The translations under genes were made by a program, and so were the position numbers. Shown here in pieces: positions 1 to 64,000 of a stretch of 64,000 bases of DNA. The notes below the pieces were generated by a model. It made no database searches. It saw only the letters and a list, made by a program, of their open reading frames with translations, and had not been told where the DNA came from. How positions within the stretch are numbered: position 1 is the first letter of the stretch; each line of letters starts with the position of its first letter. The stretch comes from Candidatus Omnitrophota bacterium (GTDB taxonomy: Bacteria > Omnitrophota > Gorgyraeia > JAGLLT01), in the NCBI GenBank assembly GCA_030632085.1, contig DAOVJY010000002.1, positions 13,325 to 77,324 of the forward strand, read 5' to 3'.

Positions 1-600
1 AGAGATTATAACAGAAAAGGTAAATATAAAGTTGCGGTTATTGATTGTGGAGTTAAATATAATATTTTAAGAGAGTTAGCCCAACGAGATTGTCAACTTA
101 AACTCTTTCCCGCAAAAACTAAAGCCGCGGAAATTCTTAAAATAAAACCGGACGGTGTCTTTTTGTCTAACGGCCCCGGTGACCCTGAGGGGGCAGCCTA
201 TGTGCCTGAAACCGTAAAGCAACTCCTGGGTAAAGTACCGTTATTTGGAATTTGCCTGGGCCAGCAGATGCTGGGCCTGGCCTTAGGCGGCAAGACCTAT
301 AAATTAAAATTCGGTCATCACGGAGCCAATCATCCCGTAAAAGATTTAAAGACTAATAAAATAGCGATAACAGTGCAAAATCATAACTTCTGCGTAGACA
401 TAGATTCACTTAATAAAAACGATATTGAAGTAACCCACATAAATCTAAACGATAATACCTTAGAAGGTATAAAACATAAAAAAATATCCGCCTTTTCTGT
501 GCAATTTCATCCTGAAGCTTCACCAGGGCCGAATGATGCTAAATATATATTTGACGATTTTATAAAATTAATGAGGAAGCATAGTGCCAAAAAGAAATGA
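1..600 (+). CDS. carA: carbamoyl-phosphate synthase small subunit (glutamine amidotransferase), 5' end cut by window edge
   Basis: Frame 1 is open from nt 1 ([36 protein letters not shown]...). The class I GATase motifs [15 protein letters not shown] and HHGANHPV are present, and the gene ends with a stop at 598-600. The ORF-track start at 163 is an internal Met. Confidence 0.9.
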
Positions 601-2224
601 CTTTAAAAAAATATTAATTATAGGAGCCGGCCCGATTATAATCGGCCAGGCATGTGAATTTGATTATTCCGGTTCTCAAGCCTGTAAAGTTTTAAAAAAT
701 GAAGGTTATAAGGTTATTTTATTAAATAGCAACCCGGCGACTATTATGACCGATCCGGATATGGCCGATAGGACTTATATTGAGCCGGTAACAGCTGATA
801 TGGTTGAGGAGATTGTAAAAAAAGAAAGACCGGATGCTATCTTACCTACTTTAGGTGGCCAAACAGGCCTCAATGTAACCGTAGAGGCTGCAAAAAGAGG
901 TATTTTTAAAAAATATAATGTTGAGGTTATAGGTGCCAATATAAAATCTATAAAAAAAGCTGAGGATAGAGAGCTCTTTAGGAGAGCTATGAAAAAAATT
1001 GGCTTGGATATGCCTCAAAGCGGTAAGGCTAATACTTTAAGAGAAGCTGAGGCGGTGGCTGAGAGAATAGGATATCCTTTAATTATTAGACCGGCTTTTA
1101 CTTTAGGCGGGCTCGGTGGCGGAATTGCTAATAATAAAGAAGAATTTAAGGAGCTTGTAAAAAGCGGCATAGAAGCTAGTATGATAAATGAGATTTTAGT
1201 TGAAGAATCTATATGCGGCTGGAAAGAATATGAAATGGAAGTTATGAGAGATGTTAACGATAATGTGGTTATCATCTGTTCTATTGAGAATTTTGATGCC
1301 ATGGGAGTGCATACTGGGGATTCAATAACAGTAGCTCCTATCCAGACCCTAACGGATAAAGAATATCAGAAAATGCGCGATGCTTCTATTGCCTGTATAA
1401 GAGAGATAGGAGTAGAAACAGGTGGTTCAAATATACAGTTTGCGGTTGATCCTGAGAATGGCCGCATGGTGGTTATTGAAATGAATCCCAGAGTTTCGCG
1501 TTCATCGGCCCTGGCTTCTAAGGCGACAGGTTTCCCGATTGCTAAAATTGCCGCCAAGCTGGCTGTGGGTTATACTTTAGATGAGATTCCCAATGATATT
1601 ACTCAAAAAACTCCATCATGCTTTGAGCCCACGATTGATTACTGTGTGGTTAAAATACCTAGATTTACATTTGAGAAGTTTAAGAAAGCTGACGATACTC
1701 TGACTTCATCCATGAAGTCAATTGGGGAGACTATGGCAATTGGCAGGACTTTTAAAGAATCCCTGCAAAAAGCCCTGCGTTCTTTAGAGACCGGCGTCAG
1801 CGGCCTGATAGATATTGAAAATGATATTTCCAAAAAAGAACTCCTTGAATTATTGTCCAGGCCTAACTGCCAGAGAATCTTTTATATTAAAAAAGCCTTG
1901 AAAGAAGGAATATCTTTAGATGAAATTTATAAATATTCAAAAATAGATAAATGGTTTTTGGCCAACATACTTGATATTGTGAAAATGGAAGAAAATATCA
2001 TTAAAAGCAGAAAGAAAAAAGGTAAGGCCTTAATTAAAATAGTAAGAGAAGCCAAAAGGTACGGGTTTTCCGATAAACAACTGGCAGCTTTACTTAAAAA
2101 GACGGAAATCTGGATATATAAATTCAGAAAAGATAACGGTATAACTCCGAAGTTCAAACTGGTTGATACCTGCGCGGCGGAGTTTGAGGCCTATACACCT
2201 TACTATTACTCTACATATGAATAG
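584..2224 (+). CDS. carB: carbamoyl-phosphate synthase large subunit, N-terminal half only (first ATP-grasp plus oligomerisation domain); split or truncated carB
   Basis: 546 aa with [53 protein letters not shown] and a terminal [18 protein letters not shown], then a TAG stop, with purF starting 12 nt later. Full-length CarB is about 1070 aa and continues past this point into a second ATP-grasp half. Confidence 0.85.
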
Positions 2225-2235
2225 GGGAATAAGAT

Positions 2236-3606
2236 ATGTGCGGAATATTCGGCATTGCGAATCATAAAGACGCGGCTAAATTAACCTACTTGGGGCTTTA
2301 TGCCCTGCAGCACCGCGGGGAAGAAAGCGCGGGCATTGTCACCAGGCATTGTAAAAAGCTTCTCAGTTATAAAGGCATGGGTTTAGTCGGTGATATTTTC
2401 AACAAAGATGTTCTTAAAAATCTTAAAGGTGATATTGCCGTCGGCCATACAAGATATTCTACTACCGGCTCAACAACAACTAAAAATATTCAACCATTCT
2501 ATATTAAACACAAGAAAGAAAATCTGACTATTGCTCACAATGGTAATCTCATTAATACAGCTGAACTTCATGGGCAATTAGAGAAGAATGGGGCGATCTT
2601 TCAGACAACAATGGATTCTGAAATTATAGCCCATCTGTTTACTCATAGTAATGAAAAGAACTATAAGAAACTTATCAGTAATATGCTTTGCCAACTTCAA
2701 GGGGCTTATTCTTTAGTTATGCTTTTGAATGATGTTCTAATAGGGGCCAGAGATCCTTTTGGCTGGAGGCCGCTATGTATAGGTAAATTGAATGAGAGTT
2801 ATGTATTAGCCAGCGAAACCTGCGCTCTTGATTTGATTCAGGCTGAGTATATACGCGATGTTGAGCCGGGAGAAATTGTTTTTATCAGTAAAAAAGGCAT
2901 TGAATGCCTGAAGCCTCCCAAAGAGCACAAAAAGTCTTTTTGCGTATTTGAATATATTTATTTTTCAAGGCCGGACAGCAATATCTTTGGTAGTAATGTT
3001 TACTTAACCAGAAAACAGCTCGGCAGGCAATTAGCTAAAGAGCATCCTGTAGATTGTGATCTGGTGATGTCAATTCCAGACTCAGGTAATTACGCTGCCG
3101 TAGGTTATGCCGAGGCCTTAAAGAAACCTTGTGAAGTGGGGATGATTAGGAATCATTATGTTGGCCGTACTTTTATTCAACCCTCACAATTTATAAGAGA
3201 TTTTAAAGTGAAGGTAAAACTCAATCCCATAAAAGAGGTTTTAAAAGGTAAAAAAATCGCGGTTATTGAAGATTCCATTGTAAGAGGTACAACCAGTAGA
3301 GCTAGAATAAAGGCTCTAAGGGATGCCGGAGCTAAAGAAATTCATATGCGGGTAACATGCCCACCGTTAAAATATCCTTGCTTTTTTGGAATAGACTTTC
3401 CAACGAAAAAAGAACTTATTGCCTCAAATCAAACCATAAAAGAAATAGCTAAACACCTGGGCTTGGACTCACTTGAATATATTAGTTTAGAAGGCATGCT
3501 GAAATCAATGAAGCAGCCAGATAACGATTTTTGTACAGCTTGTTTTAATGGAAAGTATCCGGTAAAACTGCCAAAAAAGTTGTCAAAATATATTCTGGAA
3601 AAATAA
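2236..3606 (+). CDS. purF: amidophosphoribosyltransferase
   Basis: N-terminal MCGIFGI (Ntn Cys nucleophile), PRTase motif in VIEDSIVRGTTS, and C-terminal Cys residues (CTACFNG) typical of Fe-S-containing PurF. Confidence 0.93.
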   Translation: MCGIFGIANHKDAAKLTYLGLYALQHRGEESAGIVTRHCKKLLSYKGMGLVGDIFNKDVLKNLKGDIAVGHTRYSTTGSTTTKNIQPFYIKHKKENLTIAHNGNLINTAELHGQLEKNGAIFQTTMDSEIIAHLFTHSNEKNYKKLISNMLCQLQGAYSLVMLLNDVLIGARDPFGWRPLCIGKLNESYVLASETCALDLIQAEYIRDVEPGEIVFISKKGIECLKPPKEHKKSFCVFEYIYFSRPDSNIFGSNVYLTRKQLGRQLAKEHPVDCDLVMSIPDSGNYAAVGYAEALKKPCEVGMIRNHYVGRTFIQPSQFIRDFKVKVKLNPIKEVLKGKKIAVIEDSIVRGTTSRARIKALRDAGAKEIHMRVTCPPLKYPCFFGIDFPTKKELIASNQTIKEIAKHLGLDSLEYISLEGMLKSMKQPDNDFCTACFNGKYPVKLPKKLSKYILEK

Positions 3607-3671
3607 GTTTTTATTTAACAATAGACAAAATAACATTTTTTACCTATAATATAAACACTCAATATAAAAGT

Positions 3672-3703
3672 ACCTTCTGTTATGTTTTGCAGAAGGTTTT
3701 ATT
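3672..3703 (+). terminator. rho-independent terminator after purF
   Basis: Stem accttctg / cagaaggt (8 bp) around the loop ttatgttttg, followed by ttttatt. Confidence 0.5.
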
Positions 3704-3755
3704 GCTTATAAGGAGTTTTAAATATTAAGGTGGAATTTATTACCAGAAGAATAAT

Positions 3756-5594
3756 ATGAAAAATAAAATTAGTTATGATGTTATTGTGGTGGGAGCGGGG
3801 CATGCCGGTTGTGAGGCGGCTTTAGCTTCTGCTCGTCTTAAATTAAATACCGCTCTGGTTACATTTAATATAGATAAAATAGCGCTTTTAAGTTGTAATC
3901 CGGCGGTAGGCGGCCTGGGCAAAGGCCAGCTGGTTAAAGAAATCGACGCCCTGGGCGGTGAAATTGCCAAGGCGGCTGATAGTGCCGGTATTCAGTTTAA
4001 AAAACTTAATGCTTCTAAGGGGCCGGCTGTCTGGTCCAGTCGGGCTCAGGTGGACATGAATGATTACCCCGCGTATATGAGGCGGATAGTTGAGAAGCAA
4101 GATAACCTCACGCTTATTGAAGGGGAGGCTACAGGTTTTATTATTAAGGCGGATAAAATACAAGGCATAAAGCTAGATAAAAATAGAACTCTAAAAGCAA
4201 AAAAGGTTATTTTAGCCTGTGGAACTTTTTTAAACGGCCTGATGCACATTGGTATGGAGAGTTTTGAAGGCGGCAGAATAGAGGAGCCGGTCTCGGCTAA
4301 GAAGATTTCAAAAGAGTTAAAAAAAATCGGCCATAAATTGCTTCGCTTTAAAACCGGCACCTGTGCCAGGTTAGACAGGGCTACTATAGATTTTTCAAAG
4401 TGCACTACTCAGGAAGGTGATAAACCACCCCTGCCATTTTCTTTATCTAATGAAAAATTAATTAAGAAACAAGTTACCTGTTATATAACTTATACTAATG
4501 AAAAAACTCACAAGATAATCAGAAATGATTTAGAGCGTTCGCCTTTATTTTCAGGCAAAATTACCGGAACAGGGGTAAGGTATTGCCCTTCATTAGAAGA
4601 TAAAGTGGTGAAGTTTCCGCATCATAAGCGCCATCAGATTTTTTTAGAGCCGGAGACTAAGGAAAATATTCAGTATTATCCCAACGGTTTGTCAACCAGT
4701 TTGCCCCGGGATGCCCAGGAAGCCTTTATTCGTTCGGTTCCGGGCTTAAAAAATGTAAAGATAAACCGCTATGGTTATGGAATTGAACATGATGCCTTCG
4801 ACTCAACTCAGCTTTACCCAACTCTAGAATCAAAATTAGTTAAGGGGCTTTATTTAGCCGGTCAGATTAATGGGACAACCGGCTATGAAGAAGCTGCCGC
4901 CCAAGGAATTATCGCCGGTATTAACGCTGTTTTATCCATAAGCAAAAAAGAACCCTTGGTATTAGATAGGGCTTCAAGTTATATTGGGGTGTTAATTGAT
5001 GATTTGGTAACTAAAGGTACTAACGAACCTTACAGGATGCTGACTTCAAGAGTAGAATACCGCCTTATTTTAAGGGAAGATAATGCCGACCTGCGCCTTA
5101 GGAAAATAGGTTATAAGGTTGGTTTAATTAGTAAAAATGAATATAGTAAAATTTTAAAAAAAGAAAAAGAAATAATAGCGGTTATAAAATTTTTAAAAAC
5201 AGAGAAAATGCGTCATAGAACCGGCAAAATAACTCTCTATCAGGATTTAAAACGTCCCGAGGTAAAAATAAAAGACATTAAAAAGAAGTATAAACTAACT
5301 TTTTCCGATGCCGCCTTAAGGCAGGTAGAAATCGCTGCTAAATATGAGGGTTTTATTAAGAGGCAGGAGGCACAAGTAAAGGCTTTTGAGGATTTAGAGA
5401 AAATTAAAATACCAACAAATATAAATTATAAAAAAGTACCTTCTTTATCTTTAGAGATTATTGAAAAACTAACATATTTTAAACCCCTAACATTGGGTCA
5501 GGCTAATCGTATCTCAGGGATTACCCCGGCGGCTATTACCGTATTAATGGTTTATTTGAAAAAGAAAAAACATGTTTCCAAAGGCAAGATATAA
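3756..5594 (+). CDS. mnmG: tRNA uridine 5-carboxymethylaminomethyl modification enzyme MnmG/GidA
   Basis: 612 aa with N-terminal YDVIVVGAGHAGCEAA FAD-binding motif and GidA-family similarity throughout (GLYLAGQINGTTGYEEAAAQG). Confidence 0.95.
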   Translation: MKNKISYDVIVVGAGHAGCEAALASARLKLNTALVTFNIDKIALLSCNPAVGGLGKGQLVKEIDALGGEIAKAADSAGIQFKKLNASKGPAVWSSRAQVDMNDYPAYMRRIVEKQDNLTLIEGEATGFIIKADKIQGIKLDKNRTLKAKKVILACGTFLNGLMHIGMESFEGGRIEEPVSAKKISKELKKIGHKLLRFKTGTCARLDRATIDFSKCTTQEGDKPPLPFSLSNEKLIKKQVTCYITYTNEKTHKIIRNDLERSPLFSGKITGTGVRYCPSLEDKVVKFPHHKRHQIFLEPETKENIQYYPNGLSTSLPRDAQEAFIRSVPGLKNVKINRYGYGIEHDAFDSTQLYPTLESKLVKGLYLAGQINGTTGYEEAAAQGIIAGINAVLSISKKEPLVLDRASSYIGVLIDDLVTKGTNEPYRMLTSRVEYRLILREDNADLRLRKIGYKVGLISKNEYSKILKKEKEIIAVIKFLKTEKMRHRTGKITLYQDLKRPEVKIKDIKKKYKLTFSDAALRQVEIAAKYEGFIKRQEAQVKAFEDLEKIKIPTNINYKKVPSLSLEIIEKLTYFKPLTLGQANRISGITPAAITVLMVYLKKKKHVSKGKI

Positions 5595-6495
5595 AAAATT
5601 TTCAGATTATTTAAAGGAGCGTTTTAACGAACGTGTTTATAAGGTGAGTGTGGATGCCGGTTTTTCGTGTCCTAATAAAGATGGCAAGTTTTCAGATGAG
5701 GGTTGTATCTTTTGTGATAATAGAACCTTTAATGCTTATTTCGGAAATCAACGAATACCCATAAAAGAACAAATCTCAAACGGCATAAAGTTTGGCAGTT
5801 CCCGCTATAGAGCAAAAAAGTTTTTAGTTTATTTTCAGGCGAATACTAATACCTATGCTTCAATAGATGAGTTAAAGAAAATATATGATTCTATAAATGA
5901 GTTTGATGATGTCGCGGGCCTTATGATTGGAACCAGGCCTGATTGCATAGATAATGAAATTTTAGATTTAATTGAAAGCTATAGTACTAAATATGAAGTC
6001 TGGCTGGAGTATGGTTTACAGAGCATGCACGACCAGACCTTAAAATTAGTTAACAGAAACCATACCTATAAAGATTTCCTTAAAACTTATAATTTAACAA
6101 AGAATAGAAATATTAAAGTTTGCCCCCATGTTATTTTAGGCTTGCCGCATGAAACAACCGCGGAAATGCTTGAAACTGCCAAAGAGATGGCGCGGCTTAA
6201 ACCGGATGCCATCAAAATACATCCCTTACATATAGTAAAAGATACTAATTTAGAAAAACTCTATAAAGAAGATAAATTTAAAATGTATTCATTGGGTGAA
6301 TACTATGATTTATTAATTAATTTTTTAAGATACCTGCATCCTGAGACTATAATCGCCCGCTTAACCGCGGATTGCCCCAGGAAATTACTAATAGAACCCC
6401 AATGGCTTGAAGAAAAAGCAAGATTTATCCAGCTCTTAGATAAAGAGATGGACGAAAGAGGAATTTTTCAGGGAGATTTATATAAAGGGATGTAG
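5572..6495 (+). CDS. radical SAM protein, TIGR01212 (YhcC-like) family
   Basis: 307 aa. Cys cluster CPNKDGKFSDEGCIFCDN near the N-terminus and overall similarity to the TIGR01212 family. It overlaps the mnmG 3' end by 23 nt. Confidence 0.75.
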   Translation: MFPKARYKKFSDYLKERFNERVYKVSVDAGFSCPNKDGKFSDEGCIFCDNRTFNAYFGNQRIPIKEQISNGIKFGSSRYRAKKFLVYFQANTNTYASIDELKKIYDSINEFDDVAGLMIGTRPDCIDNEILDLIESYSTKYEVWLEYGLQSMHDQTLKLVNRNHTYKDFLKTYNLTKNRNIKVCPHVILGLPHETTAEMLETAKEMARLKPDAIKIHPLHIVKDTNLEKLYKEDKFKMYSLGEYYDLLINFLRYLHPETIIARLTADCPRKLLIEPQWLEEKARFIQLLDKEMDERGIFQGDLYKGM

Positions 6496-6514
6496 AGCAT
6501 ATTTTATAAATTTC

Positions 6515-6543
6515 TTGACTTGCGTGTATTTATAGTATACAAT
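6515..6543 (+). promoter_or_regulatory. sigma70-like promoter of the RHH/RelE operon
   Basis: TTGACT, 17 nt, TACAAT, located 30 nt upstream of the antitoxin start. Confidence 0.4.
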
Positions 6544-6574
6544 GTATTACAAATGAATACAAAGGAGAAAAAAT

Positions 6575-6793
6575 ATGAGCACATCAGTATCAGTAAGAAT
6601 TCCAGAAAAATTAGCTAAAGAGCTGGAGTCAGTAGTTAAAATTACAGAGAGATCCAAGTCTTTTCTTATTCAAAAAGCTCTAGAGACCTACCTCGCGGAA
6701 CAAGCCGACTTGCAGATTGCGTTGGATAGGCTCCACGATACCACTGATTCGATTGTTTCAATCAGTCAAATGAGGAAAGAACTTGAAATATAA
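6575..6793 (+). CDS. ribbon-helix-helix (CopG/RelB-like) type II antitoxin
   Basis: 72 aa. The N-terminal VSVRIPEKLAKELESVV RHH beta-strand/helix pattern is present, and the gene overlaps the downstream RelE/ParE toxin gene. Confidence 0.75.
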   Translation: MSTSVSVRIPEKLAKELESVVKITERSKSFLIQKALETYLAEQADLQIALDRLHDTTDSIVSISQMRKELEI

Positions 6794-7043
6794 AATTGCA
6801 TTTAAGAAATCAGTTAGCAAGGATTTAAAAAATATAGGTAAAGAGCAATCCAAAAGGATACTAAATAAAATAGAAAAAGAGTTGCCTCTTGCGGCTAATA
6901 AATATCCGGAGCTTAAAGGGAGATTTAAGGGATTACGCAAGGTTAGAGTGGGTGATTATAGAATAGTTTATACTGTTATTAAAGATATCGTTTTAATTGT
7001 AAGAGTGGGACATAGAAAAGAAATATATGGGAAAAATAGATAG
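6783..7043 (+). CDS. RelE/ParE family type II toxin
   Basis: 86 aa. KGLRKVRVGDYRIVYTVIKDIVLIVRVGHRKEIY is the classic RelE/ParE C-terminal signature, and the gene overlaps the antitoxin gene. Confidence 0.85.
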   Translation: MKYKIAFKKSVSKDLKNIGKEQSKRILNKIEKELPLAANKYPELKGRFKGLRKVRVGDYRIVYTVIKDIVLIVRVGHRKEIYGKNR

Positions 7044-7110
7044 GTGCATTAGGTGCATTAGTTATTTTATAGTAGTATAATTGTATTAAATATGTTAAAG
7101 CGGAGAATAA

Positions 7111-8688
7111 ATGAAAGATAATAATTCAATTGAAAATGACTGGGTAGCTATACTGGATTTTGGTTCACAGTATACGCATTTAATTGCCAGAAGAGTACGT
7201 GAATTTAAAGTTTACTCTGAGATAATACCCTTTAATATTAAGGCTAGAGACTTAGCGAAACGAAATCCCAAGGCTATTATCCTTTCCGGAGGCCCCGCCA
7301 GTGTTACCGCTAAAAAAAGTCCTATGTGTGATAGAGGAATTTTTGAATTAGGTATTCCCGTCTTAGGTATTTGTTACGGGGCTCAGTTGATGAGTAAGGT
7401 TTTTGGGGGCAAAGTAGTCGGAGCCAAAAAAAGAGAATACGGTAAGGCTATTTTTAAACCTAAAGTTAATAAAAGCCTTTTTAAAACTATCAATAAAAGT
7501 CAAAATGTCTGGATGAGTCACGGGGACAGGATTAAAAAATTACCCCACGGTTTTAAAGTAATAGGTGTTACCGCTAATTCTCCGGTAGCGGCTATGGCTG
7601 ATGAGAAAAAGAAGTTTTATGGACTGCAGTTTCATCCGGAAGTAGTTCATACTCCCAACGGAAAGACTATTATAAAGAATTTTGTAAAAGATATCGCTAA
7701 ATGTAAGCCTAACTGGAGCATGCAGTCTTTTACAAAAGAAACAATCAAGAAAATCAGAGAAGATGTCGGTAAGGATAAGGTTCTCTGCGGTATGTCGGGC
7801 GGAGTTGATTCCTCAGTTTTAGCTTTGTTACTTCATAAGGCTATAGGCAAAAACCTAATCTCCATTTTTATAGATCACGGTTTGGGTAGAAAAGATGAAG
7901 CCAAACAGGTAGAAAAAAGATTTAAAAAATATTACAAGTTAAATTTGAAAGTTGTTAATGCTCAGAATGATTTTTTAAAGGCCCTAAGAAACGTAACTGA
8001 TCCCGAGAAGAAAAGGAAGATTATCGGAAAAATCTTTATTAAGGTTTTCGAGAAAGAGACCAATACGCTTACGGGCACAAGAAAGATGGGTAAAATAAAA
8101 TATCTGGCTCAAGGCACTCTTTATCCTGATGTAATTGAGTCTATCTCACCTACAGGCGGACCCTCAGCCACTATTAAAAGCCATCATAATGTGGGAGGGT
8201 TACCTAAAAAATTAAATTTCAAGTTAATTGAACCTTTGAGGGATTTATTTAAGGATGAAGTTAGATTAGTCGGAAAAGAACTTAAGATGCCGGATGAAAT
8301 AATCCATAGACAGCCTTTTCCGGGGCCCGGCCTGGCAGTTAGAATTGTTGGAGCGGTTACTAAAGAAAGATGTAACATCCTAAGAGAGGCCGACTGGATT
8401 TTAAATGATGAAATAAAAAAAGCGGGATTTTATAGAAAGCTCTGGCAGTCATTTTGTGTTTATCTTCCCGTAAAGTCGGTTGGTGTTATGGGTGATGAAA
8501 GAACGTATGAGGATGCTATCGCTATAAGGGCGGTAGTTAGTGAAGATGCCATGACGGCCAATTGGGCCCATTTGCCATATAGCCTGCTTGAGAAGATATC
8601 TAACAAGATAATAAATGAAGTAAAAGGTATTAACCGCGTAGTTTATGACATTTCCTCTAAACCGCCAAGTACTATAGAGTGGGAGTAA
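7111..8688 (+). CDS. guaA: GMP synthase (glutamine-hydrolysing)
   Basis: 525 aa with GATase domain (GICYGAQLM), ATP-PPase SGGVDSSV P-loop and C-terminal dimerisation domain ending EWE. Confidence 0.95.
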
Positions 8689-8695
8689 GAAGCTG

Positions 8696-8723
8696 GATTA
8701 AGAATTAAGGATTAAGGATTAAG
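8696..8723 (+). repeat. tandem heptad repeat (G/A)ATTAAG x4
   Basis: gattaag aattaag gattaag gattaag sits directly after the guaA stop. The same module recurs at 39310-39337. Confidence 0.8.
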
Positions 8724-9035
8724 TAAAAGCAAAAATAAAGACAAGAGGAAGAATTAAGAGGAGAGCGCAGAGCGTTTAGGAAAAACTAAAAAGATCATTA
8801 TTTGTAAACTTGCTATATGCTATTTGCTAAACGCTAAAAAATAGGGTTATTGTTTTCAATTAAAGTCTTTTTGGGATCGGCTGGTAAAAGAATTGCAATA
8901 TCCACCGTGCTCCATTTCGTAGGTGGTACAGGTTGGTGGTATAGGGTGCATAGAAAATCATTGACAGTCGATAAAAATATAAGTAAACTATTGCTATAGC
9001 TAGTATATTTCGCTTAAGGTACAGAGGTGTTTCTT

Positions 9036-9067
9036 GGGCAGGCAGATAAGTACTGCCTGCTTTTTTA
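9036..9067 (+). terminator. rho-independent terminator
   Basis: gggcaggcag / ctgcctgc stem followed by ttttttatt, about 350 nt downstream of guaA. It may terminate an unannotated small RNA. Confidence 0.55.
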
Positions 9068-9108
9068 TTAACCGGTGATTTTATTTTTGTGAAAAAAGGT
9101 GATAATTA

Positions 9109-9942
9109 ATGAATAAAATAATTGCTAAAAAAAAGATATCAGAAGATATTATTCAGCTTACGTTTGAAAATAAGGAACTGGCTGAGGCCAGAAAGCCGGG
9201 TCAATTCTTAATACTAAGAGTACATGATAAAGGGGAGAGAATCCCCTTAACTATTATGGATTCTGACTCCATTAAAGACACAATAGATATTGTTTTTCAG
9301 GTGGTAGGTAAAACCACTACTCTGCTTTCTGAATTAAAAGTGGATGATAAAATTTTAGATGTTGCCGGCCCATTAGGCAATCCCACTTTAATTAAGAACT
9401 TCGGCCGCTGTGTGCTTATCGGCGGAGGAGTAGGTACGGCGGTTTTATTCCCGGTTTTAAAAGCCTTAAAAGAAGCGGGCAATACGGTAATAGCCATAAT
9501 CGGCGCCCGGAATAAAGATTCTCTTATTTTAATTGAAGAAGTAAAAGCTATTTCTGATGAGTTAATAATTATCACTGATGACGGTACAGCCGGCATTAAA
9601 GGGTTGGTGACCGATGCCCTGAAAGAAGTTATTGCCCGGGGAGATGAGATTAATTATGTTTATGCCGTCGGCCCGGTTATCATGATGAAGTTTGTGGCTT
9701 TAACTACAAAAGAAGACAACATTAAAACAGAAGTAAGTTTAAACCCCATTATGATAGATGGTACAGGCATGTGCGGCGGCTGCCGGGTGCTAATTTCCGG
9801 CAAGGAAAAGTTTGCTTGTGTCCATGGGCCGGATTTTGATGCCCATCAGGTTGATTTTGACCTTTTAATCCAGCGGCTTAAGATGTTTAAAGATAAAGAG
9901 CATAAATCTATGGAATGCCATTGTAAAAACAAGGAAAAATAA
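9109..9942 (+). CDS. nfnA: ferredoxin-NADP(+) reductase-like FAD/NAD-binding subunit with C-terminal 2Fe-2S (NfnA/SudB/PyrK-like)
   Basis: 277 aa. PyrK-like fold with C-terminal GTGMCGGCRV...CVHGP cluster motif. It sits immediately upstream of a GltD-like partner. Confidence 0.7.
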   Translation: MNKIIAKKKISEDIIQLTFENKELAEARKPGQFLILRVHDKGERIPLTIMDSDSIKDTIDIVFQVVGKTTTLLSELKVDDKILDVAGPLGNPTLIKNFGRCVLIGGGVGTAVLFPVLKALKEAGNTVIAIIGARNKDSLILIEEVKAISDELIIITDDGTAGIKGLVTDALKEVIARGDEINYVYAVGPVIMMKFVALTTKEDNIKTEVSLNPIMIDGTGMCGGCRVLISGKEKFACVHGPDFDAHQVDFDLLIQRLKMFKDKEHKSMECHCKNKEK

Positions 9943-9945
9943 GAG

Positions 9946-11370
9946 ATGCCCAAGCCTAACGAAAAAGTTCATATGCTTACTCAGGATGTCCAAAAGAGAA
10001 AGAATAATTTTGATGAAGTAGCTCTCGGCCTTACTGAAGAACTAGCCGTAAATGAAGCTCAAAGATGCTTAAACTGTAAAAAGCCTCTTTGTATGCAAGG
10101 CTGTCCGGTAGGTATTAATATACCTGAGTTTATTATGCTTATTAAAGAGCGTAATTTTTTAGAGGCGGCCAGAGTAATAAAGAAGGAAAACCTGCTTCCG
10201 GCTATATGCGGCAGGGTTTGCCCGCAGGAAGACCAGTGCGAGAAGGCTTGTGTGCTTGATAGGACAGGCAAGGCTATTGCTATCGGCTATCTGGAAAGGT
10301 TTGCAGCCGATTATGAAATGAAAAATAGTCCGCAAAAAAGAGAAAATGGAGCCATCAGCCATCAGCCATCAGCCATCAGCCCACAGCAATGTAAAATTGC
10401 TGTAATCGGTTCCGGCCCATCCGGCCTTACATGTGCCAGCGAACTTAGAAAGAAAGGCTATCAGGTAACACTTTTTGAAGCCTTTCATAAGCCGGGCGGT
10501 GTTTTAATGTATGGTATTCCGTCATTCAGGCTGCCCAAAGATATTGTTAATTATGAAATAGATAATCTGCGAAAAATGGGAGTTGAAATAAAGGTAAACA
10601 GTGTTATAGGCAGGTTGAAAACAGTAGATCAGCTTATTAAGGATGAAGGCTACAGCGCGGTTTATATAGCCACGGGAGCCGGCCATCCTGTTTTTATGGG
10701 TATCGCGGGAGAAGAGCTTAATTATATCTATTCTTCAAATGAATTTTTAACCCGGGTTAATTTAATGGAAGCCTATAAGTTTCCGGAAGTGGATACACCT
10801 GTTGTTTTGGGTAAGAAAGTTGCTGTAATCGGCGGCGGCAATACAGCTATGGATTCAGCCAGGTGCGCGCTGCGCATGGGTACTGAAAAAGTGTACTGTA
10901 TTTACAGGCGTTCTGAGAAAGAGATGCCGGCCAGAGTTGAGGAGATTGAGCATGCCAAGGAAGAGGGTATAGAATTTATGTTTCTTACCGCGCCGGTTAA
11001 ATATATAGGTGATAGCGATAATAATGTTAAAAAAGCAGTTTGCATAAAAATGGAATTAGGCGAGCTGGATGATTCAGGAAGAAGAAGGCCGATTCCCATT
11101 GAAGGCAGCGAATTTGAAATTGAGGTAGATTCGGTAGTTGTTGCCATTGGCACTAATGCTAATCCTCTAATTTCTGATACGACTAAGAATATGGAAGTCA
11201 ATAAATGGGGTTATATTGTGACTGATGAGGCAGGCAGGACTACCAAAAAACGAGTCTACGCCGGAGGGGATATTGTAACCGGTTCAGCCACAGTTATTAA
11301 GGCTATGGGAGCCGGTAAAGAAGCCGCCCATGTAATAGATGAGGATTTGAAAAATCTTGATAGAAAATGA
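9946..11370 (+). CDS. nfnB: glutamate synthase small-chain-like NADPH oxidoreductase subunit (NfnB/SudA/GltD family)
   Basis: 474 aa. Two N-terminal 4Fe-4S Cys clusters (CLNCKKPLCMQGCP, CGRVCPQEDQCEKAC) and FAD/NAD Rossmann motifs (IAVIGSGPSGL, VAVIGGGNTAMD). Confidence 0.85.
   Translation: MPKPNEKVHMLTQDVQKRKNNFDEVALGLTEELAVNEAQRCLNCKKPLCMQGCPVGINIPEFIMLIKERNFLEAARVIKKENLLPAICGRVCPQEDQCEKACVLDRTGKAIAIGYLERFAADYEMKNSPQKRENGAISHQPSAISPQQCKIAVIGSGPSGLTCASELRKKGYQVTLFEAFHKPGGVLMYGIPSFRLPKDIVNYEIDNLRKMGVEIKVNSVIGRLKTVDQLIKDEGYSAVYIATGAGHPVFMGIAGEELNYIYSSNEFLTRVNLMEAYKFPEVDTPVVLGKKVAVIGGGNTAMDSARCALRMGTEKVYCIYRRSEKEMPARVEEIEHAKEEGIEFMFLTAPVKYIGDSDNNVKKAVCIKMELGELDDSGRRRPIPIEGSEFEIEVDSVVVAIGTNANPLISDTTKNMEVNKWGYIVTDEAGRTTKKRVYAGGDIVTGSATVIKAMGAGKEAAHVIDEDLKNLDRK
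10352..10386 (+). repeat. in-frame heptanucleotide tandem repeat (gccatca x3) inside nfnB
   Basis: gccatcagccatcagccatcagcccaca encodes AISHQPSAISPQQ in the linker between the ferredoxin and FAD domains. Confidence 0.7.
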
Positions 11371-11608
11371 TATCAATAAACGGGCGGACACAAGGCCCGC
11401 CCCTACGATATCTGATATTATTTGTGCGTTTAAATCAAAATGTTCCGTCGGATATTTAAAATATATAAAACAAAATAATCTTGATATTTCCGGACAAATA
11501 TGGCAGCGGTCGTTTTATGACCATGTTATCAGAAATGAACGTTCGCTAAATGCTGTAAGAGAATATATTTCGAATAATCCTGAAAACTGGGAAGAGAATA
11601 TCTCATGA
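11357..11608 (+). pseudogene. REP-associated tyrosine transposase (RAYT / IS200-like, COG1943), C-terminal fragment
   Basis: 83 aa ending WQRSFYDHVIRNERSLNAVREYISNNPENWEE, the catalytic-Tyr helix and C-terminus of RAYT/IS200 TnpA. The N-terminal HUH half is missing (full length is about 150-180 aa). Confidence 0.65.
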
Positions 11609-12111
11609 AAGATAACAAATTTGTATTCCAATCAATAGGAATTATTCATTCTCCGCATAAAAAAATTTCCAAAATCCCCATACAACCTGTTTTTTGTAAT
11701 GACATTGAAGGTACAGTTATATTGAATAATAAATATGCTGACGGATTAAAAGATTTGCAAGGATTCTCTCATATCTATTTGTTCTATTATTTCAATCATT
11801 CACAGAAAACGTGTTTACGTTTAAAGCCATATCTGTCAGATCGTGAACATGGTATTTTTGCTACACGCGCTCCACACCGTCCTAATAAATTAGGAATGAG
11901 CCTTGTGCGGTTGGATAGAATTGAAGATAATATTCTTTATGTCAGAGATCTTGATATATTAGATGGCACACCTTTGCTTGACATCAAACCATACATACAA
12001 AGGTTCGATTCAAGGGAAGATGTCAAATCAGGGTGGCAAGATACTATCTTAGATGATGCTGCATCCGTGCGAGGTTTGAGAGACTTTAAGAGACAGAAAG
12101 GAAAAAGTTAA
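11605..12111 (+). CDS. tsaA: tRNA (adenine37-N6)-methyltransferase TrmO/TsaA (YaeB, UPF0066) family
   Basis: 168 aa with IGIIHSP, GFSHIYLFYYF, RAPHRPNKLGMSLVRL and LDGTPLLDIKPY motifs. Confidence 0.8.
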   Translation: MKDNKFVFQSIGIIHSPHKKISKIPIQPVFCNDIEGTVILNNKYADGLKDLQGFSHIYLFYYFNHSQKTCLRLKPYLSDREHGIFATRAPHRPNKLGMSLVRLDRIEDNILYVRDLDILDGTPLLDIKPYIQRFDSREDVKSGWQDTILDDAASVRGLRDFKRQKGKS

Positions 12112-12205
12112 CAAATCGTTTCACCTGACATTTTTCCGCTCCGTAAAAACCGGTGAGTTCAACCACTATAAGTAAATAATAAAAAAAATAATAGAAAGAT
12201 AAAAC

Positions 12206-12234
12206 TTGACATATATGCATAAATAAGGCATAAT
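12206..12234 (+). promoter_or_regulatory. sigma70-like promoter of vapBC with overlapping ATGCAT palindromes
   Basis: TTGACA, 17 nt, CATAAT. tatgcat...atgcata palindromes overlap the -10 and are a plausible autoregulatory operator. Confidence 0.4.
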
Positions 12235-12270
12235 AATGCATATAAATTATATGATGAAAGGAGATCAAAT

Positions 12271-12462
12271 ATGAGAACGACATTAAACATAAAAGATGAT
12301 TTAATTAAAAAAGCCTCTAAACTTACAGGTATAACGGAGAAAACCAATCTGGTTAAATTAGGGTTGGAAGCACTTATCGCGGCAGAAAGCAGAAAAAGGT
12401 TAGCTAAATTAGGTGGGACTGAAAAGAGGTTGAATAATATTTCACGCAGGAGAATCAATTAA
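12271..12462 (+). CDS. vapB: VapB-family type II antitoxin
   Basis: 63 aa. MRTTLNIKDDLIKKA N-terminus is typical of VapB antitoxins. The gene overlaps the PIN toxin gene by 1 nt (TAATG). Confidence 0.8.
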   Translation: MRTTLNIKDDLIKKASKLTGITEKTNLVKLGLEALIAAESRKRLAKLGGTEKRLNNISRRRIN

Positions 12463-12824
12463 TGATCCTTGTTGATACATCCGTGTGGGTTTCCCATTTG
12501 CGCGATGGTAATTCTAAACTTGAACAGTTGTTGAATAATGGAGATGTGCTTTGTCACTCATTTATCGTTGGAGAGCTTGCGTGCGGTAATATTAAAAATA
12601 GAAGCGAGATATTGTCTTTGTTAAATACACTCCCTAAAGCTGATATTTTGGATGACGAGGAGGTTTTGATGTTCATTGAAAAAAATAATTTAATGGGTAA
12701 AGGACTTGGCTTAATTGATATTCATCTTCTCGCATCCACAATGTTAAGTGAAGCTGCCTTATGGACATTAGATACTAAGTTAAAACATAAAGCTCATATA
12801 CTAGGTGTATCCTGCGAATATTAA
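12462..12824 (+). CDS. vapC: PIN-domain toxin VapC
   Basis: 120 aa. MILVDTSVWVSHL with the acidic residues conserved, and IDIHLLAS. Confidence 0.85.
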   Translation: MILVDTSVWVSHLRDGNSKLEQLLNNGDVLCHSFIVGELACGNIKNRSEILSLLNTLPKADILDDEEVLMFIEKNNLMGKGLGLIDIHLLASTMLSEAALWTLDTKLKHKAHILGVSCEY

Positions 12825-12959
12825 TAAATAACAACTCGTTTTAGCGGATCCCGTTTCGCGCCAAAACTTGTACTTGAACGTTTCGCGGCGGCGCGCCGAT
12901 CTCAACGTTATGTTAAGAAATAATAAAAAAATTATTTGTACATTTTTTGTAAAAAAATC

Positions 12960-13013
12960 TTGACAGTATAAATCTGTTATGTTAAGGTCATATTTGCACA
13001 ATGGTGTGCAAAT
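12960..13013 (+). promoter_or_regulatory. TTGACA box plus perfect palindrome ATTTGCACA-N4-TGTGCAAAT upstream of the GltB-domain gene
   Basis: 9-bp perfect inverted repeat with a 4-nt spacer at 12992-13013, 77 nt upstream of the start codon. TTGACA lies at 12960-12965. Confidence 0.35.
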
Positions 13014-13089
13014 AGAGACAAAGTATGTCTTTACCAAGAATGGTAGAGGTATGCTTTTTTTGTTTTTAGGACAAACAAGGAGGTAAGTT

Positions 13090-14730
13090 ATGGTTCAATG
13101 GCGAAAAACAAACGATGCTATTGGCAGTATCAACCGCGGTGATCCTTGCGAATCAGGTCTTTGTACCTTATGCCGCGCAGACTGCATGGGTAAATGTGAG
13201 ACTTGGTTGGCGAGTTTAAGAGGCCGCAAACTTCTTTATCCTAGAGATTTCGGTAGAATTACCTCGGGTAGCTCTAACACCTGCCACGTGGGTGTTTCCT
13301 ATAATTCCCTCAGAATTCAAGGATATCTTTACGGTGCTAATAACCTTCCCGAAGGTATTACTAATAGCGCTGATGATTGTGTTTTTCCAAACGTATCTAT
13401 AGAAACAGAATTTGGTTCTGATGTAAAAACCAAAATTAAAGTTCCTATGATGACAGGTGCTTTAGGTTCTACGTTTATTGCCGCTAAATACTGGGATTCA
13501 TTTGCTATAGGAGCCTCATTGGTGGGTTTTCCTATCGTAGTTGGTGAAAACGTAGTAGGTATTGATAAGCAAGCTGTTATTGAAAACGGTAAAATTGTAA
13601 AAGCCCCTGAGCTTGACAGGCGTGTTGATACTTACCTGCGTTATTATGACGGATATGGCGCCATTATCGTTCAGATGAATGTTGAAGACACAAGAAACGG
13701 TGTGGCTGAATATATTATTAATAAATACGGTGATAAAGTTATCATGGAACTTAAATGGGGCCAGGGAGCCAAAGATATCGGCGGCGAAATCCAGGTAACT
13801 GACTTGGAATACGCCAAATTCCTAAAAGACAGAGGTTATGTTGTTGATCCTGATCCAACTCTGCCGGAAGTACAGGAAGCTTTTAAAAACGGAGCTATAA
13901 AAGCCATAGCCCGGCACAGTCGTTTAGGTTATACGGATAATCCGTCAGTAGATGAAACTAAAAAGACTTTTATGGATTCAGTTAAACAATTAAGAGAGCT
14001 CGGTTATAAGAGAATATCTCTTAAAACCGGTTCTTACGGCATGGAAGCTTTAGCTATGTCTATAAAATACGCCTCAGAAGCTAAACTCGACCTACTTACA
14101 ATTGATGGTTCCGGCGGTGGCACGGGTATGAGTCCTTGGAATATGATGGAGACTTGGGGTGTGCCTTCAATTCTTTTACATTCTAAGGCTTATGAATATG
14201 CTAAACTCTTAGAAGATAAAGGTACGAAAGTAGTTGATATGGCTTTTGCCGGCGGTTTAGCCAGAGAAGACCATATCTTTAAAGCTTTAGCTTTAGGCGC
14301 GCCATACACCAAATTGGTTTGTATGGGTAGATCCTTGATGATTCCCGCTTTCTTGGGTTCAAACATCGAAGGCGTCATAAACCCTGAAAATAAGGAAAAA
14401 TTAAACGGTAACTGGGATAAACTACCCAAGTCAATTGCAGACTTAGGTAACAGCCCAGAGCAGATATTTGCCGGCTATGCGGAGATTGAAAAGAAAGTCG
14501 GTAAAGATGAAATGAAGAATATTCCTTTCGGTGCCATTGCGGTGTGGACTCTGGCTGATAAATTAGGTGCCGGTTTGCAGCAGCTTATGGCTGGTGTCAG
14601 AAAGTTTAAGACCGAAGGTATTAGCCGAGGGGAAATTTTCTCAGCTAACAGAGAAACAGAAGAAGCTACGAAGGTACCTTACATTACTGATGTGGAGGAT
14701 GATAAAGCTAAAAAAATCATCAGTTCATAA
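13090..14730 (+). CDS. glutamate synthase-related FMN-binding domain protein (archaeal-type GltB domain) with N-terminal Cys-rich motif
   Basis: 546 aa. TIDGSGGGTGMSPWNMMETWGVP and VCMGRSLMIPAFLG match the GltS FMN/TIM-barrel domain signature. N-terminal CESGLCTLCRADCMGKCE. Confidence 0.7.
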   Translation: MVQWRKTNDAIGSINRGDPCESGLCTLCRADCMGKCETWLASLRGRKLLYPRDFGRITSGSSNTCHVGVSYNSLRIQGYLYGANNLPEGITNSADDCVFPNVSIETEFGSDVKTKIKVPMMTGALGSTFIAAKYWDSFAIGASLVGFPIVVGENVVGIDKQAVIENGKIVKAPELDRRVDTYLRYYDGYGAIIVQMNVEDTRNGVAEYIINKYGDKVIMELKWGQGAKDIGGEIQVTDLEYAKFLKDRGYVVDPDPTLPEVQEAFKNGAIKAIARHSRLGYTDNPSVDETKKTFMDSVKQLRELGYKRISLKTGSYGMEALAMSIKYASEAKLDLLTIDGSGGGTGMSPWNMMETWGVPSILLHSKAYEYAKLLEDKGTKVVDMAFAGGLAREDHIFKALALGAPYTKLVCMGRSLMIPAFLGSNIEGVINPENKEKLNGNWDKLPKSIADLGNSPEQIFAGYAEIEKKVGKDEMKNIPFGAIAVWTLADKLGAGLQQLMAGVRKFKTEGISRGEIFSANRETEEATKVPYITDVEDDKAKKIISS

Positions 14731-14757
14731 ACACTGTTTCTTAAGTAAATAGATAAG

Positions 14758-14790
14758 AAGGGACGTTTTAGAATGTCCCTTCTTTCTTTA
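14758..14790 (+). terminator. rho-independent terminator
   Basis: aagggac / gtccctt stem, loop gttttagaat, followed by ctttcttta. Confidence 0.6.
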
Positions 14791-14895
14791 TAGACTATGA
14801 ACTTGACGTTTGAAGCTATAAGTAGTAGTATATTTATGAATTAATCGGGTTTAATAATAAAAATAGTAAAAAAATAATTCACATTTAATTTATAT

Positions 14896-15681
14896 ATGAA
14901 AGAATATAGATTTAAACATTTATACGGGCCTGTGTCTTCCTGGAGATTAGGCAGGTCTTTAGGGGTTGATTTACTTCCCGGCGGCTGTAAAACATGTACT
15001 TTTGATTGTGTATATTGTCAATTAGGACAAATTAAAGAATATACCACTCAAAGGCGGGTTTTTGTAAGAACCAAGGGAGTTATTAATGAGATTAAGTCTT
15101 TGCCTGATATCCCTATAGATTATTTTACTTTTTCCGGCCAGGGCGAACCCGCGTTGGCGGCAAACTTGGGTGAAACTGCCCGAGCCATAAAGGAAATTCG
15201 CGGTGAACCGGTGGCGGTTATCAGTAACAGTTCTTTTATTCACGATGCCGGTTTTAGGGAAGAGTTAGCTGTGGTTGATTACGCGTTATTAAAATTCGAT
15301 GCTCATAATCAACAAACTCTGGAAGCTATAAACCGCCCTTGTAAAAATATTAGGTTTGATGATATTTTTAGCGGTATAATAAAATTCAGGCAAATATATA
15401 AAGGCATTTTGGCTCTGCAAATAATGTTTATTGAAAGTAATAAAAATAGCGCCCATGAGTTTGTCAAGCTTTTAGAATTAATTAAACCCGATGAAGTACA
15501 TTTAAATACACCCTTAAGGCCGAGCGCGATTAAACCGTTATCTGAAGATGAAATGAAAGAAATAAAAACGGTTTTTAAGGATTTACCTTATAAAGTAAGC
15601 TCTGTTTATGAAATTGAAAAAATTAAAGTTGAGCCAATTTCCGAAGAAGATACATTAAAAAGAAGGCCGAATAAATTTTAA
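14896..15681 (+). CDS. radical SAM protein (small, about 260 aa)
   Basis: GPVSSWRLGRSLGVDLLPGGCKTCTFDCVYCQ contains CxxxCxxC, followed by a GQGEP glycine-rich SAM motif. Confidence 0.75.
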   Translation: MKEYRFKHLYGPVSSWRLGRSLGVDLLPGGCKTCTFDCVYCQLGQIKEYTTQRRVFVRTKGVINEIKSLPDIPIDYFTFSGQGEPALAANLGETARAIKEIRGEPVAVISNSSFIHDAGFREELAVVDYALLKFDAHNQQTLEAINRPCKNIRFDDIFSGIIKFRQIYKGILALQIMFIESNKNSAHEFVKLLELIKPDEVHLNTPLRPSAIKPLSEDEMKEIKTVFKDLPYKVSSVYEIEKIKVEPISEEDTLKRRPNKF

Positions 15682-15693
15682 GGGAGCGTTGTA

Positions 15694-15906
15694 ATGTTGG
15701 AATGCAGAATTGAAGAAAACAGAAAGAATTGCCCCTGTACTTATGAGCCTTGTTCAAGGAAAGGTATGTGTTGTCAGTGTATCATCTATCATAAAAGGAT
15801 GGGAGAGCTTCCCGCGTGTTATTTTCCGCCTGATGTGGAGAAAACAGGTGAACGTTCTATAAAAAAGTTTGTAGAATTAATTAAAGAAAGAGGCCAGTGG
15901 TGGTAA
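15694..15906 (+). CDS. small Cys-rich protein (7 Cys in 70 aa), function unknown
   Basis: [33 protein letters not shown]. Lies 12 nt downstream of the radical SAM gene and overlaps the next gene start. Confidence 0.45.
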
Positions 15907-16685
15907 GCGATAATAATATTACATTAAGAAAAGATGTAGCTGTAAAAGCAGCCCTTGAAGCCGGAGAAATGCTTAAAAAAAACTTTGGGCATGTAACTGA
16001 TATAAAAACGAAGTCTGATAGAAACCTGGTAAGTGATTTAGATTTAAAAGCGGATGAGATTATCACCCGCGTTATTGAGGAAAAGTTTGAGTCTGATAAT
16101 ATTCTCTCTGAAGAAAAACCTATTCCGGAATTAGAAGCGGGCTTTACCTGGATAATTGACCCCATAGACGGCACTCATAATTATATCCGCAATATTGCTA
16201 TTTTCGGTGTTTCTATCGGTATAGCTTATGATGATAAGGTTGTCGCCGGAGTTATATATATGCCGACAACCAATGAGTTATACTGGGCCCAAAGAGATAA
16301 GGGTGCTTATTGTAATGATAAAAGGATAAGAGTTTCTCAGAGAGATATCAGGCAGGCGACTATATTCTTTGATTCAGGTATCAGGTATGAACCTGATGCT
16401 ATTTTAAAGTCTTTAGGCAGCTTGGCCGATAAAGTGTTTAATGTCAGAATGTTGGGTTCAACCGTTAGAGGCCTAACTTATATAGCCGAAGGAAAAGCCG
16501 AACTGGAAGTTGAATATACCGATCAAGTCTGGGATTATGCCGCCGGGTTACATATTATTGAAGAAGCCGGAGGCAGAGTAACTGATTTTAAAGGTAACGA
16601 ATGGAATATAAACACAAAAGAATATATTGCCTCAAACGGTGTTATTCATGATGAAGTTTTAAATACGCTTAATGATAATAAATAA
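15897..16685 (+). CDS. suhB: inositol monophosphatase family protein (SuhB-like)
   Basis: 262 aa with WIIDPIDGT and the metal-binding motifs of the IMPase family. Confidence 0.9.
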
Positions 16686-16691
16686 CGCTTT

Positions 16692-17372
16692 ATGAATATA
16701 GAAGCTATAAAATCCAATTACGAAGAAATAAAAAGTGAACTACCGGACAACGTAAAAATAGTTGTTGCCGCTAAGACAAGAGGCCTTGATGAGCTTAAAG
16801 CGGTGATTGAAGCCGGAGCCCGTATTATCGGAGAAAATTATGTTCAGGAAGCCCGAGAAATAAAAGAGGCTTTGGGTAAAAAAAGTAATTCGCTAAAGTG
16901 GCACATGATTGGCCATTTGCAAACAAATAAAGTAAAAGCCGCGGTTGAAATTTTTGATATGATTGAAACCCTGGATTCTCTGAAGCTGGCCGCGGAAATA
17001 GATAAAAGGGCTAAAGAGATTAATAAAATAATGCCGGTTTTAATTGAAGTTAATAGCGGCGAGGAAGATCAAAAGACAGGCCTTAAACCGGAAAAAACGG
17101 TTGAATTTATAAAAGATATCAGTCTTCTTAAAAATATAAAGGTTTCAGGGCTTATGACTATGGGCCCCCGTTTTGGTGACCCAGAAGACTCAAGACAATT
17201 TTTTAAGAAAACTAAGAATTTATTTAATGAAATAGCGGCGGAAAAAATAAATAATGTTCAAATGAAATATCTTTCTATGGGAATGAGTAACACATATAAG
17301 ATTGCTATAGAAGAAGGCAGCAATATGATCAGGCCGGGGAGTATTATTTTTGGTGAAAGGGATTATTCCTAA
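16692..17372 (+). CDS. yggS: YggS-family pyridoxal phosphate homeostasis protein
   Basis: 226 aa. N-terminal fold-type III PLP barrel (VAAKTR, GENYVQEA, HMIGHLQTNKVK). Confidence 0.9.
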   Translation: MNIEAIKSNYEEIKSELPDNVKIVVAAKTRGLDELKAVIEAGARIIGENYVQEAREIKEALGKKSNSLKWHMIGHLQTNKVKAAVEIFDMIETLDSLKLAAEIDKRAKEINKIMPVLIEVNSGEEDQKTGLKPEKTVEFIKDISLLKNIKVSGLMTMGPRFGDPEDSRQFFKKTKNLFNEIAAEKINNVQMKYLSMGMSNTYKIAIEEGSNMIRPGSIIFGERDYS

Positions 17373-17399
17373 AGAATTTAAAAACGAGAGGGACAATTT

Positions 17400-19295
17400 A
17401 TGTCAAAGGACGTATTAAAGATTATTCGAGAAAAATGTTCAGAGGAAAACTTAAGTAAGCTTGAAGCATTAAACAACCAAACTCTTTTGGAGTTTATAGC
17501 TGAATATTTAGAACTCTGTAATCCTGATACAATTTTTGTAAGGACGGATTCAGAGGAAGATACAGATTATATTAGAAAAAAAGCATTAGAGCTTAAAGAG
17601 GAATTGCCTTTAACCACCAAAGGCCATACGATTCACTTTGATGGCTATAACGACCAGGCCAGAGATAAAAAGAATACTAAATTCCTGGTTGATGAAAGCA
17701 CGGAGTTATCCAGGGGAATTAATCAGGTAGCTAAAGAAGAAGGTTTAAAAGAAGTTAAATCATATTTAAAAAATCTTATGAGCGGTAAAGAGGCCTATGT
17801 TTGCTTTTATTGTCTGGGCCCGAATGATTCCGAGTTTTCAATATCGGCGGTACAAATAACCGATTCCAGCTATGTAGCCCATTCGGAAGATATACTTTAT
17901 AGAGGTGGTTATGAAGAATTTAAAAAATTAAACGATAAGGATAGTTTTTTTAAATTTGTTCATTCAGCCGGTGCTTTAGAGAATGGTGTTAGTCGCGATA
18001 TAGACAAAAGAAGAGTTTATATTGATTTATCAAATAACATAGTTTACAGCACTAATACCCAGTATGGAGGCAATACCATCGGTTTAAAAAAACTAGCTAT
18101 GAGGTTAGCCATAAAAAAAGCTTCAGATGAAGGTTGGCTAACAGAACATATGTTTGTTATGGGCACTATAGGAAAAAATGGTAGAAAAACATATTTTACC
18201 GGCGCTTTTCCCAGTGCCTGCGGCAAGACATCTACATCCATGCTTGAAGGTGAAAAGATTGTAGGTGATGATATTGCTTACTTAAGAAAAATTGGTAATG
18301 AGATCAGAGCGGTCAATGTTGAAAGAGGTATGTTTGGTATTATCAAGGATGTCAATTCCGAGGATGATCCGCTTATCTGGAGGGCGTTACATGATCCCGG
18401 TGAAATAATTTTCTCAAATATTTTAATGACGCCTGAAAAGACACCTTATTGGCTGGGCAAAGACGGCGATGTGCCTTCTGAGGGCATAAATTATTCCGGT
18501 AAATGGCAGCCGCAGAAAAAAGATGATGCTAATAATGAAATAACACCTTCTCATAAAAATGCCAGGTATACCATCAGGCTGGCTGAATTGGGTAATCGTG
18601 ATGAAAAGGCGGATGCTCCTGAAGGTGTCAAAGTTGAAGGTGTAATTTACGGCGGCAGAGATTCTAATACTTCCGTTCCGATAGAAGAGGCTTTTAATTG
18701 GAAACACGGTATATTAACTAAAGCGGCTACCCTGGAATCTGAGACTACGGCGGCTACCCTGGGACAGGAAGGGGTAAGAGTGTTTAACCCCATGTCTAAC
18801 CTGGATTTTCTTTCTATTCCTTTAGGCAGATACATAGAGAATAATATTAAGTTTGTTAAAGGGTTAAATAATCCTCCAAAAATCTTCTCAGTTAATTATT
18901 TTCTTAAAGATAAAGAGGGTAAATACATAAGCGGCATGCACGATAAGCATGTCTGGCTTAAATGGATGCAACTAAGAGTATACGGTGAAGTTGAAGCTAT
19001 AAAAACTCCATCGGGATATATTCCGTTTTATGAAGATCTTAAGCAACTCTTTAAAGAGGTTTTGAATAAGGAATACGCCCGGGAGGTCTATAATGAACAG
19101 TTTAAAATAAGAGTTCCTGAAAATGTGGCTAAGATTGACAGGATATTGGTTATCTATAAAGAACAGGTGGATGATACGCCTGAAGAGATTATTAAAGAAT
19201 TAGAACTGCAAAGGGAGAGATTCTTTAAGTTAGCCGATGAGCTGGGAGATCATGTAACTCCTGATATTTTAAAAGAAAACCAGAATTTGGTATAA
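17400..19295 (+). CDS. pckG: phosphoenolpyruvate carboxykinase (GTP)
   Basis: 631 aa. Kinase-1a P-loop FPSACGKTS and GTP-type PEPCK similarity throughout. Confidence 0.93.
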   Translation: MSKDVLKIIREKCSEENLSKLEALNNQTLLEFIAEYLELCNPDTIFVRTDSEEDTDYIRKKALELKEELPLTTKGHTIHFDGYNDQARDKKNTKFLVDESTELSRGINQVAKEEGLKEVKSYLKNLMSGKEAYVCFYCLGPNDSEFSISAVQITDSSYVAHSEDILYRGGYEEFKKLNDKDSFFKFVHSAGALENGVSRDIDKRRVYIDLSNNIVYSTNTQYGGNTIGLKKLAMRLAIKKASDEGWLTEHMFVMGTIGKNGRKTYFTGAFPSACGKTSTSMLEGEKIVGDDIAYLRKIGNEIRAVNVERGMFGIIKDVNSEDDPLIWRALHDPGEIIFSNILMTPEKTPYWLGKDGDVPSEGINYSGKWQPQKKDDANNEITPSHKNARYTIRLAELGNRDEKADAPEGVKVEGVIYGGRDSNTSVPIEEAFNWKHGILTKAATLESETTAATLGQEGVRVFNPMSNLDFLSIPLGRYIENNIKFVKGLNNPPKIFSVNYFLKDKEGKYISGMHDKHVWLKWMQLRVYGEVEAIKTPSGYIPFYEDLKQLFKEVLNKEYAREVYNEQFKIRVPENVAKIDRILVIYKEQVDDTPEEIIKELELQRERFFKLADELGDHVTPDILKENQNLV

Positions 19296-19310
19296 ACAAG
19301 GAGATATTTT

Positions 19311-20204
19311 ATGCAGGCTCTTATGAAAGTTGAGCTTGAGGGCCTCAAGCTCTTTAAGAGGGGAAAGGTAAGAGATATTTATGATTTAGATGACGCTCTT
19401 CTATTTGTGGCCAGTGATAGGATATCGGCCTTTGATGTGGTCATGCCTAACGGTATTCCGGATAAAGGCAAGGTTCTTACTCAGATATCAGTGTTCTGGT
19501 TTGAATATACTAAAGATTTAATTGATAATCATATTATCGCGACTGATATTGATAGGATAATTGATTATGATAAACGACTAGAGCCTTACAGAAATATATT
19601 GGACAAGCGGTCAATGTTGGTTAAAAAGACGGAACCTTTGAGTGTTGAGTGTGTAGTTAGAGGTTATTTGGCCGGTTCCGGCTGGAAGGACTATAAGAAG
19701 AGCCGGAGTATTAACGGCATAAAGCTTCCCGAGGGCTTAAAAGAGTCGGATAAATTGCCTGAAGTAATATTTACACCTTCAACTAAAGCGGAAACAGGGC
19801 ATGATGAAGCCATAAACGAAGAACAAACTAAAAAATTAATAGGAGCTGAGTCCTTTGAATTTGTAAGCTCTAAGAGTATTGAGATATATAAAAAAGCGGA
19901 CGACTTTGCGCGCTCTAAAGGGATAATTATCGCGGATACTAAATTTGAATTTGGTAAATTAGGTGATAAATTAATTTTAATAGATGAAATTTTTACTCCT
20001 GATTCATCTCGTTTCTGGCCTCTGGATGATTATGAGCCCGGTAGGAGCCAAAAAAGTTTCGATAAACAATTTACCAGAGATTACCTGGATACGTTAGATT
20101 GGGATAAAATGCCCCCGGGCCCTGTTTTGCCTGAGAAAATAGTTACGAAAACAAGGGAAAAATACCTTTTAATTCTTCAAATGATTACGGGAAAAACCCT
20201 TTAA
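19311..20204 (+). CDS. purC: phosphoribosylaminoimidazole-succinocarboxamide synthase (long form)
   Basis: 297 aa. [25 protein letters not shown] is the SAICAR synthetase signature. Confidence 0.93.
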
Positions 20205-20296
20205 ATTATCACTATCGATTTATTTCAAATAGCAGTTTTTTTATGGTAAACTTATAAAAAGGTTGTTTTGTTGCGAGTTTATTCGGAGGTGAAAAG

Positions 20297-20989
20297 ATGA
20301 GAGTTATTATAGTTGGTATGGGTAGTATTGGCACCCAGTTAGCTAAAGATTTATGCCAGAGAATTAAAATGGAGTTGGTGTTAATAGATGCCAATGAAGA
20401 AAAATGTGAAGATCTTTCAAGGGATTTTGATGCTTTGGTTTTGCATGGTGACGGTACGGAGCTGGAGCTTTTAAATAAAGCTGACGCCAGGAAGGCTGAC
20501 GCTTTAGTAGCTACAACCGAGTCAGATGCCCTTAATACTGTAGTCGGCATGATGGCCAAGAAACTTAATGTGCCCAAAATTGTGGTTAAATTAAATGATA
20601 TTAACTTAAGAACAGCTTGTAAAGAAATAGGTATTGATTATATTATTTCGCCTACTATTTCAGCGGCAACCGAAATATCCAGCATACTGCACGGATATGA
20701 TATATTAGATTTTTCGCTTTTAATCAGAGGCGGGACCAGACTCATAGAATTAAGCCCGGGGGATACAGCCGGTAAAAAAATTAAAGATATTAATTTACCG
20801 GAAGGGTCTCTTATTATTTCTATTATCAGAGAAAATTCAGCTGTGGTTCCTGAAGGTAAATCTGAAATATTGGAAGATGATATACTCCTAATTCTTGCTG
20901 AAAGCGAAAAAGTGCTTGAAGAGCTTAAAGATATTTTCGGTGAATTAAAGAAAGCAAGAAGAACAAAAGAGAATCATCAAAAATTTTAA
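20297..20989 (+). CDS. trkA: Trk potassium uptake NAD-binding subunit
   Basis: 230 aa. N-terminal IIVGMGSIG Rossmann fold plus TrkA-C domain. Confidence 0.85.
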   Translation: MRVIIVGMGSIGTQLAKDLCQRIKMELVLIDANEEKCEDLSRDFDALVLHGDGTELELLNKADARKADALVATTESDALNTVVGMMAKKLNVPKIVVKLNDINLRTACKEIGIDYIISPTISAATEISSILHGYDILDFSLLIRGGTRLIELSPGDTAGKKIKDINLPEGSLIISIIRENSAVVPEGKSEILEDDILLILAESEKVLEELKDIFGELKKARRTKENHQKF

Positions 20990-20995
20990 AGATAT

Positions 20996-22459
20996 ATGCT
21001 AAGAAAATATATTAAGCCCATAGACTTTAAGTTGGTCTTTTTTTATCTGGCGGAGCTGGTAGGTATTTTGGGCTTTATTTTAATCATCCCTTTTGCCGTC
21101 TCTTTATTCTTCAGAGAATTTTCTATGGCTTTTTTGCTGGGCTTTATGATGCTGGTATTTTACGTGATAGGTTTCACGGGCAGGAAATTCCAGCTGGTTT
21201 ATAAAAGAAAACCTATCTTAAGGGACGCTCTTATTGTTACCGCTTTAGTATACCTTGTATATAGCTTTTTGGGCGGCCTGGCTTTTATTCTCGTTCCCGG
21301 GCACGGGTATATGGATGGTGTTTTTGAGGTTATGTCGGGCTTGACGACTACAGGCCTTACTATGTATAATCCGGAAAGCTTACCCAGGACTTTGGTTTTT
21401 TTTCGTTCGTATACGCAGTGGTTGGGCGGTTTGGGAATTATTATCATTTCTTTAGCTCTTCTTTTTAGGCCGGGGGGAGCACCTTTTAAACTTTATACCT
21501 CCGAGTTTGGCGAAGAAAATATTATTGGCAGCGTTGTCAAAACATCGAGAACGGTTATTAAGATATATGCCATATTAACCGCCTGCGGGTTTATAGGGTT
21601 TTTAGCGGCCGGCATGGGTTTATATGACGGGCTTATTCATATCATGAGCGCCATTTCTACCGGCGGGTTTTCTGTTTATAGCGATTCTATAGGCTATTAT
21701 AGCAATCCGGTAATCAGCATGACTGTTTGTTTGGTTATGTTTTTAGGTGCGGTTAGTTTCCCCTTGTATTATAAAGTAATCAAAGGGGGGTTAGGAAACT
21801 TTTTTAAAGATGTCCAGGTAAGAGCTCTTTTTGTAATTATTATTCTTTCCTCTATCTTGTTTTTCTTAAGTTTTGGATTTTATTATAAAAACATAGTTCC
21901 GGCTATATTTCAGAGTGTAACCTCGATTACCCAAACCGGTTTTAATACAGTTGGTACCGCGGCTTTATGTGATAAAAGTAAGTATGTAACTATTCTTTTG
22001 ATGATTGTCGGTGGAAGTACGTGTTCCACTACCGGTGGTATTAAAATTTTAAGGTTTATTATCCTTTTAAGCTCTTTAAGATGGCTGGTCTGGAAGAACT
22101 CTTTACCCGAAGAGTCTAAAATATGCCTTAAGGTGGCCGGTGTTGAAATATCTTCAAATACTCTCAGCGTGGTCATGGGCCTGGTTACGGCTTATATGCT
22201 TATTTTATTTTTCTCAACCATAGCCCTTATGTATATTGAAGATTTCAGCTTTGTAGATTCATTTTTTGAAGTAGCCTCCGCTCAGGGCACCGTTGGCCTC
22301 TCCGTTGGTATTACCAGGCCCAGCATGCATTTTCTTGGTAAAATACTTTTTATCTTTAATATGTGGGTAGGCCGTCTTGAAATTATTCCGGTTTTGATTT
22401 TATTATCTCCTATGACCTGGCTTAAGAGCGCCAAAAAACAAGAGCGCCCCGAAATATAG
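20996..22459 (+). CDS. trkH: Trk/Ktr potassium transporter membrane subunit
   Basis: 487 aa polytopic membrane protein with repeated selectivity-filter-like GLTTTG, STGGFS and TQTGFN motifs. Confidence 0.88.
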   Translation: MLRKYIKPIDFKLVFFYLAELVGILGFILIIPFAVSLFFREFSMAFLLGFMMLVFYVIGFTGRKFQLVYKRKPILRDALIVTALVYLVYSFLGGLAFILVPGHGYMDGVFEVMSGLTTTGLTMYNPESLPRTLVFFRSYTQWLGGLGIIIISLALLFRPGGAPFKLYTSEFGEENIIGSVVKTSRTVIKIYAILTACGFIGFLAAGMGLYDGLIHIMSAISTGGFSVYSDSIGYYSNPVISMTVCLVMFLGAVSFPLYYKVIKGGLGNFFKDVQVRALFVIIILSSILFFLSFGFYYKNIVPAIFQSVTSITQTGFNTVGTAALCDKSKYVTILLMIVGGSTCSTTGGIKILRFIILLSSLRWLVWKNSLPEESKICLKVAGVEISSNTLSVVMGLVTAYMLILFFSTIALMYIEDFSFVDSFFEVASAQGTVGLSVGITRPSMHFLGKILFIFNMWVGRLEIIPVLILLSPMTWLKSAKKQERPEI

Positions 22460-22473
22460 GTAGTTGATATTTT

Positions 22474-23388
22474 ATGAATAATAATAAAACTTCAAATAAT
22501 TTTTACGCTTTAGGCAAGCGCGGGGCCTGGGTAGGTATAATCGGCAATGTTTTCTTATCTTTTATTAAAATTCTAGCCGGTATCTTAGGTAAAAGTTATA
22601 GCCTTGTTTCCGACGGACTTCATTCTTTATCCGACATTACCTCATCTTTAGCTGTTTTATTTGGGATGATTGTAGCCGCTAAGCCTAAGGACAAAAGGCA
22701 TCCATACGGCCACGGCAAAGCTGAGTCAATTACTTCACTTACAATGGCGGTTATGTTAATCATTTTTGGTTTAATGCTCGGCTATAAAGTTATTTTTTCA
22801 TATTTTAGGAGTGCAATATTTATAGAACCCGCTTCTTATACACTCTGGATAGCTGTTTTTTCGGTTGTGGCGAAGGAAACTATGTATCGTTATAAGATAT
22901 GTTTGGGAAAGAGAATAAAAAGTACTTCTTTAATTGCTGATGCCTGGCATCATAGATCAGATGCTTTTTCTTCAGCTGTAGTTGTTATAGCTTTAGTGCT
23001 TACAATTTATGGTGGCGAAAGATGGGCCTTTATGGACCGACTGGGAGCTTTGATTGTCTCCGTCATGATTTTATATATAGGCATTAAAATATATCTAAGA
23101 GCTTCCTCGGAACTTATGGATGAAAGTGTTGACCTTGAGATAAAAAGAGAAGTTAAAAAACTTGCTTCAACTATTAAAGAAGTAAAGTATATAGAAACGC
23201 TTTTAGTTAGAAAGGCGGGATTAGATTTTTTAGTTGATATACATATAGAGGTTGACGCTAATCTCAATGTTTTAGAATCCCACGGTATTGCCAAGCTGGT
23301 AAAAAGTAAAATACTGCAAGAAATGCCGCGAGTAAAATCTGTTTTGGTCCATGTTGAGCCATACGAAGCAAAAGGAGGTAAGAAATGA
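22474..23388 (+). CDS. cation diffusion facilitator family transporter
   Basis: 304 aa. Six TM segments with HSLSD and ADAWHHRSD metal-site motifs and a C-terminal cytoplasmic domain. Confidence 0.88.
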   Translation: MNNNKTSNNFYALGKRGAWVGIIGNVFLSFIKILAGILGKSYSLVSDGLHSLSDITSSLAVLFGMIVAAKPKDKRHPYGHGKAESITSLTMAVMLIIFGLMLGYKVIFSYFRSAIFIEPASYTLWIAVFSVVAKETMYRYKICLGKRIKSTSLIADAWHHRSDAFSSAVVVIALVLTIYGGERWAFMDRLGALIVSVMILYIGIKIYLRASSELMDESVDLEIKREVKKLASTIKEVKYIETLLVRKAGLDFLVDIHIEVDANLNVLESHGIAKLVKSKILQEMPRVKSVLVHVEPYEAKGGKK

Positions 23389-23750
23389 AATTTCTAATTT
23401 TCATGAGCTTATACTTTATAGTGATGGGGGTAATTATGATTTTATTTCCCGGGAAGCTTAAGAAAAAATTCAGCTATTTATTGTCTTGGAAAAGCTATAA
23501 GCCCCTGGGAGCGGTTGCCGCCTTAGTGGGCCTTATCCTTTTTATTGTTAGCGGCAACAGTAAAATGGGGCTTTTTGTAGTCCTGATAGGTATTTTATCA
23601 TTAACTAAAGGTTTATTTTTTATATTTGCCGCTCACGATAAAGCCAAATTTATTATTAATTGGAGCGCGTCATTAACAGATGATTATTATCGCGTCTGGG
23701 GTGTGATTGTTTTTGCTATGGGTATGTTTCTAATTTTCTCCGTTGTATAA
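23385..23750 (+). CDS. small hypothetical membrane protein (3-4 TM helices)
   Basis: 121 aa, hydrophobic. Overlaps the CDF gene stop by 4 nt. Confidence 0.45.
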   Translation: MKFLIFMSLYFIVMGVIMILFPGKLKKKFSYLLSWKSYKPLGAVAALVGLILFIVSGNSKMGLFVVLIGILSLTKGLFFIFAAHDKAKFIINWSASLTDDYYRVWGVIVFAMGMFLIFSVV

Positions 23751-23774
23751 TCTAAAAAAAATTATTAAAAAAAC

Positions 23775-23803
23775 TTGACGGAACTGCTATCTTCGTGTAT
23801 TAT
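23775..23803 (+). promoter_or_regulatory. sigma70-like promoter upstream of the fur-family gene
   Basis: TTGACG, 17 nt, TATTAT. The AT-rich tattattgttaatgg segment overlaps it and is a possible weak Fur-box-like site. Confidence 0.35.
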
Positions 23804-23839
23804 TGTTAATGGAAGTCATTTTCAATAAGGAGATTATTT

Positions 23840-24286
23840 ATGCGTGGGCATGGCAGATGGTTTCATGGAAGAATTAGAGGGTGCGGTTATCGCTTGACGC
23901 TTCCCCGGATGAAAATAATTGAGGTGTTGAATTCATCAAACGGCCATTTAAGCGCTGAAGACGTATTTGTGAAGGTTCACCGGATATATCCGGCTGTAGG
24001 TTTGACAACAGTTTATAGAACGCTGGAAATGTTGGTTGCTTCCGGCATTGTTGTTAAAATAGACGCGGGTGATGGTAAAGCGCGTTATAAGTTTAAAAAA
24101 ACTCTCGAAGAAGAGCCTCATTTTCACTTAATATGTAAAAAGTGCGGCAATATCATTGATGTTAAAGCTGATAAAGAGTTGGAAAAGAATATTCATAGGG
24201 CAAAAGAGGAATATATAAAAAGATATAGATTTAAAGTGGATAATCCGCAACTCCGTTTTTATGGATATTGCGAAAGTTGTAAATAA
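23840..24286 (+). CDS. fur: Fur-family metalloregulator (Fur/Zur/PerR)
   Basis: 148 aa. RLTLPRMKIIEVL...HLSAEDVF...GLTTVYRTLEMLVASGIV is the Fur DNA-binding domain. HFHLICKKCGNIIDV and the C-terminal CESCK are the structural Zn sites. Confidence 0.85.
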   Translation: MRGHGRWFHGRIRGCGYRLTLPRMKIIEVLNSSNGHLSAEDVFVKVHRIYPAVGLTTVYRTLEMLVASGIVVKIDAGDGKARYKFKKTLEEEPHFHLICKKCGNIIDVKADKELEKNIHRAKEEYIKRYRFKVDNPQLRFYGYCESCK

Positions 24287-24301
24287 GAAGGAGGTTTAGT
24301 T

Positions 24302-24634
24302 ATGCCAAGAGGAGATGGAACAGGCCCTAATAATCAGGGTCCGATGACAGGGAGAGGAATGGGTTATTGTGCCGGTTATGCAGTTCCGGGTTATGGTCAG
24401 GGCAGAGGCATGGGTTTAGGCCGTGGTTTTAGAGGTAGATTTTTTAGGGGAGCAATGCCCTATGGAGGCAGAGGCTGGGGTTATAATGCCTGGGTAGATA
24501 CTCCCTATGGCCCTATGATGCAGGCTTCCGCTAATCCTACGCCTGAAGAAGAAAAGGTCTTTTTAAAAGATCAGGCTAAAATGATGGAAGACGAACTAAA
24601 AGCCATAAAACAGCGTTTGTCTGAAATTAAATAA
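24302..24634 (+). CDS. DUF5320-like Gly/Arg/aromatic-rich protein
   Basis: 110 aa. MPRGDGTGPNNQGPMTGRGMGYCAGYAVPGYGQGRG..., with a C-terminal coiled-coil-like segment (EEEKVFLKDQAKMMEDELKAIKQRLSEIK). Confidence 0.6.
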   Translation: MPRGDGTGPNNQGPMTGRGMGYCAGYAVPGYGQGRGMGLGRGFRGRFFRGAMPYGGRGWGYNAWVDTPYGPMMQASANPTPEEEKVFLKDQAKMMEDELKAIKQRLSEIK

Positions 24635-24662
24635 GGCTTTTAATTTAAAGTGGAGAAAAGTT

Positions 24663-25052
24663 ATGAAAACAGTTATTTCAACTGAAGATGGGCAGGTTGC
24701 TGAGCATTTTGGCCGCTGCCCGCAGTTTACTGTTATAGAGTATACTGAGGGTAAATTGATTAAAGAAGAGGTGATTGCTAATCCCGGCCATCATCCGGGA
24801 TATCTACCGGCTTTTTTTAAAAAAATGCAGGTAGATAGTATTATCTGCGGCGGGATGGGCCAAAGAGCTAAAATGCTTTTTGATGAAGCTCAGATAAAAA
24901 CTATTACCGGAATAAGCGGGAGTATTAAAGAAGCAACGGATAGGCTCCTTAAAGGTGAGCTGAAACCATTAGATAATGTTTGTGATCCCGGAGCCGGTAA
25001 AGGCTACGGTGTGGAAAAAACTGAGTGTGAGCATGAAGAGTCGGGGGAATAA
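24663..25052 (+). CDS. NifX/NafY-like dinitrogenase FeMo-cofactor family (DUF134, PF02579) protein
   Basis: 129 aa. MKTVISTEDGQVAEHFGRCPQFTVIEY is the typical N-terminus of PF02579 proteins. Confidence 0.75.
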   Translation: MKTVISTEDGQVAEHFGRCPQFTVIEYTEGKLIKEEVIANPGHHPGYLPAFFKKMQVDSIICGGMGQRAKMLFDEAQIKTITGISGSIKEATDRLLKGELKPLDNVCDPGAGKGYGVEKTECEHEESGE

Positions 25053-25087
25053 AGGGAAGGAAGTTAATTCGGGCAAATAAATTTAAT

Positions 25088-25191
25088 ATCCCGCATTTCG
25101 CTAAAGCTCAAAGTTGCGGGATTTAATTCGGCCATATGATTTATGAGCACTATAGTTCCATAAATCATGGCCTCATTAAAGGAGGAGAAAG
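25088..25191 (+). promoter_or_regulatory. conserved 5' leader module (hairpins, TTAATTC, anti-SD CCTC-ATTAAAGGAGG)
   Basis: Hairpin atcccgca-N19-tgcgggat (25088-25122). ttaattc at 25123-29. Hairpin atgatttatg...cataaatcat (25136-25168). ggcctcattaaaggagg (25169-85) in which CCTC can pair with the SD GAGG. ATG at 25192. Confidence 0.5.
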
Positions 25192-25566
25192 ATGAAAGTA
25201 TGCTTAAGTTCTACGGGTGATAATTTAGATGCCCAAATAGATACACGCTTCGGCCGCTGCCGTTATTTTCTTTTTATCGACACTGATGGCATGGAAGTTG
25301 AGGCGATGGATAATGCTAATATTGCCTCGGCAGGCGGAGCCGGCATCAGGTCAGCCCAGTTGGTAGCTGATAAAGGGGCAGAAGTTCTTATAACCGGTAA
25401 TGTAGGCCCTAACGCCTTTGATGTTTTAAGTGCCGCCGGTATTAAAATTTATAGCGGCGCATCCGGCAGCATTAAAGACGCTTTAGAAAAATTGAAAACA
25501 GGTGGATTGAATGAGACCGGCGGCCCGGATGTAGGAAGTAAATTTGGTTTCGGAGGCGGCAAGTAA
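25192..25566 (+). CDS. second NifX/NafY-like DUF134 (PF02579) protein
   Basis: 124 aa. MKVCLSSTGDNLDAQIDTRFGRCRYFLFIDTDG, with a Gly-rich tail. Confidence 0.75.
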   Translation: MKVCLSSTGDNLDAQIDTRFGRCRYFLFIDTDGMEVEAMDNANIASAGGAGIRSAQLVADKGAEVLITGNVGPNAFDVLSAAGIKIYSGASGSIKDALEKLKTGGLNETGGPDVGSKFGFGGGK

Positions 25567-26169
25567 TTGGATATCAAAGCTGAAGAAAACCATAAGCGAT
25601 ATTTAGAAAGACTGGAGAAATCCAGGAGTTTTGGTTACGACCATTTAAAAATTCGCCATGGGATATTAAAAGAAGTACTGCCTTTAAAAGGAGTTATCGC
25701 AGACGTTGGTGCCGGCAAAGGCCATATGAGTCTGGCTTTAGCCAGCGCCGGTTATAATATTGACAGTATTGATATATCTTCTGAAGAACAGGAATTTGCT
25801 AAATTAAATTTGGCTTATTATAGGGTAATCGAGAGGGTAAAATTTCACATTGCTGATGCTGTGAACCTTTTTTATAAAGATAATTCTGTTGATTATATCT
25901 TCTGTGTTTGTGTAATGCACCATATTCAAAATTATAAAAAAGTAATTAATGAATTTTTTAGAATTATAAAACCAAAAGGAAAAATAATTATATCTGATTT
26001 TTCCATTAAGGGCCTGGAGCTTATCGCTCAAATGCATCAATCAGAAAATAGAGTTCACGAAACTACTATCGATAGCTTGAAGGTTGTTGAAGATTATTTA
26101 AATGAACAAAATAAACAGTTTAAGAAATTAAATCAGGATCATCAAGATACTTTAATAATTACTTCTTAA
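25567..26169 (+). CDS. class I SAM-dependent methyltransferase
   Basis: 200 aa. ADVGAGKGHMSLALASAG (motif I) and VDYIFCVCVMHH (motif II/III). Apparent TTG start. Confidence 0.7.
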   Translation: MDIKAEENHKRYLERLEKSRSFGYDHLKIRHGILKEVLPLKGVIADVGAGKGHMSLALASAGYNIDSIDISSEEQEFAKLNLAYYRVIERVKFHIADAVNLFYKDNSVDYIFCVCVMHHIQNYKKVINEFFRIIKPKGKIIISDFSIKGLELIAQMHQSENRVHETTIDSLKVVEDYLNEQNKQFKKLNQDHQDTLIITS

Positions 26170-26196
26170 GAAAAATATTATAAGGAGGCGATTTAA

Positions 26197-26427
26197 ATGC
26201 CATTTGGAGACGGTACAGGGCCAGGAGGCCAGGGAGCAGGTAGAGGAAGAGGAGCAGGTAGAGGCGGCGGTAGAGGCCGTATGGGTGGTAACAAGCCCGG
26301 CGCGGGGCCGAGCGGATATTGTGTCTGCCCAAATTCTAAATGTGATGGTAAACTTGTTCATCAAGCGGGTATACCATGTTATGAACTAACTTGTCCTAAA
26401 TGCGGGGCACGCATGGTAAGAGGATAA
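26197..26427 (+). CDS. DUF5320-like Gly/Arg-rich protein with C-terminal zinc ribbon
   Basis: 76 aa. MPFGDGTGPGGQGAGRGRGAGRGGGRGR... followed by CVCPNSKC...CPKCG. Confidence 0.5.
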   Translation: MPFGDGTGPGGQGAGRGRGAGRGGGRGRMGGNKPGAGPSGYCVCPNSKCDGKLVHQAGIPCYELTCPKCGARMVRG

Positions 26428-26671
26428 TTTCCGGGACTAAATCTTCGGAATTTCACAGCGTGAAATTCCAGAGGGTCTGACAATTTTGCGACTCTCGGCG
26501 GAATTAATTCATCCTGCCATTATGGAACTCATTAAGGAAATCAATAGACTCCTCGCTTAAATAAAGGTAAATTTTCTTCGACAATTTACCTTTAAGCTTC
26601 GGAGTTAATTCTGGTCTATCATTTACAACAATGAAGTTGGTGTAAATGATGCCCTCATTAAGGAGAGGTAA
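26428..26671 (+). promoter_or_regulatory. long structured leader: degenerate module copy, then palindrome AAAGGTAAATT-N9-AATTTACCTTT, TTAATTC, hairpin and anti-SD/SD
   Basis: Perfect palindrome GGAATTTCAC-AGC-GTGAAATTCC at 26445-26467. 11-bp perfect inverted repeat at 26563-26593 (spacer ttcttcgac). ttaattc at 26605-11. Hairpin 26618-26650. gccctcattaaggag at 26651-65. ATG at 26672. Confidence 0.5.
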
Positions 26672-28015
26672 ATGAAAAAGACGGATGTTTTGGTTGTTGG
26701 AGGAGGCCCGGCTGGCATTATAAGCGCGGTTACAGCCCGCAGGTATTATCCGGAAAAGGAAGTCAAACTGATTAAATCGGTAGATAAAGGAGTTATTCCC
26801 TGCGCCATACCTTATATGTTTTACAGTTTGAAAAGTCTTAAAGAAAATGCCCAGGGCAACGCGCCTCTTGAAAAGAATAATGTTGAAGTAATAGTTGATG
26901 AAGTTACAAAAATATCACCTGATAAAAAGTGTGTTACAACTAAAAAGGGAGAAGAGTATCAGTATGACAAGTTAATAATGGCGATGGGTTCAGAGCCCGT
27001 TATTCCTCCTATCTCCGGAGCGGACAAAGAGAACGTCTTTGCTATCTATAAAGATATGGAATACTTAGAAAAGCTTGCTGAGAAAATAAAAGGGTTTGAG
27101 AATGTGCTTATTGTGGGGGGAGGATTTATCGGAATAGAGTTTGCTGATGAACTGTCCTGCCGTAAAGAGTTTAACGTATCTTTAGTAGAGATGCTGCCTT
27201 CTATTTTGAGCCAGTCTTTTGATGCTGAATTTTCTGCTCCAGTCAAGGAAAGGCTGGAAAAAAAGGGCGTGAAGCTGTTAACAGGTGTAGTTTTAGAGGA
27301 AATTTTGGGTGAAGAAAAAGTTGAGGGAGTTAGATTATCAGGTAATAAAAAAATAGACGTAGATTGCGTTATTTTTGGTATTGGGGCTTCGCCCAACACT
27401 AAAGTAGCTCAGGAAGCTGGAATAGTTATAAATAAAGGCAAGGGAGTATGGGTTGATGAGTATATGAGGACGTCAGAGCCGGATATTTTTGCCGTTGGCG
27501 ACTGTGCCGGCAAAAGAGATTTCTTTACCCGTAAGGGGACGGCGATTTTACTTGCCTCAACAGCTACGGCAGAAGCTAGAATCGCGGGCGCCAGCTTATA
27601 TAAGTTAAAGTTGATTAGGGAGAATAAAGGGACCATTGCCATTTATTCCACCCGTATTGACGGCCTGGTTTTAGGGTCGGCGGGGATGACTGAAGATAGC
27701 GCTAAGAAGGAAGGGTTTGAAGTTGTAACCGGCCTGGTAGAAGGTGTTGATAAACATCCCGGGACTATGCCCGAGGCAAGCAAACTAATGGTTAAGCTTA
27801 TCTTTTCAAAGCAGTCGGGAATTATTTTGGGAGGACAGGTTGCCGGAGGTATGAGCTGCGGTGAGCTGATAAATGTTATCGGGGTTGCTATACAGCAAAG
27901 AGTTTCCTTGAATGAATTTGAAACTTTGCAGATGGCTACTCATCCATGTCTGACCGCGGCTCCCACAAAATATCCTTTAATCATCGCGGCCCAGAATGCT
28001 TCAAGTAAGATGTAA
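26672..28015 (+). CDS. FAD-dependent pyridine nucleotide-disulfide oxidoreductase, NADH oxidase/CoA-disulfide reductase family
   Basis: 447 aa. VLVVGGGPAGI FAD motif, redox Cys in GVIPCAIPY (the Nox/CoADR SxxxC-xxPY region), a second Rossmann fold VLIVGGGFIGIEFA, and GDCAG. Confidence 0.85.
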   Translation: MKKTDVLVVGGGPAGIISAVTARRYYPEKEVKLIKSVDKGVIPCAIPYMFYSLKSLKENAQGNAPLEKNNVEVIVDEVTKISPDKKCVTTKKGEEYQYDKLIMAMGSEPVIPPISGADKENVFAIYKDMEYLEKLAEKIKGFENVLIVGGGFIGIEFADELSCRKEFNVSLVEMLPSILSQSFDAEFSAPVKERLEKKGVKLLTGVVLEEILGEEKVEGVRLSGNKKIDVDCVIFGIGASPNTKVAQEAGIVINKGKGVWVDEYMRTSEPDIFAVGDCAGKRDFFTRKGTAILLASTATAEARIAGASLYKLKLIRENKGTIAIYSTRIDGLVLGSAGMTEDSAKKEGFEVVTGLVEGVDKHPGTMPEASKLMVKLIFSKQSGIILGGQVAGGMSCGELINVIGVAIQQRVSLNEFETLQMATHPCLTAAPTKYPLIIAAQNASSKM

Positions 28016-28021
28016 GTATTT

Positions 28022-29917
28022 TTGCGGCAGAAAATAGAGAGAATTATAAGAAAGCGCCGGATGATTAAGGCCGGTGTGGATAGGAAAGCGTTTATGAATA
28101 TTGCAATTTCAAGCGGCAAAGGCGGCACAGGTAAGACTTTTGTCGCTACCAATTTGGCTATTGTTCTAAAGAAACAGGATAATAAAGTTGCCTATCTGGA
28201 TTGTGACGTTGAAGAGCCCAACGGACATCTTTTTTTAAAGCCGGCAGTAATTACGGCTAAAGATATTCACATTACAGCACCGGCTGGCGTTGATAAAGAG
28301 AAATGCGATAACTGTAAAAAATGTGTTTCTGCCTGCGCCTTTAACGCCATTGCTTCGATTAAAGATAAAATTCTTTTTTTCAGGCAGTTATGTCATGCCT
28401 GCGGCGCTTGCCGAATAGCCTGCCCCAAAGACGCTATTATTTATGAAGAAAGAAAAATAGGTGTTTTAAATTCAGGAACCGCGGATAAAATAAATATTAT
28501 CTATGGGGAACTTCAGACGGGTGAAGGGGCTATGACTCCCCGGTTAATCAGTGAAGTTAAAAAACATATAAATTCTCAGGCCATTAATTTAATTGATACG
28601 GCTCCCGGCACATCCTGCCCCGTGGTTGAAGCTATTTCCGGTATGGATTTAGTGGTTTTAGTTACTGATCCGACTCCATTTGGAGTTAATGATCTTAAGC
28701 TCTCAGTAGATATGTGCCGTATGGTAGGCCATGAGCCTGTAGTTTTGGTCAATAGGGCTGATTATAAAAATAATGATTTAATTGAATATTGCGAAAAAGC
28801 TCAGCTTGATATTATTGGTGAGATACCGGATGACAGGCAGGTGGCTGAACTATATTCTGAGGGCAAGATGGCTGTCAAGTATTTAAAGGCCTATGATGAC
28901 CTATTTTCAAAGATAGGTGAAGAGATTATCCAAAGGGCGTTAAATAAAAAAATACCAAAAGTTTTAAAGAATCCGCAAAAGAGTAGTTTTACAAATAAAC
29001 TTAGCGCCATACCGGCCCAGGCAGAACCCATCCGAAGCAGATATGATGAAATTATAATTATCAGCGGCAAAGGCGGCACCGGCAAAACAACCATAGCCGG
29101 TGGTTTTGCCAGCTTAAGCAAAAACGCGCTTATAACTGATTGTGACGTTGACGCGGCAGACCTGCATATTCTTTTATCTCCTGAGATAAAAGAGGGATAT
29201 CTATTTTCAGGCGGTAAAAAAGCGGCAATTGATCAGGAGAAGTGTACTGCTTGCGGCAGATGTTATGAAGAGTGTCGTTTTGGTGCCGTTAAAAAAGAAG
29301 GCAGCGGTTTTATAATTGATCCTTTAAAATGTGAAGGCTGTAATACCTGTTCTTTGGTTTGTCCTCAAGATGCCATAAAATTAGAAGAGGCGGTTAACGG
29401 AGAGCTTTATGTTTCCGAAAGCCGTTTTGGTCCTATGGTGCACGCTAAACTCTACGCGGCTGAAGAAAATTCAGGTAAATTAGTCAGTCTTATCAGGCAG
29501 ATGGCCAGAGACAAAGTTGCAAATGTTTCCACCGCTATTTCTCTCAATGACGGCGCGCCCGGAACCGGTTGTCCGGTAATTGCCTCAATTAGCGGCGCGG
29601 ATTACGCGGTTGTGGTTACAGAGCCGACGGTTTCCGGAATTCATGATGCCGGCAGAGTTTTTGAACTCTGTACTTTTTTTAATATCAAGGCAGGTTTAAT
29701 TGTAAATAAGAGTGATATAAATTTAAACAAGGCTGAAGAATTGAAAGCTATAGCTTTGAAATCCAATGTGGACTTTTTAGGTATGGTGCCTTATGATAAA
29801 AGTACAACAGAGGCTCAAATGTTAAATAAAAGCGTAATTGAATATGATCAGGAATGCCCGGCGTCAAAACGCATTAGAGATATTTGGCAGGATTTAATTG
29901 AGAAGGTGAAAGTATGA
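28022..29917 (+). CDS. tandem-duplicated MinD/Mrp-type P-loop ATPase with inserted 2x[4Fe-4S] ferredoxin domains (COG1149-like)
   Basis: Two modules, each with a deviant Walker A (AISSGKGGTGKT, IIISGKGGTGKTT) and two CxxCxxCxxxCP ferredoxin motifs. The true start is probably Met-25 (MNIAISS at 28094). Confidence 0.8.
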   Translation: MRQKIERIIRKRRMIKAGVDRKAFMNIAISSGKGGTGKTFVATNLAIVLKKQDNKVAYLDCDVEEPNGHLFLKPAVITAKDIHITAPAGVDKEKCDNCKKCVSACAFNAIASIKDKILFFRQLCHACGACRIACPKDAIIYEERKIGVLNSGTADKINIIYGELQTGEGAMTPRLISEVKKHINSQAINLIDTAPGTSCPVVEAISGMDLVVLVTDPTPFGVNDLKLSVDMCRMVGHEPVVLVNRADYKNNDLIEYCEKAQLDIIGEIPDDRQVAELYSEGKMAVKYLKAYDDLFSKIGEEIIQRALNKKIPKVLKNPQKSSFTNKLSAIPAQAEPIRSRYDEIIIISGKGGTGKTTIAGGFASLSKNALITDCDVDAADLHILLSPEIKEGYLFSGGKKAAIDQEKCTACGRCYEECRFGAVKKEGSGFIIDPLKCEGCNTCSLVCPQDAIKLEEAVNGELYVSESRFGPMVHAKLYAAEENSGKLVSLIRQMARDKVANVSTAISLNDGAPGTGCPVIASISGADYAVVVTEPTVSGIHDAGRVFELCTFFNIKAGLIVNKSDINLNKAEELKAIALKSNVDFLGMVPYDKSTTEAQMLNKSVIEYDQECPASKRIRDIWQDLIEKVKV

Positions 29918-30768
29918 AAACCAATACTCATTGCATTCCATGTTTTTTAAGGCAGGCCAATGAAACCCTGGATAGAATTAGTGTTCCTGAAAACAAAAAA
30001 AGAGAAATCCTAAAAGCTGTCTCAGATGCTATTTTTAAAGTCCCCTTCGAGAAAAGTCCGCCGCATGTTGCCAGGAAGGTATATGAGGTTATAAGTGAAT
30101 TAACAGGCATTGAAGACGCCTATAAAAAAGAAAAAAAGCATGCCAATGAACTGGTTTTAAAGCTTTATCCTGAATTAAAAAAGAGAATAAATAATTCCGG
30201 CAACCCTCTATTTGAAGCTGTTCGCTTAGCGGCCATTGGAAATATAATAGACTTAGGCGTTAAATCAACTTTCAACCTGGAAGAAGAGTTAAAAGAAGAT
30301 TCAAATACAGAGTTTAAAATTTTTGACTTTGAAATATTTAAAGATAAATTAAGCAAAGCTAAAAATATTCTCTATATAGCTGATAATACCGGTGAAATTG
30401 TTTTTGATAAACTTCTAATTGAAGAGATCAAAAAACCGGTAACTATTGCCGTGCGGGGAAAACCTATAATCAACGACGCTACTTTGGAAGATGCTCTTAA
30501 TTGCGGCTTGGATAAAGTGGCTCATGTTATTTCCAGTGGTTCTGACGGCCCGGCTGCCATATTGGACAGTTGTAGCCGGGAATTTTTGGATATATTTGAT
30601 AAAGCCGATTTTATTATAAGCAAAGGACAGGGTAATTTTGAAGAATTATGCGATAGAGATGAACCCATTTTTTTTATTTTTAAAGCTAAATGCCCGGCTG
30701 TGGCCGATGATTTGCGAGTTAATGTAGGTGATATGATATTAAGTTACAAAACCCACCGGAAAAAATGA
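29914..30768 (+). CDS. DUF89 (ARMT1-like damage-control phosphatase) family protein
   Basis: 284 aa. N-terminal CIPCFLRQ motif and the DUF89 core. Confidence 0.7.
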   Translation: MKTNTHCIPCFLRQANETLDRISVPENKKREILKAVSDAIFKVPFEKSPPHVARKVYEVISELTGIEDAYKKEKKHANELVLKLYPELKKRINNSGNPLFEAVRLAAIGNIIDLGVKSTFNLEEELKEDSNTEFKIFDFEIFKDKLSKAKNILYIADNTGEIVFDKLLIEEIKKPVTIAVRGKPIINDATLEDALNCGLDKVAHVISSGSDGPAAILDSCSREFLDIFDKADFIISKGQGNFEELCDRDEPIFFIFKAKCPAVADDLRVNVGDMILSYKTHRKK

Positions 30769-31481
30769 AAATCAGAATTATAGCTGATAACTATACGCAG
30801 GATAGTAGATTTAAAGAGTGCTGGGGATTCTCAGTGCTTATAAATGATGATATTTTATTTGATACGGCTGATAGTGCTGAAACTTTTCTATATAACGCGA
30901 AACAGTTAGATGTTGACCTTTCAGCCATAAAAAAAGTAGTTATTTCACATGACCACTGGGATCATATTGGTGGGTTGGAATCTTTATTTAAAAAAAATCC
31001 TAACGTTGAACTTTATGGTTTAAAGGATTTTTCCGAAGATTTCAAAAATTTAGCCGATAAATATAACATAAAATTAATTGAATGTGAAGATTTTAAGGAA
31101 ATTGATCCAGGCGCTTATGTAAGCGGTTCATTTAAAACTATATATAAACAGAAAAAGCTTGTTGAACAAGCACTAATATTAAAAACTGTAAAAGGCCTTA
31201 TAATCATATTAGGTTGTTCCCACCCGGGAGTAGTTGAGATGGTAGAGGTTATAAAGAAGCATTTCAATGAGAAAATATACTACGTTATGGGAGGATATCA
31301 TTTAGGCTCAAAAACAGAGAATGAAATTGAAAATATAGCGTTAAAGCTGCAAAAACTGGGTGTTAATAAAGTTGCTCCTACACATTGTACGGGCCAAAAG
31401 GCAATTGATATTTTTAGTAAAATGTATAGCGATAATTTTTTACGCCTTAAAACAGGCCTGGAAATTGAATTTGATTTTTAA
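30765..31481 (+). CDS. MBL-fold metallo-hydrolase (COG1237-like)
   Basis: 238 aa. VISHDHWDHIGG metal-binding motif and GCSHPG. Confidence 0.75.
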   Translation: MKIRIIADNYTQDSRFKECWGFSVLINDDILFDTADSAETFLYNAKQLDVDLSAIKKVVISHDHWDHIGGLESLFKKNPNVELYGLKDFSEDFKNLADKYNIKLIECEDFKEIDPGAYVSGSFKTIYKQKKLVEQALILKTVKGLIIILGCSHPGVVEMVEVIKKHFNEKIYYVMGGYHLGSKTENEIENIALKLQKLGVNKVAPTHCTGQKAIDIFSKMYSDNFLRLKTGLEIEFDF

Positions 31482-31496
31482 GTGAAGACACAACTT

Positions 31497-31625
31497 ATAG
31501 AGCGGGAGCGAACATAAGTTGTATGTCTGAACTTACCCCGCAACTTTCTATTTCGGAGAAGTTCTTCGTAGCAAAAAAGTGCGGGGTTTAATTCGCACAG
31601 AAACTTACGCTCACTTTGTTTCGTA
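31497..31625 (+). promoter_or_regulatory. hairpin-rich intergenic region (three stable stem-loops), a candidate structured RNA or regulatory region
   Basis: agacacaacttat...ataagttgtatgtct (about 14 bp stem). ccccgca-N34-tgcgggg followed by tttaattcg (same architecture as 25088-25129). aaacttacg...cgtaagttt. Confidence 0.3.
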
Positions 31626-31689
31626 AGTTTAGCGCTCATTTAAAAAATAGCTTGAAATAACCCCCTATTTCTGTAACAATGTACTCTAA

Positions 31690-32256
31690 ATGAAAAAAGA
31701 ACGTATAGTTTTAGATACAAGTGTGTTTGTGAATCCGGAGTCAAAATATAAGTTCGGGCGCAAACCGACGACCGCGTTTTTGAATTTTCTTAAGCTCGCG
31801 GAGGGATCAAAGAAGTGCATTTTTTATATGCCCCCCTCAATATATGCTGAGCTTATGAATTTTATTGATTCAAGTAAAATACCGGCGAAACTTTTGTTAT
31901 TTATTCATAAAAAAGCTCCTAAAAAATATGAGTTGAGCATGCCGGCTATGTTCTTTTATGAACTGGTTGATGATATGAGAAAAAGGGTTGATAAAGGGTT
32001 GCGTCTGGCTGAGAAGGGGATACGTCAGGCTAAAGACGCGAAAAAGATAGATGAGGTTATAAAAAGAATAAGGCATGATTATCGGACGGCTTTAAGAACA
32101 GATACTATAGATTCCAAGGAAGATGTAGACCTGATTCTTTTGGCTAAAGAACTAAAGGCAACTTTGATTAGTGTTGATAATGGAGCTATCTTGTGGGCCC
32201 ATAAACTAGGCATTAAATGCCGTGAGGCTAAAGAGCTTAAAAGCTTATTAAAATAA
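31690..32256 (+). CDS. PIN-like domain protein, HARP (homolog of Aquifex protein-only RNase P) / MJ0950 RNA-ligase-partner family candidate
   Basis: 188 aa. N-terminal RIVLDTSVFVNPES and C-terminal LILLAKELKATLISVDNGAILWAHKLG acidic clusters resemble PIN_5/HARP proteins of about 190 aa. Confidence 0.5.
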   Translation: MKKERIVLDTSVFVNPESKYKFGRKPTTAFLNFLKLAEGSKKCIFYMPPSIYAELMNFIDSSKIPAKLLLFIHKKAPKKYELSMPAMFFYELVDDMRKRVDKGLRLAEKGIRQAKDAKKIDEVIKRIRHDYRTALRTDTIDSKEDVDLILLAKELKATLISVDNGAILWAHKLGIKCREAKELKSLLK

Positions 32257-32273
32257 CGTATAAGGAGTAAGTC

Positions 32274-32678
32274 ATGAGTGAAGAGAAAAAGGACGAACAG
32301 CAAAACATTGAGAATCAACCGGAAGTAAAAGAAGAGGTAAAGACGGAACAGTCAAAAGAAGAGGTAGCTAAAGAACCGCAAAAGCCGGAAGTAAAAAAAG
32401 AGGAAGTAAAACAAGAAGAAAAAGCTCCTGAAGTTGAGGTAAAACCGGCCGCGGAAGAAAAAATTGAGGAAAAGCCTCAGGAAGCAAAAGAGGCAGCTCC
32501 GGCAGTTCCGGTAGCTCCAACTGAAAGCAAAGAGAAGAAGAAAAAGAAAATAAACAATATGAGTTTGGATGAGCTGGATAAAAAGATCAAAGAAACAGAA
32601 GATAAAATGGGTAATCTAAATTCGAAGTACGCTCAATCCCTAAAAGAACAGAGAGAAAAACTTTCTAATAAAAGTTAA
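32274..32678 (+). CDS. Lys/Glu-rich low-complexity (probably disordered) protein
   Basis: 134 aa made of EVKxEE/KPE repeats. Good SD (aaggag) upstream. No recognisable domain. Confidence 0.45.
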   Translation: MSEEKKDEQQNIENQPEVKEEVKTEQSKEEVAKEPQKPEVKKEEVKQEEKAPEVEVKPAAEEKIEEKPQEAKEAAPAVPVAPTESKEKKKKKINNMSLDELDKKIKETEDKMGNLNSKYAQSLKEQREKLSNKS

Positions 32679-32774
32679 AAGTAAAACTAAAATTTTATCG
32701 CGGCAGAAGAAGGGTTAGAATAAAAATATTTACAGATAGATTGATTTCCGTGAATTATACCTAAAAAAAAGCAA

Positions 32775-32805
32775 AAGGGAGATATGGTTTTTATCTCCCT
32801 TTTTC
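32775..32805 (+). terminator. rho-independent terminator
   Basis: aagggagata / tatctccctt stem followed by ttttc. Confidence 0.6.
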
Positions 32806-32952
32806 ATTGAAAATAATAGTTAAATTTTGTATACTAATGATAGGCAAAACAAGAAATATTAAAAAACGCGGTTGGTTATATTTTGGCTCTTGCTCTATAG
32901 GTTTCTCACGGGAGCAAATTCACAAACTTAATAAAGATAAGAAGAAATATTT

Positions 32953-33753
32953 TTGAAAAAAAAGCAGGTTTTTTTTGAAAAGTTTGAAAATAACTTGTGG
33001 AAAGCGGGCTCAAGCCATATTGCCGGAATTGATGAAGCCGGGCTGGGCGCGTTAGCGGGGCCGGTTGTAGCCGCGGCAGTTATTTTTAAACCCGGTGAAG
33101 TAATCTTGGGAGTAAACGACTCCAAGCAGTTAACTCCCTTAAAAAGAGAAAAACTTTTTAAGGAGATTAAAAATAAAGCTCTTTGTTATTCAATAGGTAT
33201 TATTGATATTGAACTTATTAATAAAATAGACAATATTTTTACGGTTGGGCTTGAGGCCATGAAGAAATCTGTAATCAATCTTAGGGTTAAACCCGACCAT
33301 TTATTGGTTGACGGCAGACATATCCCTTCTGTAGAAATACCCCAAACCAGTATAGTCAGGGGTGACAGTAGAAGTTTTTCAATAGCTGCCGCTTCTATTT
33401 TAGCTAAGGTTTCCAGAGATAATTTGATGGCCGCGTATTCTAAAAAATTTAGGGATTATCAATTTTGTGAGCACAAAGGTTACGCTACGGCCGGGCACAT
33501 AAAGGCCATAAGGAATCTTGGCCCCTCTCCCATACACAGAACTTCCTATGATTTTGTGAAGGGCCTTTGCGGGGAGTTTTCCAAAGCATATTATTTTTAT
33601 GAACAGATTATTAAAGATAGTGGTGATTTATCAGAGTTAAACAGGGTAGTAATTAAAATTAAAGACAATAAACGGTTTTTAGGGATTGAAATAGCAAGGC
33701 TTAAAAAAAGAGTTAAAACCAAAATGAAATACCTAAAAGACAGGAGAGGTTGA
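32953..33753 (+). CDS. rnhB: ribonuclease HII with C-terminal extension
   Basis: 266 aa. GIDEAGLGALAGPVVAAAV plus the DSK and SIAAASILAK motifs. TTG start. About 60 aa extra at the C-terminus. Confidence 0.88.
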   Translation: MKKKQVFFEKFENNLWKAGSSHIAGIDEAGLGALAGPVVAAAVIFKPGEVILGVNDSKQLTPLKREKLFKEIKNKALCYSIGIIDIELINKIDNIFTVGLEAMKKSVINLRVKPDHLLVDGRHIPSVEIPQTSIVRGDSRSFSIAAASILAKVSRDNLMAAYSKKFRDYQFCEHKGYATAGHIKAIRNLGPSPIHRTSYDFVKGLCGEFSKAYYFYEQIIKDSGDLSELNRVVIKIKDNKRFLGIEIARLKKRVKTKMKYLKDRRG

Positions 33754-33754
33754 T

Positions 33755-34075
33755 ATGGCGGAAAATATAAGTGCTGACCAATTTGAAAGCGAAGTTTTAA
33801 AATCTGATAAACCGGTTTTGGTCGATTTTTGGGCCGAATGGTGCGGTCCTTGTAAAATGATGGATCCGGTGATTGATGAATTATCCCGGGAATTATTAGG
33901 CAAAGTCAAAGTTGTAAAGGTAAACGTTGATGAAGCCCGGACGATCGCGTCAGATTATGGAATCATGAGTATTCCCACTATTGCTCTTTTTAATGATTCT
34001 AAAGAAATCGCCCGTTTATCAGGAGCTATGCCAAAAGATCCTATTATCCATTGGCTTGAGTCTAATCTTAAATAA
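33755..34075 (+). CDS. trxA: thioredoxin
   Basis: 106 aa with WAEWCGPCK. Confidence 0.93.
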   Translation: MAENISADQFESEVLKSDKPVLVDFWAEWCGPCKMMDPVIDELSRELLGKVKVVKVNVDEARTIASDYGIMSIPTIALFNDSKEIARLSGAMPKDPIIHWLESNLK

Positions 34076-34080
34076 AAAAT

Positions 34081-34752
34081 ATGAAATCACTTTTTTTTAG
34101 GCCTCAAGCTGTTATTTTTGATATGGACGGGGTAGTCACCGATACTATGGGATTTCATTATAAAGCCTGGAAAAAGGCTCTGGCCGCATATGGGATTAAA
34201 GTTGGCCATTGTGATATCTATTTACGGGAAGGCCAGAAAGGTTTGGATACGGCTCTTGAAATGATGCAAGAGCAGAATATTGACTTTTCAGATGATAAGG
34301 CCCGGGAGATATTAAAGCTTAAAGAAGATATTTTTAAACAAATATCTCATCCAAAGTTAATGAGAGGTGCACCGGAGCTTTTAACGGATTTAAAAAAAGA
34401 GGGTTATAAGATGGCTTTGGTAACCGGAACAGCCAGAAGAGAAGTAGGCCATATATTACCTTCTAAGTTATTGAAACTATTTGATTTTACTCTTACGGGC
34501 AATGAAGTCAAAGCGGGTAAGCCCGATCCGGAGCCTTATAATCGGGCATTAGAGGTTCTTAAGTTACAACCCCGGGAAGCGGTTGTTATTGAAAATGCTC
34601 CCTTTGGTATTACTTCGGCTAAAGGTGCGGGTATATATTGTATAGCTGTTTGTACCTATTTAGAAGCAAAGTATCTTCAGGATGCCGATTTAATTTTAAA
34701 AAACCTCAAAGAAGTTGATAAAGTCCTCCTAAAAGCTCATCGCCATCATTAA
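34081..34752 (+). CDS. HAD-superfamily hydrolase (beta-phosphoglucomutase-like subfamily IA)
   Basis: 223 aa. VIFDMDGVVTDT motif I, later Lys and the DD motif. Confidence 0.85.
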   Translation: MKSLFFRPQAVIFDMDGVVTDTMGFHYKAWKKALAAYGIKVGHCDIYLREGQKGLDTALEMMQEQNIDFSDDKAREILKLKEDIFKQISHPKLMRGAPELLTDLKKEGYKMALVTGTARREVGHILPSKLLKLFDFTLTGNEVKAGKPDPEPYNRALEVLKLQPREAVVIENAPFGITSAKGAGIYCIAVCTYLEAKYLQDADLILKNLKEVDKVLLKAHRHH

Positions 34753-34879
34753 AATATTTAGTTTGGGTTTAAAAATAAATCATACTTGACTTTTAGGCGT
34801 CTTGGCTTTAAAATGATATCTTACCTTAATTATAGAAAAAAATACACATAATAAAATAGTAGCCGTTATATGTCATGGA

Positions 34880-35074
34880 TTGTGGGTGGCAGTATCAGCT
34901 GATGTCTTAAAAGGTAAGAAATGTACTTGTTTTTTTGCGATTAAAGATGATGTTATAAATGCCGGGGCTACATATCTGGATGAAGAGGTTGTTGTAGATG
35001 GTAATTTAATTTCATCCCGCAAACCTGAAGATTTGCCCGCTTTCTTAAGGGCTATTATTGATAAATTATCTTAA
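34880..35074 (+). pseudogene. DJ-1/PfpI family C-terminal fragment
   Basis: 64 aa. VLKGKKCTCFFAIKDDVINAGATYLDEEVVVDGNLISSRKPEDLPAF matches only the last third of DJ-1/PfpI. The N-terminal about 100 aa, including the nucleophile Cys, is missing, and the fragment starts with TTG. Confidence 0.6.
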
Positions 35075-35117
35075 TTTACGATGTGATTGATTAAGCTGCA
35101 AACGAAAGGAGACTGCA

Positions 35118-35600
35118 GTGGAGCTCAATAAAGCGATGGTAAGATTGCTCTCGAAACATAAAATTGTAATGGTTTCGAGCGCCTCAAAAGACGGCAAACC
35201 CAACGCTTCACTTAAAGGGATTGTAGAAGTCCTACCGGAGAAAGGGATAATATATTTTCTTGATTTGTATTCCCAAAAAACCAGGAATAATCTTTTGGAA
35301 AATCCGCAGGTTTCTATATCTATCGCGGATATTGATGGATTTGAAGGATATCAGTTTAAGGGTGTAGTTGAGCTGATGAATGACGGAGAGATGTTTAAAA
35401 AATATATTAAGAGATGGGAAAGGCAGAGAACGGTTTTATTAATCGAAAGAATGATAAAAAATGTTCAAAAAGGTTCCAGCCACGGACGCCATGAATTGTT
35501 TCTGCCTGAACCGAAATATCTGGTAAAAGTGCGCGTAACTGAAATTTATGATTTGTTACCCCACAGTGGTTCTCAGAGTAATAATAAAAAGAAAACTTGA
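35118..35600 (+). CDS. pyridoxamine 5'-phosphate oxidase-like FMN-binding split-barrel protein
   Basis: 160 aa. GTG start. KIVMVSSASKDGKPNASLKGIVEV is typical of the PNPOx-like family. Confidence 0.65.
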   Translation: MELNKAMVRLLSKHKIVMVSSASKDGKPNASLKGIVEVLPEKGIIYFLDLYSQKTRNNLLENPQVSISIADIDGFEGYQFKGVVELMNDGEMFKKYIKRWERQRTVLLIERMIKNVQKGSSHGRHELFLPEPKYLVKVRVTEIYDLLPHSGSQSNNKKKT

Positions 35601-35623
35601 AATATAAACGGAGATTTTTTGAG

Positions 35624-38600
35624 ATGGCAAGTAAAATGAAAACCATGGATGGTAACACAGCGGCCGCCTATATAGGCCATGCCACAAATGAAGTAATCGC
35701 AATATATCCCATAACTCCTTCATCCGGAGTGGGGGAAATGGCTGACGCGAAATCCGCCAAGGGAGAAGTTAATATTTGGGGCCAGGTACCAACTGTATCC
35801 GAGCTTCAGTCGGAAGCGGGTGCTGCGGGAACTGTACACGGCGCCTTGACAGCCGGCAGCATGACTACAACATTTACCGCTTCTCAAGGCCTGCTTTTAA
35901 TGATTCCTAACATGCATAAAATAGCAGGTGAACTTACACCTGCTGTTTTTTATGTGACCGCTAGAACTGTGGCCTCACATGCTTTATCCATTTTTTGTGA
36001 CCACTCTGATATTATGGCAGTGCGCTCGACCGGTTTTGCCATTCTTTCCGGTTCCAGTGTTCAAGAGGTTATGGATTTAGCCTTAGTGGCTCAAGCGGCT
36101 ACATTGGAATCCAGAGTTCCGTTTGTTTTTACCTATGACGGCTTCAGGACTTCACATGAAATTCAAAAGATAGAAGAAATTGATTTTGCGAGCATGAAAT
36201 CTCTTATAAAAAATGAATACTTAAGAAGCCATAGGCTCAGGGGACTTAATCCTGAAAGGCCGGTTTTAAGGGGTACTTCTCAGAATCCGGATGTTTTTTT
36301 TCAGGAAAGGGAAACCGTAAACGCGTATTATGATAAATGCCCTCAGATAGTTGAGGATGTAATGAAGAGATTTAAAGAAGTTGTCGGTAGGGAATATAAA
36401 CTTTTTGAGTATGTCGGAGCCCCGGACGCCGAGCGCGTCATTTTGATTATGGGTTCTGCCGCCGAGACGGTTCACGAGGCAGTTGATTATCTGGTTGCTC
36501 AAGGTGAAAAAGTAGGCGTTCTAAAGGTAAAATTGTTCAGGCCTTTCTCGATAGAGCATTTTATTAAGGCTTTACCTGCCAGCGTTAAGAAAATTGCTGT
36601 TTTGGATAGGACTAAAGAGCCTGGAGCTTTAGGCGAACCACTTTACCTTGACGCGCGCTCAGCTATTGGTGAAGCTATGGAAAAAGGTATAGCTACGCTT
36701 AAGGAGTATCCGGTAATTGTTGGCGGCAGGTATGGCTTGGGTTCTAAAGAGTTTACGCCGGCTATGGTAAGAGGTGTTTTTGATAACCTTTCTTTAGATA
36801 AAAACAAAATAAAGAATCATTTTACTGTTGGTATCAATGACGATTTAACTCATACAAGCTTGGAATATAATGCTGAATTCTCAACTGAAGACCCTGATAC
36901 TTTCAGGGGTATTTTTTACGGTTTGGGTTCAGATGGTACTGTGGGAGCTAATAAGAATTCAATTAAAATAATCGGTGAGTTGACTGATAATTATGTCCAA
37001 GGTTATTTTGTTTATGATTCCAAGAAAGCCGGTTCAAAAACAGTTTCACATTTAAGATTCGGCAAACATCTCATCAGAGGAACTTATCTGATAAGTAAAG
37101 CTAACTTTGTAGCTTGTCACAATTTTTCGTTTTTAGAGAAATATGATGTTTTAGGAGCAGCTGAAGATAAGGCTACTTTTCTTTTAGCCAGTCCTTTTTC
37201 AAAAGATGAGGTCTGGGATAAAATGCCTATAGAGGTGCAGAAACAGATAATTGATAAGAAATTAAAATTTTATGTAATTCAAGCTTATAAACTAGCCGGG
37301 GAAATCGGTCTTGGAGTGAGAATAAATGTAATAATGCAGACCGCTTTTTTTGCTATTAGTGAAGTAATTGATAAAAATAAAGCTGTTGAGGCTATTAAGG
37401 ACGCGATTATAAAGTCCTATGGGAAAAAGGGTGAAAGCGTGGTTAATATGAATAACCAGGCTGTAGATAAAGCCCTTGAAGCTATTGAAGAAGTTATTGT
37501 TCCCAAGGAAGCAACCAGTAAAATAAAAATACCGGCTGCGGTACCCGATGAGGCTCCTGAATTTGTAAAGAATGTAACAGCAAAAATAATCGTGGATAAA
37601 GGTGATGAGCTTCCGGTTTCCGCCTTTCCGAAGGATGGGACTTTTCCGACAGCGACATCGCAGTATGAAAAACGAAACATTGCTATAAACATTCCTGAAT
37701 GGGATCCTGAAATATGTATCCAGTGTGGCCAGTGTTCATTAGTTTGTCCGCACGCGGCTATCAGGATGAAGATGTATGATAAAAAGCTTTTAGATAAAGC
37801 TCCTGTTACTTTTAAGCATATGCAGGCAAAAGGAAAAGATTTAGAAGGCAAGGCATTAACTATACAAGTGGCTCCCGAGGATTGTACCGGTTGCGGTGCT
37901 TGTGTTAATATCTGTCCAATTACGCGAAAAGATAAAGACAATAAGCCTACAGGCAGAAAAGCGCTTAATATGGTACCTCAAATTGACAGGCGTCTAAAAG
38001 AAAAAGATAATTTCACATTTTTCTTATCGCTTCCGGATATGAAAGCTGAAGATTTACCAGTTGGTATAGGGACTTTAAAAGGTTCTCAGTTAATGAGGCC
38101 TTTATTTGAGTTTTCCGGTGCTTGTGCCGGTTGCGGTGAAACACCCTATGTAAAACTACTTTCTCAACTTTTTGGAGACAGGGCTTTAATTGCCAACGCG
38201 ACCGGCTGTACTTCAATTTACGGTGGTAATTTACCGACAACACCCTATTGCGTTAGAAATGATGGCAGGGGCCCCGCTTGGTCAAACTCTTTATTCGAGG
38301 ATAACGCTGAGTTTGGTTTTGGTATGCGCCTGGCTGTTGAACAGTTATCGGAAAAAGCCAAACTTCTTTTAAAAGATGTAGCTGAAAAAATATCTGATAA
38401 AAAATCGCTTATTGATGAAATTATAACAACCAGCCAGATAACTCATGATGAGATAGATAAACAAAGATTTAGAATTGAAGAATTAAGAGAAGCCCTAAAA
38501 AAATTCAGTAGTGAGGCGAAGGTAGCTGAGTTACTTGAAATACTGGATTACCTGGTGAAAAAATCAGTTTGGATTTTAGGTGGTGACGGCTGGGCTTATG

Positions 38601-39283
38601 ATATCGGCTATGGCGGTTTGGATCATGTGCTGGCTTGCGGAAAAAATGTAAATGTTCTGGTGCTGGATACGGAAGTATATTCAAATACAGGCGGGCAGAT
38701 GTCTAAAGCTACTCCTATGGGAGCTGTTGCTAAGTTCGCGGCTGCCGGCAAGCCGATATTTAAAAAAGACCTGGGTTTACTGGCTATGGCTTACGGTAAT
38801 ATTTATGTGGCCAGGATAGCTATGGGTGCTAATCCGGCTCAAGCGATAAAGGCTTTTGTTGAGGCTGAAAGTTACGACGGCCCTTCGATTATTATAGCTT
38901 ACAGTCACTGTATAGCCCACGGAATTAATATGACTAAAGGTATGGAGCAGCAGAAAAAAGCTGTCGCTTGCGGTTGCTGGCCGTTAATAAGATTTAACCC
39001 TGATCTTTTAAAAGAAGGTAAGAATCCTCTACAGCTTGATTCGAGGGAACCTAGTATACCTCTGGAGGATTACATTTATAATGAAAACAGATTTAAAACT
39101 CTTAAGAAATCCAACCCTCAAAGGGCTAAAGAATTATTAGACTTGGCTCAGCATGAGGTTAATTGCAGATTCAAGAGATATCAATATATGGCTAAGATGG
39201 ATTGTTCTCAAGAAACAAGTATAAAGTCATCAGTCATACCCTTTCGGGCACAGGCAAGTCACAAGCAAGAAGCAAATAGCTAA
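35624..39283 (+). CDS. nifJ: pyruvate:ferredoxin (flavodoxin) oxidoreductase, single-polypeptide NifJ/Por type
   Basis: About 1219 aa from the ATG at 35624 (the ORF-track start at 35597 is an upstream TTG). Ferredoxin-domain Cys motifs (CIQCGQCSLVCP, CTGCGACVNICP), TPP domain GGDGWAYDIGYGGLDH. The last about 20 codons are derived from the intergenic repeat module. Confidence 0.93.
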   Translation: MASKMKTMDGNTAAAYIGHATNEVIAIYPITPSSGVGEMADAKSAKGEVNIWGQVPTVSELQSEAGAAGTVHGALTAGSMTTTFTASQGLLLMIPNMHKIAGELTPAVFYVTARTVASHALSIFCDHSDIMAVRSTGFAILSGSSVQEVMDLALVAQAATLESRVPFVFTYDGFRTSHEIQKIEEIDFASMKSLIKNEYLRSHRLRGLNPERPVLRGTSQNPDVFFQERETVNAYYDKCPQIVEDVMKRFKEVVGREYKLFEYVGAPDAERVILIMGSAAETVHEAVDYLVAQGEKVGVLKVKLFRPFSIEHFIKALPASVKKIAVLDRTKEPGALGEPLYLDARSAIGEAMEKGIATLKEYPVIVGGRYGLGSKEFTPAMVRGVFDNLSLDKNKIKNHFTVGINDDLTHTSLEYNAEFSTEDPDTFRGIFYGLGSDGTVGANKNSIKIIGELTDNYVQGYFVYDSKKAGSKTVSHLRFGKHLIRGTYLISKANFVACHNFSFLEKYDVLGAAEDKATFLLASPFSKDEVWDKMPIEVQKQIIDKKLKFYVIQAYKLAGEIGLGVRINVIMQTAFFAISEVIDKNKAVEAIKDAIIKSYGKKGESVVNMNNQAVDKALEAIEEVIVPKEATSKIKIPAAVPDEAPEFVKNVTAKIIVDKGDELPVSAFPKDGTFPTATSQYEKRNIAINIPEWDPEICIQCGQCSLVCPHAAIRMKMYDKKLLDKAPVTFKHMQAKGKDLEGKALTIQVAPEDCTGCGACVNICPITRKDKDNKPTGRKALNMVPQIDRRLKEKDNFTFFLSLPDMKAEDLPVGIGTLKGSQLMRPLFEFSGACAGCGETPYVKLLSQLFGDRALIANATGCTSIYGGNLPTTPYCVRNDGRGPAWSNSLFEDNAEFGFGMRLAVEQLSEKAKLLLKDVAEKISDKKSLIDEIITTSQITHDEIDKQRFRIEELREALKKFSSEAKVAELLEILDYLVKKSVWILGGDGWAYDIGYGGLDHVLACGKNVNVLVLDTEVYSNTGGQMSKATPMGAVAKFAAAGKPIFKKDLGLLAMAYGNIYVARIAMGANPAQAIKAFVEAESYDGPSIIIAYSHCIAHGINMTKGMEQQKKAVACGCWPLIRFNPDLLKEGKNPLQLDSREPSIPLEDYIYNENRFKTLKKSNPQRAKELLDLAQHEVNCRFKRYQYMAKMDCSQETSIKSSVIPFRAQASHKQEANS

Positions 39284-39500
39284 TAGCTAAGAGCAAAGGG
39301 CAAACACAGGATTAAGGATTAAGAATTAAGGATTAAGTAAAAAACAAGATACAAAAAACAAGTACAAAGTCACAAGACACAAGTTGTAAGTCACATGACA
39401 TAAGTCACAAGTAAAAAACAAAAACAAAAGAACAAAAAGATAAGACACAAGAAATAAGTTATAAGTCATACCCTTTCGGGCACAGGCAAGACACAGGTCA
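39232..39500 (+). repeat. modular A/C-rich intergenic repeat locus 2 (modules D, A heptads, B decamers, C A/C tracts, D)
   Basis: agtcataccctttcgggcacaggcaag at 39232-58 (inside the PFOR 3' end) and again at 39464-90. Heptads gattaag/aattaag at 39310-37. aagtcacaag / aagacacaag decamers. caaaaacaaaagaacaaaaaga tracts. Almost T-free on the + strand. Confidence 0.8.
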
Positions 39501-39526
39501 CAAGAAACAAAAAAGTAAAGATGTCC

Positions 39527-39649
39527 CTTGCTTAAACAAAGGTAAATTCTCTTTGACAATTTACCTTTAAGCTTCGGGATTAATTCGGGCTTATCATTTA
39601 CGACAGCGAAGCTGACGTAAATGATGCCCTCATTAAGAGGAGGGTTTGT
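39527..39649 (+). promoter_or_regulatory. conserved cis-module copy 2: palindrome AAAGGTAAATT-N9-AATTTACCTTT, TTAATTC, hairpin, anti-SD/SD
   Basis: Inverted repeat at 39538-39568 with spacer ctctttgac (contains TTGACA). ttaattc at 39580-86. Hairpin 39593-39625 with compensatory changes relative to copy 1. gccctcattaagaggagg. ATG at 39650. Confidence 0.55.
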
Positions 39650-39838
39650 ATGAAAGCTGTAGTAATTAAAGATTTATGTACCGGTTGCGGCCTTTGTGTC
39701 AGCACCTGTCCTGATGTTTTTGAAATGGTTGGTGATGTAGCGGAAGTTAAAGGAGATGTTGTACCTGAAGCCGCCGAGGATACCGCGAAAGAGGCTACTC
39801 AGAATTGTCCTGTAGAGGCCATAACCATCGAAGAATAG
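39650..39838 (+). CDS. fdx: 4Fe-4S ferredoxin (single-cluster type)
   Basis: 62 aa. CTGCGLCVSTCP plus the distal Cys in NCPVEA. Confidence 0.85.
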   Translation: MKAVVIKDLCTGCGLCVSTCPDVFEMVGDVAEVKGDVVPEAAEDTAKEATQNCPVEAITIEE

Positions 39839-39845
39839 TTTATAT

Positions 39846-40174
39846 ATGTTAGAAGAGCTTCAATCAACTTTAAAGGATTACATTCAAGCCGGTCAGGTAC
39901 TTTCTTACCTGACCGCTTTTGTTAGCGGTTTTTTCCTGAGTTTTACCTCGTGCATATATTCTCTAATTCCGGTAACTTTAGGCTATATAGGGGCGACGGA
40001 TACGAATTGTCATCGAGCTTTTATGTTATCTCTAACTTATGTTTTAGGGATAAGCGCTATGGGGTTAGGGGCGTGCCGTACATGGTTATAATTGATAAAA
40101 CCGGGAAAATTAAATGGACGGGCCATATATTGGATAATACTGCCAGAACTATACTAAGAGAACTTTTTAGTTAG
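39846..40174 (+). pseudogene. remnant of a CcdA/DsbD-type thiol-disulfide transporter fused out of frame to a TlpA/ResA-like thioredoxin C-terminus
   Basis: Frame A (39846-40091) gives the CcdA TM1-2 signature FLSFTSCIYSLIPVTLGYIGA and then a stop. A different frame (to 40174) gives RGVPYMVIIDKTGKIKWTGHIL, the C-terminal GVP-T-F-ID-GKI motif of TlpA-like thioredoxins. TM3-6 and the CxxC region are missing. Confidence 0.6.
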
Positions 40175-40183
40175 GGGAATGAT

Positions 40184-41311
40184 ATGATAAAACCAAATCC
40201 TTTTACTCCGCAGTCGGGCTGGGAACCGAGATTTTTTGGAGGCCGGGAGGAAGAGCTGAATTTTTTTGAAAAGGTACTCTCTCAAAGCATAAGAGACCAG
40301 GCCAATCATGTGGTCATTTTAGGAGAGTGGGGTACGGGAAAGACCTCACTATCTAAACAACTGAAGAAGATAGCTCAATCTCAGGGGTACCCGACGGCTT
40401 TTTGTCCTTTAAGTAACATAAGTTCCAAGTCGGCCTTAAAAGACACTATCAACCTTATAGCTCAGGAGATGCTTCTAGGCCTTCCTAAGGACTCAACAGC
40501 CATAGGTATGGAAAACATTTTAAATGAGTTAGGTAAATTACAGCCACAGGTTAAGTTTACTAAGTTTTTGGTAAATTTATGGCAAGTCATAGAAGCTAAG
40601 ATGGCGGTGGTGTTTATTGATGATGTGCAGAATTTAGATATTAATTCCGGGGTTATTGATACCCTGCGTTCTGTTTTAAGCAGGGATGAAGTAATAAAAA
40701 GTACTAATTATTTGTTTGTTTTATTGTCAACGCCCAGGGGCTGGCAGGATTTTATAGATAAACATAATCCGGTAGGCCGTTTTTTTAGAAAAAGAATATA
40801 TTTGGAGAACCTCAATCAGACGGAAACAAGTGAAATAATTGATAAAACATTAAATGAAACCGAAATTAGTTTCGGTGAAAACATTAAAAAGGATGTTTAT
40901 GATAATACTAAAGGACATCCTTATGAATTACAGCTTTTATGCAGTAATCTATATGATGATCAGCTCCAAGATACTATTACTAATGAGATTTTTAACAAGG
41001 CTTTAAAAAATACTTTACGGGAATTAGGTAAAGATTATTTTGAAGCTCTTTACAGAAGAGCGAGTGATAGAGAGAAAGAGGTCTTGTCTATTTTAGTGGA
41101 AAAAAATAAACCTCTTAGTATATCAGACATTCGCTCAATAATGATAATCGAGAAAAGAAAGGCCGGCTTTCCTATCGCGAATATTAAAAATTTTCTCTAT
41201 CGTCTCTACGAAAAAGAGATTATAAAAAGAAGAGATACGGGTGAGTTTGAAATAATAGATCCTATGTTTACTAAATACCTGGAGATTTTTGAATTGAAAA
41301 AAGGAGTATAA
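40184..41311 (+). CDS. AAA+ ATPase of the archaeal-ATPase (PF01637-like) family, orphan
   Basis: 375 aa. NPFTPQ...FFGGREEELNFF N-terminus, Walker A ILGEWGTGKTSL, Walker B VVFIDDVQNL, and a C-terminal winged-helix-like region. Confidence 0.65.
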   Translation: MIKPNPFTPQSGWEPRFFGGREEELNFFEKVLSQSIRDQANHVVILGEWGTGKTSLSKQLKKIAQSQGYPTAFCPLSNISSKSALKDTINLIAQEMLLGLPKDSTAIGMENILNELGKLQPQVKFTKFLVNLWQVIEAKMAVVFIDDVQNLDINSGVIDTLRSVLSRDEVIKSTNYLFVLLSTPRGWQDFIDKHNPVGRFFRKRIYLENLNQTETSEIIDKTLNETEISFGENIKKDVYDNTKGHPYELQLLCSNLYDDQLQDTITNEIFNKALKNTLRELGKDYFEALYRRASDREKEVLSILVEKNKPLSISDIRSIMIIEKRKAGFPIANIKNFLYRLYEKEIIKRRDTGEFEIIDPMFTKYLEIFELKKGV

Positions 41312-41315
41312 AAGC

Positions 41316-41771
41316 ATGACTGACCTTGAAGATAAAATTAAAAAAGATACAATAGAAGCCTTGAAAAATAAGGACGGAGTAAAAGTGACAACTTTAAGAA
41401 TGCTCCAAGCGGCTATCCAGCGCAAAGCTATTGAAAACAGGAAAGAAGAATTAAAAGAAGAAGATGTTTTACAGGTTTTAAAAAAGCAAGTGAAGCAAAT
41501 TAAAGATTCTATTGAAGCTTTTACTAACGGTAACAGAAATGATTTGGTTGAAAAAGAAAAAGTGTCCTTAAGCATCCTTAAGGATTATTTGCCTCCTCAG
41601 GCAAGCCTTGAAGAAATAAAAGAGGTAGTTTTAAAAATTAAAGATGAAATAAATCCTCAGTTGCCCGCTGATTTCGGCAAGGTTATGAAAGAAGCTATGG
41701 CTGTTTTAAAAGGAAAAGCAGACGGCAAAGATGTAAGTGTGATAATAAAACAACTTCTTTTAAAAAAATAA
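41316..41771 (+). CDS. yqeY: GatB/YqeY domain protein
   Basis: 151 aa. Helical GatB_Yqey family (LKNKDGVKVTTLRMLQAAIQ...ISILKDYLPPQAS). Confidence 0.85.
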   Translation: MTDLEDKIKKDTIEALKNKDGVKVTTLRMLQAAIQRKAIENRKEELKEEDVLQVLKKQVKQIKDSIEAFTNGNRNDLVEKEKVSLSILKDYLPPQASLEEIKEVVLKIKDEINPQLPADFGKVMKEAMAVLKGKADGKDVSVIIKQLLLKK

Positions 41772-41775
41772 ATAG

Positions 41776-42546
41776 ATGAAAACGCTCAAATTTATAGGCA
41801 CAGCCGGTGCCAGATTCGCAATGCTGAGACAGTTGAGGGCTTCAGGTGGTTTGTGGCTTAAGTGGGAGGAGACTAATTTGTTAATAGATCCGGGGCCCGG
41901 CTCTCTCGTGGGATGTTTAAAGTCGCGTCCTAAATTAAATCCTCTGGATTTAGATGGTATTATTTTAACCCATCGCCATCTGGATCATTCAGGAGATATT
42001 AATGTGATGATAGAAGCTATGACCGAAGGGGGTCATAAAAAAAAGGGTATAGTTGTTGCTCCTTATGATGCTCTGGAGATTGATCCGGTAATCTTAAGGT
42101 ATAACCGTAATTATGTTGACAAGATAGAAATTTTAAAGGAAAATGAGACCTATAAAATTAAAGAGGTTTCATTTCAGGCCGCGATAGAGCATGTTCATGG
42201 CTGTGAGACTTACGGCCTTAATTTTAAGGCTGGTAAAAAAGTCCTTCTTTCTATCATAACTGATACTCAGTATTTTGAAGGTATTGAAAAATATTACCCG
42301 GGGGATATCCTGGTGGTAAATATTTTGTTATTTAATGAAAAAAATCATGTAAAGCATCTTAGCTTAGCTGATGCCAGATTAATTTTAAAAAATAGTAATT
42401 GCCGGGTTTTTATCATGACTCATTTTGGTATGAAGATGCTTAAGAATAAACCCCATGAAATCGCCCGTGAGCTTCAAGATGAATTTAAAGATAAACAAAT
42501 TATCGCCGCCTATGACGGCATGACTTTTGATTTAGAAAAGCGTTAA
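41776..42546 (+). CDS. MBL-fold metallo-hydrolase
   Basis: 256 aa. THRHLDHSGD metal-binding motif. Confidence 0.7.
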   Translation: MKTLKFIGTAGARFAMLRQLRASGGLWLKWEETNLLIDPGPGSLVGCLKSRPKLNPLDLDGIILTHRHLDHSGDINVMIEAMTEGGHKKKGIVVAPYDALEIDPVILRYNRNYVDKIEILKENETYKIKEVSFQAAIEHVHGCETYGLNFKAGKKVLLSIITDTQYFEGIEKYYPGDILVVNILLFNEKNHVKHLSLADARLILKNSNCRVFIMTHFGMKMLKNKPHEIARELQDEFKDKQIIAAYDGMTFDLEKR

Positions 42547-42667
42547 AAATAAGTCACAAAAGATAAGTCATAAGTCACATGACACAAGTCACAAGACAAA
42601 TAGCTAAGAGCAAAAAACAAAAGAACGAAAAACAAAAAACTAAAAAAAACAAGAAATTGAACTACTC
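42547..42667 (+). repeat. modular A/C-rich intergenic repeat locus 3
   Basis: aagtcacaaaagataagtcataagtcacatgacacaagtcacaagac, then aaatagctaagagc, then caaaaaacaaaagaacgaaaaacaaaaaactaaaaaaaacaag. Same modules and order as locus 2. Confidence 0.8.
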
Positions 42668-42760
42668 CTTGCTTAAACAAAGGTAAATTATCAAAGAGAA
42701 TTTACCTTTAAGCTTCGGAGTTAATTCTCCGCCTAAGGCGGATCATTAAGGAGTATAACA
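42668..42760 (+). promoter_or_regulatory. conserved cis-module copy 3 (palindrome with inverted spacer, TTAATTC, GC hairpin, ATCATTAAGGAG)
   Basis: aaaggtaaatt (42679-89), atcaaagag, aatttaccttt (42699-709). The spacer is the reverse complement of copy 2's. ttaattc at 42721-27. Hairpin tccgcctaaggcgga. tcattaaggag. ATG at 42761. Confidence 0.55.
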
Positions 42761-43921
42761 ATGGAATTTTCCAAAAGAGCGCAAGTCATAATGGCCTCTC
42801 CGACTTTAGCCATTACTTCCAAGGCTAAAAAAATGAAGGCGGATGGAGAAGATGTGGTAAATTTTGCCGCCGGGGAACCGTTTTTTGATACACCCGATCA
42901 AATCAAACAGGCAGCTATCGAGGCCATTCAAGAAGGTTTTACTAAATATACGCCGGCAGCCGGAGCACCATTTTTAAAGAGGGCTATTTGTCAGAAGTTT
43001 AGGAATGATAACGGTATTGATTATGATGAAAATCAAATTGTTGTTTCCTGCGGAGCTAAACATTCTTTGTTTAACATTATGGAAATTCTCTGCGATGAAA
43101 AGGATGAGGTTATTTTTTCCGCTCCTTACTGGGTAAGTTACCCGGAGATGGTAAGGTTTGCGGGGGGCCAACCCATAATAATAAAGACATTAGAAAAAAA
43201 CGATTTTAAATTTAAAGCGGATACCTTAAGAAAATATATTACTAATAAAACTAAAATACTTATTTTAAACAGTCCTTCCAACCCCACGGGAGCGATGTAT
43301 ACTCGAGACGAATTAGAGGAAATTGCCGAAGTGGCTGTAAAGAATAATCTTTATGTTATCAGTGATGAAATATATGAAAAGATAATTTATGGTAGCAAAA
43401 AACATGTTTCTATCGCTTCTTTAGGTAAGGACATTTATAAGCGAACTATTACGGTAAATGGTGTTTCAAAGACTTATTCTATGACAGGATGGCGTATTGG
43501 TTATTTAGGGGCACCTGAAGCTATAGCTTCCAAGATTAAGAATTTGCAGAGTCATTCAACTTCAAATCCCGCTTCTATCAGCCAGAAAGCGGCTTACGCG
43601 GCTTTAAGTTGTGATGAGTCTATAATCGGAAATATGGTTTCTGAATTTAATGTAAGGCGCAAGTTAATGGTTAAAGGCCTTAATTCGGTTAAGGGATTTT
43701 CATGTAAATCACCCGACGGGGCTTTTTATTGTTTTTGCAATACAAGAGAAACTAATATGAATTCTATGGATTTGGCTAATAAGCTTTTAAAGGAACAAAA
43801 AATAGCGGTTATTCCCGGTATAGCTTTTGGCCAGGAGTATTATTTAAGATTCAGTTTTTCGTGTGACACTGAACAGATTGAAAAAGGGATATCCAGATTG
43901 AGGGAGGCATTCGCGAGCTAA
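42761..43921 (+). CDS. aspC: aspartate/aromatic aminotransferase (class I PLP)
   Basis: 386 aa. Overall AAT-like similarity with PLP-Lys in the NGVSKTYSMTGWRIGY region and NSPSNPTG. Confidence 0.88.
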   Translation: MEFSKRAQVIMASPTLAITSKAKKMKADGEDVVNFAAGEPFFDTPDQIKQAAIEAIQEGFTKYTPAAGAPFLKRAICQKFRNDNGIDYDENQIVVSCGAKHSLFNIMEILCDEKDEVIFSAPYWVSYPEMVRFAGGQPIIIKTLEKNDFKFKADTLRKYITNKTKILILNSPSNPTGAMYTRDELEEIAEVAVKNNLYVISDEIYEKIIYGSKKHVSIASLGKDIYKRTITVNGVSKTYSMTGWRIGYLGAPEAIASKIKNLQSHSTSNPASISQKAAYAALSCDESIIGNMVSEFNVRRKLMVKGLNSVKGFSCKSPDGAFYCFCNTRETNMNSMDLANKLLKEQKIAVIPGIAFGQEYYLRFSFSCDTEQIEKGISRLREAFAS

Positions 43922-43922
43922 G

Positions 43923-45179
43923 ATGGGAAAAACTATTGCTGAGAAAATTTTAAGTAATCACGCGGAGAGGGATTTGAAGGCCGGCGATTTGGCTATATGC
44001 AAGGTTGATTTTTGTTTTGGCCAGGATGGTACAAGCGGGCTTATAATTGATTCATTTAGTGAGCTTAAAAATAGTAAAGTGGCGGAGAAAGATAATTTTT
44101 GCATGGTTATTGACCACTCGGCACCGAGTCCGAACGAAAGGGTCTCGGAAATTCATAATAAGATGCGCAGCTTTGCTCAAAAGCACAAGATTAATATGTA
44201 TGATATCGGTTGCGGCGTTTGTCATCAGGTAATTCCCGAGGGGGGCCATGTTACATGCGGCGATCTAATTGTTGGAGCTGATTCTCATACCTGTACCTAC
44301 GGAGCTTTGAACGCGTTTTCAACGGGTATGGGCTCAACTGATTTAAGCATTATTGTTGCCAGCGGTAAAACCTGGTTCAAGGTGCCCGAAACGGTTAAAA
44401 TGATGATTGACGGTGAGCTTGCCAAAGGAGTTTACTCCAAGGATATAATTTTACATATCACAGGAGATGTTAAATCCGATGGCTGCACTTATAAAGCTAT
44501 TGAATTTTCCGGAGAAACTATCAAAAACTTAAGTATGGACGCGCGCTTTACCATATCCAATATGGCTATTGAAGTAGGAGCTAAAGCGGGTATTATGGGG
44601 GCCGATGAGAAGACTTTTGACTGGCTGGAGAAGCATTGCCGGAAACCTTGTAAGCCGGTGAGAAGCGATGATGACGCGATTTATAGCCAGATAAAAGTAT
44701 ACGATGCTTCAAAGATAGTTCCGATGGTAGCTAAACCACACACAGTCGATAATACGGCTACAGTTGAAGAAGTTAGCGGCCTAAAAATTAATCAGGGTTA
44801 TATTGGCACTTGTACTAATGGCCGCCTGGAAGACTTAAGGATCGCGGTTTCCATATTAAAAAATAAAAAGGTGCATCCTGATGTAAGATTTTTGGTCGCG
44901 CCGGCATCGAATAATATATATTTGGAGGCTCTTGCCGAAGGCCTGATTTCATGCTTAATTGAGTCCGGAGCCACGATTCTACCCCCGGGTTGCGGTCCCT
45001 GCGTGGGAACCCATCAGGGGGTTCCTTCCGATGGTGAGGTGGTTATTTCAACGGCTAACAGAAATTTTAAAGGCCGCATGGGTAATCCCAAAGCCTTTAT
45101 ATATTTAGCTTCACCGGCGACTGTGGCTGTGAGTGTAATTAATGGAAAGATAACGGATCCCAGGGGTTATGTAAAATGA
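43923..45179 (+). CDS. aconitase-family hydro-lyase large subunit (archaeal-type LeuC/HacA, about 420 aa)
   Basis: 418 aa. [22 protein letters not shown] and the Fe-S Cys ligands GTCTNGR and PGCGPCVG. Confidence 0.85.
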
Positions 45180-45679
45180 GATTAAAAAGCCGGGCCATTA
45201 GACTCAAACAGGATAATGATGTTAATACTGATTATATAATTTCAGGCCGGTATAAATTCCAAATTCAGGATCCTAAGGAATTAGCTAAATATGTTTTTAA
45301 TGATCTGGAACCGGATTTTTTAAAAAGAACCGGCGGCAGAAGTATTATTATAGCCGGTTCTAATTTCGGCTGCGGTTCATCAAGAGAACAAGCACCTTTG
45401 GCTCTAAAATACGCGGGCATAAAAGCGATTATTGCCAAAAGTTTTGCTCGTATTTTTTATCGTAACGCTTTCAATCTGGGTATTATACTTATTGAAGCTG
45501 AGACTGACGATATTGCCGATATGGACGAACTGGAATTAGATTTAGACGCGGGTACATTAAAAAATACAACTAAAGACTTTGAAGTTAAATTTAACCCTTT
45601 ACCTGAATTTATGGAAGAGGTTATCAGAGACGGTTCAATAGTAAAGTACTTTAATAAACATGGAGGATTTCAGTTTTGA
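45176..45679 (+). CDS. aconitase-family small subunit (LeuD/HacB-like)
   Basis: 167 aa. Swivel-domain motifs [17 protein letters not shown] and [17 protein letters not shown]. Overlaps the large-subunit gene by 4 nt. Confidence 0.85.
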
Positions 45680-46758
45680 GTAAATATAAAATTACACTTA
45701 TACCGGGAGACGGCATAGGGCCTGAAGTCAGTGAAGCCGCTAAAAGATGTATTGACGCGACTAAAGTAGATATTGAATGGGAAATTGTTGAAGCGGGCAG
45801 CGCGGTTATTGAAAAAGAAGGAACTCCTTTGCCGGATAGTGTTATTGAGTCGATAAAGAAAAATAAAATTGCTCTAAAAGGGCCAATAGTAACCCCGGTG
45901 GGTACCGGTTTTCGTTCGGTTAATGTGGCGTTGAGACAGAGGCTTGATTTATACAGTTGTCTCAGGCCATGCAAAAGTTATGCAGGGCTTAATATACCCT
46001 ATAGTGACGTTGATTTAGTGATTGTAAGAGAAAATACGGAAGACCTCTATGCCGGTATAGAGTTTGAAGAAGGCCGGAAGGAAACTTTGGAGCTTATTGA
46101 AAAAATAGAGCAATTATCATCTAAGAAAATACTCAAAGATTCCGGTGTAAGCATAAAGCCCATTTCAGAGACGGCAACAAAGAGAATCGTAAAGTTCGCT
46201 TTTGAATATGCCCTAAAAAATAACAGAAAGAAAGTGACGGCTGTTCATAAGGCCAACATTATGAAATTTTCCGACGGTTTATTCTTAAGAGTGGCCCAAG
46301 AGGTTGCCGGGGAATATGAAGGCCGTGTGGAATTCACTGAAAATATAGTTGACAATTTATGCATGCAGCTTGTTTTGAGGCCGCATAATTTTGATGTTTT
46401 GGTTTTACCTAATCTTTACGGAGACATTATTTCCGATTTATGCGCCGGCTTAGTGGGAGGCTTAGGTTTAGCTCCGGGGGCAAATATCGGTGACGATTGT
46501 GCTGTTTTTGAGGCTACGCATGGCTCAGCTCCGAAATATACGGGTTTAAATAAAGTTAATCCTGTGGCCATGATTCTCTCCGGTGTTTTAATGCTAAAGT
46601 ATCTTAAAGAAGACGCGGCGGCAGATAAGCTTGAGAACGCGGTTAAAGAGATTATCTCTGAGGGTAAATCAGTTACTTATGACTTAAAAAAAGATAGGAA
46701 TGATCCTTCGGCTGTCGGAACCAGCCAAATGGCGGATGCGATAATTGAGAAGTTATAA
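45676..46758 (+). CDS. isocitrate/isopropylmalate dehydrogenase family NAD(P)-dependent beta-decarboxylating dehydrogenase
   Basis: 360 aa. The [13 protein letters not shown] region and the [10 protein letters not shown] motif. Confidence 0.85.
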
Positions 46759-47024
46759 GGCTATCAGCTGGCAGCTAAACAAGTCACAAGTCATACCCTG
46801 GTGGGCACAGGCAAGACATAAGTCACAAGTAAAAAAATAAAAACAAACAAATAAGATGCAAGAAACAAGTGCAAAGTCATACCCTGGTGGGCACAGGCAA
46901 GACATAAGTCACAAGATAAATAGCTAAGAGCCAAGAGCTTAGAGCTAAGAGCAAAAAACAAAAACAAAAGAACAAAAAGACAAAAAGCTGAAGGCTAATA
47001 GCTGAAAGCAGAGAGCTGATAATT
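46759..47024 (+). repeat. modular A/C-rich intergenic repeat locus 4 with two identical 41-nt direct repeats
   Basis: agtcataccctggtgggcacaggcaagacataagtcacaag at 46789-46829 and again at 46875-46915 (100% identical). aaatagctaagagc. caaaaacaaaagaacaaaaaga. It runs up to the mdh ATG, with no palindrome or leader module. Confidence 0.85.
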
Positions 47025-47948
47025 ATGAAAATTGGCATTATTGGAGCGGGAAATGTTGGCTCGACTTTAGCTTTTAAAATTTTAAATGATAATCTGGCTG
47101 ATGTAGCTTTAGTTGATATAAACGCTGATTTAGCCATAGGCAAAGCCCTTGATTTAAATGATGCGTCAGGCGTTTTCGGGTTAGACAAAAAAGCTGTTGG
47201 CAGTGACTCTTATCAAGTAATTGAAGACGCGGATTTGATTGTTGTTACCGCCGGCTTTCCCAGAAAACCGGGAATGAGCCGGGAAGACCTGCTTCTGAAG
47301 AACGCGGGTATAATTAAAGAGGTTATAACCAAAATAAAAAAAGTTAATTCGAAGGCTATAATTATCATGGTGACTAATCCTTTGGATGTAACAACTTACC
47401 TGGCTTATAAGGTAAGCGGTTTTGATAGAAAAAGGGTTTTTGGGATGGCTGGCGTTCTTGATTCAGCCAGGCTGGCAGTTATCCTTTCGGAAGAACTAAA
47501 AAAAGATTTAGCCGATATAAATTCAATGATTTTAGGTACTCACGGTGATTCTATGGTGCCCTTAAAAAGTAAAATTATTATTGAAGATAAAAATGTTCTG
47601 GAAATAATCGACGAACCCGCGGTTGACGCTCTCCTGGAAAAAGCCAAAACTCAGGGCGGCAGGATAGTTGCTCATCTTAAAGGCGGCAGTGCTTACTACG
47701 CTCCGGCTACGAGCGTTTATAAAATGATTGATGTAATTGTAAATGACAAAAAAGAAATTCTTCCTGTTTCGGTTTATTTAGAAGGTGAATACGGCCTTAG
47801 CGATGTTTGCCTGGGTGTGCCGGTGAGACTTTCAAAAAATGGAATAGAGGAAATAATCGAGGTTGACTTGACGCAGGCGGAAAATAACAAGCTAAAAAGC
47901 GCCAATGAGGTTATAAAATCCGGAATAGCTAAAGTTATGAATGTTTAA
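47025..47948 (+). CDS. mdh: malate dehydrogenase (LDH-like MDH family)
   Basis: 307 aa. KIGIIGAGNVGS Rossmann fold, GFPRKPGMSR, NPLDV, and the HGDSMVP catalytic His region. Confidence 0.9.
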   Translation: MKIGIIGAGNVGSTLAFKILNDNLADVALVDINADLAIGKALDLNDASGVFGLDKKAVGSDSYQVIEDADLIVVTAGFPRKPGMSREDLLLKNAGIIKEVITKIKKVNSKAIIIMVTNPLDVTTYLAYKVSGFDRKRVFGMAGVLDSARLAVILSEELKKDLADINSMILGTHGDSMVPLKSKIIIEDKNVLEIIDEPAVDALLEKAKTQGGRIVAHLKGGSAYYAPATSVYKMIDVIVNDKKEILPVSVYLEGEYGLSDVCLGVPVRLSKNGIEEIIEVDLTQAENNKLKSANEVIKSGIAKVMNV

Positions 47949-47950
47949 AA

Positions 47951-48880
47951 GTGCATATAAAAAAACATTTTTTTAATTTTATATTAAAAGCGCCGCTGAT
48001 AATCCTGGCGCTTTTATTGTCGAGTTGCCGGGGCGCAAATTATATTACTCAAAGCCAATTGCTTTTAGGTACGACGGTTTCCATTAGTGTTGGGGCTCAT
48101 GATGTTGTTTTGGCAGATAAAGCGTTGATTGCCGCTTTTGGTGAAATAAAGCGTATAGAAAATGTTATGAGCTATTTTAAAAAAGACAACTTGCTTAATA
48201 AATTGAATTCTCAAGCTTCAATTAAGCCCGTTGAAATATCAGATGAACTTTTTTATTTAATTGAAACTTGTCAGAAGTTTTCAGAATTTACCGGTGGCGC
48301 TTTTGATATAACGGCAACTTCATTAGATGAAGCTGATGGATATAAACAAATTGTTTTAGATATAGACAAAAAAACAGTATTTTTTAAAAACAAAAAGGCG
48401 CGAATAGATTTAGGAGCGGCTGCCAAAGGTTATGCCGTTGATAGAGCCATAACGGTTTTGCGTTCATACGGGTTTAATAATGCCTTAGTAAATGCCGGCG
48501 GGGATATATATGCTTCAGGTAATTATAAGGGCGGCAAATGGGCCATAGGAATAAGAAATCCTTCAAAAAAAGATAAAATAAAGGATAAAATATATTTAAC
48601 TAATATGGCTGTGGCAACTTCGGGTAATTACCTGAGAGCGCATATTATTAGAACAAAAGATAAAAATTTAAAATCAAATGTGGTATCAGCCACTGTTATA
48701 GCCTCAAGTTGTCTTGAGGCCGATATCTTGGCGACTGCTGTGTTTGTAGATCCCGATGCGGCTTTAAAAACCGCGGAAAGCCTCAAGGGTATAGAAATTT
48801 TACTTATTAAAAATATGGATCAAAAGCTTAAAGAAACAAAAACCAGCGGATTCATGAAATATAAAGTTAATAAAAGGTAA
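47951..48880 (+). CDS. apbE: FAD:protein FMN transferase (ApbE family lipoprotein)
   Basis: 309 aa. Signal/lipobox-like N-terminus (LALLLSSC), DLGAAAKGYAVD and ATSGNY motifs. Confidence 0.85.
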   Translation: MHIKKHFFNFILKAPLIILALLLSSCRGANYITQSQLLLGTTVSISVGAHDVVLADKALIAAFGEIKRIENVMSYFKKDNLLNKLNSQASIKPVEISDELFYLIETCQKFSEFTGGAFDITATSLDEADGYKQIVLDIDKKTVFFKNKKARIDLGAAAKGYAVDRAITVLRSYGFNNALVNAGGDIYASGNYKGGKWAIGIRNPSKKDKIKDKIYLTNMAVATSGNYLRAHIIRTKDKNLKSNVVSATVIASSCLEADILATAVFVDPDAALKTAESLKGIEILLIKNMDQKLKETKTSGFMKYKVNKR

Positions 48881-48882
48881 GT

Positions 48883-49263
48883 ATGTTTGAGTCATTTAAA
48901 ATTTATAAAGATAATCGGATCAATGGCCGCGTGGGAAGACTTAATCGTCAAGCCTACTGTTATTTATTATTGCCAGCTGATAAAGCCATTGACGAAAAAG
49001 CAAAAAAACGATTAAATGTAATTAGTAAGTTTACAAATTTAGGTTCCGGGTTTAAAATAGCTATGGAAGATTTAGAGATAAGAGGTGCCGGTAGTCTTTT
49101 GGGCCGGCAACAGCATGGATATATATCTTTAATAGGTTTCGATCTTTATTGCCGCCTTTTAAAAGATTCGATTAAAAAGTTAACCAAAAATGAAAATTTG
49201 AAAAATAGAGATAAACTAATTCGGACATATGTTAATTCTCCCCGCCGCGGCGGGGATCATTAA
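48883..49263 (+). pseudogene. mfd: internal fragment of transcription-repair coupling factor Mfd (helicase C-terminal region)
   Basis: 126 aa. NLGSGFKIAMEDLEIRGAGSLLGRQQHGYISLIGFDLYCRLLKDSI matches the DLGAGF-IA-DLEIRGAG-LLG-QSG-I-GF-LY-LL block of Mfd at about residues 900-960 of 1150. Both the N-terminal 900 aa and the C-terminal D7 domain are absent. Confidence 0.65.
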
Positions 49264-49275
49264 GGAGAAAACTCT
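49232..49275 (+). promoter_or_regulatory. conserved leader module copy (TTAATTCTCC, GC hairpin, GGATCATTAAGGAG) upstream of the surA-like gene
   Basis: ttaattctcc, then ccccgccgcggcgggg (49240-55), then atcattaaggag. Nearly identical in architecture to 42721-42753. Confidence 0.5.
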
Positions 49276-50232
49276 ATGAAGAAGATTGTAATACTTATAC
49301 TGTTAGGCATAGTTTTATTTTATTCCGTTTGCCTTAAGGCTGAGATTGTTGATGGTATAGTAGCGGTGGTAAATAATGAAGTAATTACCCAAACAGAGCT
49401 AAATGATATCCTGCTGCCCGTATATACCCAGTATAAATCTACCTACAGCGATGAAGAGCTTTTAAAAAAAATAGATGAAGCCAAGAAAAATATTCTTTAT
49501 CAGTTAATCGAAGATAGGCTTATTTTGCAGGAAGCTCGGAAGATAGGTATGCCGGCAACGGATGAAGAAGTTAATGAAAGGCTGCAGCAGATTAAGTCAC
49601 AGTTTGCTAATAGCGAAGAGTTTAAAAGTATCCTGGCTTCTCAGGGGTTAACTGTAGCCGATTTAAAAGAAAAATATAAAGAGCAAATCATGATCAAGAA
49701 GATGATTAATAGGGAAGTCCGTTCAAGAGTAAATGTTACTCCTATAGAAGTCGCTCTTTTTTATGAAAAAAATAAAAATGATTTTAATGTTTCGGCTCAA
49801 GCGAAAGTGATGACCATTATGATTCGTAAGAATGAAGAAAGCCCGGAAACCAATAGCGATAGTCTCAAGAAGATTAAAATGATTGAGTTTAAGATAGCGG
49901 AAGGTGAAGATTTTTCTAAATTGGCCAGAGAATATTCTCAAGATCCTTCAGCGGTAGAAGGGGGAGATATGGGATATATTAACAAGGGCCAGATGATGAA
50001 GAAAATTAATGAGGTAATTTTTAGTTTAGAACCCGGTGAAATTTCAGAAACCATAGAAACTCCCGTAGGCTATCATATTTTTAAGATTATTGAGGTTAAA
50101 GAAGCGGGCATTGAAAGTTTTGACGAAGCCAGGCCGCAGATTGAAAATTATCTTTTTCAAGAAAAAGCCAAAGAACGTTTTGATGAATGGATGAACGGTT
50201 TAAAAGAAAATGCCTATATCTCGGTTAAATAA
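49276..50232 (+). CDS. surA: periplasmic chaperone/peptidyl-prolyl isomerase, SurA-like (SurA_N plus parvulin domain)
   Basis: 318 aa. Signal peptide, N-terminal SurA-type chaperone region, parvulin PPIase domain (GDMGYINKGQM...GYHIFKI). Confidence 0.8.
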   Translation: MKKIVILILLGIVLFYSVCLKAEIVDGIVAVVNNEVITQTELNDILLPVYTQYKSTYSDEELLKKIDEAKKNILYQLIEDRLILQEARKIGMPATDEEVNERLQQIKSQFANSEEFKSILASQGLTVADLKEKYKEQIMIKKMINREVRSRVNVTPIEVALFYEKNKNDFNVSAQAKVMTIMIRKNEESPETNSDSLKKIKMIEFKIAEGEDFSKLAREYSQDPSAVEGGDMGYINKGQMMKKINEVIFSLEPGEISETIETPVGYHIFKIIEVKEAGIESFDEARPQIENYLFQEKAKERFDEWMNGLKENAYISVK

Positions 50233-51235
50233 TAAAGTTATTGCTATTACTTCGGGTGACCCGGCGGGTATCGGGCCGGAATTAATATTGAGGAGTTTAT
50301 CCTCCATTAAGGCGAGAGGAATAAAATTCATAATTATCGGTGATAAAATTGTTTTCGATAATGCCGGAAATAAATTAAAAAACAAAATTAGGCATCTGTG
50401 TAAGTATGAAACAGTTAGCAAAAGTGATTTAAAAAATCTAAGAAAAAGTGTTAATCTTTTTGATTTAAATATTATTGGCAAGAAGAAATACTTCCTTGGA
50501 AAAGCCACTAAACTTTGCGGTACAGCCGCGGCTGAATACGTTTTAGAAGCTGATCGGCTAATTAAGGAAAATCTTGTTCACGCCCTGGTAACAGCTCCCA
50601 TAAATAAAAACGCCGTAAATTTAGCCGGATACAATTGGAGGGGGCATACAGAAATTCTAGCCCGGCTTTCCGGAACTAAAAACTTCGCGATGAGTTTTAT
50701 CGCCGGGCAGTTTAAAGTTGTTCTCATGACGACGCACATACCCCTTTCTAAAGTAGCACAAAACCTAAAAAGTACGGATATATGCGAGAAGATTGAACTA
50801 ACCGAAAAATATCTTAAGAAGTATTTTAGAATAAAGAACCCTACTATTGGTGTCTGCGGGCTTAATCCGCACGCTTCAGATAACGGTCTTTTTGGAGATG
50901 AGGAGAAAATGATTATAAAGCCGGCAGTAGCCGCGGCTCGCAGGAAGAAAATAAACGTCCTGGGCCCGACTTCCGCTGAGAAACTTTTTTATGATGCCTA
51001 CAATGGAAAAATTGATGCCTTGATTGCGATGTACCATGATCAAGCCTTGATTGCTTTAAAGATGATTTTACGTGATCAGGCCGTAAATTTAACTCTGGGA
51101 TTACCTTACATAAGGACTTCCTGTTCTTCGGGTACGGCTTATGATATCGCTTCAAAATTCATCGCTAAAGAAACTACGATGACAGCGGCTATAAAATTAG
51201 CTATTGAATTGTCCGCCGCAAATAAGAAGGCATAA
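50210..51235 (+). CDS. pdxA: 4-hydroxythreonine-4-phosphate dehydrogenase
   Basis: 341 aa. ITSGDPAGIGPEL and GLNPHASDNG with HD..L metal-site motifs. Confidence 0.9.
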   Translation: MPISRLNNKVIAITSGDPAGIGPELILRSLSSIKARGIKFIIIGDKIVFDNAGNKLKNKIRHLCKYETVSKSDLKNLRKSVNLFDLNIIGKKKYFLGKATKLCGTAAAEYVLEADRLIKENLVHALVTAPINKNAVNLAGYNWRGHTEILARLSGTKNFAMSFIAGQFKVVLMTTHIPLSKVAQNLKSTDICEKIELTEKYLKKYFRIKNPTIGVCGLNPHASDNGLFGDEEKMIIKPAVAAARRKKINVLGPTSAEKLFYDAYNGKIDALIAMYHDQALIALKMILRDQAVNLTLGLPYIRTSCSSGTAYDIASKFIAKETTMTAAIKLAIELSAANKKA

Positions 51236-51236
51236 T

Positions 51237-52094
51237 ATGGCAGGTCGTAAAGCTACAGTTGATTTACTTAATGAATATAAGATTAGGCCCCGGAAATCAT
51301 TGGGCCAGAATTTTTTAATTGATGATAATATAAACAGATTTATTGTTAAAACTTTACAGCTGCAAAAGAAAGATTTGGTATTGGAAATTGGCGCCGGCTT
51401 AGGTGAGTTGGTGAATCTTATGAAAGACGAAGCCGGTTTAATTCTTGCTCTTGAAATCGACAGAGGCTTGAATGTTCTTCTGAAAGAAAGATTTGAAGCC
51501 GAGAAGACAGTCAGGGTTCTTGATAAAGATATACTTAAATGTAATTTGGACGATTTAATTAAGAAGTATAATTTTAAACAATTAATTGTCGTGGGAAATT
51601 TACCTTACTATATAAGTAGTCCTATAATTTTTCAGCTCATAAAATACCGGCAAGTAATTAAAAAAACAATTATTATGCTTCAAAAAGAGGTAGCTGAACG
51701 CCTGGTAGCCAAGGTGGGCGGAAAAGATTATGGTATATTAAGTTGTTTTTTGAATTATTATGGTGAGCAAAAAATTATTAAAAAAGTCAAAAATAGTTGT
51801 TTTTTTCCAAGACCAAAGGTGGATTCGGCAATAATTGAACTTTCTTTTTACAAGAAACCCTTGATTGAGGTGGAGAACGAGGATTTTTTTAAAAAAATTG
51901 TTAAAACGGCATTTTCCCAACGTAGAAAAACTATAACGAATACGCTTAGCCTGCTTAATAAACCGTCTTTATCTAAGCCGGAGTTATCCTCTATGCTGGA
52001 AGATATGAAAATCAACCCCGCTCACCGGCCCGAGCGGTTATCAGCCGCTGAATTTGCCCGGATAGCTAACCGGCTCTACTCAGCCTGCCTTTAA
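51237..52094 (+). CDS. rsmA: 16S rRNA (adenine1518/1519-N6)-dimethyltransferase RsmA/KsgA
   Basis: ATG at 51237 directly after the pdxA stop (the ORF-track start at 51204 is an upstream TTG). LGQNFLID, EIGAGLGEL, VVGNLPYYISSPI. Confidence 0.9.
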   Translation: MAGRKATVDLLNEYKIRPRKSLGQNFLIDDNINRFIVKTLQLQKKDLVLEIGAGLGELVNLMKDEAGLILALEIDRGLNVLLKERFEAEKTVRVLDKDILKCNLDDLIKKYNFKQLIVVGNLPYYISSPIIFQLIKYRQVIKKTIIMLQKEVAERLVAKVGGKDYGILSCFLNYYGEQKIIKKVKNSCFFPRPKVDSAIIELSFYKKPLIEVENEDFFKKIVKTAFSQRRKTITNTLSLLNKPSLSKPELSSMLEDMKINPAHRPERLSAAEFARIANRLYSACL

Positions 52095-52206
52095 AAGCTT
52101 ATTTTTACCTTCCTTAGCCTATAGAGCTTATTAAAAGCGTATAAAGTATATAGATATTGACTTTATAGAGTTAGTGTGTTATTTTACTAAAAAAAGGTTA
52201 TAAAAT

Positions 52207-52479
52207 ATGGACGTAAAATATGTTGCCGAACTTGCCAAGATTAAATTGACCCCTGAAGAAGCTGAGAAGCTTCAGCTTCAACTGGATAACATTCTATGTT
52301 TCTTTAAGGATTTGGAAAATTTAAATACTGAAAATATTGAACCGCTTAGCCATGTTTTGGATGTTAAGAATGTTTTTAGAGAAGATGTTCCCAGGGATTC
52401 GATTAGTAAGCAGGATATTCTTAATTTAGCTCCCCAAAAAGATGATGATTTCATCAAAGTACCCAAGGTAGTAGGTTAA
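52207..52479 (+). CDS. gatC: Asp/Glu-tRNA amidotransferase subunit C
   Basis: 90 aa. [14 protein letters not shown]...[15 protein letters not shown]. Confidence 0.9.
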
Positions 52480-53921
52480 TGGAACTTTATAAACTATCAA
52501 CTGTAGAACTTTCCGAGAAGTTAAAAAATAAAGAGATTGATTCCGCTGTTTTATATACTCGTCTTGTTGAGCGTATAAAGAGTGTTGAAGGTAAAATGAA
52601 CGCCTTCGCGCGCTATTATGAAAAACCCTGCCATTTAATAAAAAATAAAGATAATTACGCGGTTAATAAAGGACTTTACGGCTTGCCTGTAGCTATTAAA
52701 GATAATATTTGCATTAAAGGTAAAGAAACCACTTGTTCTTCAAAAATATTACAGGGCTTTAAAGCACCTTATGATGCTACAGTTATATCCAGGCTTAAAG
52801 GCGCCGGGGCGAGTTTTATTGGCCAGACCAATATGGATGAATTTGCTTTTGGTTCTTCAACGGAAACTTCTTTTTATGGGCCAACCCATAATCCTTGGGA
52901 TTTAGAAAGAGTTCCCGGAGGTTCCAGCGGCGGCTCCGCGGCCGCGGTGGCTGCCGATGAGGCAATAGTTGCCTTGGGCTCTGATACGGGCGGTTCCATC
53001 AGGCAACCGGCTGCCATGTGCGGTATTGTAGGTTTAAAACCCACTTATGGACGCGTTTCCCGATACGGACTTATCGCCTTCGCATCCAGCCTGGATCAGA
53101 TAGGAACTTTAAGTAAAACGGTAGAAGATGCCGCTCTTATTATGAATATTATTTCAGGTAAAGATGAACTTGATTCTACAAGTTGTGACGTAGAAGTGCC
53201 TGATTTCTTAGAAGTTATAAAAGGTGATATTAAAGGCCTTAAAGCGGGTATTCCTAAAGAGTATTTTATTGAAGGCTTGGATGATGAAGTTAAAACGATA
53301 GTTAAAGAAGCTATCGAGACTCTTAAAAAACTGGGCGTGGAAGTTGAGGAAATTTCATTGCCTCACACTAAATACGCGGTTAGTACATATTATCTGATTG
53401 CTCCGGCGGAAGCCAGCTCTAACTTAGCGCGTTTTGACGGTGTGCAGTACGGTATCAGGCAGAGCGCTTCTGACTTGGCGGATATGTATAAAAATACGAG
53501 AGCCGAAGGTTTTGGTCAGGAGGCTATAAGAAGAATAATTCTGGGAACATATTCCTTGAGTAGCGGATATTATGAGGCTTATTATCTTAAAGCACTCAAA
53601 GCTCGAGCGGTTATAGCCAATGATTTTAAGGAAGCTTTTAAGAAAGTTGATTTCATCTTAACTCCGACTGCTCCTACGACCGCTTTTAAGATAAATGAGA
53701 AAATTAATGATTCGCTTCAGATGTATTTGTCTGATATTTATACGATACCGGTTAATTTAGCCGGCATTCCGGCTATGTCGGTTCCTTGCGGATTTGATTC
53801 AAAGAAATTGCCGGTCGGCTTGCAGATAATAACTAAAGCCTTTGATGAAGCAACCATATTTAAAGTAGCCTATAGTTATCAGCAAAATACTTTATGGCAT
53901 AAAGAAAAACCCAAATTATGA
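52479..53921 (+). CDS. gatA: Asp/Glu-tRNA amidotransferase subunit A (amidase)
   Basis: 480 aa. Amidase signature [13 protein letters not shown]...[12 protein letters not shown]. Confidence 0.95.
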
Positions 53922-55345
53922 AATATAAAACGGTTATCGGACTTGAAGTTCATGTGCAGCTGGCCTCAAAGACTAAAATATTTTGCGGCTGCAGGACCAA
54001 CTTTGGAGCTGAGGCGAATACACAGATTTGCCCTGTTTGTTTAGGGCTTCCCGGTTCTTTGCCTGTTTTCAATAGAAAGGTTTTGGAATTAAGCCTGAAG
54101 GCCGCCATAACTTTAAATTGCACGATAGCTGAGACTATGAAGTTTGATAGGAAGAACTATTTTTATCCCGACTTGCCCAAGGCTTATCAGATCTCTCAAT
54201 TTGATATGCCCTTGGCGGTAAAAGGTTACTTGGATATCGAATTAAATGGTGGGAATAAAAGAATAGAGATTACCAGGGTTCATTTGGAAGAAGATGCCGG
54301 CAAGCTTATTCATACCCAAAAAGAAAGCCTGGTTGATTTTAATCGTTGCGGCACACCGCTGATAGAAATAGTTTCAGAACCGGATTTAAATAATCCCGAA
54401 GAAGCTTACAGCTATCTGAAGAAATTAAAAAGTATTCTTAATTACCTGGAAGTTTCAGACTGCAATATGCAGGAAGGTTCTTTGAGGTGTGATGCCAATA
54501 TTTCTTTAATGCCCCAAGGTAGTAATAAGTTGGGTACTAGAGCGGAAGTTAAAAATTTAAATTCTTTTAAAGCGGTTAAAGACGCCTTAACGTATGAAGT
54601 TACACGCCAACAAGCCGAGCTTGAAGAGGGGCGGAAAATTTTTCAAGAGACAAGATTGTGGGATGATACCGCCAAAAAGACAATTTCTATGCGCTCAAAA
54701 GAAGAAGCGCACGACTACCGCTATTTTCCCGAACCTGACTTGCCGAAATTTTTAATACAAACATCAATGATAAATGATATAAAAAAAAGCTTACCTGAAT
54801 TGGGGCACGAAAAGAAAGATAGGTTTGTAAAAGATTATTCTTTATCCGAATACGACGCTGACATTTTAACATCCTCAAAGGCTATGGCTGAGTATTATGA
54901 AAGGTGCCTTAAGATTCTAAATGAACCTAAAGAGGTGGCTAACTGGTTAATCGGCCCGGTGCTTTCTGAGCTTAAGAATCTTAATGAAGCCTTTGATTCC
55001 ATAAAACTTGATCCGCGAGAATTAATAGAAATGATTAAATTAATAAAAGAAAATAAAGTTAATGTTAACACTGCCAAAGAAGAAATATTACCGGAAATAA
55101 TTGAAAATTATAAAAAGACAGCCGATGTCCTTAAAGAAAAAGATATCTTACAGGTATCTGATGAGGCAGAGTTAAGTGCTTTTATAAAGCAGGTAATTAG
55201 TGAAAACGAAAAATCAATCAACGATTACCAACAAGGCAAAAAAAGTGCTATAATGTATCTAGTGGGACAGGTAATGCGGCTTTCAAAAGGTAAAGCCAAT
55301 CCCAAAAAAGTAAAAGAAATGTTAGAAAAAAAATTGGAGAACTAA
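53918..55345 (+). CDS. gatB: Asp/Glu-tRNA amidotransferase subunit B
   Basis: 475 aa. [10 protein letters not shown] and CDANISL motifs plus a C-terminal YqeY-like domain. Confidence 0.95.
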
Positions 55346-55349
55346 AATC

Positions 55350-56654
55350 ATGCCCAGGCGCAGGTCTATAATTTGGATAGTCATCTTTTCGTTAATATTT
55401 TTTGCAGTAGGGCTTAAGGGAGGTATATGTCTGGATGAAACTCAAAAAACACAAGTTGATGGTAGCCAGGAAGAGCTTTTTAAATGTTTAGAGCTTTTTT
55501 CAGGTGCCATTTCGTTAATTCAATCTAAATATGTTGACGAGGTTGATTCCAGAGAACTTATTTACGGTGCTTTAAAAGGTATGCTTTATTCACTCGACCC
55601 ATACAGTCAATTTTTAGATCCGGACGCGTACAATGACATGCAGGTGCAAACTGAAGGGGAGTTTGGCGGTTTGGGCATAGAGATTGCCATAAAGGATAAT
55701 ATTCTTACGATTATCAGCCCTATTCATGGCACCCCGGCTGAGAGAGCCGGAGTTATGGCGGGAGATAGGATAATTAAAATTGACAACGAAAGTACGGAAT
55801 CGATAACCCTACATGAAGCTGTCAAGAAATTGCGCGGTAAGCCTAAGACAGAAGTGACTCTCAGCGTTTTCAGGGAAAAGACAGGTAAGATATACGATAT
55901 TCCAATAATAAGGGATATTATTAAGATAGACAGCATAAAAGATGTACAGATGGTGGATGAGAAAATAGGTTATATAAGACTGGTTGAATTTCAGGAGAAT
56001 TCACCCGCCGAGTTTAAAAAAGCAATTATAAAGTTGAAAAAAGAAAACATGGATTCTTTGGTACTTGATTTAAGGAATAATCCCGGAGGCCTTTTAGATA
56101 GCGCCGTTCAGATTGCTGATATGCTTTTGCCGGCAGATGTAGTTATCGTTAGCACTAAAGGCAGAGACAGCGAAAAGGGATATGTTTTTAGTTCCAAAGA
56201 AAAATCTTTATTGGCTGATAATCAACCTATCGTTGTTCTAATCAATGAAGGTTCGGCCAGTGGTTCGGAGATTTTAGCCGGCGCCCTACAGGATTATAAT
56301 CGAGCTGTCCTTTTAGGCCAGAAGACATTCGGCAAGGGGTCTGTTCAGAGTGTTATCCCTATGAGCGATGGTTCAGCCGTAAGAATTACCACCAGTAAAT
56401 ATTATCTACCCAGCGGGCGCTCTATTCATGAAGAGGGTGTTAGCCCCGATATAGAAGTGGAAGAAATAACTATGGAGTTAAGCTCTGAAGAAAAATCGAA
56501 ACGCCTTTTTGATGAAATAGAAAAAGAAAACGATGAAGAACTTTCCGCGGAAAAATTGCAAGAATATGATTATCAACTTAAAAGAGCTATAGATTTAATT
56601 AAAGGCTTAAAAGTTTACGGCAAGAGAAATACAGAAATTGAAAAACAAAACTAA
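55350..56654 (+). CDS. ctpA: carboxy-terminal processing protease (S41)
   Basis: 434 aa. Signal-anchor N-terminus, PDZ domain, and the S41 catalytic region GSASGSEI...GQKTFGKGSVQ. Confidence 0.9.
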   Translation: MPRRRSIIWIVIFSLIFFAVGLKGGICLDETQKTQVDGSQEELFKCLELFSGAISLIQSKYVDEVDSRELIYGALKGMLYSLDPYSQFLDPDAYNDMQVQTEGEFGGLGIEIAIKDNILTIISPIHGTPAERAGVMAGDRIIKIDNESTESITLHEAVKKLRGKPKTEVTLSVFREKTGKIYDIPIIRDIIKIDSIKDVQMVDEKIGYIRLVEFQENSPAEFKKAIIKLKKENMDSLVLDLRNNPGGLLDSAVQIADMLLPADVVIVSTKGRDSEKGYVFSSKEKSLLADNQPIVVLINEGSASGSEILAGALQDYNRAVLLGQKTFGKGSVQSVIPMSDGSAVRITTSKYYLPSGRSIHEEGVSPDIEVEEITMELSSEEKSKRLFDEIEKENDEELSAEKLQEYDYQLKRAIDLIKGLKVYGKRNTEIEKQN

Positions 56655-57429
56655 TAAAATATTTTTTTGGATAATTTTAGTTTGTTTATTGCCTCTTTTT
56701 TTGATAGGTTGCCGGGATAAGCAGCCTGAACAACAGGCAAAGACTAAACAAAAAGAAGAAAAGGTTGAGTTTAAAGCAAGGGTTGCCATTGTAATTGATG
56801 ACTGGGGTTACAGTAAAAAATTATTCAATAAAACAGTTGCGCTGAAAACACCGGTAACTTTTTCCGTTTTGCCAAATTTAGATTATTCTTCTTATATTGC
56901 TTCAAAGGCGCATCTGGCGGGGTATGAAGTTATACTTCATTTGCCTATGGAGTCTTATAGCTTAATTGCCGCAGAGGAAGAATATCTTAAAGCCGGCATG
57001 AGTGACCGGGAAATATCTGATTATTTGGATAAATCTTTAGCAAGCGTGCCTTACGCTGATGGTGTTTCAAATCACCAGGGTTCAAAGGCAACCGAAGATA
57101 AAGAGCTTATGCGGCAGTTTTTTGATATTTTATCCAAGAAGGATTTATTTTTTCTGGATAGCTTTGTAACTTGTAATTCTCACGCTCTGGAAGTTGCTCT
57201 AAGTAAGGGAATTAAAAGTTTAGAACGCGCGGTTTTTCTTGATAATGAAAGCGATTTTGATTACATTAAAGGCCAGTTTAAACAGCTTCAGGAAATAGCT
57301 TTGGAAGAGAGCCGGGCAGTTGGCATTTGTCACGCCAGAAAGGCAACTATTGAAGTCCTGGAAAAACTTATTCCTGAAGCTAAAGAGAATAATATTGAGT
57401 TCGTTTTTTTATCCGAATTATTAAAATAG
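56638..57429 (+). CDS. divergent polysaccharide deacetylase family protein (YibQ-like, PF04748)
   Basis: 263 aa. Lipoprotein-like N-terminus (LIGC) and VAIVIDDWGY motif. Confidence 0.8.
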   Translation: MKNKTNKIFFWIILVCLLPLFLIGCRDKQPEQQAKTKQKEEKVEFKARVAIVIDDWGYSKKLFNKTVALKTPVTFSVLPNLDYSSYIASKAHLAGYEVILHLPMESYSLIAAEEEYLKAGMSDREISDYLDKSLASVPYADGVSNHQGSKATEDKELMRQFFDILSKKDLFFLDSFVTCNSHALEVALSKGIKSLERAVFLDNESDFDYIKGQFKQLQEIALEESRAVGICHARKATIEVLEKLIPEAKENNIEFVFLSELLK

Positions 57430-57441
57430 GATAACAAGTTA

Positions 57442-58455
57442 ATGAAAATACTTGGAATTGAAACTTCATGCGATGAGACGGCAGCCGCGGTTGTTTCCAA
57501 TGGTAAAATAGTTCTTTCTAATACGGTTTTATCCAGTCTGGATTTTCATAAGGAGTTCGGTGGAGTCATACCGGAGATTGCCCAGCGTTTTCATATGAAG
57601 TTTATTGATAAGGTGGCTCTCAAGGCGCTTAAGGCAGCTAAAATAAAAACAGACGAACTGGATGCTATAGCTGTTACTTATGGCCCCGGTTTAGTGGGGG
57701 CCTTGTTGGTGGGCGTATCTTTTGCTAAGAGCTTAAGTTATTCATTAAATAAGCCTTTAGTTGGAATTAATCATCTGCAGGCTCATATTTATTCCGTTTT
57801 AATGAGTCATAAAGGAATAAAATTACCTTGTGTGGGGTTAGTGGTTTCCGGGGGGCATACTAACCTGGTTTTAGTGAAAGATTTTTTAAATTACAAAACC
57901 TTGGGCCAGACACAGGATGATGCCGCCGGGGAAGCATTTGATAAGGTGGCCAAGATTTTAGGCCTGGGTTATCCGGGAGGCCCGATAATAAATAAACTAT
58001 CACGGAAAAAAAGAAAAGAAAAAATTTATTTTCCCAGGGCTTATCTTTCTAAAGACTCTTTGGATTTCAGTTTTTCAGGACTTAAAACCGCTGTTTTGTA
58101 TTACAGAAAAAAGATAAGAAATAAAAAGCTGAGCAAGCAGCAGCAGATAGATATCGCGGGTGCTTTTCAGGACGCGGTAGTTGATGTATTAGTTGATAAG
58201 GCGGTTTTAGCCGCGAAAAAATATAAAGTTAAAAATATAGTTGTTGGAGGCGGGGTAAGCCGAAACAGTTCATTGAGGGAGAAGCTAGCGGAAAAAGCCG
58301 CTTTAGAAGGATGTAAGGCTTATTTTCCGTTAGATGTTTATTGTCAGGATAACGCGGCTATGATTGCCGGCTTAGCCTATCATAAAGTAATAAGAAAAGA
58401 AGTTTCTGATTTGGATTTACAGGCCGAAACTTCTTTAGCGATAGATAAAAAATAG
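57442..58455 (+). CDS. tsaD: tRNA N6-adenosine threonylcarbamoyltransferase
   Basis: 337 aa. ILGIETSCDETAAAV, HLQAHI and VVSGGHT motifs of Kae1/TsaD. Confidence 0.93.
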   Translation: MKILGIETSCDETAAAVVSNGKIVLSNTVLSSLDFHKEFGGVIPEIAQRFHMKFIDKVALKALKAAKIKTDELDAIAVTYGPGLVGALLVGVSFAKSLSYSLNKPLVGINHLQAHIYSVLMSHKGIKLPCVGLVVSGGHTNLVLVKDFLNYKTLGQTQDDAAGEAFDKVAKILGLGYPGGPIINKLSRKKRKEKIYFPRAYLSKDSLDFSFSGLKTAVLYYRKKIRNKKLSKQQQIDIAGAFQDAVVDVLVDKAVLAAKKYKVKNIVVGGGVSRNSSLREKLAEKAALEGCKAYFPLDVYCQDNAAMIAGLAYHKVIRKEVSDLDLQAETSLAIDKK

Positions 58456-58463
58456 GAAATGAG

Positions 58464-59153
58464 GTGATGCTTATGAGTACCTTAGATTATCTTTGCCCAC
58501 TTGTTTTTTCGTTGATTTTATGCGGTTGTATCGGGCTTGAAAGAGAGTCTCACGGTAGAGCGGCCGGACTTAGAACGCACATACTTGTGGGCATAAGTTC
58601 GACTTTGATTGTCTTATCATCTATTTACATGGCCCAATCCCGTACGTATGGCATTGCCATTGATCCGGGCAGGGTAGCGGCCGGAGTTGTAACCGGTATT
58701 GGTTTTATCGGTGCCGGCACAATCATAAGGTTCAGGGCTTCAATTAAGGGGCTTACAACCGCCGCCAGCATATGGGCCGCGGCCGCGGTAGGCCTGGCCA
58801 TTGGTTCCGGATTTTATTTAGGCGCCCTGGTAACTACAGCCTTAATTCTCTTTTCCCTGGTCTTTTTAGGAAAAATTGAGAAAATGTTTATTAAGAAAAC
58901 TTATTATAAAAGTTTAGTTGTCATAAGTTCCGCGGAGGTTGGCAATCTTAAACTGATCAAGCAGGTTCTAGATAGTTATGAAGCTGATATAAAAGATTTT
59001 GAAATTTCCGTATCGAAAAAAAATGAACAGGTAAACCTATGTTTTGATTTAAAAATTGATGATAATATTGAAGAAGAATTGGTTACCGCTGTCGCGAGAA
59101 TTAAAGGTGTTGTTAGCGCCAGCTGGTTTAATAAACAAGAGGAGGTGAATTAA
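58464..59153 (+). CDS. mgtC: MgtC/SapB family membrane protein with C-terminal ACT-like domain
   Basis: 229 aa. ERESHGRAAGLRTHILVGISS and GIGFIGAGTII are MgtC hallmarks. Confidence 0.8.
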   Translation: MMLMSTLDYLCPLVFSLILCGCIGLERESHGRAAGLRTHILVGISSTLIVLSSIYMAQSRTYGIAIDPGRVAAGVVTGIGFIGAGTIIRFRASIKGLTTAASIWAAAAVGLAIGSGFYLGALVTTALILFSLVFLGKIEKMFIKKTYYKSLVVISSAEVGNLKLIKQVLDSYEADIKDFEISVSKKNEQVNLCFDLKIDDNIEEELVTAVARIKGVVSASWFNKQEEVN

Positions 59154-59155
59154 AA

Positions 59156-59698
59156 ATGTTTAAGGGTTCTAGAGAGAACGCCGAAGGCAAAAAATCTAAG
59201 GTCCTCGACGTTGATGCCAGCATGCAAGGGAGCCTTGTTTTCAAAGATGCTGTGGATTTGAAAATTAGCGGTCAATTTGAAGGCAGCCTGGATGTAAAGG
59301 GGAATCTTACCGTTGGGGAAAATGCTTCGGTAAATGCCGAAGTTAAAGGCGAGAATATAACCGTCTCAGGTAAGATAGTCGGTGATATAATTACCAGCTC
59401 TAAACTTACTCTCACCAGAACGGCGAGAATAATAGGGGATATTAAAACGCCGGTTTTAAAAGTAGAAGAAGGGGCTGTTTTGCAGGGGAACTGCCAGATG
59501 ATTTCCAATGAGGAACCGTCAGGTAAAAAAAAAGAAATTCTAAACACTGAGCAGCTCGCGGAATATCTTGAAGTCGAATTTGACGAGGTTGATGAGTGGA
59601 TAAAAAATCGAAAGATACCGGCCTTTAAGGAAAATAACGAATGGAAGTTTGATAAGGCAAAAATTGATGCCTGGGTTGTCTCGGAGAAAATAAAGTAA
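59156..59698 (+). CDS. bactofilin (DUF583) fused to a C-terminal excisionase-family HTH_17 DNA-binding domain
   Basis: Residues about 25-120 form bactofilin beta-helix repeats (KISGQFEGSLDVKGNLTVGENASVNAEVKGENITVSGKIVGDI...). The C-terminus LNTEQLAEYLEVEFDEVDEWIKNRKIPAFKENNEWKFDKAKIDAWV matches the excisionase-type HTH (TIGR01764/PF12728) consensus. Confidence 0.75.
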   Translation: MFKGSRENAEGKKSKVLDVDASMQGSLVFKDAVDLKISGQFEGSLDVKGNLTVGENASVNAEVKGENITVSGKIVGDIITSSKLTLTRTARIIGDIKTPVLKVEEGAVLQGNCQMISNEEPSGKKKEILNTEQLAEYLEVEFDEVDEWIKNRKIPAFKENNEWKFDKAKIDAWVVSEKIK

Positions 59699-59775
59699 TT
59701 AAATTGAGGGCAATTATTAGTAATTAAGCAAAGAAATAGTTAAGCTGATAATAAAAAGAAAAATATAATTAGATT

Positions 59776-60120
59776 ATGTTTGAAGAAAAACTTTTAAGTT
59801 TAAAAGCGGCGGCGGAATATCTAGGTATCACCGAGAAACGCCTCAAAGAACTTTCAGACCACGGAGTTATTCCCGCATATAGGATTGCCGGTTTATATTT
59901 ACGTTTTAAAAAGAGCCAGCTTGGGAAGTTAAAAGGGAAAATGAGTAATATTCAGAATCAGTATTCTCAATATCAGCAGACCAGAAGTTCATTTACCAGA
60001 GATGTAGTCTATACAACCAAGGATAGGTTAAGGGATTTCTGGCATTTTTATGATTTTTACATTATCAGTGTGGTATTGATAGCCGGGATTTTATTTATTA
60101 TTTTTAGACATACTTTATAA
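59776..60120 (+). CDS. membrane-anchored excisionase-family HTH_17 protein
   Basis: 114 aa. N-terminal LSLKAAAEYLGITEKRLKELSDHGVIPAYRIAGLYLRFKKSQL (HTH_17) and a C-terminal TM helix (IISVVLIAGILFIIF). Confidence 0.55.
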   Translation: MFEEKLLSLKAAAEYLGITEKRLKELSDHGVIPAYRIAGLYLRFKKSQLGKLKGKMSNIQNQYSQYQQTRSSFTRDVVYTTKDRLRDFWHFYDFYIISVVLIAGILFIIFRHTL

Positions 60121-60141
60121 AAGGTAAATTTTATACTAACG

Positions 60142-61365
60142 TTGATGGATTATCAAAATATCTATTTTATTAGCGCGATAATATTGGGCTTCTATATGGC
60201 CTGGAACATCGGTGCCAACGATATGGCGAACGCGATGGCCAGCTGTGTTGGAGCTAAAGCGGTTACTTTAAAACAGGCCGTTTTTATAGGGGCTATTCTA
60301 TGTTTTTTTGGAGCTACCTTAGTGGGTGGCCATGTAGCTGATACAATAAAAAAAGGTATTGTCGATACTTCCGCCATCGCTGATTTAGACATTATAATAA
60401 AAGGTTTATTGGCTACGTTATTAGCCGCCGGCATTTGGATTACTTTTGCTACCTGGTTTGCCTGGCCGGTTTCCACTACGCATTCTATCATAGGAGCTTT
60501 AGTCGGTTTTGGTTTATTCGCGATTGGGCCTCAGTCGATTAATTGGAGTAAGCTTATCGGAGTTGTGATTAGCTGGGTTAGCTCCCCTGTTTTTGCCGGA
60601 CTGACGGCTTTTGTTTTTTTTAAAATTATTCATAGGTTTATTTTATCCGTTGATGAGAGCGAAAAAGCGACAGTTAAAATCGGGCCTATCTTTATAGGCA
60701 TGACTTTTTTTCTGGTGGTAATGTCTTTATTATTAAAGAGCCCATTGGGTAAACTTTTGGAAATTGGGTTAGCTGACGGATTATTGTATGCTTTGACGGC
60801 GGCCGTTATAAGCGGAGCCCTCGGGTTTTTGTTTATCAGGAAAGTGGTCGCGAAAGGTTACAAAGTAGAAGATGTCTTTAGGGTTTTACAAATTATGACA
60901 TCATGCTATATCGCGTTTTCTATAGGAGCTAACGATGTTGCTAATGCTGTTGGCCCGGTAGCCGGTATCCTGGGTATTATAAAAGACCAGAGCCTTCAAT
61001 GTAAAGTGCAGGTACCTGTAAATCTTTTGGCTATGGGAGGAGTTGGTATTATTTTAGGTATGGCTACATGGGGTTACAAGGTTATCGGTACTGTGGGCAG
61101 TAAAATTACAGAGTTGACTAATTCAAGAGGATTTTCTATTGATTTTTCGGCGGCTACCAGTGTGCTTATAGCTTCAAAAATGGGTATGCCGGTTTCAACC
61201 ACACACGCGGTGATCGGGGCGGTTTGCGGTGTGGGGCTGGCCCGCGGTTTAGACGCGGTTGATTTTAGAATTGTGAAGAAGATTTTTGTCTCGTGGATAG
61301 CCACCATACCGGCGGCGGCAATTACATGTATACTGCTATATAAATTGTTTATGTGGCTTTTTTAA
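60142..61365 (+). CDS. pit: inorganic phosphate transporter, PiT family
   Basis: 407 aa. Duplicated GANDMANA / GANDVANA signatures. Confidence 0.9.
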   Translation: MMDYQNIYFISAIILGFYMAWNIGANDMANAMASCVGAKAVTLKQAVFIGAILCFFGATLVGGHVADTIKKGIVDTSAIADLDIIIKGLLATLLAAGIWITFATWFAWPVSTTHSIIGALVGFGLFAIGPQSINWSKLIGVVISWVSSPVFAGLTAFVFFKIIHRFILSVDESEKATVKIGPIFIGMTFFLVVMSLLLKSPLGKLLEIGLADGLLYALTAAVISGALGFLFIRKVVAKGYKVEDVFRVLQIMTSCYIAFSIGANDVANAVGPVAGILGIIKDQSLQCKVQVPVNLLAMGGVGIILGMATWGYKVIGTVGSKITELTNSRGFSIDFSAATSVLIASKMGMPVSTTHAVIGAVCGVGLARGLDAVDFRIVKKIFVSWIATIPAAAITCILLYKLFMWLF

Positions 61366-61427
61366 ATGAACACGCAATTTATGAAAGCAATAAACATAAA
61401 TTGCTTATTAAACGGAGGTGATGGTTT

Positions 61428-62096
61428 ATGTTTGGAAGAATTCCAATTTTATCTGTTCTAAGAAAATCTCCCTTTGATGATTTTGTTGAACACGCTTCTA
61501 AGGTTAATGAATGTATTCATATCTGGAAACAAGCGGTCAGTGCCTATTTAGAAAAGAAATATGATATCTTCGGGGAACTTTCCAATAAGGTCCAGCTCTT
61601 AGAACATGAAGCTGATTTAATAAAAGGTAAAATAAGCGCCCATTTGCCTAAAGGTATTTATATGCCTGTTTTTAAATCCGATTTCATGATGTGCCTTAAG
61701 GAACAGGATGCCGTTTTGGATCACGCGGAAGATACGGTTATCTGGCTCAGTTTCAAAAAGGTGGACATGTCTTTTATTAAAGATGAGTTACTGCAGCACA
61801 CCCAGAAAGTTACCGAGACCGTAGAAACGCTGGAAAAAGTAGCCCTAAGGCTAAAAGAGTTTTTTAGAACCTATAAAAACGCCACCAGAGAAGAAATGAA
61901 AGAACTCATTAAGGAGGTTCACCGTCAAGAGTGGGAATCTGACAGGATAGAAAAAGCGCTCACTAAAAAAGTTTTTAACTCCGGCAAAGACACTCTTTCA
62001 ATTTACTTTATGGTTAAAGCTATAAGTTTATCCGCCAGTATCGCGAACCACGCGGAAAACGCGGGTGATAGAATTAGAGCTATGATAGCTAAGTAA
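61428..62096 (+). CDS. DUF47/TIGR00153 (PhoU-like) Pit accessory protein
   Basis: 222 aa helical protein. Adjacent to pit, as is conserved for this family. Confidence 0.85.
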   Translation: MFGRIPILSVLRKSPFDDFVEHASKVNECIHIWKQAVSAYLEKKYDIFGELSNKVQLLEHEADLIKGKISAHLPKGIYMPVFKSDFMMCLKEQDAVLDHAEDTVIWLSFKKVDMSFIKDELLQHTQKVTETVETLEKVALRLKEFFRTYKNATREEMKELIKEVHRQEWESDRIEKALTKKVFNSGKDTLSIYFMVKAISLSASIANHAENAGDRIRAMIAK

Positions 62097-62165
62097 AGTA
62101 CGCATAGCCTTTCTTGACGTTATCTTTAATTGGCTGTATAATATAACCTAAAAGGGTTAGAAAAA

Positions 62166-63878
62166 TTGATTGATAACAGTAGACTCATAAAAGACAGTAT
62201 TCGCAACACAGGCTTGCTTACTGATGACCAGATTAGACAAGCCCTTGAATTTCAACTTAAAAGTAAAGATTGCTTTAGTCATATATTGGCTAAAATGGGG
62301 TTTATCGTTAATGAAGATGTGGTTAGCAGCCTACCTGATCAAATTGGACTTGTGCCCGTTTCTTTAAAAGATATAAAAGTTGATAATAAGGCCGTAAAAA
62401 AAGTTTCTTCATCTTTTGCTTATCAACATAGAATCCTACCTATAAATTTTCAAGACGACGTTTTAACCATAGTCACAGATGACCCGCTTAATTTTTTAGC
62501 TTTGGAGAATTTAAATAAAATATTAGGGTTAAAGATGAAAGCTATCCTTGTGACGGAAAGCGAACTCAAGGAGAAACAGAATTTATATTACGGAGATAAG
62601 AAAGAAGAAGAGAAGGCCTTAGATAATGTTGTCCAAACTATTGATACTGAAAAGGAATATTATGGCAAGGGCGAAGAAGCTGGATTTGCTTATGCTACCG
62701 GTGAAGAAGACGCTCCTATTATTCGTTTAGTAGGTTTAATACTAAGTGAGGCTGTAAAAAATAGGGCCAGTGATATTCATGTTGAACCCCTGGAGAAAGA
62801 ATTTAGGGTTCGCTATAGAATAGACGGCCTTTTGCATGAAGTACCCGCTCCGCCAAAACATTTACAAGGTTCAGTTATTAGTCGAATAAAACTTATGGCC
62901 GGCATAGATATTGCTGAGAAACGGCTGCCCCAGGACGGGCGTATCCGAGTTCGGCTTTTAGATAAAGATTTGGATTTGCGCGTTTCAACCTTGCCCGGAA
63001 TTTACGGCGAATCGGTAGTTATGAGAATTCTTGATAAGGCGAGTTTACTTATCGGTTTGGAAGAAATCGGTTTTCTTACTGAAGATAGAAAGAAATTTGA
63101 AGAGTTAATTGAACTGCCCAACGGTACACTCTTGGTTACCGGCCCTACGGGGTCGGGGAAAACCACTACCCTTTATGCCGCGCTTAATTATCTTAATAAA
63201 CCTAATAAAAAAATAATTACTATTGAAGATCCGGTTGAATATCAGATAAAAGGTATTAATCAGGTTCAAATAAGGCCCCAAATTGGTTTGACCTTTTCCT
63301 CGGGATTAAGAGCCATGCTTAGGCAGGCCCCCGATGTGATTCTTGTGGGTGAAATTCGCGACAAAGAGACGGCTTCAATTGCTATTCAGGCGGCGCTTAC
63401 CGGCCACCTGGTATTTTCTACACTGCATACTAATGATGCTCCGGGAGCGGTTACCCGATTGATTGATATGGGCATAAAAGGCTACCTGGTAGCTTCGACT
63501 CTGCAGGCGGTATTAGCTCAGAGATTAGTCAGGAGGATATGTCCCAACTGCAAAAAACCTTACACTCCAAAACCGGAAGAAATCAAGGCTATGGGATTAA
63601 AGGAAAAGGATTTGGTGGGAGCTGAATTCATGATGGGTGAGGGTTGTCCGGAATGCAGTAATACAGGCTTTAGGGGAAGGCAGGCAATTTTTGAAATGCT
63701 GATTGTAAACGACACAATAAGAGAAATGATTTTTGAGAAAAAATCAAGTTCTGAGATAAAAAATAAAGCCGTTCAACTGGGTATGAAAACTTTAAAAGAA
63801 AACGGCAAGATAAAAGCCCTTAAGGGTGTGACAACCATTTCAGAGGTTATACGTGTGGCCCAGATGGATGAATTATAA
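62166..63878 (+). CDS. pilB: type IV pilus assembly ATPase PilB / GspE-family secretion ATPase
   Basis: 570 aa. T2SE_Nter domain, Walker A LVTGPTGSGKTTT, His/Asp boxes, and tetracysteine CPNCKK...CPEC. TTG start. Confidence 0.82.
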   Translation: MIDNSRLIKDSIRNTGLLTDDQIRQALEFQLKSKDCFSHILAKMGFIVNEDVVSSLPDQIGLVPVSLKDIKVDNKAVKKVSSSFAYQHRILPINFQDDVLTIVTDDPLNFLALENLNKILGLKMKAILVTESELKEKQNLYYGDKKEEEKALDNVVQTIDTEKEYYGKGEEAGFAYATGEEDAPIIRLVGLILSEAVKNRASDIHVEPLEKEFRVRYRIDGLLHEVPAPPKHLQGSVISRIKLMAGIDIAEKRLPQDGRIRVRLLDKDLDLRVSTLPGIYGESVVMRILDKASLLIGLEEIGFLTEDRKKFEELIELPNGTLLVTGPTGSGKTTTLYAALNYLNKPNKKIITIEDPVEYQIKGINQVQIRPQIGLTFSSGLRAMLRQAPDVILVGEIRDKETASIAIQAALTGHLVFSTLHTNDAPGAVTRLIDMGIKGYLVASTLQAVLAQRLVRRICPNCKKPYTPKPEEIKAMGLKEKDLVGAEFMMGEGCPECSNTGFRGRQAIFEMLIVNDTIREMIFEKKSSSEIKNKAVQLGMKTLKENGKIKALKGVTTISEVIRVAQMDEL

Positions 63879-63890
63879 AGAAAGGTACAT

Positions 63891-64000
63891 ATGCTAGCGG
63901 TTAATAATCTTCTTTCAGAGTGCATTAATAAAAACGCGTCAGATCTTCATATCACTTTAGGTAAACCTCCGATTTTACGTCTTAACGGCGGTTTAATTCC
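63891..64000 (+). CDS. pilT: twitching motility ATPase PilT, N-terminus (runs off the window)
   Basis: MLAVNNLLSECINKNASDLHITLGKPPILRLNGGLI is the canonical PilT N-terminus. Confidence 0.8.
   Translation, partial: MLAVNNLLSECINKNASDLHITLGKPPILRLNGGLI

Follow-up and report, generated by a model that had tools for sequence, protein, structure and literature searches.

Two open reading frames are present on the plus strand of the 64,000-nt stretch of DNA that was analysed (hereafter the window), in agreement with the original prediction: a gene encoding a bactofilin fused to a winged helix (59156..59698; 180 aa plus stop) and a gene encoding a tail-anchored winged-helix partner (59776..60120; 114 aa plus stop), both defined by ORF, profile matches and AlphaFold2 models. 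The bactofilin ATG is preceded at a distance of 7 nt by a Shine-Dalgarno sequence read from the letters, GAGGAGGTGA (59139..59148, plus strand), which falls within the 3′ end of an upstream MgtC-family gene. The stop codon of the latter, at 59151-59153, lies 2 nt ahead of the bactofilin ATG, and this spacing, together with the position of the Shine-Dalgarno sequence inside the MgtC-family gene, suggests a single operon with translational coupling. Bactofilin and partner genes are separated by an AT-rich intergenic spacer of 77 nt (59699..59775, plus strand) in which no terminator-like site was found, and scans for promoters and terminators gave counts not above shuffled expectation. In orthologous loci a median of ~26 nt separates the two genes, which overlap in several cases. 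The two genes are probably co-transcribed as a conserved Omnitrophota module, and no further paralogs of the pair were found in the 64-kb window.

Residues 16-114 of the first protein match the Pfam Bactofilin profile (PF04519) with 82.8 bits (cutoff 27.9) over positions 2-98 of its 98, and the profile is matched by 35/35 members of the fusion family. The AlphaFold2 model consists of an all-beta core at residues 16-115 (pLDDT >90; 59201..59500, plus strand), a linker that is disordered at residues 119-124, and a winged helix-turn-helix domain (wHTH) at residues 128-179 (pLDDT ~86). The core starts with LDVDASMQG, a motif that is invariant in, and specific to, the alignment columns of the fusion family. 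The top Foldseek matches of the core in the PDB were BacA (2n3d) and the Thermus bactofilin (6rib/6ria), with a probability of 1.00 and TMt of 0.67-0.78, although the E-values of these matches were modest (~0.01). Both the beta-helix core and the short basic N-terminus are like those of the canonical bactofilins Caulobacter BacA, Thermus TtBac and Helicobacter CcmA, and we infer from family membership that the core polymerises as other bactofilins do. The N-terminus (residues 1-15, MFKGSRENAEGKKSK; 59156..59200, plus strand) is basic and disordered, with pLDDT <50 for residues 1-13. It begins MFKGSRENAEGKK and resembles the bactofilin membrane-targeting sequence (MTS), the clade of the window protein reading MFKG... 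where the global MTS consensus is MFSKKKK (PMC12448750). N-termini in the family are always basic, with a mean of 4.1 K/R within the first 12 residues, and positions 2-4 include Phe in 18/81 orthologues and a hydrophobic residue in 57/81 (n=81 throughout; start codons assigned heuristically). The fusion bactofilin would be expected to associate with the membrane. A flexible linker with low pLDDT at residues 119-124 (residues 116-127; 59501..59536, plus strand), 4 to 19 residues long in orthologues, connects the core to the C-terminal domain.

This C-terminal domain (residues 128-180; 59537..59695, plus strand) is a winged helix of the Xis/BldC/RacA type, as judged from its HTH_17 match, its model and Foldseek. 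The match to Pfam HTH_17 spans residues 129-174 and scores 30.7 bits (cutoff 27), and HTH_17 was found in the tails of 35/35 family members, with a best E-value of 8e-15. The prediction of a 180-aa bactofilin with a C-terminal HTH_17 domain was thus borne out by profile scores and by AlphaFold and Foldseek folds; the profile search of the tail, chosen beforehand as the refuting test, gave a score above the cutoff. The TIGR01764 'excise' model scored 26.7 with the tail, just under its cutoff of 28.8, and the partner likewise scored just under it. The modelled topology is beta-alpha-alpha-beta-beta-alpha; helix 2 is acidic (EFDEVDEW), the wing carries conserved basic residues (K153, K158, K164 and K167), and SEKIK is conserved at the C-terminus. 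Foldseek aligned the tail with BldC (rmsd 1.5-1.8 Å, TMt 0.73-0.77) and also with RacA, RdfS, Xis and the centromere-binding domain of pSK1 Par, the matches including BldC-DNA and RacA-DNA complexes. When the tail profile was compared with solved structures, the best sequence match was RacA (5i41), itself weak (E = 0.006), and the next were Xis Gp37 and BldC.

The second gene encodes an N-terminal winged helix of the same type (residues 4-53; 59785..59934, plus strand), supported by HTH_17, Foldseek and a residue census. Residues 6-49 match HTH_17 with 27.0 bits, exactly at the cutoff of 27; among relatives of the partner the match is far stronger (29/29, best E = 1.5e-12). A chance or borderline HTH call was ruled out for both proteins by these family-wide E-values, and the folds were confirmed by Foldseek. 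In the AlphaFold2 model of the partner, residues 6-53 have the same wHTH topology as the bactofilin tail and a terminal helix spans residues 93-113. The partner HTH aligned with BldC at an rmsd of 1.2-1.5 Å and also matched RacA. Considering both HTHs together, matches to BldC, RacA, RdfS and Pukovnik Xis fell within 1.2-3 Å, and the closest structures were BldC, Xis and RdfS (rmsd 1.2-1.8 Å, TM 0.73-0.82 on target), small proteins whose wHTH units line up head-to-tail on DNA and are known to be prone to filament formation. The wing Arg of the partner, R43, is invariant (79/79), K45 is K/R in 77/79 orthologues, and the recognition helix is of mixed charge, helix 2 keeping one K/R or more in 63/79; the net charge of the domain is approximately neutral (mean +0.1, sd 2.3). 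The partner had been described as a paralog of the bactofilin tail. Homology of the two HTHs is evident at the profile level (hhalign 97.9%, E = 6e-13, 24% identity), yet they are only about 24-27% identical.

The partner winged helix is followed by a variable linker (residues 54-83; 59935..60024, plus strand), modelled as a basic helix at residues 56-73 and then disordered, whose length in orthologues is anything between 11 and 53 residues. A juxtamembrane aromatic/acidic motif (residues 84-95, RLRDFWHFYDFY; 60025..60060, plus strand) emerged from the alignment and overlaps a helix predicted at residues 81-91; its pattern is DFxYFxDFY, and D87, F88, D93, F94 and Y95 are invariant. The transmembrane (TM) helix occupies about residues 93-111 (60052..60108, plus strand), within the model helix at 93-113 (pLDDT 86-92), and only 3-4 residues lie beyond it. 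In 79 orthologues the most hydrophobic stretch of 19 residues on the Kyte-Doolittle scale has a mean of 2.31 and in every case ends at most five residues from the C-terminus, leaving 0-5 residues beyond the TM helix. The original prediction of an HTH of the same type with a single TM helix therefore stands in its two elements, with the qualification that the TM helix lies at the very end of the chain, its C-terminus, which implies a tail-anchor topology.

The bactofilin-wHTH fusion family comprises at least 525 species-level genomes, and all of those that are named belong to Omnitrophota, an uncultured phylum whose cells are ultra-small and genome-reduced. In 79/79 testable loci, each from a different species-level genome, the next gene downstream on the same strand is that of the partner. 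It also adjoins the bactofilin gene in the divergent P0139 lineage (L082-L083), where the upstream genes are wholly different and encode SPOR and TPR-PDZ proteins directly upstream of the pair. Conservation of the pairing, raised in the original prediction as a point to be checked, was in this way confirmed. Elsewhere a conserved neighbourhood was apparent, in which CtpA-(deacetylase)-TsaD-MgtC precede the pair and two GspE/PilB-like ATPases often follow it, and at locus L078 a TPR-PDZ homologue is found downstream; the wider neighbourhood differs between clades and the two-gene pair alone is invariant. Since the TsaD and PitA/PhoU genes are functionally unrelated, synteny is here a weak guide to function. 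In the window itself, the upstream envelope genes encode a CtpA protease and a YibQ-like deacetylase, and no segregation genes were found among the annotated ORFs (26 of about 50 ORFs of at least 150 aa), the context being one of housekeeping and envelope genes. No integrase, recombinase or mobile-element gene was present among the same ORFs, which ruled out a mobile-element excisionase; that reading is also countered by the chromosomal, phylum-wide synteny and by a search of IMG/VR, in which no relatives of the fusion family were found. In a further divergent bactofilin-HTH lineage (L081), which is without the partner, the gene sits in a cluster with an actin-like protein and a ParA/MinD-type ATPase, and this arrangement hints at a role in positioning or segregation. 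Searchable literature yielded nothing that coupled bactofilin with Omnitrophota or with excisionase, and no bactofilin-HTH fusion. The claim that the fusion had not been described for bactofilins was in accord with this, and no characterisation of the architecture uncovered by the census was found in the literature; the gene pair as a whole appears undescribed.

Characterised members of HTH_17 are known overwhelmingly as DNA binders, and the residues through which close relatives of the two HTHs contact DNA were compared across the family. RacA K15 and R19 and BldC K26 and R30 are DNA-reading residues of the recognition helix; K15A reduces RacA to weak DNA binding, and neither R19A nor R30A has measurable binding (PMC4914108, PMC5859096). 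The equivalents of K15/K26 and R19/R30 in the window bactofilin are D143 and E147. In 81 orthologue tails the first of these positions is Ser in 50, Gly in nine, Asn in seven and Lys in one, and the second is Glu in 38, Asp in 21 (E/D in 59/81), Asn in ten and Lys in four. Four exposed positions on helix 2 are without any K/R in 69/81 tails. E139 and E/D141 are nearly invariant and share a face with position 147; E139, E/D141 and E/D147 form a conserved acidic patch on the face that touches DNA in solved complexes. The net charge of the tail averages -1.8, falls below zero in 82% of members and stands at -4 to -5 for the protein encoded in the window, against +1 to +5 over the aligned segments of the four solved DNA-binding relatives that were compared (RacA, Gp37 Xis, BldC and RdfS). 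The wing, in contrast to the recognition helix, retains its basic residues, with K/R at K153 in 81/81, K158 (the equivalent of RacA wing R30) in 79/81, K164 in 73/81 and K167 in 80/81. W148, equivalent to the phosphate-contacting W31 of BldC, is kept in 80/81 tails. The tail thus does not carry the DNA-binding signature of basic recognition helix plus wing, only the wing basics being retained, and at the level of sequence the bactofilin wHTH is devoid of the residues that its closest relatives use for gripping DNA. That the acidic residues are conserved rather than random argues for a selected, non-DNA surface.

These features set the family apart from known bactofilins as well as from known DNA-binding wHTH proteins. 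To our knowledge, every bactofilin studied so far works by way of short tails and of clients or adaptors that are proteins in their own right. The C-terminal tails of canonical bactofilins are short and unstructured, whereas each subunit of the fusion family carries a folded winged helix of 50 residues and, unlike its canonical counterparts, is accompanied by a dedicated membrane partner that is invariably adjacent. RacA, which anchors the chromosome during sporulation of B. subtilis, resembles the fusion in combining a MerR/Xis-like wHTH, a disordered linker and a self-associating domain. RacA oligomerises by a coiled coil and is anchored by DivIVA, however, whereas the fusion has a bactofilin core instead; the model of the fusion protein has no coiled-coil domain, and it was not classed as RacA-like. 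Moreover, K15 and R19 are fully conserved in RacA, and in the fusion family they are replaced by Ser and Glu/Asp, with the wing basic alone retained. BldC, Xis and RdfS are stand-alone DNA binders of net basic charge, their aligned segments carrying +4 to +5, in contrast to the acidic bactofilin tail, which is without equivalents of K26/R30. In Myxococcus xanthus, BacNOP-PadC-ParB/ParA likewise ties a bactofilin scaffold to chromosome organisation (PMC5703909), but there the link to DNA runs through the adaptor PadC and ParABS, whereas in Omnitrophota a fold of DNA-binding type belongs to the bactofilin itself.

We tentatively favour, as the most plausible single reading at somewhat short of an even chance, a membrane-proximal scaffold in which the winged helices of the bactofilin dock the anchored partner, in a manner resembling RodZ-MreB. 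The bactofilin would assemble on the membrane's cytoplasmic side and there present a dense array of winged helices, whose task would have changed from reading DNA to docking proteins. The partner would be an inner-membrane protein whose winged helix faces the cytoplasm on its variable linker, and the bactofilin winged helices would link the polymer to it, as a scaffold-client or scaffold-anchor pair. Such contact between bactofilin and partner, and the nature of the winged-helix ligand, are inferred. Precedents exist for such a mechanism. RodZ is a membrane-anchored HTH protein that binds MreB and not DNA (PMC6946637); the bitopic client PbpC binds BacA via a cytoplasmic tail and can substitute for the MTS (PMC12448750); the HTH protein BacR makes physical contact with the bactofilins next to which it is encoded (PMC13649987). 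The winged-helix fold is also shared, according to Foldseek, by the complex of CbpM with the J-domain protein CbpA (3ucs). RodZ is like the proposed pair in that a cytoplasmic N-terminal HTH anchored to the membrane binds a cytoskeletal polymer, by analogy only: the HTH of RodZ is of the XRE type, its TM helix lies mid-protein, it has a periplasmic domain and its polymer is the actin-like MreB, whereas the partner has an HTH_17-type domain and a C-terminal TM helix and shows none of the RodZ-type features (XRE HTH, central TM, periplasmic domain). Against docking, every close solved relative of these HTHs binds DNA, the conserved wing basics could still touch the DNA backbone, and avidity of the polymer could offset weak affinity; the near-neutral mean charge of the partner HTH and the gene cluster of the partnerless L081 lineage also count against it. 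Some DNA contact could be accommodated within the docking model, mainly via the less degenerate HTH of the partner and the conserved basic wings, aided by avidity. A direct anchoring of DNA or nucleoid, as originally proposed, is partly supported and is a somewhat less probable but serious alternative. Here the bactofilin wHTH would bind DNA, specifically or not, making the membrane polymer a multivalent tether for nucleoid, origin or plasmid and the paralog a second tether. The system might then correspond to RacA/DivIVA, Noc or pSK1 Par, with a bactofilin as its basis, and, with the conserved basic wing as a non-canonical point of contact and polymerisation as the source of avidity, polymer and paralog could form a minimal two-protein apparatus for nucleoid anchoring or segregation. 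The kinship with RacA and with pSK1 Par, the solved BldC-DNA and RacA-DNA complexes among the structural matches, the near-invariant K158 and W148 and the ParA/MinD-type and actin-like neighbours of the distant lineage all speak for this proposal. The replacement of both base-reading residues, by Ser and Glu/Asp in the family, the bare helix-2 face, the net negative charge, the acidic patch and the lack of segregation genes among the annotated window ORFs speak against it, and the inference of DNA binding itself went unsupported.

Two further explanations were considered. The winged helices might bind neither DNA nor each other and instead bring further clients to a platform formed by the bactofilin, adjacency of the two genes reflecting co-expression only. 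Bactofilins typically recruit cell-wall enzymes, as BacA does PbpC, and the neighbourhoods described above also speak for this reading; candidate clients include envelope-remodelling or type IV pilus/type II secretion components, the recurrent TPR-PDZ protein and a SPOR division protein. As these neighbours vary by clade around an invariant pair, and given the weakness of synteny noted for TsaD and PitA/PhoU, this explanation was judged unlikely. A BacR-like regulatory circuit was judged more improbable still, one in which one or both HTH proteins control transcription and access to DNA is limited by sequestration at membrane or polymer, the partner for example being held off the nucleoid or freed by proteolysis upon envelope stress. 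A precedent is found in Bacillus subtilis, where BacR (YhbD; DUF4004), with an N-terminal HTH, is encoded adjacent to the bactofilin genes and coupled at the membrane with BacE/BacF, which bind it and inhibit its DNA binding, cell-wall stress switching BacR between membrane and nucleoid (PMC13649987). The helix-2 K/R and invariant wing Arg of the partner, and the envelope genes upstream, would suit such a circuit. BacR differs, however, in being a soluble, separate protein of ~210 aa from another family that is encoded upstream of the bactofilins and shuttles to the nucleoid; of the Omnitrophota HTHs, one is fused to the bactofilin and the other belongs to a tail-anchored protein of 114 aa encoded downstream. 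Neither protein matched DUF4004 (PF13171) at E-values up to 1, no sensing domain is present, with so few residues past the partner TM helix, and a conserved cleavage site was not evident. In addition, an HTH covalently fused to every bactofilin subunit cannot shuttle, and the abutting of the bactofilin gene on its upstream neighbour leaves no room for an operator or promoter.

Coevolution of bactofilin and partner was analysed in 79 pairs by mirror-tree, partial correlations and column-wise charge covariation, and no signal beyond phylogeny was found; mirror-tree correlations were equal for every domain pair (r about 0.57-0.59) and charge covariation was symmetric. Complementarity between an acidic tail and a basic partner, apparent in the window (-4 versus +4), was rejected as the basis of an interaction, being absent family-wide, where the correlation between the two charges is positive (r = +0.32).

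Bactofilins occur widely among bacteria as cytoskeletal scaffolds, to which the fusion family adds a fold of nucleic-acid-binding type on each subunit and a dedicated membrane partner. Should the domains bind DNA, the pair would constitute a new and very compact form of chromosome-membrane coupling; should they not, it would offer a natural case, as with RodZ, of a DNA-binding fold turned into a cytoskeletal docking module, through changes that can be tested by mutation. In size and solubility both proteins are within reach of direct biochemistry, despite their uncultured hosts. The fusion family is retained even in genomes of 1.1-1.5 Mb, and retention across an uncultured phylum that includes such genomes suggests a core cell-biological role.

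Both reading frames of the original prediction were located on the + strand, encoding a 180-aa protein (59156-59698) and a 114-aa partner (59776-60120). The claim that the former joins a bactofilin core to a C-terminal HTH_17 domain was borne out by Pfam matches to Bactofilin (residues 16-114, whole profile covered, 82.8 bits, cutoff 27.9) and HTH_17 (residues 129-174, 30.7 bits, cutoff 27); an NCBIfam excisionase-domain model scored 26.7, slightly under its cutoff of 28.8. An AlphaFold2 model built on a 35-sequence alignment confidently gave two domains (mean pLDDT 82.6), a beta-helix (16-115) joined by a disordered linker to a beta-alpha-alpha-beta-beta-alpha winged helix (128-179). Foldseek against the PDB returned solved bactofilins first (2n3d, 6rib and 6ria, probability 1.00) and, for the tail, BldC (rmsd 1.5-1.8 Å), RacA, RdfS and Pukovnik Xis. 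The family alignment shows strong conservation of each domain, with an invariant LDVDASMQG motif where the beta-helix starts and a conserved SEKIK tail at the C-terminus. By sequence and predicted fold the protein is thus a bactofilin, of putative polymerising ability, and also belongs to the HTH_17 fold family.

Searched through a word index, 5.8 billion proteins yielded 287 relatives; among the matches listed, all 120 relatives carried both Pfam domains, those named were Omnitrophota and the best named match was Candidatus Kappaea frigidicola (87% identity). The family is compact: when 1.84 billion cluster representatives were searched exhaustively with a profile, no more than 48 clusters matched at E up to 1e-30, and full-length fused proteins make up about 25-30 of these. 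The domain search and architecture census proposed with the original prediction found both domains above cutoff and, when each species was represented by one genome, a relative in at least 525 genomes. The best 80 of these are labelled Omnitrophota or, coarsely, 'uncultured Planctomycetia', and include two complete chromosomes (1.14 and 1.55 Mb); both Pfam families were matched by 35/35 sampled members. Bactofilin-HTH is a family, not an isolated case.

The partner had been described as carrying the same HTH type at its N-terminus and a single TM helix, and both features were recovered. Its HTH_17 match scored 27.0 bits, exactly the cutoff, and a hydrophobic helix closes the protein; the AlphaFold2 model comprises a winged helix like that of the tail (6-53), a helix (56-73), a juxtamembrane helix and a terminal TM helix (93-113), and its Foldseek neighbours are those of the bactofilin tail. 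By hhalign, the profiles of the two HTHs are homologous (probability 97.9%, E = 6e-13, 24% identity). Across the partner family the layout is constant, running from a winged HTH with invariant R43 through a linker of variable length (11-53 residues) and an invariant DF(F/W)x(F/Y)xDFY motif to the TM helix, which ends 0-5 residues from the C-terminus in 79/79 orthologues. Publicly these Omnitrophota proteins are named only 'helix-turn-helix domain-containing' or 'excisionase family' protein.

Conservation of the pairing, another proposed check, was evident: a partner homologue lies directly downstream of bactofilin-HTH on the same strand in 79 of 80 loci, and in the sole exception, L076, the contig edge falls just past the bactofilin gene. 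The intervening gap, measured by first-ATG calling, has a median of about 26 nt, with several overlaps. The pair recurs in the divergent P0139 lineage (locus L082, GCA_964565945.1, CAZMGY010000013.1, 68-5841), where the product of the gene following bactofilin-HTH, 97 aa long, likewise combines HTH_17 with a C-terminal TM helix. Upstream, this lineage has another gene set altogether, encoding a coiled-coil protein of 1073 aa or longer, a membrane protein with a SPOR domain, and a TPR-PDZ protein, surroundings with a cell-division flavour. The two-gene pair is therefore the invariant unit. This partner lacks the DFxYFNDFY motif, and helix 2 of its bactofilin tail is basic (SQKVKKW), the tail overall still being net acidic by hand count. 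In a more distant fused lineage (P0281/P0166; locus L081, JGI 3300009777, Ga0105164_10002154, 290-5567) no HTH-TM partner is present, and upstream of bactofilin-HTH lie genes for an actin-like Volactin (307 bits) and for a ParA/MinD-type ATPase that bears an AMPK1_CBM/CBM48 carbohydrate-binding domain at its C-terminus. Three other proteins of this cluster, which looks like a cytoskeletal or cargo-positioning one, had no Pfam match.

The upstream order CtpA-(YibQ-like deacetylase)-TsaD-MgtC is widespread among the 80 loci, about 70 of which have an MgtC homologue upstream. PitA and PhoU follow the module in close relatives only, their place often being taken by two GspE/PilB-like ATPases; in many Omnitrophota loci two GspE/PilB/MshE-type ATPases stand in tandem 1-2 kb past it. 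Also downstream in many is a signal-peptide TPR+PDZ protein (L078, 4789-5751) resembling that directly upstream in L082. Weak PDZ ('CtpA') matches occur 1-3.5 kb downstream in L026, L037, L043, L048, L052, L055, L061, L064, L068 and L072, and a second, small bactofilin-like ORF comes next in L038, L051, L061, L072 and L078.

Public annotations of both proteins are automated labels only. A full-text literature search, outside whose coverage many subscription-journal papers lie, found no paper pairing bactofilin with Omnitrophota or excisionase and no description of an HTH, or of any other DNA-binding domain, fused to a bactofilin, in line with the original statement that this had not been described. 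The pair is apparently an undescribed, phylum-wide bactofilin architecture with a dedicated partner; its hosts are uncultured, yet experiments on the proteins are clear and cheap.

The window is core chromosome (SurA-PdxA-KsgA, GatA/GatB, CtpA, TsaD, central metabolism, PitA/PhoU). No integrase or mobile-element gene was found among the 26 ORFs annotated, out of roughly 50 that reach 150 aa, and the family was not found in IMG/VR; an excisionase identity is therefore ruled out, the name denoting a fold rather than a function. No tRNA gene was found in the 64 kb. Directly upstream is an MgtC-family membrane protein gene with an ACT-like C-terminal region (58464-59153, +), whose 3′ end contains the strong Shine-Dalgarno of the bactofilin gene and whose stop codon lies 2 nt ahead of its ATG. 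No terminator-like site was found between the bactofilin and partner genes, and a downstream gene (62166-63878) encodes an MshEN-containing ATPase of the GspE/PilB/MshE type.

The original prediction read the tail as a DNA-binding domain and suggested that the scaffold directly anchors DNA or the nucleoid. Among solved sequences the tail profile best matched RacA (E = 0.006), then Xis Gp37 and BldC; in fold, the tail additionally matches the pSK1 Par centromere-binding domain. RacA, a B. subtilis chromosome-anchoring protein, likewise has a winged HTH joined through a flexible linker to an oligomerising domain. Its completely conserved recognition-helix residues K15 and R19 contact bases; K15A binds weakly, R19A binding is not measurable, and wing R30 also matters (PMC4914108). 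The BldC equivalents, K26 and R30, play the same role, and R30A abolishes binding (PMC5859096). Placed through a HMMER alignment of the tail profile, these residues correspond to D143 and E147 of the window protein. Across 81 tails the former is S in 50, G in 9, N in 7 and K in 1, and the latter E in 38, D in 21, N in 10 and K in 4; on the same helix face E139 and E/D141 are nearly invariant, and 69/81 tails have no K/R at four exposed helix-2 positions. Tail net charge averages -1.8 (negative in 82%; -4 to -5 in the window), whereas aligned segments of RacA, Gp37, BldC and RdfS carry +1 to +5. The fold and the RacA resemblance stand, but the base-reading Lys/Arg are lost and the domain is net acidic. 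The tail does not carry the sequence signature of a DNA binder, and canonical major-groove reading is unlikely on these grounds. Wing basics persist (K153, K158, K164 and K167 are K/R in 73-81 of 81), and wing- and backbone-mediated contact, aided by avidity, may occur. Among 79 partners the K15 position is not conserved (E 23, K 12, D 11, S 10), the R19 position is basic in 38, at least one exposed helix-2 K/R is present in 63, R43 is invariant and K45 is K/R in 77; mean charge is about 0 (+4 in the window). The partner would be the better DNA-binding candidate, though an unconvincing one. A direct DNA tether is the nearest rival, somewhat less likely than the reading favored below.

Tentatively, we favor a scaffold that would sit near the membrane and display repurposed winged helices coupling it to the tail-anchored partner, any DNA contact being secondary. 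Such a complex fits the tail helix-2 face, conserved as non-basic, and the invariable adjacency of the two genes. HTH folds serve as cytoskeletal docking modules, and a MerR-like fold is present in the CbpM-CbpA J-domain complex (3ucs). Tail-partner charge complementarity is present in the window and absent across the family (r = +0.32), and mirror-tree and covariation tests gave no co-evolution signal beyond shared phylogeny. Bactofilins themselves offer precedents: the cytoplasmic tail of the bitopic client PbpC binds BacA, and PbpC can substitute for the membrane-targeting sequence (PMC12448750). In Firmicutes the gene for the HTH protein BacR adjoins bactofilin genes, and BacR binds BacE/BacF, losing DNA binding once bound (PMC13649987). 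That the domains serve to recruit other clients, of the envelope or of division, is improbable, and a BacR-like regulatory switch is more doubtful still. Identities as a functional RacA homologue, a DUF4004 protein and RodZ were ruled out.

All window ORFs of 150 aa or more lie on the + strand but one (37417-37941), probably spurious, inside a pyruvate:ferredoxin oxidoreductase gene. All 2-kb bins show positive GC skew (0.10-0.26), and 1-64000 forms a very long stretch of co-directional, leading-strand-like character. The profile search that gave the fused family also returned tandem HTH_17-like repeat proteins, with three repeats in P0180 (231 aa) and seven in P0198 and P0269, as well as P0176 (4162 aa) with 13 HTH_17-like stretches and P0137 (4767 aa) with 33 bactofilin-like stretches.
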